A stretch of DNA of 31,876 bases from Angustibacter luteus (lineage in GTDB: Bacteria > Actinomycetota > Actinomycetes > Actinomycetales > Angustibacteraceae), in the NCBI RefSeq assembly GCF_039541115.1, contig NZ_BAABFP010000005.1, positions 992,001 through 1,023,876 of the forward strand, in the 5' to 3' direction. Of the stretch, positions 1 to 31,876 are shown in pieces (position 1 is the stretch's first letter; every line of letters starts with the position of its first letter). The notes beneath the pieces were generated by a model. The model saw nothing but the letters and a program-made list of their open reading frames with translations, was not told the DNA's origin and ran no database searches. Made by a program: the position numbers and the translations under genes.

Positions 1-32
1 CGCCAGCTGCCCCGCTCGCGTAACCTGGGGGC

Positions 33-701
33 ATGTCGTTGACCGTGGTCCACGAGGGATTCGTCCCGGACGCCGTGCCCTATCTCGACGGGTGGCAGCG
101 CCAGCGCGAGGTGCACGCCAGCGTCGTCGCAGGCGAGTCGCCGGACACGTTGCTGCTGCTCGAGCACGAGGCGGTGTACACCGCCGGGAAGCGCACCGAG
201 CCGCACGAGCGGCCGTTCGACAACACCCCGGTGGTGGACGTCGACCGCGGCGGCAAGATCACCTGGCACGGCCCCGGGCAGCTGGTCGGCTACCCGATCG
301 TCCGGCTGCCCGACCCGGTGGACGTCGTCGCCCACGTACGCCGGCTGGAGGGCGCGCTGATCGCCGTGTGCGCCGACCTCGGCCTGGAGACGACCCGGAT
401 CGACGGGCGCAGCGGCGTGTGGGTCCAGGCGGACCAGCGCGGGCCCGACCGCAAGCTCGGTGCGATCGGCATCCGGGTCTCGCAGGGCGTGACCATGCAC
501 GGTTTCGCACTGAACTGCGACTGCGACCTGTCGTGGGCCCGGATCATCGTGCCCTGCGGCATCTCGGACGCGGCCGTCACCTCGCTCAGCATCGAGCTGG
601 GGCGGGACGTGAGCGTCGCCGAGGTGCTACCGCTGGTCGAGCGCCGGGTCGTCGAGACGCTCGAGCAGGTCAGCCCCGGTCGTGCTCCTGCGCCTGCGTG
701 A
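33..701 (+). CDS. lipB: lipoyl(octanoyl) transferase
   Basis: Motifs [57 protein letters not shown]; upstream of lipA. TAACCT -10 at 21-26, 6 nt before ATG. Confidence 0.97.
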
Positions 702-828
702 TCATCCCGAGCACCAGGCCGGCCACCAGCCCGATGGCGGAGGACACGGCCGTGGCGCGCACCAGCGGGTGCGGCTGTCGGACCTGACCGGTCGACGGGA
801 CCTGCGACGTGACGGTGATGACAGCCAT
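670..828 (-). CDS. putative 52-aa single-pass membrane microprotein
   Basis: GAGGAGG RBS (834-840, minus strand) 5 nt before ATG; GC3-rich codons; hydrophobic stretch [17 protein letters not shown]; overlaps the lipB 3' end by 32 nt. Confidence 0.5.
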
Positions 829-987
829 GGGGGCCTCCTCGGGACACTGACAGCCGTGATATCGGCTCACCGGGGGCTCGACCTGAGCGCTGGCGGTAGC
901 ACGTTCCGGGAATGCCACGCGCCCGGCGTAGGCTGAGGGGGTTGGTCCCGTCAGGCGGCGGGACCGTCCTGCGAGGAGGAGTGGCAC

Positions 988-1989
988 GTGACGATCGCGC
1001 CTGAGGGACGCAAGATGCTGCGTCTGGAGGCCCGGAACGCGCAGACCCCGATCGAGAAGAAGCCGTCCTGGATCAAGACCAAGGCGAGCATGGGTCCGCA
1101 GTACACCGAGCTGAAGTCCCTGGTGAAGGGCGAGGGTCTGCACACCGTCTGCCAGGAGGCCGGCTGCCCCAACATCTTCGAGTGCTGGGAGGACCGCGAG
1201 GCCACCTTCCTGATCGGCGGCGAGCAGTGCACCCGTCGCTGCGACTTCTGCCAGATCGACACCGGCAAGCCCAGCGACCTGGACCGTGACGAGCCCCGCC
1301 GCGTCGCCGAGTCCGTCGCAACCATGGGCCTGCGCTACGCCACCATCACCGGTGTCGCCCGCGACGACCTGCCGGACGGCGGAGCCTGGCTGTACGCCGA
1401 GACCATCCGCCAGGTGCACGCGCTCAACCCCGGTACCGGTGTGGAGATCCTGATCCCGGACTTCAACGGCATCCCGGCGCAGGTCAACCAGGTCATCGAC
1501 GCCGCCCCGCAGGTCTTCGCGCACAACGTCGAGACCGTGCCGCGCATCTTCAAGCGGATCCGCCCGGCCTTCCGGTACCAGCGCTCGCTCGACGTGATCA
1601 CGATGGGCCGGGACGCCGGGCTGGTCACCAAGTCGAACCTCATCCTCGGCATGGGTGAGACCCGCGAGGAGATCAGCGAGGCGCTGCGCGACCTGCACGA
1701 GGCCGGCTGCGACCTGATCACCATCACCCAGTACCTGCGCCCGAGCCCGCGGCACCACCCGGTCGAGCGCTGGGTGAAGCCCGAGGAGTTCGTCGAGCTG
1801 TCCGACGAGGCGACCGAGCTCGGCTTCGCCGGCGTGATGGCCGGGCCGCTGGTCCGCTCGTCGTACCGGGCCGGCCGGCTCTGGGCCCAGGCCATGCAGC
1901 GCCGCGGCGACGAGCTGCCCGAGGAGCTGGCCCACCTCGCCCAGGCGGGCACCGCCTCGCAGGAGGCCGCTAGCCTGCTGGCTCGCTGA
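988..1989 (+). CDS. lipA: lipoyl synthase (radical SAM)
   Basis: [12 protein letters not shown] (Cx4Cx5C), CTRRCDFC (Cx3Cx2C) and RSSY motifs; GAGGAGGAG RBS before GTG. Confidence 0.98.
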
Positions 1990-2044
1990 GCAAGACCCCC
2001 CACCGCCCTACCGCACCCGCCGCACGAACTCGAGGAACTCCACG

Positions 2045-2776
2045 ATGGCCCGCACTACCGACTCCGCCGCCGAGCCCGCCAAGAAGCAGCGCTTCAAGCG
2101 GCTCCGGACGATCGGCGCCGCCTTCAGCCAGGCCCGCACGCTCGACCCTGCCGTGGTCTGGTGGATGCTCGGCGCCTTCGTGCTCGTCGAGGCCGTGTTC
2201 GTCGTGCTCGGCATCGTGATCGGGCACACGATCTACCTGTCCGTGCTCGGCGTGCCGATGGCCGTGCTCGCAGCCGGCGTCATCATGGTCCGCCGCACCG
2301 AGCGGGCCGCCTACGGGCGGCTCGAGGGCCAGGTCGGTGGCGGCGGCGCCGCCCTCGGCGCCCTGCGGAAGGGATGGTTCCGGGACGAGCAGCCGGTGGC
2401 CATCGAGGCCACCAAGCCGGGCGACATGGCCAGCGCGGCGATGGTCTTCCGGGCGATCGGGCGGCCGGGCGTGGTCCTGGTCCTCGAAGGGCCGGCCGGG
2501 CGAGCCCAGCGGCTCGGCGACAAGGAGCGCAAGCGGGTCAGTCGCGTCGTCCCGAACGTGCCGGTCACGCTGATCCGGATCGGCACCGGCGACGACGAGG
2601 TGCCGGTGCGCAAGCTCGTCGGCAAGCTCAACCGGATGCGTCCGGCACTGTCCAAGGACGAGGTCATCGCGGTGAACAAGCGGCTGCGGGCGCTCGGCTC
2701 GACGCCGCTGCCGGTGCCCAAGGGCATCGACCCGACCCGCGCGCGCCCCGACCGCAAGGGCATGCGCGGCCGCTGA
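2045..2776 (+). CDS. DUF4191 family membrane protein (Rv2219-like)
   Basis: Two N-terminal TM helices, GRPGVVLVLEG, C-terminal PVPKGIDP; conserved position after lipA in Actinobacteria. Confidence 0.88.
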   Translation: MARTTDSAAEPAKKQRFKRLRTIGAAFSQARTLDPAVVWWMLGAFVLVEAVFVVLGIVIGHTIYLSVLGVPMAVLAAGVIMVRRTERAAYGRLEGQVGGGGAALGALRKGWFRDEQPVAIEATKPGDMASAAMVFRAIGRPGVVLVLEGPAGRAQRLGDKERKRVSRVVPNVPVTLIRIGTGDDEVPVRKLVGKLNRMRPALSKDEVIAVNKRLRALGSTPLPVPKGIDPTRARPDRKGMRGR

Positions 2777-2829
2777 CCCCTGCGGCAGCCTGGTCACCGC
2801 AGTCACGTTTCTCCACTTCTTCACCTGAG

Positions 2830-2845
2830 GACACACGGCCGTAAC
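2830..2845 (+). promoter_or_regulatory. putative GlnR box upstream of small ORF
   Basis: GACAC-n6-GTAAC (AC-n9-AC) with further GTCAC/TTCAC half-sites at 2793-2824. Confidence 0.5.
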
Positions 2846-2909
2846 CTGCGACCGGTCTACTGGGACTCGTCGAGAAGCCAGCACGACGACGACGCCAGGG
2901 GAGGCACTC

Positions 2910-3110
2910 ATGGTCCAGAACGTGACGACGACCAACCAGGCCCTACGGATCATGGGCGTGTGGGTCCGCCGAGCGGACGCCGTGCTGTCCGAGGGCGCCA
3001 TCGCCAACGCGGCCCGCGCCGTCGAGGCCGAGCGTGGCCGGCTGGCCCGTCAGGCCAGCGAGCTGGACGCGCTCGACCTGGCCTCGCGGCCCGTCCGGCT
3101 CGCCAGCTGA
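2910..3110 (+). CDS. small helical protein, possibly SCO2195-like (GlnR-regulated)
   Basis: AGGGGAGG RBS; 66 aa; AIANAARAVEAERGR segment; lipA-glnA neighbourhood; upstream GlnR-like site. The family assignment is an inference. Confidence 0.65.
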   Translation: MVQNVTTTNQALRIMGVWVRRADAVLSEGAIANAARAVEAERGRLARQASELDALDLASRPVRLAS

Positions 3111-3158
3111 ACGCCTGCTGACCCCAGACCGCAGGTCGATCCGGTGCTGTGCAGGGCC

Positions 3159-3578
3159 TCAGGCCCTGCGCAGCACCGTGCCCATGAACTGGTCGTGCAG
3201 GCCGCGCTGGTCGCGGTCCCAGATCAGCGCCGGTACCGCGAGCGACAGCAGCACGGCGCGTCCGAGCGCCCGCAGCGGGTCGACGGCGGCGCCGTCCACC
3301 CGGGTGACCCGCAGCCCCAGCGCCAGGTGGCCCGGTCCCGCGTTGAACGCGCTGACGAAGACGGCCTGGAAGGCCGCGAAGACGCCGAGGGTCACCCACT
3401 CGTTGCCATGCAGCAGCACCCGCGAGATCAGCAGCGCCAAGCCCCAGTCCAGGGCGAGCGCCGCCAGCCGTCGTCCGATCCGGGCGACCGAACCCCGGCC
3501 CTCCTCGGGCAGGCCCAGCCGCTCCCCCGGGTAGTCGGCAGCCGCCGCTGCAACCGGCTCGGCGTTGTCGTCGTCCAC
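3159..3578 (-). CDS. RDD family membrane protein
   Basis: [47 protein letters not shown]; divergent from glnA1 as in other Actinobacteria. Confidence 0.92.
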
Positions 3579-3611
3579 CCGCGCAGCCTACGGGCCGCCG
3601 CGACGGCAGAT

Positions 3612-3695
3612 TTCACCTCCCCGATACCGGGCGCCCGCCTCGTAACCTCAGGGAAACATTCGAGACACTGACGGGAAACCGCCGCTGCCTAGCGT
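3612..3695 (+). promoter_or_regulatory. GlnR-dependent glnA1 promoter
   Basis: GTAAC-n6-GAAAC-n6-GACAC-n6-GAAAC (3642-3679) matches the tandem GlnR a/b consensus; extra TTCAC-n6-GATAC (3612-3627); -10 TAGCGT at 3690-3695. Confidence 0.88.
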
Positions 3696-3733
3696 TCGGA
3701 TCGGTAGTGGATCCCGCCCCACAAGGAGGATGG

Positions 3734-5158
3734 ATGTTCAGCAACGCCGACGAGGTCATGAAGTACATCAAGGACGAGGACGTGAAGTTCGTCGACGTCC
3801 GCTTCTGCGACCTGCCGGGCGTGATGCAGCACTTCAACGTGCCCGCAGTCTCCTGTGACGCGGAGTTCTTCACCAACGGCCAGATGTTCGACGGCTCGTC
3901 GATCCGCGGTTTCCAGGCGATCCACGAGTCCGACATGAAGCTCATCCCCGACGTCGAGACGTCGTTCATCGACCCCTTCCGGGTCGAGAAGACGCTGGTC
4001 GTCAACTTCTCCATCGTGGACCCGTACACCGACGAGCCGTACAGCCGCGACCCCCGCCAGGTGGCCGCCAAGGCCGAGGCGTACCTGAAGTCGACCGGCA
4101 TCGCGGACACGGCGTTCTTCGCCCCCGAGGCCGAGTTCTACATCTTCGACGACGTCCGCTTCGAGACGAAGCAGAACGCCAGCTACTACTACATCGACTC
4201 CATCGAGGGCGCCTGGAACACCGGTCGCGTCGAGGAGGGTGGCAACCTCGGCCACAAGACGCCGTACAAGGGCGGGTACTTCCCGGTCCCGCCGGTCGAC
4301 CACTTCGCCGACCTGCGCGACCAGATCGTGCTCGAGCTCGACGCCCTGGGCCTGCAGGTGGAGCGTTCGCACCACGAGGTCGGCACCGCGGGGCAGGCGG
4401 AGATCAACTACCGCTTCGACTCGCTCGCCAAGTCCGCCGACAAGGTGATGCTCTTCAAGTACGTCGTGAAGAACGTCGCGCACCAGCACGGCAAGACCGC
4501 CACCTTCATGCCGAAGCCGCTCTTCGGTGACAACGGCTCGGGCATGCACTGCCACCAGTCGCTGTGGAAGGACGGCGAGCCGCTGTTCTACGACGAGCGC
4601 GGCTACGGCGGCCTGTCCGACACGGCCCGCTGGTACATCGGCGGTCTGCTCAAGCACGCGCCGTCCCTGCTGGCGTTCACCAACCCGACGGTGAACTCCT
4701 ACCACCGGCTGGTGCCCGGCTACGAGGCGCCGGTCAACCTGGTGTACTCGGCCCGCAACCGCTCGGCCTGCGTGCGCATCCCGGTCACCGGGTCGAACCC
4801 GAAGGCCAAGCGCATCGAGTTCCGCGTGCCGGACCCGTCGAGCAACCCGTACCTGGCGTTCTCGGCGATGCTGATGGCCGGCATCGACGGCATCCGCAAC
4901 CGGATCGAGCCGCCGGACCCGATCGACAAGGACCTCTACGAGCTGCCGCCGGAGGAGCACGCCTCCATCCAGCAGGTGCCCGGCACGCTCTCCGAGGTGC
5001 TGGACTCGCTCGAGGCCGACCACGACTTCCTCACCGAGGGTGACGTGTTCACGCCGGACCTGATCGCCACCTGGATCGACTTCAAGCGGACCAACGAGGT
5101 GGACCCCATCCGCCTGCGGCCGCACCCGCACGAGTTCGAGCTCTACTTCGACCTCTGA
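3734..5158 (+). CDS. glnA: glutamine synthetase type I-beta
   Basis: [45 protein letters not shown], adenylylation motif KDLYELPP. Start set at ATG 3734 after AAGGAGG. Confidence 0.98.
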
Positions 5159-5160
5159 CG

Positions 5161-5188
5161 GTCCGGCGCGCTCCCTGACGCGCCGGAC
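5161..5188 (+). terminator. GC-rich hairpin after glnA1
   Basis: GTCCGGCGCG-ctccctga-CGCGCCGGAC, a perfect 10-bp stem just after the stop; no U-tract. Confidence 0.6.
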
Positions 5189-5192
5189 AGAT

Positions 5193-5232
5193 CGTGGCAA
5201 CGGCGTTCGCCCTGGCGGACGCCGTTGCCACG
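5193..5232. repeat. REP-like palindrome, copy 1
   Basis: CGTGGCAACGGCGT-tcgccctggcgg-ACGCCGTTGCCACG. Confidence 0.85.
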
Positions 5233-5264
5233 TTGTCGGGCCAGGTGGGTCGTAGGCTCGACGG

Positions 5265-5585
5265 ATGTACTTCATCGTGGTCAAGTTCCAGACCAAGCCG
5301 GAGTGGACCGATCGCTGGCTCGACCTGGTGGCCGACTTCACCTCGGCGACCCGCCAGGAGCCCGGCAACCTGTGGTTCGAGTGGTCGCGCAGCGTGGACG
5401 ACCCGGCCGAGTTCGTCCTCGTCGAGGCGTTCACGGACGACGGCGCCGGGCCGCACGTGAACAGCGCGCACTTCAAGAAGGCGACCGCCGAGCTCGGTCA
5501 GGCGCTGACCGCCACACCGCGGATCGTGAGCCGCCAGGTCGAGGGGTCCGGCTGGGACGAGATGGGCGAGATCACGGTCGCCTAG
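5265..5585 (+). CDS. antibiotic biosynthesis monooxygenase (ABM) / putative quinol monooxygenase
   Basis: TRQEPGNLWFEWSRS...FVLVEAF...HVNSAHF pattern; 106 aa. Confidence 0.88.
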   Translation: MYFIVVKFQTKPEWTDRWLDLVADFTSATRQEPGNLWFEWSRSVDDPAEFVLVEAFTDDGAGPHVNSAHFKKATAELGQALTATPRIVSRQVEGSGWDEMGEITVA

Positions 5586-6385
5586 GTGGCCGGGCGCCGG
5601 GCCCAGGCCTGCACGATCCGCGGAGACCCCACGAGCGTGCTGTCGTCGTCCGCGAGCGCGGCCAGCGCCTCGCAGGCCCAGGCGATCTCCGCCTCGGTCG
5701 CGATCCCGGCGTCCAGCATCGCGTCGGCGGTGGCCTGGACGGTCAGCAGTGGCATCGACTTCGGCTCCCCCACCAGGTCCGCCCGCTGCACCACCCGGGT
5801 CTGCGGCGACGGTGCACCGACGGCCAGGAGGTGGGCAGCCACCTTGCGGCCACTCTGCGGGTCGCCCCCGTAGCTGCGCAGCACCCGCTGGTACCGGTCC
5901 ACCCAGAAGTCGAACCCGGCGTGCGGCGGGTAGCAGAACGAGCCCTCGAAGTCCGCGTCCTCCAGCACGAGCACGCCGCCGGGGCGGACCGCCTCCCACA
6001 TGCTCCGGACGACGCTGACGGGGCGAGTCAGGTGCTGCAACAGGTTGCGGCAGTAGGCGAGGTCGTACGTGCTGGGCTCCGCGAGGTCGTGCACGTCCAG
6101 CTCGACGAGGTCCACCCAGGTGAGTCCCTCGTCGGCGGCGCGCTCGCGGACGACGTCCAGCGTGACCGCGTCCATGTCCACGCCGGTCACCCGACCCGTG
6201 GGCCCCACCCGCCGGGCCAGCTCGAGTGTCACGTCGCCGGCGCCGCAGCCGACGTCCAGGCACGTCTGCCCCGACGCCACGCCCGCCAGATCGAGCAGGT
6301 CGCCCGTCGTCGCCGCCCAGCTGCGGGCCAGCACCTGCAGCCGGTCGGCCCCGGCCGCGCCACCACGGATCACGTACCGATCCAT
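5582..6385 (-). CDS. class I SAM-dependent methyltransferase
   Basis: CLDVGCGAG motif I, VTGVDMD, YDLAYCRNLLQHL, VRPGGVLVLED. Confidence 0.92.
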   Translation of the reverse strand: MDRYVIRGGAAGADRLQVLARSWAATTGDLLDLAGVASGQTCLDVGCGAGDVTLELARRVGPTGRVTGVDMDAVTLDVVRERAADEGLTWVDLVELDVHDLAEPSTYDLAYCRNLLQHLTRPVSVVRSMWEAVRPGGVLVLEDADFEGSFCYPPHAGFDFWVDRYQRVLRSYGGDPQSGRKVAAHLLAVGAPSPQTRVVQRADLVGEPKSMPLLTVQATADAMLDAGIATEAEIAWACEALAALADDDSTLVGSPRIVQAWARRPAT

Positions 6386-6470
6386 GCCTGGAGGCTAGTC
6401 CTCCCGACGCCCAGCGGACTCCCAGGCACAGCGCCGTACTCGTCCAGACAGCGCCCCTAGCGTGGACGGC

Positions 6471-7367
6471 ATGAGCCACCAGGACGCGCACCACGACGCG
6501 CATGACGACGAGCACGACGACGAGCACGACCGCGGCCTGTCGCACGACCTGCCGACCCTGCTGAGCCGGCGTCGGGCCCTCACCCTCGTAGGCGGAGCCG
6601 GGCTGGTGGCCGCGCTGGCGGCGTGTGGCGCCGGAGGGGATGACGCCTCCGGCTCGACGAGCCAGACCCAGCAGGGTCCGCCGGACGGCGGTGGCCCCGG
6701 CGGAGGTGCGCCGCAGTCCAACGTCTCGGTCGGCGACGGCGAGATCCCGGAGGAGACCGGCGGCCCGTACCCGGCGGACGGCACCAACGGCACCAACGTG
6801 CTGACGGAGTCCGGCATCGTGCGCAGCGACCTGCGATCGAGCTTCGGCGACGCCAGCGCGGTGGCCGAGGGCGTCCCCCTGACCTTCACGCTCACGGTCG
6901 TGGACGTCAGCGGCAGCGACGACGCGGGCAAGCCGGCCGCGGGCGCCGCCGTGTACGCGTGGCACTGCGACCGCGAGGGCCGCTACTCGATGTACGACGA
7001 CGCCATCAAGGGCGAGAACTACCTGCGCGGTGTGCAGGAGGCCGACGCCGACGGCAAGGTCACCTTCACCTCGATCTTCCCGGCCTGCTACTCCGGTCGT
7101 TGGCCGCACATCCACTTCGAGGTCTACCCCAGCACGGACGACGCGACGTCGGCCTCGAACCGGATGCGGACGTCGCAGCTGGCCCTGCCCGAGGACGTCT
7201 GCCGCGAGGTCTACGCCACCTCCGGCTACGAGGCCAGCGTGGCGAACCTCGGCCAGGTCAGCCTGGACTCCGACAACGTCTTCTCCGACGGGTACTCGCT
7301 GCAGCTGGCCAAGGTCACCGGCTCGACCAACGCCGGCTACCAGGCCAACCTGCGCGTCCCGATCTAG
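6471..7367 (+). CDS. intradiol ring-cleavage dioxygenase-like Tat lipoprotein
   Basis: SRRRAL twin-arginine motif, hydrophobic segment and LAAC lipobox; ETGGPYP, WHCDREGRYSMY, LRGVQ, IFPACYSGRWPHIHF (Tyr/Tyr/His/His iron ligands). Start set at ATG 6471. Confidence 0.88.
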   Translation: MSHQDAHHDAHDDEHDDEHDRGLSHDLPTLLSRRRALTLVGGAGLVAALAACGAGGDDASGSTSQTQQGPPDGGGPGGGAPQSNVSVGDGEIPEETGGPYPADGTNGTNVLTESGIVRSDLRSSFGDASAVAEGVPLTFTLTVVDVSGSDDAGKPAAGAAVYAWHCDREGRYSMYDDAIKGENYLRGVQEADADGKVTFTSIFPACYSGRWPHIHFEVYPSTDDATSASNRMRTSQLALPEDVCREVYATSGYEASVANLGQVSLDSDNVFSDGYSLQLAKVTGSTNAGYQANLRVPI

Positions 7368-7384
7368 CCCGTTGAGATGTCCAG

Positions 7385-7424
7385 CGTGGCAACGGCGTTC
7401 GCTCTGACGCACGCCGTTGCCACG
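7385..7424. repeat. REP-like palindrome, copy 2
   Basis: CGTGGCAACGGCGT-tcgctctgacgc-ACGCCGTTGCCACG; arms identical to copy 1; lies between convergent genes. Confidence 0.85.
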
Positions 7425-7440
7425 GTGTCACTCGGCGAGG

Positions 7441-7791
7441 TTAGGAGCTGACCTGGTCGAGGTGCTGCAGCAGGTCGTGCGCCGCGAGCTCGACGTCCTT
7501 GTGCCGCCACTCGGAGGCGCGGTAGACGCAGGCGATCAGCGCGGTCCGGTGCACCCGGCGGAAGTCCCCCGCGACGAACGCGAAGCGGGCCTTGGTCTCC
7601 TCGCTCGCGCCCGCGGTGAGCCCGAGGTGCCACGCGCCGTACTCGGCCCACGAGTGACGTTCGAGGTAGTCGTTCTGCGCGGCCGCGCCAGGCTGGACGT
7701 CGCCCCAGTCGCTGTCCAGCACGTACTGCCGCTTGTCGATCAGCGCCCTGACGTGCGCCACGGCGTCGGGGTTGACCTCGTACGTCGCCAT
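7441..7791 (-). CDS. hypothetical protein (116 aa)
   Basis: Typical codon bias and globular composition; converges on the dioxygenase-like gene. Confidence 0.8.
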   Translation of the reverse strand: MATYEVNPDAVAHVRALIDKRQYVLDSDWGDVQPGAAAQNDYLERHSWAEYGAWHLGLTAGASEETKARFAFVAGDFRRVHRTALIACVYRASEWRHKDVELAAHDLLQHLDQVSS

Positions 7792-7808
7792 GGCGACATG
7801 GTGGCACG

Positions 7809-9890
7809 TCAGAGCGTGGCGCCGACGGCGACCGCCGCCCGGCCAGCCGCGGCGGGTCCACCGGCGAGATCAGCGACCGCGGAGGTCAGCAAACCCAGCT
7901 GCACGCGATCGACCGCGTCGCTGTCGCCCCCTGCCACCAGCTCCAGTGCTCGGACGGCGCACGCCGCGAAAGCCATGACCGAGGCCAGCTGCGGCTCCGA
8001 GCTGAAGGGAAGCGCCAGGTCCGCCTCCTTCAACCCGGACGCGAGCCAGACCTCGACGACCTGCCGCCACCCCGTCAGGTCGTTGCCCGGGGTGCGCTCG
8101 ACCGTGCGCTCGACCGTGCGCTCGACCGCACCCAGGCGCCGGTCGACGTCCTGCCGGATGAACTCCTCTGCCGTGTGCCGCCAGGTCTGGGCATCCTCGA
8201 AGCGCCAGTAGATCTCGATGCACCCGCGAGCGGCGCGGATCACGTCCCGCGGTAGGCCGCCCGACCAGACGGCGCAGAACAGGGCCAGCGAGGACGGAAA
8301 CCCGGCGACGCGTGACTCGAGAACCGCAAGGGCCTCGTCCGGCGCCAGTCGGGCGATGTCCACGATCGCGTCGAATGACGAGTCGAACGCGTCCCGAGGT
8401 TGCAGGCCCCGCAGCGAGAACGACGCCATGGCCTCGTCCGAGACGCTCACCAGGAAGTGCACCCGAGGGATGTGGAACAAGTCCTTCATGGAGTTGATGA
8501 CGTTCGTGAGCGACTCGACGTCCGGCAGCTTGTCGAGCTCGTCGACGATCACGACGACCCGTCCGTTGGCTCCGCGTTCGACACCCATCTGGTGCAGCAC
8601 TGCCGTGAGCCGATCGATCAGGTCCCCGTAGGTCAGCCCGCGATGAGTGGAGCTGCGGCTCGTGGTCCGCTCCAGCCCGAGAACGGATGTGAGCTGGAGC
8701 GAGGCCTTGCCCTCCTCACCTTCCGTCTGCTCCATCCGCAGGTCTGCCGCGAGGGCGGCGGCCAGATCAGCGGCAGACGTACCCTCCCGGCGGACTCGGG
8801 TGACACCGAGGACCGTTCCGATGAACGCACTGAGGCCGACCGCGGCGAGCAGAGCGCCGAACACGCCGACGGGACCGAGACGCCTGATCACCGGCCAGTC
8901 GTTCCAGTCCGCCAGCAGCAGCCAGATGCCAACGACGACCGCCAGCTCCAGCACGAACGTCCGGCGCATCTGCCGCCGCCGCGCGACCTGCACGTCTGCC
9001 ATGACGGCGGACCGGTCCCCGACTGCTCGGGCCGCAGCGAAGGCGAGCCGACGCAGCAGGTCTGTGGTCTCGTACTTGCTCGCCGCCAGGATCGGCAACG
9101 CCAGCGTGCCCGACTCTGCCGCCACGGAGAGCATGAGCGTGCTCTTGCCACTGCCGCGGGGCCCGGCGATCCCGATCGCCGACGTCCGGTGCCCGGCAAC
9201 GAACTGGGTCACGTAGGCGATCGTCGACGAGGGAACGATCCGGTCCGCCGCCAGCTCGACCAGGTCAGGGGCCGTCTCCGGGAACGACAGCAGGCCCTGG
9301 GGGCCGAGGACCCGATTGATGGCGCGCCGGTAGGACTCAGCCAGGAAGACGTCGGACTCGTCCTTCCACTGCCTGTCCAACCGCGGCACCTCGGTATCGT
9401 TCTCCGCTTCTCGCACGTGCTCCGCGAGGGTCTCGAAGATCACCACGATGATGGAAGCCGCAACCAGGAGGAGAACCACGACGAAGGCACGCTGCCACCA
9501 GGACCTCATCCACGTGATGTCTCCGAGGCTGCCCCAGCCGAACAACCAGCCCGCGACGACGGCCACGGCGACCGCGGCGATCATCACAGCGACCAGACCA
9601 GTGGCGACGCCGAACAGGATGCGTCGTCGCCGGGCCGACGTGACCCGCTGCGCGCGACGCGTCAACGCCTCGACGCGAAGGTGCGTCCACGACGAACGAC
9701 GCGCGAGGAACTCCGCCTCGTCGACGCGTCGAGCGTGCGCCGACAACTCGGGCCAGTGCTTCGCGAAGACCTTGAGCTCGTCCCGCGCGACGATCGGCTC
9801 GAGCGACTCGACGAAGCTGGGCGGCGGTGGCTCTGCGGCCTTGCGCCGCTTGGACTCGGCCCGGTCCGCTGTCAGCCCCATCCGCGACAC
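7809..9890 (-). CDS. membrane-anchored KAP-family-like P-loop NTPase
   Basis: Walker A GIAGPRGSGKST; two TM helices between Walker A and Walker B (VVVIVDELDK); KDLFHIPRVHFLVS; two further N-terminal TMs. Start set at GTG 9890 after GAGGAGGG. Confidence 0.82.
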   Translation of the reverse strand: MSRMGLTADRAESKRRKAAEPPPPSFVESLEPIVARDELKVFAKHWPELSAHARRVDEAEFLARRSSWTHLRVEALTRRAQRVTSARRRRILFGVATGLVAVMIAAVAVAVVAGWLFGWGSLGDITWMRSWWQRAFVVVLLLVAASIIVVIFETLAEHVREAENDTEVPRLDRQWKDESDVFLAESYRRAINRVLGPQGLLSFPETAPDLVELAADRIVPSSTIAYVTQFVAGHRTSAIGIAGPRGSGKSTLMLSVAAESGTLALPILAASKYETTDLLRRLAFAAARAVGDRSAVMADVQVARRRQMRRTFVLELAVVVGIWLLLADWNDWPVIRRLGPVGVFGALLAAVGLSAFIGTVLGVTRVRREGTSAADLAAALAADLRMEQTEGEEGKASLQLTSVLGLERTTSRSSTHRGLTYGDLIDRLTAVLHQMGVERGANGRVVVIVDELDKLPDVESLTNVINSMKDLFHIPRVHFLVSVSDEAMASFSLRGLQPRDAFDSSFDAIVDIARLAPDEALAVLESRVAGFPSSLALFCAVWSGGLPRDVIRAARGCIEIYWRFEDAQTWRHTAEEFIRQDVDRRLGAVERTVERTVERTPGNDLTGWRQVVEVWLASGLKEADLALPFSSEPQLASVMAFAACAVRALELVAGGDSDAVDRVQLGLLTSAVADLAGGPAAAGRAAVAVGATL
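8092..8127. repeat. 3 x 12-bp perfect tandem repeat (GTGCGCTCGACC) encoding VERT x3
   Basis: Directly visible; in frame within the NTPase C-terminal region. Confidence 0.9.
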
Positions 9891-10000
9891 TGTGGTCCCC
9901 TCCTCGCTGAGGGTGAGTCCTGCCTCGCAGCCTAGCGACGTCGGGTTGGCGCTACGTCGAACTCTGGATATCCGTGGATCTTCCCTCCAGCCTCGGGAGT

Positions 10001-10873
10001 TCAGGCAGTCACGACGCGGCCGACCTCCGCGGCGAACGCGACGAAGCCCTCGGCGTCCGGCTCGTCCTGGGTCGGTTGCAGCACCACGACGTCCACGCCG
10101 GCCTCGATCCATGGCGACAGCCCCTCGGCCACCGCGGCGACGTCGCCGGCCACCCCGTGCCCGTCGCTGCTCGACCAACCCCAGAGCTCGCACTCGTGGT
10201 CCAGTCGCTGCTGCGCATCGGCACCCGTCGCGACCGGCAGGAAGGCGGTGATCGGGTTCCGGCCGTCGCGCCCGGACTCGGCGCGCGCGGCGTCGACCAG
10301 CTCGCGGGCCCGGCGCACCTCGTCGGGCGTCGTCCCGCCGGTGAGGATCGTCCCGTCGGCCAGCGCCCCGGACAGCCGCAGCGTCTTCGGCCCCTCCCCC
10401 GCGGCCAGCAGGTCAGGCGGCGACGGCGGCGGCCAGTCCAGGGCCACCTCGTCCAGCGTCACGTACCGGCCGTCGGCGCTGACCCGCTCGCCCGCCAGCA
10501 GTCCCTGCAACGCCACGAGGTACTCGCTGAGCAACGTCATCGGCGACTCGGCCCGGGCGCCGACCTGCTCCATCCAGCTCTGCACTCCGTGACCCACGCC
10601 CAGCAGCGCCCTCCCGGGGAACAACCGGTGCAGGGTGCTGAGCTCCATCGCGGTGAGCGCGACGTTGCGCAACGGCACGGGGAAGATGCCGACCCCGACC
10701 TTCAGCCGCGTCGTCCACGCGAGCGCCGCCGTGGCCGCGGCGACTCCCCCCAGCTTGAAGCAGTCCTCCCACAGCCACAGCTGCGGCAGTCCTGCGTCGT
10801 CCGCGGCGACCGCCACGGAGCGCAGGCGCTCGGGAACGAGCTGCGGGATGAAGACGGCACCGACCTCGACCAT
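10001..10873 (-). CDS. LLM class flavin/F420-dependent oxidoreductase
   Basis: LWLWEDCF, TTRLKVGVGIFPVPLRN, FPGRALLGVGHG, GPKTLRLSGALADG. Confidence 0.9.
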   Translation of the reverse strand: MVEVGAVFIPQLVPERLRSVAVAADDAGLPQLWLWEDCFKLGGVAAATAALAWTTRLKVGVGIFPVPLRNVALTAMELSTLHRLFPGRALLGVGHGVQSWMEQVGARAESPMTLLSEYLVALQGLLAGERVSADGRYVTLDEVALDWPPPSPPDLLAAGEGPKTLRLSGALADGTILTGGTTPDEVRRARELVDAARAESGRDGRNPITAFLPVATGADAQQRLDHECELWGWSSSDGHGVAGDVAAVAEGLSPWIEAGVDVVVLQPTQDEPDAEGFVAFAAEVGRVVTA

Positions 10874-10919
10874 GCACGGACGCTAACGCCTGCGCGGCGT
10901 CGGCGGCCAGTGTCTGGGG

Positions 10920-11975
10920 CTAGGAGGCGCCGACGCTCACCACGCACAGGCACACCGGCGTCGCGTCGTTGTAGGTCAGCAGAGCCTCCGACGCCACGGA
11001 GGTCACCCAGTCCAGGGTGTCCAACGTCGGGTCGTCCAGAACTCGTTGCAGCACAGCGGTCTCGAGCACCCGGCCAGGTGAGTAGCGGCTGAGCTTGGTG
11101 GCCAGCACACCCTCGAGCACCCGGTAGGTGGCGGAGTCGACGAGGCCGACGACCTGCGCCGCGAGGACCGAGTCGATGTGCGACGTCGCGACCTCGAGCC
11201 GACCCTGCGCAGCCAGCGCGGTCAGCCGGGCCCGCCAGACCCGCAGGTCGACGTCGTCGTCCAGCTCGCTGCGTCGTCCGTGCTCGTGGTCGCGCTCGCG
11301 GTGCAGCCGCTCCAGGTCCGGCAGCAGGGCGGCGATCTCGTGCGGATCCCGGGTGAACCGGATGTCGACGGCGCAGCCGTCGGTCCGGGCCCGGTTGGCG
11401 GCCTTGCGCAGGGTGCGCTGCATCGACGGCGTCAGGTACTCGGCGGCGGATGCGGCGGCGCCGCGACGGACGACGGGCACCGGGCTGGCGCTCACCAGAT
11501 CGGCTCCGGGCACGGCGGCCGTGAACGCCGCCAGGACCGGGTCGGCGACCCGGACCGGACCGAGGATCGCCCAGGTCGGACGACCCCGCTCGCGCAGGGC
11601 GTCCCAGAAGGCGTGGCCCAGCAACGACGCCGCGGCGGCGTCGTCCGCCAGGAGAGCGCTGGTGTGGCCGGTGGAGCTGCCGGCCAGCCGGACGACGTCC
11701 CGGTCGGCCTGCTGCTCGTCCACGAGCACGGCGGCGGCGCGCAGCGCGCCGCGGTCGTCGCGGACCTCGACGGACCAGGCGCGGGTCGGCACCGGCCCGA
11801 CCGTGGCGTGCAGCCACCCGGCCCGGGCCATGCTCGGTGCGCCGCAGGCGTCCGCGAGGGCGTCGAGCTCGGGGCCGGCGGCGTCGAGCAGCTCCGTGCC
11901 CAGCCGCACCGTCGCGGTCAGTGAGGGCAGCCGCGTCGCGGTCGCGCCCGCGGTGACGTTCGACAGCCGCTTCAT
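10920..11975 (-). CDS. GNAT-fold acetyltransferase (CelD/BcsL-like)
   Basis: YLTPSMQRTLRKAANR, LERLHRER, SRYSPGRVLE...LDW pattern; ATG overlaps the GGDEF-EAL stop (ATGA). Confidence 0.78.
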   Translation of the reverse strand: MKRLSNVTAGATATRLPSLTATVRLGTELLDAAGPELDALADACGAPSMARAGWLHATVGPVPTRAWSVEVRDDRGALRAAAVLVDEQQADRDVVRLAGSSTGHTSALLADDAAAASLLGHAFWDALRERGRPTWAILGPVRVADPVLAAFTAAVPGADLVSASPVPVVRRGAAASAAEYLTPSMQRTLRKAANRARTDGCAVDIRFTRDPHEIAALLPDLERLHRERDHEHGRRSELDDDVDLRVWRARLTALAAQGRLEVATSHIDSVLAAQVVGLVDSATYRVLEGVLATKLSRYSPGRVLETAVLQRVLDDPTLDTLDWVTSVASEALLTYNDATPVCLCVVSVGAS

Positions 11976-14314
11976 CGGGCGGGTTCCACGGTGACGTCCG
12001 CACCCTCGGGTGCGGTCGCGGGTGCGGTCTGGTTCGGGATCGCGGGGATCGAACGGGCGTCCAGCCACTGCTCCAGCTCGGCGGGCGGCAGGGCCCGCGA
12101 GAAGTAGAAGCCCTGCGACTCGTCACAGCCCGAGGTGGCCAGCTGCCCCGCGGTGTCGGCGTCCTCGACACCCTCGGCGACCATCGTCATGCCGAGCGAG
12201 TGCGCGAGCTCGATGGTGGAGCGCACGATCGCGGCCGCGCGGGCGTCCTGGGCCATCGGCAGGACGAACGACCGGTCGAGCTTGAGCTGGTCGATGGGCA
12301 GCTCCCGCAGGTACGTCAGCGAGGAGTAGCCGGTGCCGAAGTCGTCGACCGACACCCGGATGCCGAGCTGGCGCAGCTCGGTGAGGATGGACCGGGCGCG
12401 CTCGCGGTCCCCCATCAGGAAGTCCTCGGTGATCTCCAGCTCGAGCCGGTCCGGGGACAGCCCACGCTGCAGCAGGATGGCGGCCACCCGCCGCGGCAGG
12501 TCCATGTCGACGAGCGAGGACGCCGACAGGTTCACGGCGACCGCGAGCCGGCGTCCCTGGTCCTGCCAGACCCGCACCTGGTCCAGGGACTGCTCGAGGA
12601 CGGCGGTGGTCAGCTCCCGCATCAGGCCCGCCTGCTCGGCCAGCGGCAGGAACGAGTCCGGCAGCAGCAGCCCCCGGGTCGGGTGCGGCCAGCGGACCAG
12701 TGCCTCGACGCCGTCCACCTTGAGCGACCGGGAGTCGACCTTCGGCTGGTAGAACACGGCGAGCCCACCGGTCAGCACGGCGTCCCGCAGCTCCTCGAGC
12801 ATGCGCAGCCGGTCCTGGCCGCCCGTGTCGTCGCCCTCGGCCGAGTAGGACGAGTGCCCCAGTCGCGAGCCCTTCGCCTGGTACATGGCGATGTCGGCCG
12901 CCCGCAGCAGCTCGGAGACCTGGCCACCGTGCGTGGGGAAGAACGAGATGCCGATGCTGGCGTCCACCCGGACGGTCACGCCGTCGACGGTGAACGGCGG
13001 GTTCAGCACTGCGTGCACCCGCTCAGCCATCGTCTCGGCCTGGGCGCTGTCGGCGCCGGAGAGGTAGATCGCGAACTCGTCACCACCCAACCGGGCCAGC
13101 AGGTGGTTGGCGCCGTCCAGGCTGCTCGTCAGCCGGGACGCGACGTGCCGCAGCAGGTCGTCGCCGGCGTGGTGGCCGAGGCTGTCGTTGACCTCCTTGA
13201 ACCGGTCGAGGTCCAGCAGCAGCAGCGCGCCGATGCCCGGCCCCTCGCCGCTGGTGCGGGTGTTGACCTGCTCGTAGAAGGCCCTCCGGTTGCTCAGTCC
13301 GGTGAGCTCGTCGGTGAGGGCGAGCTGCCTGCTGTGCGCGAGCGTGCGGACCTCGCCGAACGTGACGATCATCCGCCCGAGGGCCGCGACGACGGTGCCG
13401 GCGGCCAGGCCGATGGCGACCGGGTGCAGCTCGTGCGAGTTGGCGAACACGAGCAGGCAGACCGCGACCCCGCTGGCGCCGATCGGGATGCCCAGGAGCA
13501 CCCAGGAAGGCAGCGGCACACCGGCCGGACGGCTCGGCCAACCCGGCGCGAACGCCATCAGCAGGGTCGCGAGCACCCAGACGACGTCGTTGGCGCCACC
13601 GGGCTGGTACGTGCCGTTGGCGGCGTGGAACAGGTACACCAGGTCGGCGACCACGAACGCGGTCAGACCCGCCACGAAGAACCACAGACCGGCCGGCGGC
13701 CGCCAGTGGAAGAGGGCCAGGACGGCGGTGACGATCAGCAGCAGCATCACGTCCAGCAGGGGGTAGGCCAGGGTCGTCACCACGGCCGACCAGCTGCCGC
13801 CGGTCACCGCCAGCACCGGACCGGCGATGGCCGCCATGACCGCGGCGACCGCGAGGCCACCGACGATCCCGTCGAGCCACAGGCTGATCGGCAGCTGGTT
13901 CGCCATCTCCCGCACGACGAGCAGCAGGGCGACGAACGCGAACCCGTAGAAGGACAGCCAGAGACCGTCCGCCATGGACGGGAAGGGCTCGGGGCTCAGC
14001 GGCCGGACGAAGGCGGTCCAGAAGACGTTGCCCAGGCCGTACAACGCCAGGCCGAGCGCGAGGATCCGCCAGCTGCGGGTGAACGAGGTGTCGCGGCGCG
14101 ACCGGAGCAGGCACACGACGGGGCTGAGCATGTAGGCGATGTTGTTCAACCAGCCGTCGAGCAGCAGGTCGTAGCCGGGCGCCGTCCGCACGCCGGGGAT
14201 GGTGGAGATCCCGAAGGCCAGGTACACAGCGAGGACGACGGCGTAGACGCCGGCCTCGAGGGCTCGTCCGGGCGGCACGAATCGCCCTCGGAGCCTCGAC
14301 GCGACGAGATCCAT
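11972..14314 (-). CDS. multi-TM diguanylate cyclase/phosphodiesterase (GGDEF-EAL)
   Basis: About 9-10 N-terminal TM helices; TDELTGLSNRR, DLDRFKEVNDSLGH, RLGGDEF; YQPKV, EALVRW, DDFGTGYSS, LKLDRSF, AEGVE, QGFYFS. Confidence 0.95.
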   Translation of the reverse strand: MDLVASRLRGRFVPPGRALEAGVYAVVLAVYLAFGISTIPGVRTAPGYDLLLDGWLNNIAYMLSPVVCLLRSRRDTSFTRSWRILALGLALYGLGNVFWTAFVRPLSPEPFPSMADGLWLSFYGFAFVALLLVVREMANQLPISLWLDGIVGGLAVAAVMAAIAGPVLAVTGGSWSAVVTTLAYPLLDVMLLLIVTAVLALFHWRPPAGLWFFVAGLTAFVVADLVYLFHAANGTYQPGGANDVVWVLATLLMAFAPGWPSRPAGVPLPSWVLLGIPIGASGVAVCLLVFANSHELHPVAIGLAAGTVVAALGRMIVTFGEVRTLAHSRQLALTDELTGLSNRRAFYEQVNTRTSGEGPGIGALLLLDLDRFKEVNDSLGHHAGDDLLRHVASRLTSSLDGANHLLARLGGDEFAIYLSGADSAQAETMAERVHAVLNPPFTVDGVTVRVDASIGISFFPTHGGQVSELLRAADIAMYQAKGSRLGHSSYSAEGDDTGGQDRLRMLEELRDAVLTGGLAVFYQPKVDSRSLKVDGVEALVRWPHPTRGLLLPDSFLPLAEQAGLMRELTTAVLEQSLDQVRVWQDQGRRLAVAVNLSASSLVDMDLPRRVAAILLQRGLSPDRLELEITEDFLMGDRERARSILTELRQLGIRVSVDDFGTGYSSLTYLRELPIDQLKLDRSFVLPMAQDARAAAIVRSTIELAHSLGMTMVAEGVEDADTAGQLATSGCDESQGFYFSRALPPAELEQWLDARSIPAIPNQTAPATAPEGADVTVEPAR

Positions 14315-14354
14315 GCCGACCGCCTTCTTGCGTAGTCCATCCCCTCGCGGCCTG

Positions 14355-14381
14355 ATCGGGCGGCCAGGGCGGCGGCTTGAG
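14355..14381 (-). promoter_or_regulatory. possible sigma28 (FliA/WhiG)-type promoter
   Basis: Minus strand CTCA-n17-CCCGAT about 40 nt before the GGDEF-EAL ATG. Confidence 0.4.
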
Positions 14382-14484
14382 GCCGAGAGCGACTACTGCG
14401 GCCAGACGTGGTACGGGCGTGTCGCAAGAAGGACGGTTTCGCCCGATCTGTGTTCTCGGACGATCGCCTCGGGTCCCGCCGCGC

Positions 14485-14895
14485 TCAGGCGCCGGCCGGA
14501 CCCCCGAAGTACTGGTCGAGCACGGTCGCGAAGATCGGATCTGCGCCCGGGACCGCGGCGAACAGCGACATCGACGACTCCAGCTTCAGCGCGTCGACCG
14601 GGCCGAGGACCGCCACGGCGTCACTCGCACCCAGGTCGACGAGCGCGCCCGCGCACTCGGCGAGGCGTGGCCCGAGAACGGGGTGCTCGAGGTAAGCGAC
14701 CGCCTCGGCCGGACCGCTGATCGCGTAAAAGCGGGCGAGGTCGCTGCGTCCGAGGCCGGCGAGCTGCGGGAAGACGAACCACATCCAGTGGCTGTGCTTG
14801 CGTCCGCCCCGCAGCTCGGCCAGCGCCTGGTCGTAGGTGCCGCCGTCATCCTGGGCCCGGACGAACCGCTGCAGGTCGAAGGAGTCGTCCACCAC
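14485..14895 (-). CDS. DUF1810 family protein
   Basis: FDLQRFVRAQD, ELRGGRKHSHWMWFVFPQL, YLEHPVLGPRL, DALKLESSMSLF. Confidence 0.92.
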   Translation of the reverse strand: MVDDSFDLQRFVRAQDDGGTYDQALAELRGGRKHSHWMWFVFPQLAGLGRSDLARFYAISGPAEAVAYLEHPVLGPRLAECAGALVDLGASDAVAVLGPVDALKLESSMSLFAAVPGADPIFATVLDQYFGGPAGA

Positions 14896-14908
14896 CCCAC
14901 CCTAGGCG

Positions 14909-16225
14909 TCAGGAGTACGCGCGCTCCGCCGCCTCGGCGAGCTCGCGCCGGGGCCAGCTGCGCCACACCGGCACGAGCAGCAGGAGCGTCAGCACCGCCG
15001 ACACGACGACGGCCAGCGCCGGGTTGGTGGCATCGGCCAGCGCCCCGACCGCCAGGAACGACGTCGCGGTGACCAGCGCGAACCCGGACCCGGCGACCGC
15101 ACTGAGCCGGCCGCGCAGCTCGTCGGGACTGAGCAGCGTGAAGGTCGCCATGAGCGGGACCATGAATCCCTGGCACACCCCCGCCAGCACGAAGAGCACG
15201 CCGGCCACCGCCCAGGGCGGGTCCAGCACCACGCCGAGCAGTGGGAGCGGCAGCAGCAGCGCCATGGGCAGGATGCGGCTCACCTGCACCACCGGCGTCC
15301 AGCGGCTGACCAGCAGGACGCCGGCCACGGCGCCGAGCGGGCCGGCGGCCAGCAGGATGCCGCCGGCGGCGGTCGAGCCCCCGTGCTCACGCGCGTACGG
15401 CAGCGACACCGCCTCAGGGGCGGTGAACGCCAGCAGCGTCACGATGGCCACCAGGAACAACGAGCGGGTGGGCACGTCGCGGTACAGGTAGCGCACGCCC
15501 TCCCGGACGTCGGCCACCCAGCCGCCCAAGCCGTGCACGGTGGCCGGCCGGGCCGCGGCGTTCGCCGTGACGAACGCGAAGATCAGCAGGCCCGAGGCGA
15601 CGAAGGTCGCGGCGTCCAGCCACAGCGCCTGCTGGGTGCCCAGCGTCGCCACCACGATGCCGCCGATCGCCACGCCCGCGACCTGGTTGAACTGGAAGGT
15701 CATCTGCATCAGCGAGTTGGCGCGCAGGAAGAGCGGACGTTCCTCGAACATCTCGGCGAGCAGGGCCCGGCTGGCGGCGAAGAACGGCGCCCCGGACAGC
15801 TCGACGAGGAACAGCATCACCAGCAACAGCCAGATCGGCGCGCCCTGCGTGACGGCCAGCACGAGCAGCACCAGACCCAGGGAACGCAGGACGTCGCAGG
15901 CCACCATCACGGTGCGCCGCGGGATCCGGTCGGACAGCGGCCCGAGCAGGGCCTGGCCGAAGACGGCGGGCAGGTAGCTGACCGCGAACGCCGCGGCCGC
16001 GAACAACGCCGAGTTGGACTGGTGCAGGACCAGGGCGGCGAGCGCCACCCGGGCGAGCTGGTCGCCCCAGTCCGAGAGCACCCGGGCGAGGTACAGCGCG
16101 ACGAAGTCAGGACGGCGCAGTGCGCGTCGGTACGTCGCGCCGACGCGCCGTTCGCTCCCCCGCCCGGTCACGGCAGGGACGTTACTCGATCCCGACGTCC
16201 GATTCGCCCCTTGCGTATCAGTCAT
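14909..16225 (-). CDS. MFS transporter (DHA3/macrolide-efflux-like)
   Basis: About 12 TM helices; GPLSDRIPRRTVMVACD motif A; start overlaps the glnE stop by 8 nt. Confidence 0.9.
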   Translation of the reverse strand: MTDTQGANRTSGSSNVPAVTGRGSERRVGATYRRALRRPDFVALYLARVLSDWGDQLARVALAALVLHQSNSALFAAAAFAVSYLPAVFGQALLGPLSDRIPRRTVMVACDVLRSLGLVLLVLAVTQGAPIWLLLVMLFLVELSGAPFFAASRALLAEMFEERPLFLRANSLMQMTFQFNQVAGVAIGGIVVATLGTQQALWLDAATFVASGLLIFAFVTANAAARPATVHGLGGWVADVREGVRYLYRDVPTRSLFLVAIVTLLAFTAPEAVSLPYAREHGGSTAAGGILLAAGPLGAVAGVLLVSRWTPVVQVSRILPMALLLPLPLLGVVLDPPWAVAGVLFVLAGVCQGFMVPLMATFTLLSPDELRGRLSAVAGSGFALVTATSFLAVGALADATNPALAVVVSAVLTLLLLVPVWRSWPRRELAEAAERAYS

Positions 16226-19200
16226 AGAAAACCCGCTCGACCACTGAGCGGGCTCGGCGGGCCGACCGCCGGTAGTCGTCGACCAGAGCGGCGCCGGAGC
16301 CGGCCGGGTAGCCCACGATCCGCGCCACGCCCTCCAGGTCGCGCAGGTCGCTGGGCAGGGCGTCCACCGGTCGACCTCGCCACAGCACGGCGGCGTTGCG
16401 GAGCCGGGAGGCCAGGGTCCAGGACTGGGCGAGCACCTCGGCGTCGTCGACCGCGACCAGCCCGTGCTCGTGAGCCACCCGCAGGGCCGTCATGGTGCCG
16501 GTGTGCCGCAAGCCGGTCACCTCGTGCGCGTGCTGCAGCTGCAGCAGCTGGACGGTCCACTCCACGTCGGCCATGCCGCCTCGGCCGAGCTTGAGGTGGG
16601 TGCCCGGGTCGCCGCCACGGGGCAGCCGCTCGGCCTCCACCCGGGCCTTGACCCGCCGGACCTCCCGGACGTCCGTGTCCTTGATGCCCTGCGCCGGCCA
16701 GCGCACGGGGTCGATGAGCGCTCGGAAGCGGTCGGCCAGCTCGGGGTCACCTGCCAGCGGGGTCGCCCGGAGCAGGGCCTGTGCCTCCCAGACCAGCGAC
16801 CACCGCTCGTAGTAGGCGGCGTAGGAGGCCAGGGACCGCACCAGGGGGCCCTGCTTGCCCTCGGGGCGCAGGTCGGCGTCCAGCTCGAGCGCGGGATCAG
16901 GTCCGGGGCCGCCGATCAGCCGGCGCAGCTCGTTGACGACGGCCAGCGCGGCCTCCTGCGCCGCAGCGTCGTCGGCGCCCTCCACCGGGTCGTGCACGTA
17001 GAGGACGTCGGCGTCGCTGCCGTAGCCGAGCTCGCGGCCGCCGAAGCGGCCCATGCCGACCACCAGGACGCGGGTGGGCAGCGGACCGCCTCGCTGCTCC
17101 TCCACGACGCGGACGGCGACGGTGAGCGCGCCCTCCAACAGGGCCGAGGCCACGCTGGTGAGCGAGCGCTCGACGTCGTCCAGGTCGAGCCGGCCCAGCA
17201 GGTCGGCCGTCGCGATCCGGATGAGCTCGCGGCGGCGCACCGCCCGGGCGCCCGCGACGGCCCGCACCGGGTCGTCGTGCCGCGCCACGACGCTGACCAT
17301 CTCGGTGCGCAGCGCCTGGGCGGTGCGCGGGTCCAGGCCGGTGTCGTGGCCGAGCACCTGCACGGTGTCCGGTGCGCGCTCCAGCAGCTCGGCGACGAAC
17401 CGGCCGCGGGCCAGGACGTGGGCGAGGCGCTCGGCGGCGGATCCCTCGTCGCGCAGCATCTTGAGGTACCAGTGCGTCGTGCCCAGCTCGTCGCTGACCC
17501 GGCGAAAGGCGAGCAGTCCGGCGTCCGGGTCCGCCTCGTCCGCGAACCAGCCCAGCATGACGGGCAGCAGCTGACGTTGGATCGCCGAGCGGCGGCTGAC
17601 GCCGTCGGTGAGCGCGGCCAGGTTGCGCATCGCGCTGGAGGGGTCTCGGTAGCCGAGCGCCTGCAGGCGGGACTGCGCCGCGTCCGGGGTCATCCGCACC
17701 TCGTCCGGGGACAGCCGGGAGGCAGCGACCAGCAGCGGACGGTAGAACAGCCGCTCGTGCAGCCGGCGCACCTCGCGGGCCTGCAGCTGCCACTGGGCCA
17801 CCACGGACCGCGCGGGGTCGGCGCGGTGACCCAGCTCGCGGCCGAGCCGGCGCAGGTCGACGTCCGACGTCGGCATGAGGTGGGTGCGGCGCAGCCGGAA
17901 GAGCTGGACTCGGTGCTCGAGGGTGCGCAGCAGGCGGTATGCCGCAGCCAGCGCCTGCGCGTCGTCGCGCCCGACGTAGCCGCCGTCCGCCAGCGCCTGC
18001 AGGGCGGCCAGCGTGCTGGGGCTTCGGACGGTGTCGTCCACCCGGCCGTGCACGAGCTGCAGCAGTTGGACGCTGAACTCCACGTCGCGCAGGCCACCGC
18101 GGCCGAGCTTGAGCTGGCGGGAGGCCTCGTCGGCGGGTACGTGCTCCTCGACCCGCCGGCGCATCGCCTGGACCTCCTCGACGAAGTTCGCCCGGGCCGC
18201 GGCGGTCCACACCAGGGGTCCGATGGCCGCCGCGTACGCGTCGCCGAGGGCACGGTCCCCGGCGACGGGACGGGCCTTCAGCAGGGCCTGGAACTCCCAC
18301 GTCTTGGCCCAGCGCTCGTAGTAGGCGAGGTGGCTGGCCAGCGTCCTGACGAGCGGGCCGTCCCGACCTTCGGGGCGCAGGTTGGCGTCGACCGGCCACA
18401 GGGTCCCCTCGGCGGTCGAGGCCGAGCAGGCGCGCATCACCCCGGCGGCGAGCTGGTGCGCCGTCACCAGGGCGGCCCGTTCCGCCTGGGCCCGGCTGGC
18501 GTCGTCCCCGGGGGTGTCGTCCCGGGCGGGCTCGAGCGGCTCGGCCACGAAGATCACGTCGACGTCGCTGACGTAGTTCAGCTCGCGACCCCCGCACTTG
18601 CCCATACCGATGATCGTGAGCCGGCAGGGCACGGCGTCCGGGTCGAGCTCGGCCCGGGCGATGGCCAGGGCCGCCTCGAGGGCGGCCGAGGCCAGGTCCG
18701 CGAGCTCGCGGGCCACGTCGGCGAGCTCGTGCATGGGGTTGCGGGCGGCCAGGTCCCGGCCGGCCACGGCCAGCAGCCGGCGCCGGTAGGCGATCCGCAG
18801 GCGGTCGTAGGCAGGTCGGCCGCCCTCCGCCGCTACCGGTTCGGGCGAGGTCGGGTCGGCGCCGACGGCCAGCAGCAGGGCCGACCGCAGTTCCTCCTCG
18901 GCCGCCGGCTGGTCGGCGGTCAGGGCCGGCCAGTGCGAGGGGTGCCGGGCCAGGTGGTCACCGAGGGCGGCCGACGAGCCGAGGACGGCGATGAGGCGGT
19001 CGCGCACCGGGCCGCCGACCCGAACGGCCTGCAGGAGGTGCCCGACGTCGGCCGCGAAGACGTCCGGGTCGTCCGGGTCCCGGGCGCCGAGCGCGCGCAT
19101 CGACTCCATGAGGCGCAGCAGCCCCAGCAGGGCGAGGTCGGGGTCTGCGGCGCCGGCCAGGTCAACGAGCAGCCCGTCCTCGAAGAGGTCGTCCAACGGG

Positions 19201-19310
19201 TCGAACAACCCGGCCAGGGCCGGATCGGCCATCAACCGCTCGGCCCGCGCCGGATCGGCGAAGCCGAGCCGGGCGAGCTGGCCGGCCAAGCTCGTCGATC
19301 GGGTGTTCAC
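16218..19310 (-). CDS. glnE: glutamine synthetase adenylyltransferase/deadenylase
   Basis: Two nucleotidyltransferase domains: MGKCGGRELNYVSDVD and MGRFGGRELGYGSDAD; DANLRPEG/DADLRPEG; LKLGRGG twice. Confidence 0.97.
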   Translation of the reverse strand: MNTRSTSLAGQLARLGFADPARAERLMADPALAGLFDPLDDLFEDGLLVDLAGAADPDLALLGLLRLMESMRALGARDPDDPDVFAADVGHLLQAVRVGGPVRDRLIAVLGSSAALGDHLARHPSHWPALTADQPAAEEELRSALLLAVGADPTSPEPVAAEGGRPAYDRLRIAYRRRLLAVAGRDLAARNPMHELADVARELADLASAALEAALAIARAELDPDAVPCRLTIIGMGKCGGRELNYVSDVDVIFVAEPLEPARDDTPGDDASRAQAERAALVTAHQLAAGVMRACSASTAEGTLWPVDANLRPEGRDGPLVRTLASHLAYYERWAKTWEFQALLKARPVAGDRALGDAYAAAIGPLVWTAAARANFVEEVQAMRRRVEEHVPADEASRQLKLGRGGLRDVEFSVQLLQLVHGRVDDTVRSPSTLAALQALADGGYVGRDDAQALAAAYRLLRTLEHRVQLFRLRRTHLMPTSDVDLRRLGRELGHRADPARSVVAQWQLQAREVRRLHERLFYRPLLVAASRLSPDEVRMTPDAAQSRLQALGYRDPSSAMRNLAALTDGVSRRSAIQRQLLPVMLGWFADEADPDAGLLAFRRVSDELGTTHWYLKMLRDEGSAAERLAHVLARGRFVAELLERAPDTVQVLGHDTGLDPRTAQALRTEMVSVVARHDDPVRAVAGARAVRRRELIRIATADLLGRLDLDDVERSLTSVASALLEGALTVAVRVVEEQRGGPLPTRVLVVGMGRFGGRELGYGSDADVLYVHDPVEGADDAAAQEAALAVVNELRRLIGGPGPDPALELDADLRPEGKQGPLVRSLASYAAYYERWSLVWEAQALLRATPLAGDPELADRFRALIDPVRWPAQGIKDTDVREVRRVKARVEAERLPRGGDPGTHLKLGRGGMADVEWTVQLLQLQHAHEVTGLRHTGTMTALRVAHEHGLVAVDDAEVLAQSWTLASRLRNAAVLWRGRPVDALPSDLRDLEGVARIVGYPAGSGAALVDDYRRSARRARSVVERVFYD

Positions 19311-19388
19311 GGCGTCACGCTAACCGAGTCCGACGTCGCGTGGTCGGCGGTCTTGTTGCCGCCAGGAGCGCATGCCACACTGCAGCGC

Positions 19389-20225
19389 GTGGCAGCCCCG
19401 CGCGACCCTCGCAGCGCCCCGCGGAACGCGCTGCGCACGCTGGCCCGAAAAGTCTCTCCCCGAGTGGCGGGAGTCTGGGCCTCGTACGAACGTGACCTCG
19501 CGCGGGCCCGCACCACGCTGGCCCGGACGGCTCCGCAGCCCGACGTCGACCTCTGCGAGCTGGCCACCAAGTACGGCACGGACAAGTGGGGCATCCACCG
19601 CTACGCGCAGCACTACCAGCGGCACCTCGAGCACCTGCGTGACCGGCCGATCCGACTCCTGGAGATCGGCGTCGGCGGGTACTCGAACGCCCGGCGGGGC
19701 GGGGCATCCCTGAGGATGTGGCGCGACTTCTTCCCGCAGGGGCAGGTCGTCGGCATGGACATCCACGACAAGTCCGGGCTGTCGGCGCCCCGGATCGCGG
19801 TCGTGCAGGCTGACCAGTCCGACCCGACGTCACTGCGCCGGGTGCACGAGGACTTCGGTCCGTTCGACGTCATCATCGACGACGGCAGCCACGTCCCCGC
19901 GCACGTGCGCACCACCTTCGAGACGCTCTACCCGCTGCTGGCGGAGAACGGCGTCTACGCCATCGAGGACCTGCAGACGTCCTACTGGGAGTCCTGGGGA
20001 GGCGCCACCGACCCGGCCGATCCGACCACGTCGATGGCCCTGGTCAAGGCACTGCTGGACGGCCTGAACTACGAGGAGCAGGTGGACGCCGGGGAACCCA
20101 CGTACAGCGACGTCCACGTGGTTGCGGTGCACGGCTACCACAACCTCGTGGTCATCGAGAAGGGCATCAACCGCGAGGGCACCCACAAGGAGAGCCTGCT
20201 CGCGAACCACAAGCCCACGAGCTGA
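19389..20225 (+). CDS. MycE/TylE/ElmMI-like sugar O-methyltransferase
   Basis: LATKYGTDKW, LLEIGVGGY, GGASLRMWRDFF, DQSD, DVIIDDGSH, YAIEDLQTSYW. Start inferred at GTG 19389; only the 3' part of the 16464..20225 ORF looks coding. Confidence 0.82.
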   Translation: MAAPRDPRSAPRNALRTLARKVSPRVAGVWASYERDLARARTTLARTAPQPDVDLCELATKYGTDKWGIHRYAQHYQRHLEHLRDRPIRLLEIGVGGYSNARRGGASLRMWRDFFPQGQVVGMDIHDKSGLSAPRIAVVQADQSDPTSLRRVHEDFGPFDVIIDDGSHVPAHVRTTFETLYPLLAENGVYAIEDLQTSYWESWGGATDPADPTTSMALVKALLDGLNYEEQVDAGEPTYSDVHVVAVHGYHNLVVIEKGINREGTHKESLLANHKPTS

Positions 20226-20255
20226 CGAGCGCGCTCCCGGACCCGGGCGGCCCCG

Positions 20256-21593
20256 TCACAGCATCGGCAGGTAGCGGGCCAGCTCGAACTGCGAGATCTG
20301 GGAGCGGTAGTCCTGCCACTCCGCACGCTTGTTGCGCAGGAAGAAGTCGAAGACGTGCTCGCCGAGGGTCTCGGCCACGAGCTCGCTCTCCTCCATCGCG
20401 TGGATCGCCTCGGACAGGCTGGTCGGCAGCTGCCGGATGCCCAGGGCCTTGCGCTCAGACTCGGACAACGACCAGACGTCGTCCTCCGCCTCGTCCGGCA
20501 GCTCGTAGCCCTCCTCGATCCCCTTGAGGCCGGCGGTCAGCAAGACGGCGAAGGCGAGGTACGGGTTGCACGCCGAGTCGACCGACCGCATCTCGACCCG
20601 CGTCGACTGGCCCTTGGCCGGCTTGTACATCGGCACCCGCACCAGCGCGGAGCGGTTGTTGTGGCCCCAGCAGACGTAGCTCGGCGCCTCGCCACCACCC
20701 ATCAGCCGCTTGTACGAGTTCACCCACTGGTTGGTGACCGCCGTGATCTCGGCCGCGTGCCGCAGCAGCCCGGCGATGAACTGCCGCCCCACCTTGCTGA
20801 GCTGGTACGGCGCGCCCGCCTCGTGGAACGCGTTGCCGTCGCCCGCGAACAGCGAGAGGTGGGTGTGCATGCCCGAGCCAGGGTGCTCGGCGAACGGCTT
20901 GGGCATGAAGCTGGCGAAGATGCCCTGCTCGAGCGCGACCTCCTTGATCACCGCGCGGAACGTCATGATGTTGTCCGCCGTGGTGAGCGCGTCGGCGTAC
21001 CGCAGGTCGATCTCGTTCTGCCCGGGCGCGCCCTCGTGGTGGCTGAACTCGACCGAGATGCCCATCGACTCCAGCAGGCCGATCGCCTGCCGGCGGAAGT
21101 CGTGCGCGGTGCCGTGCGGCACGTGGTCGAAGTAGCCCGCCTGGTCGACCGGGACCGGCGGCTGGCCCGGCGCGCTGCCCCGCTCGAACAGGAAGAACTC
21201 GATCTCGGGGTGGGTGTAGAACGTGTAGCCGAGGTCGGACGCCTTGGCCAGGGCGCGCTTGAGGACGTTGCGCGGATCGGCGAACGACGGCGTCTGGTCG
21301 GGCAGCTGGATGTCGCAGAACATCCTGGCGGTGCCGGGGTTCTCGCCGCGCCAGGGCAGCACCTGGAACGTGCTGGGGTCCGGCTTGACGAGCATGTCCG
21401 CCTCGTAGACCCGGGCGAACCCTTCGATGGCACTGCCGTCGAAGCCGATGCCCTCGGCGAAAGCGCCCTCGAGCTCGGCGGGGGCGACCGCCACCGACTT
21501 GAGCGTGCCGAGCACGTCGGTGAACCAGAGCCGCACGAAGCGGATGTCTCGTTCCTCGATGGTGCGGAGCACGAACTCCTGCTGCCTGTCCAT
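20256..21593 (-). CDS. glnA2: glutamine synthetase-like protein GlnA2
   Basis: MDRQQEFVLRTIEERDIRFVRLWFTD, FDGSAIEGF, HHEGAPGQNEI, FMPKP...GSGMH; near glnE; start at ATG 21593. Confidence 0.94.
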   Translation of the reverse strand: MDRQQEFVLRTIEERDIRFVRLWFTDVLGTLKSVAVAPAELEGAFAEGIGFDGSAIEGFARVYEADMLVKPDPSTFQVLPWRGENPGTARMFCDIQLPDQTPSFADPRNVLKRALAKASDLGYTFYTHPEIEFFLFERGSAPGQPPVPVDQAGYFDHVPHGTAHDFRRQAIGLLESMGISVEFSHHEGAPGQNEIDLRYADALTTADNIMTFRAVIKEVALEQGIFASFMPKPFAEHPGSGMHTHLSLFAGDGNAFHEAGAPYQLSKVGRQFIAGLLRHAAEITAVTNQWVNSYKRLMGGGEAPSYVCWGHNNRSALVRVPMYKPAKGQSTRVEMRSVDSACNPYLAFAVLLTAGLKGIEEGYELPDEAEDDVWSLSESERKALGIRQLPTSLSEAIHAMEESELVAETLGEHVFDFFLRNKRAEWQDYRSQISQFELARYLPML

Positions 21594-21600
21594 GCGCGTC

Positions 21601-21632
21601 ATCCTAGGTGCGCGACGTTTCGCTGGCGTGTG
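21601..21632 (-). promoter_or_regulatory. putative GlnR box plus leaderless promoter of glnA2
   Basis: Minus strand CACAC-n6-GAAAC, 10 nt, TAGGAT, 7 nt, ATG; same b-site-to--10 spacing as at glnA1. Confidence 0.55.
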
Positions 21633-21768
21633 CACCGGGCGGTGCGTCGCGACTCCCTGCTCGGCCTCGTGCGCCGGTGGGTGCGGCGACGTGGTGGTGG
21701 TCGCGGCCTCCTGGCCGCACCCCACTCCTGCACCCACCCGCAGGAACGCAGCGGCTACGGTCGCGGGC

Positions 21769-22551
21769 ATGGCGGAGTCCTTCTTCACACGCACCGGCGG
21801 CGACCGGTACGCCGCGACGCCGGCCACGGTCGGGCCGTGGTCCGCGCAGCACATGCACGGCGGGCCACCCTCGGCGCTGCTGGTCCACCGCAGCGAGCAG
21901 GCCGCCCGCGACGCGCAGGCGACCGGTTCGTGGCGCGCCGCTCGCACGGTCGTGGACTTCCTCGGGCCGGTGCCGGTCGGGGACGTCGAGGTGCGGGCAG
22001 CGGTCGTCCGCGGCGGTCGCACGGCCGTGCTGGTCGACGCCGAGCTCAGCGCCGGCGGCCGCCCGACCCTGCGCTCGCGCACCTGGCTCGTCCGGTTGCC
22101 CGACGGCGCACCGACCCCGACGACGGTGAGCACGCCCCCGACCACCTCCCCCGAGTCCGCTCCCCCGTTCACCCAGTGGGGCTTCCCGTACGCCGAGCAC
22201 CTGGACTGGCACCTCGCGTCGGGAGAGCTGGCCGGTCCGGGCGCCGCGGCCACCTGGGCCCGACCGCGCGTCCCGCTGGTGGACGACGAGCCGCTGACCG
22301 GCCTGCAGCGGGCGTGCCTGGTCGCGGACTCGGGCAACGGGATCAGCGCCGAGCTGTCCTGGGACGACTGGGCCTTCGTCAACATCGACCTCACCGTGCA
22401 CCTGCTCCGCGAGCCCGTCGACGACTGGCTGCTGCTCTCCGCCCGCTCCCAGCTCGACCCCGCCGGAGCCGGGCTGGCGACGTCCACCCTGCACGACCGG
22501 GCCGGGCTGGTCGGCAACGGAGCCCAGACCCTCGTCGTCCAACCGCGCTGA
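21769..22551 (+). CDS. double hot-dog thioesterase family protein
   Basis: TVGPWSAQHMHGGPPSALL, VADSGNGIS, FVNIDLTVHLLREP; start at ATG 21769. Confidence 0.9.
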   Translation: MAESFFTRTGGDRYAATPATVGPWSAQHMHGGPPSALLVHRSEQAARDAQATGSWRAARTVVDFLGPVPVGDVEVRAAVVRGGRTAVLVDAELSAGGRPTLRSRTWLVRLPDGAPTPTTVSTPPTTSPESAPPFTQWGFPYAEHLDWHLASGELAGPGAAATWARPRVPLVDDEPLTGLQRACLVADSGNGISAELSWDDWAFVNIDLTVHLLREPVDDWLLLSARSQLDPAGAGLATSTLHDRAGLVGNGAQTLVVQPR

Positions 22552-22570
22552 GCCCGCATAGGCTCGGGTC

Positions 22571-24433
22571 ATGCCGCAGCTGCGACTCGCTCTGGCCCAG
22601 GTCGACGCTGTCCTCGGCGACCTCGCCGGCAACGCCCAGATGGTGCGCGAGTGGACGGCCCGCGCCGCCGCCGACGGGGCCCAGCTGGTGGCGTTCCCCG
22701 AGATGGTGCTCACCGGGTACCCGGTGGAGGACCTGGCGCTGCGCCGCTCGTTCGTCGACGCGTCCCGCGACACCGTGCACCGGCTCGCCGCCGAGCTCGC
22801 CGAGGACGGCTTCGGCGACCTGCCGGTCGTCGTCGGCTACCTCGATCGTGCCCAGGGCCGGGACGCCGACACCGACGGGGACGGCGTCTCCGAGGACGGT
22901 CGGACCGGCGTCCCCAAGGGCATGCCGCAGAACTGCGTCGCCGTCCTGCACGGTGGCCGGGTGGTCGCCCGCTACGCCAAGCACCACCTACCCAACTACG
23001 GGGTGTTCGACGAGTTCCGCATCTTCGTGCCCGGGCACGACCTGACGGTCGTCCGGGTGGACGGGGTGGACGTCGCCCTCGCCATCTGCGAGGACCTGTG
23101 GCAGGACGGCGGTCCGGTGGCCAAGGCCCGTGAGGCGGGTGCCGAGCTGCTGCTGGTGCTCAACGGCTCGCCGTACGAGCGGGACAAGGACGACACGCGC
23201 CTCGCCCTCGCCTCGCGGCGGGCCTCCGAAGCGGGCTGCACGCTGGCGTACCTGAACCTGGTGGGCGGGCAGGACGAGCTGGTGTTCGACGGCGACTCGG
23301 TCGTCGTGACCGCGGACGGCGAGGTGCTCGCCCGGGCCCCGCAGTTCACCGAGGACCTGCTGGTCGTGGACCTCGAGCTGGACTCCCGCGAGGCGGAGCA
23401 GGACCCGGTCGCGGACGTCGTCCACGTCGTCCTGAGCGAGGCCGTGCCCGCGGAGGGGCTCGCCGACCCCCGGCCCGCGCCGTGCGCGCCCCGGCTGGAC
23501 CCGGTCGGCGAGGTCTGGTGCGCCCTGGTCACCGGGTTGTCGGGCTACGTCCGCAAGAACGGCTTCGCCTCGGTCGTCGTCGCCGTGTCCGGCGGCATCG
23601 ACTCCGCCGTGGTGGCGGCGCTGGCCGCGGACGCGCTCGGCGGGCGCCAGGTCGTCGGGGTCTCGATGCCCAGCGTCTACTCGAGCGACCACAGCCGGGA
23701 CGACGCCCGCGACCTGGCCGAGCGGATCGGCGCCGACTACCGCGTGCAGCCCATCGCGGGGGTCGTGGACGCCTTCCAGCACGAGCTGTCGCTGACCGGC
23801 GTCGCCGAGGAGAACCTGCAGGCCCGCGCCCGGGCCGTGATCCTGATGGCCGTCTCGAACAGCGAGGGGCACCTCGTGCTGGCCACCAGCAACAAGAGCG
23901 AGCTCTCGGTCGGCTACTCGACCCTGTACGGCGACAGCGTCGGTGGCTACGCCCCGCTGAAGGACGTCCCGAAGACATTGGTCTGGGAGCTGGCCCGGTG
24001 GCGCAACGCGGAGGCGGTCCGGCTCGGACAGGTGCCGCCGATCCCCGACTCGTCCATCACCAAACCGCCGTCGGCCGAGCTGCGCCCCGGCCAGACCGAC
24101 CAGGACTCGCTGCCGCCGTACGACCTGCTGGACGACCTGCTGGAGCACTACGTGGTCGGCGCCCAAGGGCGCTCCGAGCTCCTGGATGCCGGCTTCGACG
24201 CCGAGGTCGTCGACCAGGTGGTCACGCTGGTGGACCGGGCGGAGTGGAAGCGCCGCCAGTTCGCTCCGGGGCCCAAGATCTCGGCCGTCGCCTTCGGGCG
24301 CGACCGCCGCCTGCCAGTCACCAGCCGCTGGCGCGAGAGCGCGTCACCCGCCGCGCCCACCACGGGTGCGGACCAGTCGAGCCGCCTGTCCGCCGATCCG
24401 GCGACACCGGCCACCACGAAGGAGTCCTCGTGA
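22571..24433 (+). CDS. nadE: glutamine-dependent NAD+ synthetase
   Basis: Nitrilase-type domain ([24 protein letters not shown]) plus synthetase domain ([35 protein letters not shown]). Confidence 0.96.
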
Positions 24434-25299
24434 GCGACACCACACCGGACGAGCAGCCCGCCCCCTACGGCGCCGGCCCCGCGTCGTCCGGGCCTGCCGT
24501 CCGTCGCGTCCGGGTGCACCACCTGCAGCAGATGAAGGAGCGCGGCGAGCGCTTCACGATGCTCACCGCCTACGACCAGATGGCCGCGGAGATCTTCGAC
24601 GAGGCCGGGATCGACGTCCTGCTGATCGGTGACTCCGCGGCGAACAACGTCCTCGGCTACGAGACCACCGTGCCGATCACGCTCGACGAGATGCTGCCCA
24701 TGGTGCGCGCGGTGGCCCGGTCGGCCCGACGTCCGCTGGTGGTCGCCGACCTGCCGTTCGGCTCGTACCAGTCGTCGCCGCAGCAGGCGCTCGCCTCCGC
24801 CACCCGGATGATGAAGGAGGGCCTGGCGCACGCCGTGAAGTTCGAGGGCGGGCGGCCGGTGGCGGCGCACGTCGAGGCCGTGGTGAACGCCGGCATCCCC
24901 GTGATGGGCCACCTGGGTTTCACCCCGCAGAGCGAGCACGCCCTCGGGGGCTACCGCGTGCAGGGGCGCGGCGACCAGGGTGACCAGATCGTCAAGGACG
25001 CCTGCGCGCTGCAGGACGCCGGCGCCTTCTCGGTCGTGCTGGAGATGGTCCCCGCCACCGTCGCAGCGCAGATCACCGAGGTCCTGCACATCCCGACGAT
25101 CGGCATCGGCGCCGGCCCGGACTGCGACGCCCAGGTGCTGGTCTGGCAGGACATGGCGGGCCTGCGCGGCGGCAAGATGGGCCGCTTCGTCAAGCAGTAC
25201 GCCGACCTGCGCGGCGAGCTGCTTCGCGCGGCCCAGGACTATGCCGGCGAGGTGCGCAGCGGTGCCTTTCCCACCGCCGCGCAGTCCTTCGAGGCCTGA
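24430..25299 (+). CDS. panB: 3-methyl-2-oxobutanoate hydroxymethyltransferase
   Basis: [45 protein letters not shown] overlaps the nadE stop. Confidence 0.96.
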
Positions 25300-25352
25300 G
25301 CCACCACCCGGAAAGGGGTTGCGGCCGGCCGCCTCCACGGCAGGATGGGGGC

Positions 25353-25541
25353 ATGAGCGCATCATCGAAGGACGCCGACCACAATCCCGCCCCGGACGAC
25401 GTGCGCCGCAAGTTCAAGGAGGCGTTGGACAAGAAGCAGGGCAAGCACGACGAGCACCTGCTCGCCGGCCCGGACGACGGCGGTCACGCCCACACCGGCC
25501 CGGCCAAGGTTCAGCGCACCTTCCGTCGCAAGTCCGGCTGA
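25353..25541 (+). CDS. DUF5302 family small protein
   Basis: DDVRRKFKEALDKK ... RTFRRKSG C-terminus. Confidence 0.85.
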   Translation: MSASSKDADHNPAPDDVRRKFKEALDKKQGKHDEHLLAGPDDGGHAHTGPAKVQRTFRRKSG

Positions 25542-25549
25542 CCAGGCAG

Positions 25550-25593
25550 ATCGTGGCAACGTCGCATCACCAGTGAGGCGACGTTGCCACGAT
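25550..25593. repeat. REP-like palindrome, copy 3 (variant)
   Basis: ATCGTGGCAACGTCGC-atcaccagtgag-GCGACGTTGCCACGAT; shares CAGATCGTGGCAACG with copy 1; lies between convergent genes. Confidence 0.8.
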
Positions 25594-25599
25594 GCGCGC

Positions 25600-26385
25600 T
25601 CAGGGGGCGCGGACCGGTGACTCCAGCTGACGACGCAGGACGCCGGCCGCCTCGACGAGGCTCGGCCCGTACCAGGTCAGGTGCCGCCCGCTGACCAGCA
25701 CGCAGTCCTTGCCGGCGAACGCCTCCGGCCCGTCATCGACGCCGAACGCGTAGGGCTCGTCGGGCAGCACCACCAGGTCGTGCGACGTGAGCTCGCCGGG
25801 CACGAACCGCGGGTACCGTTCGGCGGAGTCCGCCAGCACGTTGTCGACGCCGAGCCGGCGCAGCACGTCCCCGGCAAAGGTGTCCGCCCCCAGCGCCATC
25901 CACGGACGGCGCCAGATCGGGACGACGGCCGCCCGCCGCGGCCGCTCCTGCCCCGTCGTCAGCACATCCACGGCGTCCCACGCCTCGCGGGCCGCCAAGA
26001 GCCAGCCCGGATCCCCCACCCCGCAGACGCGGAGCATCTGGTTCAGTGACCCGAACGCCTCGTCCAGCGTGCGCACCCGGGTGTTCCAGACCGGCACCCC
26101 CGCCGAGCGCAGCGCGTCCAGGTCGACGGCACGGTTCTCCTCCTCGTTCGCCAGCACCAGGTCGGGACCTAGCGCGACCACGGCCTCGACGTCCGGGTTC
26201 TTCGTGCCCCCGATGCGCGCGACGTCCAGACCGGTCGGGTGCGTGCACCACGCGGTGGCGCCGACCACGAGACCGGGCGCGCTCACCTCCACCGCCTCCG
26301 TCAACGACGGCACGAGCGAGACCACACGGCGGACCGTCGCCGGCAACCGGGCCGCCACCCCTGTGTCGTCCCTCACCTCGACCAC
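25600..26385 (-). CDS. helical-backbone metal receptor (BtuF-like), no signal peptide
   Basis: RRVVSLVPSLTE, GGTKNPD, PDLVLANEEEN, PIWRRPWM, LPDEPY, LTWYGPS; start at GTG 26385. Confidence 0.85.
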   Translation of the reverse strand: MVEVRDDTGVAARLPATVRRVVSLVPSLTEAVEVSAPGLVVGATAWCTHPTGLDVARIGGTKNPDVEAVVALGPDLVLANEEENRAVDLDALRSAGVPVWNTRVRTLDEAFGSLNQMLRVCGVGDPGWLLAAREAWDAVDVLTTGQERPRRAAVVPIWRRPWMALGADTFAGDVLRRLGVDNVLADSAERYPRFVPGELTSHDLVVLPDEPYAFGVDDGPEAFAGKDCVLVSGRHLTWYGPSLVEAAGVLRRQLESPVRAP

Positions 26386-26418
26386 CGCTCGATCCTGCCA
26401 GGCACTAGCGTCGAAGCC

Positions 26419-27420
26419 ATGAGCGCCTTGACCGTCGGATACGCCGCGATGCTGGAGCAGTTCCACCCCACCGAGGCGGTCGCGTTGACCGCGCTGGCCG
26501 AGCAGCACGGGTTCTCCGGCTGCATGGCGGCCGACCACTTCCAGCCGTGGGTGCCGCAGCAGGGCCAGGCCAGCTTCGTGTGGAACGTGCTGACAGCGGT
26601 CGGCGAGCGCACCGAGGGCGACCTCGGGCCCGGCGTGACCTGCCCGAGCTTCCGGTTCCACCCGGCGATCGTGGCGCAGGCTGCGGCGACCCTGGAGGCG
26701 ATGTATCCGGGCCGCACCTGGCTGGGCCTGGGGACCGGCGAGGCGCTGAACGAGCACGTCGTGCCCGGCTACTGGCCCGAGGCCGGCGAGCGCAGCCTGA
26801 AGATGTGGGAGGCGATCGAGCTCATCAACAAGCTGTTCACGGCGAGCCTGGAGGGCAAGGAGGTCAAGCACGACGGGCGCTTCTTCAAGATGGAGACGAC
26901 CCGGCTGTGGACCATGCCCGAGCAGGCGCCGCCGATCCTGGTGGCCACCGCCGGCCCGATCAACGCGAAGAAGACCGGCAAGTTCGCCGACGGCATGATC
27001 ACCGTGGGCGCCCCGCTGGAGAAGATCGAGGGCCTCTTCGGCCGGTTCGCCGACGGCGCCAAGGAGGCGGGCAAGGACCCGGAGACGATGCCCAAGATCC
27101 TGCAGCTGCACCTGTCCTGGGCGGACACCGACGAGCAGGCCCTCGAGAACGCGATGACCGAGTGGCCGAACGGCGGCATGAAGTTCGGCAAGGCCGACAT
27201 CCGCAGCCCGCACGACTTCGCGGCGATGGCCAAGCTGGTGCGCCCCGAGGACTTCGAGGGCCGGATGGTCATCTCGAGCGACCCGGACGTGCACCGGGCC
27301 GAGATCCAGAAGTACGTCGATCTCGGGTTCGACCGGGTGTACCTGCACAACGTCGGACGCAACCAGGAGGACTGGATCCGGGTCTTCGGCGAGCAGGTGC
27401 TGCCGGCGCTCAGCCGCTGA
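26419..27420 (+). CDS. F420-dependent LLM oxidoreductase (G6PDH-like family)
   Basis: GYAAMLEQFHP, DHFQPW, GVTCPSFRFHPAIVAQ, GLGTGEALNEH; start at ATG 26419. Confidence 0.9.
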   Translation: MSALTVGYAAMLEQFHPTEAVALTALAEQHGFSGCMAADHFQPWVPQQGQASFVWNVLTAVGERTEGDLGPGVTCPSFRFHPAIVAQAAATLEAMYPGRTWLGLGTGEALNEHVVPGYWPEAGERSLKMWEAIELINKLFTASLEGKEVKHDGRFFKMETTRLWTMPEQAPPILVATAGPINAKKTGKFADGMITVGAPLEKIEGLFGRFADGAKEAGKDPETMPKILQLHLSWADTDEQALENAMTEWPNGGMKFGKADIRSPHDFAAMAKLVRPEDFEGRMVISSDPDVHRAEIQKYVDLGFDRVYLHNVGRNQEDWIRVFGEQVLPALSR

Positions 27421-27467
27421 GCCGTTCCCCGCGCGACGCGGACGTCCGGGATGAGAGGATCCGCGTC

Positions 27468-28172
27468 ATGGACACCGAGCGGGTTGCGGCACTGCGTGAC
27501 GCCCTGTCGCACACCAGCTGGTGGTCGCGGGCGCGCACCCTGGGACAGGTGGTGCGCAGCACGCCCGGGCCGGGGCACCTGCTGCTCGTCGGCACACCGC
27601 AGGTGGAGCCGTGGCACCTGGCCGCTCACCTGGACGACGAGGCCCGGCTGAACGTGTTGCCGCAGGTCGCGCCCCTGCTGGTGCGGTGGGCGCCGCCGCA
27701 GCAGGCACCGGACCACCTCAAGATCGGGCTGAGCCGGCTCGAGCAGGTCGGCCGCGGCGAGACGGTCTTCGTCGTCGCCCCCGACGCCGCTCCGGCCTCC
27801 CTGCTCGAACGGGTGGACGACGCGCGCCGGGTCGGTGCGACCGTGCTGAGCCTGGACGCGGGCGACGACGAGCTGGGCGCCCTCGCGCACGAACGGATGA
27901 CGGTCAGTCCCACCGGGCTGGTGCTGCCGGACGGGCTGCTCCTGCCGCAGCCCGCGGGACCGGCCGAGGTGGCCCAGCGCGGTGGCGCCGGACTGGCACC
28001 CGAGGTGCTGGCCGGGCTGGAGCTGCCGGCCAGCTTCGAGCTCGCGCAGCACTTCGTCAGCGCCGCCTCGGGGTTGCCGGACGTGGGCTCGCGGCCGGGG
28101 TGGCGCGAGCGACTGGGGCAGCTGATCGACCTGATCAGCGGCCCTTCACCGCGCCAGCAGCACCGCGCCTGA
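27468..28172 (+). CDS. conserved hypothetical protein (possible SIS-like fold)
   Basis: LLLVGTPQVEPWHLAAHLDDEA, LLERVDDARRVGATVLSLD; ATG 27468; 3' part of the 26547..28172 ORF. Confidence 0.75.
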   Translation: MDTERVAALRDALSHTSWWSRARTLGQVVRSTPGPGHLLLVGTPQVEPWHLAAHLDDEARLNVLPQVAPLLVRWAPPQQAPDHLKIGLSRLEQVGRGETVFVVAPDAAPASLLERVDDARRVGATVLSLDAGDDELGALAHERMTVSPTGLVLPDGLLLPQPAGPAEVAQRGGAGLAPEVLAGLELPASFELAQHFVSAASGLPDVGSRPGWRERLGQLIDLISGPSPRQQHRA

Positions 28173-28190
28173 GCGCGACGGGCGCTCAGG

Positions 28191-28373
28191 TCAGTCCTCG
28201 CCCTCCCACTCGCGGTCCTCCTTGTCCCACTGCTCGGTGCGCTCGTGGGCGGTCTGGACCGCACGCTCGGCCTCGTCGCGCGAGCCGTAGGGTCCGAGCA
28301 GGTCCTTGCTCTGGCTCTTGTCGGCCAGCTCCTCGACCTGGTTGGTGCGCGTGTTGTAGTAGAAGGAGCCCAT
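28191..28373 (-). CDS. small conserved protein divergent from map (60 aa)
   Basis: MGSFYYNTRTNQVEE...LLGPYGSRDEAERA...EQWDKED; CAGGAT -10 7 nt before ATG. Confidence 0.8.
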   Translation of the reverse strand: MGSFYYNTRTNQVEELADKSQSKDLLGPYGSRDEAERAVQTAHERTEQWDKEDREWEGED

Positions 28374-28450
28374 GGGCGCCATCCTGCCGCGTCGGGGTGC
28401 CGGACGCACGTCGGTGAGCGGCTCGGCGCGGGACTCCTAGACTGCTGGGC

Positions 28451-29323
28451 ATGTCCACCCTGCTGAGTGTCGAGCCGGGCACGATCTCACCGCGTCGTGC
28501 GGTGCCGTCGTCCATCCCCCGTCCCGAGTACGTCGACCAGCCGGGGCCGCAGCCCTACGACGGCCCGGAGGTCAAGAGCCCCGAGATCATCGAGCGGATG
28601 CGCGTGGCGGGACGTCTGGCGGCGCAGGCGATGGCGGCCGCGGCCGAGGCGATCGCGCCGGGCGTCACCACCGACGAGATCGACCGGGTCGGTCACGAGT
28701 TCCTGCTCGACCACGGGGCCTATCCCTCGACACTCGGCTACCGCGGCTTCCCCAAGTCGTTGTGCACCAGCGTGAACGAGGTGGTCTGCCACGGCATCCC
28801 GGACGATCGACCGCTGGTCGACGGCGACATCGTGAACATCGACATCACCGCCTTCGTGACGATCGACGGGATCGGGGTCCACGGGGACACCGACGCCACC
28901 TACGTCGTCGGCGAGGTCGACGAGGAGTCGCGGCTGCTCGTCGAGCGCACGCACGAGGCGATGATGCGGGCCATCAAGGCGGTGCGCCCCGGGCGCGAGC
29001 TCAACGTGATCGGCCGGGTCATCGAGTCCTACGCCAAGCGGTTCGGCTACGGCGTGATCCGGGACTTCACCGGGCACGGCATCGGGACGGCGTTCCACTC
29101 CGGCCTCGTGGTCCCGCACTACGACGCGGCGCCCCGGTACGCCGAGGTGATGGAGCCCGGCATGACGTTCACCATCGAGCCCATGCTCAACCTCGGCACG
29201 CACGAGTGGGAGATGTGGGACGACGGCTGGACCGTCGTGACCCGGGACCGCCGCCGTTCGGCGCAGTTCGAGCACACCTTGCTGGTCACCGAGACCGGCG
29301 CCGAGATCCTGACCCTGCCCTAG
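28451..29323 (+). CDS. map: type I methionine aminopeptidase
   Basis: [40 protein letters not shown]. Confidence 0.97.
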
Positions 29324-29357
29324 TCCGTCCACCGTTCCGCCGAGCTGGAGGTCAACG

Positions 29358-29396
29358 ATGACCAAGCCCGTCCGTCCCACCGCGGCCACCGCATGA
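29358..29396 (+). other. 12-codon upstream ORF ([12 protein letters not shown]) overlapping the ppgK start
   Basis: GGAGG RBS 6 nt before ATG 29358; its TGA overlaps the ppgK ATG (ATGA). Confidence 0.45.
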
Positions 29397-30154
29397 GCCA
29401 CCACGCCGCGCTCGGCATCGACGTCGGTGGGTCCGGCATCAAGGGTGCTCCGGTCGACCTGCACACCGGTGAGCTGATGGCCGACCGGCTGCGGATCGAG
29501 ACGCCGCAGCCGGCCACGCCCCAGGCCGTGGCCGAGGTGGTGGGTGAGATCGCCCAGCACTTCGCGAAGCACCTCGGGGACGGCCCCGTGGGCGTCACCG
29601 TCCCCGGCGTGGTGACCCTGGGCGTGGTGCGCAGCGCCGCGAACATCGACACCACCTGGATCGGCACCGACGCCGACACGCTGATCGGGCAGCACGTCGG
29701 ACGCAGCGTGCACGTGGTCAACGACGCCGACGCCGCCGGGGTGGCCGAGGCCCGCTTCGGGGCGGCCCGGGACCAGCGCGGGCTGGTGCTCGTGACCACG
29801 CTGGGTACCGGGATCGGCACCGCACTGCTGCTGGACGGCAAGCTGGTGCCGAACAGCGAGCTCGGTCACCTGGAGATCGACGGCCACGACGCGGAGTCGA
29901 GGGCGGCGTCGTCCGCGCGGGAGAACGAGGACCTCAGCTGGGAGGAGTGGGCGGCGCGCCTGCAGCGGTACTACGGCGTCGTCGAGGACCTGCTCTGGCC
30001 GTCCCTGATCGTGGTCGGCGGCGGGGTCAGCAAGAAGGCGGACAAGTTCCTCCCGCTGCTGCACCTGCGCGCGCCCGTCGTGCCGGCGGCACTGCGGAAC
30101 GAGGCCGGGATCGTCGGCGCCGCGCTGCTCGCCGCCGACGAGCAGCAGGCCTAA
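29393..30154 (+). CDS. ppgK: polyphosphate glucokinase (ROK family)
   Basis: [51 protein letters not shown]. Confidence 0.93.
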
Positions 30155-30327
30155 CGGGCTCGCGCCACCGCCATGACCTTCTTGGGCACCTTCGGCATGA
30201 CCAGGAACACGCGACGGCTCTCCCGGTCGGCGTAGCCCAGGTCGGCCAGCCGCTTCAGGGTGACCGGGCACTTCTTGCAGCGCGGCTTGTCACGGCAGCA
30301 CTTCTTCTTCGCTTTGACCGTGGGCAC
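30151..30327 (-). CDS. 58-aa basic Cys-rich microprotein (CC-x5-CxxCP)
   Basis: Hand translation [58 protein letters not shown]; strong GC3 bias; stop overlaps the ppgK stop; TATTGT -10 6 nt before GTG. Confidence 0.82.
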
Positions 30328-30336
30328 CTGGCGACA

Positions 30337-30355
30337 ATAGGTAAGGCTTACCTAT
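30337..30355. promoter_or_regulatory. IdeR/DtxR/DmdR iron box
   Basis: ATAGGTAAGGCTTACCTAT, 17/19 match to TWAGGTWAGSCTWACCTWA; covers the spacer and part of the -10 of a TAGACA-18-TATTGT minus-strand promoter. Confidence 0.85.
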
Positions 30356-30372
30356 TCTGTCTAGTCGAGCGG

Positions 30373-30819
30373 TCAGGCCGCCTGCTCCTGCCCAGCCAGC
30401 CGGACGGCCAACCTCGCCAGCTCGGCGTCGTCGAGCATGGCCAGACGGGTGCGCACCACGTCCGGCGTGACGTCCAGCTGCTCGCACACCGCGTCGACGT
30501 CGTCCGGGTGGGCGACGAGCGCGTCGAGCAGGCACCCCAGGGACACCAGCCGCGCGGCCGCCCAGCGGTCAGCCGCCGCCTCGATGCGGCCGGCCAGCCA
30601 GGCGTCGTCCCCGTAGTCGTGGCAGGCCTCGTGCCCGAGGGCCACGTGCCCGAGCTCGTGCGCGAGGACGCAGCGGGTCTGGCGCTGGTCCAGGCGCTCG
30701 TCCACCAGGATCATCCGCTCGTCGGGGCACCACCAGCCCGCTCCCTCGGACAGGTGGCACCGGTGGACCCAGATGTCCGGATGGCGCAGCCGCAGCTCGG
30801 CCCAGGCCGACCAGCTCAC
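30373..30819 (-). CDS. ImmA/IrrE family Zn metallopeptidase
   Basis: RCVLAHELGHV (HExxH), IEAAADRWAA, C-terminal HTH-like CEQLDVTPDVVRTRL; GAGGTG RBS. Confidence 0.9.
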   Translation of the reverse strand: MSWSAWAELRLRHPDIWVHRCHLSEGAGWWCPDERMILVDERLDQRQTRCVLAHELGHVALGHEACHDYGDDAWLAGRIEAAADRWAAARLVSLGCLLDALVAHPDDVDAVCEQLDVTPDVVRTRLAMLDDAELARLAVRLAGQEQAA

Positions 30820-30849
30820 TGATCACCTCGCATGCGCCCGCCCCTGCCC

Positions 30850-31332
30850 TCAGCGCAGGGGGTCCTGCCCCTTGCGCACCCGCCGTGCCGTCGCGCCGGC
30901 CTGCCGCGAACCGGTCTGCGTCCCGCCCGACCGGCCGCCGCCCTTGGCCACGGGACGCAGTGACTCGATGGCGGTCCGGTCCTGACCCGCCGCACCCAGG
31001 ATGGCGTCGACCACCGACAGCACCGCGGCGCGCTCGGCCTTCGTCAAGGTCTCGGCGCGCTTGGGCAGGACGAACGGTCCGAGTGGGATGCGCTGGCCGG
31101 CAACCTCCAGGACGGTCGTCAACGGGACGTCGAGGGCCAGCGCCAGCCCCTCCGCGACCTCCGCCGAGATGGCCCCGGAGTGCTGCCCGAGCTTGAGCAG
31201 CCGCAAGGTCTCGTACGACACCTTGCCCTCCGAACGGGCGGCCGCCCGTCGGGTCGGCATCGGCCCTCGGTGGTCACCGAGCTCACGCAGCCTCCGCTCC
31301 ACGAGCTGCTGCAGGTCCCCCACGCGCTTCAC
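30850..31332 (-). CDS. phage-like XRE-type immunity repressor
   Basis: Degenerate HTH (RRAAARSEGKVSYETLRLL...EGLALALDVP) and C-terminal GPFVLPKRAETLTKAERAAVLSVV; lies between ImmA and a divergent Cro. Start uncertain (GTG 31323, 31332 or 31338). Confidence 0.72.
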   Translation of the reverse strand: MKRVGDLQQLVERRLRELGDHRGPMPTRRAAARSEGKVSYETLRLLKLGQHSGAISAEVAEGLALALDVPLTTVLEVAGQRIPLGPFVLPKRAETLTKAERAAVLSVVDAILGAAGQDRTAIESLRPVAKGGGRSGGTQTGSRQAGATARRVRKGQDPLR

Positions 31333-31479
31333 CGTCACCCCTTTCTGGTGCCGCCACGGGCGGGCAGGCACTCGCACCAGCTGATGGCCGGCGACACGAC
31401 ACGCCGGTGGCCTGACAACCAGAACGCGCATCGGGCGCGAAACGGACTGCCTGACCTGGGCCGAATCATCGGGGCCAGC

Positions 31480-31494
31480 TTGTCAGCCTGACAA
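31480..31494. promoter_or_regulatory. candidate repressor operator
   Basis: Perfect palindrome TTGTCAG-C-CTGACAA; extra half-sites CTGACAA (31412-31418) and TTGTCAG (31521-31527). Confidence 0.7.
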
Positions 31495-31583
31495 CTATTC
31501 TGCACTGTCCAGCGTGACGTTTGTCAGCAGTGGGGCAAAACGGGCACAATGCACGGGTGGGGACCACGAGGACAGGGGGCGGT

Positions 31584-31814
31584 ATGCAGGTCAAGGAAGG
31601 TGCGGCGATCCGACGCCGGCGGCAGCGGTTGGGGCTCAGCCAGCGAGACCTGGCGTACCTGTGCCGCCCGTGCTCGCAGACCACGATCTACCTGCTCGAG
31701 ACCGGACGCATGGCAACCCTGAGCAGCGGGCTGGCACTGCGGATCGCCAAGCGGCTGGACGTCGAGGTCGAGGTCCTGTTCGACGAGCGACCGGCCCGGG
31801 TCGGCGCGCGCTAG
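31584..31814 (+). CDS. Cro/XRE-family HTH regulator
   Basis: IRRRRQRLGLSQRDLA...SQTTIYLLETG...IAKRLDVEVEVLF; ATG 31584 after AGGGGG. Confidence 0.88.
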   Translation: MQVKEGAAIRRRRQRLGLSQRDLAYLCRPCSQTTIYLLETGRMATLSSGLALRIAKRLDVEVEVLFDERPARVGAR

Positions 31815-31876
31815 CTGTACTGACCACGGACGTTGGTGACGATTCGGGGCTGGACGTGACGAGGACCTCCGAGTGA

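What the first reader, a model, noticed from the sequence alone, without database searches (positions are those of the whole stretch)
30151..30363. Iron-box-controlled Cys-rich microprotein with a miniature FhuF-like Fe-S motif
Seen: an unannotated 58-aa minus-strand ORF with CC-x5-C-x2-CP in a Lys/Arg-rich N-terminus. Its leaderless promoter (TAGACA-18-TATTGT-6-GTG) is covered by the 21-bp palindrome AATAGGTAAGGCTTACCTATT. Known: the palindrome matches the IdeR/DtxR/DmdR1 consensus at 17/19, and FhuF-type ferric-siderophore reductases bind [2Fe-2S] through CC-x10-C-x2-C. Inference: a stand-alone, iron-repressed mini Fe-S or metal-binding protein that may act in iron sparing or electron transfer, or bind nucleic acid given its basic charge. 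It falls below the apparent 60-aa ORF-track cutoff, so it is easily missed.
Basis: partly seen in the sequence, partly recalled or inferred. Interest (0 to 1): 0.8.

Follow-up and report, generated by a model that had tools for sequence, protein, structure and literature searches.

The report
Iron-regulated microprotein partnered with bacterial ferritin
A tiny four-cysteine protein of soil actinobacteria sits behind an iron-repressor binding sequence and occurs almost only in genomes with heme-free ferritin, often right beside the ferritin gene, so it likely helps cells get stored iron back out of ferritin, a step that is poorly understood.

Summary
The ORF, cysteine motif, promoter layout and palindrome are real. 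The protein (X) belongs to an unnamed actinobacterial family (55-90 aa, four invariant Cys, no Pfam/NCBIfam match). An IdeR/DtxR box over a leaderless -10 is conserved: 66 of 80 homologue loci against 1 of 3769 control windows. X is not a FhuF member (x5, not x10; no FhuF domain). New here is a tie to non-heme ferritin (Ftn). X lies directly beside ftn in 24 of 27 Ftn-bearing genomes of one family (divergent or as an X-ftn operon) and in Thermoleophilia loci. Where unlinked it still tracks Ftn: 86 of 87 X-bearing genomes of another family, 63 of 64 close-homologue genomes; 14 of 15 Ftn-less genomes lack X, many keeping bacterioferritin. This mirrors the bfd-bfr layout. Best reading: an iron-starvation-induced Fe-S microprotein that likely releases iron from heme-free ferritin, a Bfd analogue (about 0.45); some functional coupling to Ftn about 0.85. 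Metal binding, expression and physical contact are untested; the complex predictor was unavailable. Two genomes carry X without Ftn; most Ftn genomes lack X.

The parts
30151..30327 (-). 58-aa basic four-cysteine microprotein gene (X)
   Evidence: homologues; GC3 0.91
30265..30300 (-). C-C-x5-C-x2-C-P motif, predicted metal or Fe-S ligands
   Evidence: C10, C11, R16, C17, C20 invariant in 89 of 89 rows and 50 of 50 rows across three subtypes; the rows were found with this motif, so invariance is partly built in
30336..30356 (.). 21-bp perfect palindrome holding the 19-bp IdeR/DtxR-type box (30337-30355)
   Evidence: conserved before homologues
30358..30363 (-). predicted -35 hexamer TAGACA
   Evidence: sequence; not mapped
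30334..30339 (-). predicted -10 hexamer TATTGT, overlapping the palindrome by 4 nt, 6 nt before the start codon (leaderless layout)
   Evidence: TANNNT 6-8 nt before an in-frame ATG/GTG in 67 of 80 homologue loci against 155 of 17664 control codons
29393..30154 (+). polyphosphate glucokinase gene, convergent, stop codons overlapping; neighbour, not part of the system
   Evidence: NF045942 over cut-off; within 4 kb in 15 of 80 loci (cluster 6)
30373..30819 (-). IrrE/ImmA-like M78 metallopeptidase gene just upstream; local neighbour only
   Evidence: PF06114; seen in this position in L001 only among 80 loci

Best explanation
X is a conserved four-cysteine microprotein behind an IdeR box that likely acts as an iron-sulfur electron carrier for heme-free ferritin, a predicted functional analogue of Bfd. 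Shown: the gene, the invariant cysteines, the box over the -10, and adjacency and co-occurrence with ftn. Inferred: Fe-IdeR shuts the promoter when iron is plentiful; when iron falls X is made, binds a [2Fe-2S]-type cluster through C10, C11, C17 and C20, docks by its basic surface (pI 10.6) on acidic ferritin (pI 4.3) and passes electrons that reduce the ferric core, releasing Fe2+, which restores repression.
For: Regulation: box >=10 bits before 66 of 80 homologues against 1 of 3769 control windows, 46 at the same distance; 18 of 30 loci of family f7 against 3 of 292 controls; 20 of 21 ftn-adjacent copies in f10 at >=12 bits. Adjacency: in f10, X directly beside ftn in 21 of 24 fetched ferritin neighbourhoods (14 divergent, 7 tandem X-ftn; six of the seven tandem gaps about 10-30 nt) plus 3 found earlier: 24 of 27 published Ftn-bearing genomes; divergent in 9 of 80 loci, all Thermoleophilia records, and in L084, L085, L136; tail-to-tail in G357. 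The link survives changes of orientation. Co-occurrence where unlinked: f7, 120 of 121 genomes classified: X+Ftn+ 86, X+Ftn- 1, X-Ftn+ 19, X-Ftn- 14; within genus g277 three genomes have both and three neither, g283 one and one. Close-homologue genomes: Ftn in 63 of 64 tested of 80. Phylum sample: 12 of 14 X genomes have Ftn against 137 of 401. f10: X in 0 of 10 Ftn-less and 5 of 5 Ftn-bearing genomes with one model. Specific to Ftn, not Bfr: 8 of the 14 X-Ftn- genomes keep Bfr, and 9 X+ genomes have Ftn as their only ferritin-family match. Precedent: IdeR-regulated bfd divergent from bfrA (PMC5218490); a boxed bfd-bfr tandem in this genome; vicinal Cys bind [2Fe-2S] in FhuF.
Against: No metal, expression or binding data. 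Four Cys could equally bind Zn, and the x5 loop is half the FhuF loop. Ftn has no heme, the relay Bfd uses (PMC7762939, PMC6315955). G242 and G308 carry X without Ftn. Most Ftn genomes lack X (125 of 137 in the phylum sample). In this genome ftn is on another contig and bfd-bfr is present too. In f7, X is divergent from typA, not ftn, and 12 of 30 loci, among them four typA-divergent 55-aa copies, lack a box. In tandem X-ftn operons one box would govern both genes, awkward if X is repressed and ftn induced by iron. In the own genus bfd is missing from the same three genomes tested that lack X and Ftn, so that contrast is not Ftn-specific. Genomes are related, so the Fisher values overstate, and the Ftn model was built from ferritins of X-bearing genomes.
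Confidence: 0.45

Rival explanations
1. X binds ferritin but not as an electron donor: a metal-sensing adaptor or gate that, in low iron, blocks iron uptake, opens pores or marks Ftn for pupylation and ARC-driven disassembly.
For: All adjacency, co-occurrence and charge evidence fits equally. Ftn iron release in C. glutamicum depends on pupylation, and how the core is solubilised is stated as unclear (PMC8223512). Needs no heme relay.
Against: No link to pup/arc genes seen in any neighbourhood examined; no ferritin column stood out between X+ and X- genomes beyond lineage signal.
Confidence: 0.25
2. X is a metal-stabilised nucleic-acid-binding protein that lowers ftn expression (DNA or mRNA) in low iron, or acts at the ribosome, an iron-sparing regulator.
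For: 19 of 58 residues are K/R; some subtype C copies have long Lys-rich tails; divergent from the translational GTPase typA in most f7 loci; weak Foldseek rows are mostly winged-helix proteins (E>=2). A regulator of ftn would also track ftn.
Against: The hairpin that resembles a wing is absent from subtype B; no fold match is significant; the X-ftn operon layout suits a partner protein at least as well.
Confidence: 0.15
3. X is an IdeR-regulon member with no direct action on ferritin (a small metal buffer or Fe-S carrier) that shares a box and an evolutionary history with ftn.
For: A shared box alone can keep two genes divergent; two X+Ftn- genomes exist; iron-storage genes can be lost together.
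Against: Does not explain tandem and tail-to-tail arrangements, nor co-loss where the genes are unlinked while DtxR/IdeR-family genes remain (5 of 5 tested) and Bfr often remains.
Confidence: 0.15

Closest known systems
Bfd, bacterioferritin-associated [2Fe-2S] ferredoxin (PF04324)
   Same: Small four-Cys protein, IdeR box upstream, gene tandem with or divergent from an iron-storage gene (PMC5218490; this genome). A CxxC-then-helix stretch aligns with this genome's Bfd over 16 columns, at probability 1.6%, which is no evidence of homology.
   Different: Other Cys spacing (Bfd C-x-C...C-x2-C, read), no Pfam match, far more basic (pI 10.6 against 6.7), and linked to heme-free Ftn instead of Bfr.
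FhuF ferric-siderophore reductase (PF11575)
   Same: Vicinal CC followed by CxxC within one loop; in FhuF this binds [2Fe-2S] (bioRxiv 10.1101/2023.07.04.547673).
   Different: Spacer 5 instead of 10, no second domain, 58 aa, no profile or fold match, no siderophore genes nearby in the loci examined.
IdeR/DtxR regulon
   Same: Single box over the -10, the layout of repressed genes (PMC10317159); the genome has a DtxR-family gene and its other best boxes precede bfd, an EfeU-like permease, iron-binding lipoproteins and a siderophore-type decarboxylase (names other than bfr read by eye, recalled).
   Different: This family was not found described as a regulon member in the searches run. Thermoleophilia copies use a single-dimer half site (12 of 17 low-scoring loci).
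Pupylation/ARC route of Ftn iron release (C. glutamicum)
   Same: Addresses the same step, iron release from non-heme Ftn (PMC8223512).
   Different: Works by unfolding the cage; no small Cys protein is part of it in the passage read.

Membership tests
FhuF / ferric-siderophore reductases | C-C-x10-C-x2-C motif | tested here: not met
   spacer is 5 in all aligned homologues; motif definition
FhuF / ferric-siderophore reductases | match to FhuF_C (PF11575) and a large second domain | tested here: not met
   no match at E<=1 for X or 48 homologues; long hits are singletons with unrelated or frameshifted flanks
FhuF / ferric-siderophore reductases | [2Fe-2S] cluster bound by vicinal Cys | not testable with these tools
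   needs spectroscopy
Bfd ferredoxins | Fer2_BFD (PF04324) profile and C-x-C...C-x2-C spacing | tested here: not met
   hhalign probability 1.6% against the genome's Bfd
Bfd ferredoxins | gene beside an iron-storage gene, under an iron-repressor box | tested here: met
   met with ftn in place of bfr; not met at this window's own locus
Bfd ferredoxins | binds the storage protein and drives reductive iron release | not testable with these tools
   complex predictor unavailable; biochemistry needed
IdeR/DtxR regulon | 19-bp box over the -10 or start site, conserved before orthologues | tested here: met
IdeR/DtxR regulon | Fe-dependent IdeR binding and iron-responsive transcript | not testable with these tools
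   no expression data in hand
winged-helix DNA-binding proteins | three-helix HTH core with wing | tested here: inconclusive
   model has one helix and a hairpin in that region; Foldseek E>=2; best Z 3.5; hairpin absent in subtype B

The most novel reading that the evidence does not exclude
An undescribed family of vicinal-cysteine Fe-S microproteins is the dedicated reductant for heme-free bacterial ferritin across Actinomycetota: an independently evolved counterpart of Bfd, with a 12-residue cluster loop, that gives the open question of how Ftn releases its iron a testable answer.
Probability: 0.4. Interest if true: 0.9.

Novelty: new variant of a known kind. Interest (0 to 1): 0.8.

Why it matters
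Bfd explains iron release from heme-bearing bacterioferritin, but for heme-free Ftn the physiological reductant and trigger are described as unclear (PMC6315955, PMC7762939, PMC8223512). X gives a specific, cheap candidate: a 6.7-kDa protein whose gene is tied to ftn by position and by co-loss and sits under the iron repressor. Any of the two leading mechanisms would be a new dedicated partner for bacterial ferritin; a cluster held by CC-x5-C-x2-C would be a new minimal Fe-S ligand pattern. It also adds a conserved, overlooked member to the IdeR regulon of free-living actinomycetes and natural examples of IdeR half sites, both listed as open questions in PMC10317159.

Tried and rejected
Complex prediction of X with a ferritin dimer and 2Fe-2S: tool not available, nothing folded, no verdict. 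RNA runs: none was listed; no evidence either way. Families and structures: no Pfam or NCBIfam match; PDB by sequence only GAL4 at E 9.5; Foldseek none at E<=0.001 for subtype A or B models; VIA wide best Z 3.5; these blanks do not show a new fold. Fusions: 9 long hits are singletons with unrelated or frameshifted flanks; weak evidence of absence. FhuF_C not found in the own genome. ImmA/HTH module and ppgK/map as partners: rejected, not conserved across lineages. Cysteine-sensing attenuator peptide: rejected, the downstream gene here is convergent. Ferritin residues marking X+ genomes: only lineage signal (48 against 21 sequences). Hits G273 and G381 dropped as spurious before the phylum count (no start, box or family-like flank); G454's weak hit (E 1e-4) was kept in the 87. 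Literature: searches found no description of the family; the locus tags were partly guessed; the M. leprae interaction preprint concerns other ferritin-fold proteins; a homologue could not be mapped to the C. diphtheriae DtxR table. No supplements were read, and they may list homologues as iron-regulated hypothetical genes. Earlier scan findings: none.

Full report
Observation. The 58-aa ORF at 30151-30327 (-), its CC-x5-C-x2-CP motif, the 21-bp palindrome (30336-30356) and the TAGACA-18-TATTGT-6-GTG layout are as described. The box matches a degenerate IdeR consensus (recalled) at 17/19 and the strict published one at 15/19 (hand count against PMC1382209). It is one of 8 sites with <=3 mismatches in the genome. 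The other 7 lie before bfd-bfr, an EfeU-like permease, two iron-binding lipoproteins (one with two sites), a siderophore-type decarboxylase and a second rpsD (bfr confirmed by PF00210, the other names read by eye from translations). A matrix built on those 7 ranks this site first among all others. A DtxR-family gene is present.

The family. 48 close homologues, 108 cluster representatives and 478 proteins for a second subtype were found; those with names are hypothetical or uncharacterized. No Pfam or NCBIfam family matches. Three subtypes share K-x2-CC-x4-(R/K)-C-x2-CP and a following helix: A (this one; named records include Kribbella, Knoellia, Jiangella, Flexivirga, Paraconexibacter), B (named records Mycolicibacterium, Mycobacteroides, Corynebacterium, Rhodococcus) and C (family f10, by my inference Nocardioides-like). 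AlphaFold gives a small alpha/beta model for A (pLDDT 84, pTM 0.61) and a Cys loop plus two helices for B; neither matches a solved fold significantly. The family is patchy: 14 real hits in 401 phylum genomes (two of 16 dropped; only 16 candidates were scored per genome), 87 of 121 in family f7, 3 of 31 near relatives with a single-protein query.

Regulation. In 80 homologue loci the box has <=4 mismatches in 60, against 0 of 2339 control windows; by matrix 66 of 80 against 1 of 3769. About a third of these loci are Kribbella, so they are not independent, but the box persists across many genera and different flanking genes. A -10-like hexamer 6-8 nt before the start occurs in 67 of 80 against 155 of 17664 control codons. 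Of 17 low-scoring loci, 12 have a 14-bp half site, which occurs 13 times in all 619 kb scanned. In f7, 18 of 30 loci have a box; 12 do not. A single box over the -10 is the layout of IdeR-repressed genes (PMC10317159), so induction in low iron is inferred.

The ferritin link: position. ftn (PF00210) is directly divergent from X in 9 of 80 loci, all Thermoleophilia records, and in L084, L085, L136. In f10, 29 of 61 genomes have Ftn (the tally includes unpublished G557 and G560, left out below). Of 24 ferritin neighbourhoods fetched, 21 hold X next to ftn, 14 divergent and 7 as X-ftn tandems, six of those with gaps of about 10-30 nt; with G548, G580 and G595 that is 24 of 27. None of 16 ferritin neighbourhoods from other families held X. 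G357 has the pair tail-to-tail.

The ferritin link: co-occurrence. In f7, where X faces typA, 120 of 121 genomes were classified: 86 have X and Ftn, 1 X only, 19 Ftn only, 14 neither (Ftn told from Bfr and Dps by profile score, 88-207 bits against <=40, and by reading the sequences). Eight of the 14 keep Bfr; nine X genomes have Ftn as their only ferritin-family match. Genus g277 splits three with both and three with neither. Of 80 close-homologue genomes, 64 were tested and 63 have Ftn (the miss is a 5.3-Mb MAG; one match is in two pieces, one partial). In the phylum sample 12 of 14 X genomes have Ftn against 137 of 401 (tally includes unpublished G001, G048, G316). In f10 the subtype C model finds X in 0 of 10 Ftn-less and 5 of 5 Ftn-bearing genomes (10 of 32 and 5 of 29 tested). 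In the own genus only G000 and G403 of six have either gene, but bfd was also not found in the three others tested, so this contrast is not specific. DtxR-family genes remain in 5 of 5 X-less, Ftn-less genomes tested. Against: G242 and G308 have X without Ftn (no box scored for G242; none seen by eye for G308); 125 of 137 Ftn genomes lack X; Fisher values ignore kinship; the Ftn model came from X-bearing genomes.

Mechanism. The pattern (small, four Cys, iron-repressor box, tandem with or divergent from a storage gene, dependent on it but not needed by it) is that of Bfd and Bfr (PMC5218490, PMC7762939), and this genome's own bfd-bfr is a boxed tandem. X is basic and Ftn acidic (pI 10.6 and 4.3). 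FhuF shows that vicinal Cys in one loop can hold [2Fe-2S]. I therefore commit to a Bfd-like electron carrier for heme-free ferritin (0.45). A non-redox ferritin adaptor or gate (0.25), a nucleic-acid-binding regulator (0.15) and mere co-regulation (0.15) remain. Cofactor, expression, binding and electron transfer are all inferred; the complex predictor was unavailable.

Known and new. X fails the FhuF and Bfd membership tests while fitting Bfd's genetic logic. Nine literature searches found no description; the library lacks most subscription papers. Papers seen: passages of PMC1382209, bioRxiv 10.1101/2023.07.04.547673, PMC7762939, PMC5218490, PMC8223512, PMC10317159, PMC6315955; abstract, first part of section 5 and section 10 of PMC13001254; abstract and passages of 10.64898/2026.07.15.738315; no supplements. 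Verdict: a real, undescribed iron-regulon microprotein with a strong genomic tie to non-heme ferritin; new variant of a known kind; interest 0.8.

Noticed in passing
G000:C5:348740-349404 (outside the window): A second rpsD-like gene (name recalled; 47% identical to a copy at C2:938225-938752) has a perfect IdeR box 25 nt upstream: possible iron-dependent ribosome remodelling.
   Followed up: partly
L010, L013, L015, L017, L019, L026, L029, L034, L048, L067, L069, within 100 nt upstream of X: A second palindrome, roughly CCGAC-N7-GTCGG, seen by eye in these Thermoleophilia loci: another operator or an RNA hairpin.
   Followed up: no
Thermoleophilia loci such as L018, L030, L059, L084, L085: 14-bp IdeR half sites instead of full boxes; the role of half sites is an open question in PMC10317159.
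   Followed up: partly
window 30373-31814: IrrE/ImmA-like peptidase, an unclassified 193-aa ORF and a divergent HTH gene, like an immunity switch but with no integrase in the corresponding region of G403 by eye; the contig ends 62 nt further on.
   Followed up: partly
L001:3583-4038 against window 30290-30535: In L001 the peptidase frame runs through the IdeR box into the start of X; the window has about 70 extra bases that end the peptidase before the promoter.
   Followed up: partly
G000:C7:150652 (L134): A weaker box lies between ftn and a downstream VIT1-like gene (name recalled).
   Followed up: no
L099-L128: X is divergent from typA/bipA in most loci of family f7, with the box between them.
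   Followed up: partly
window 30151-30154: Stop codons of ppgK and X overlap with no room for a terminator between the convergent genes.
   Followed up: no
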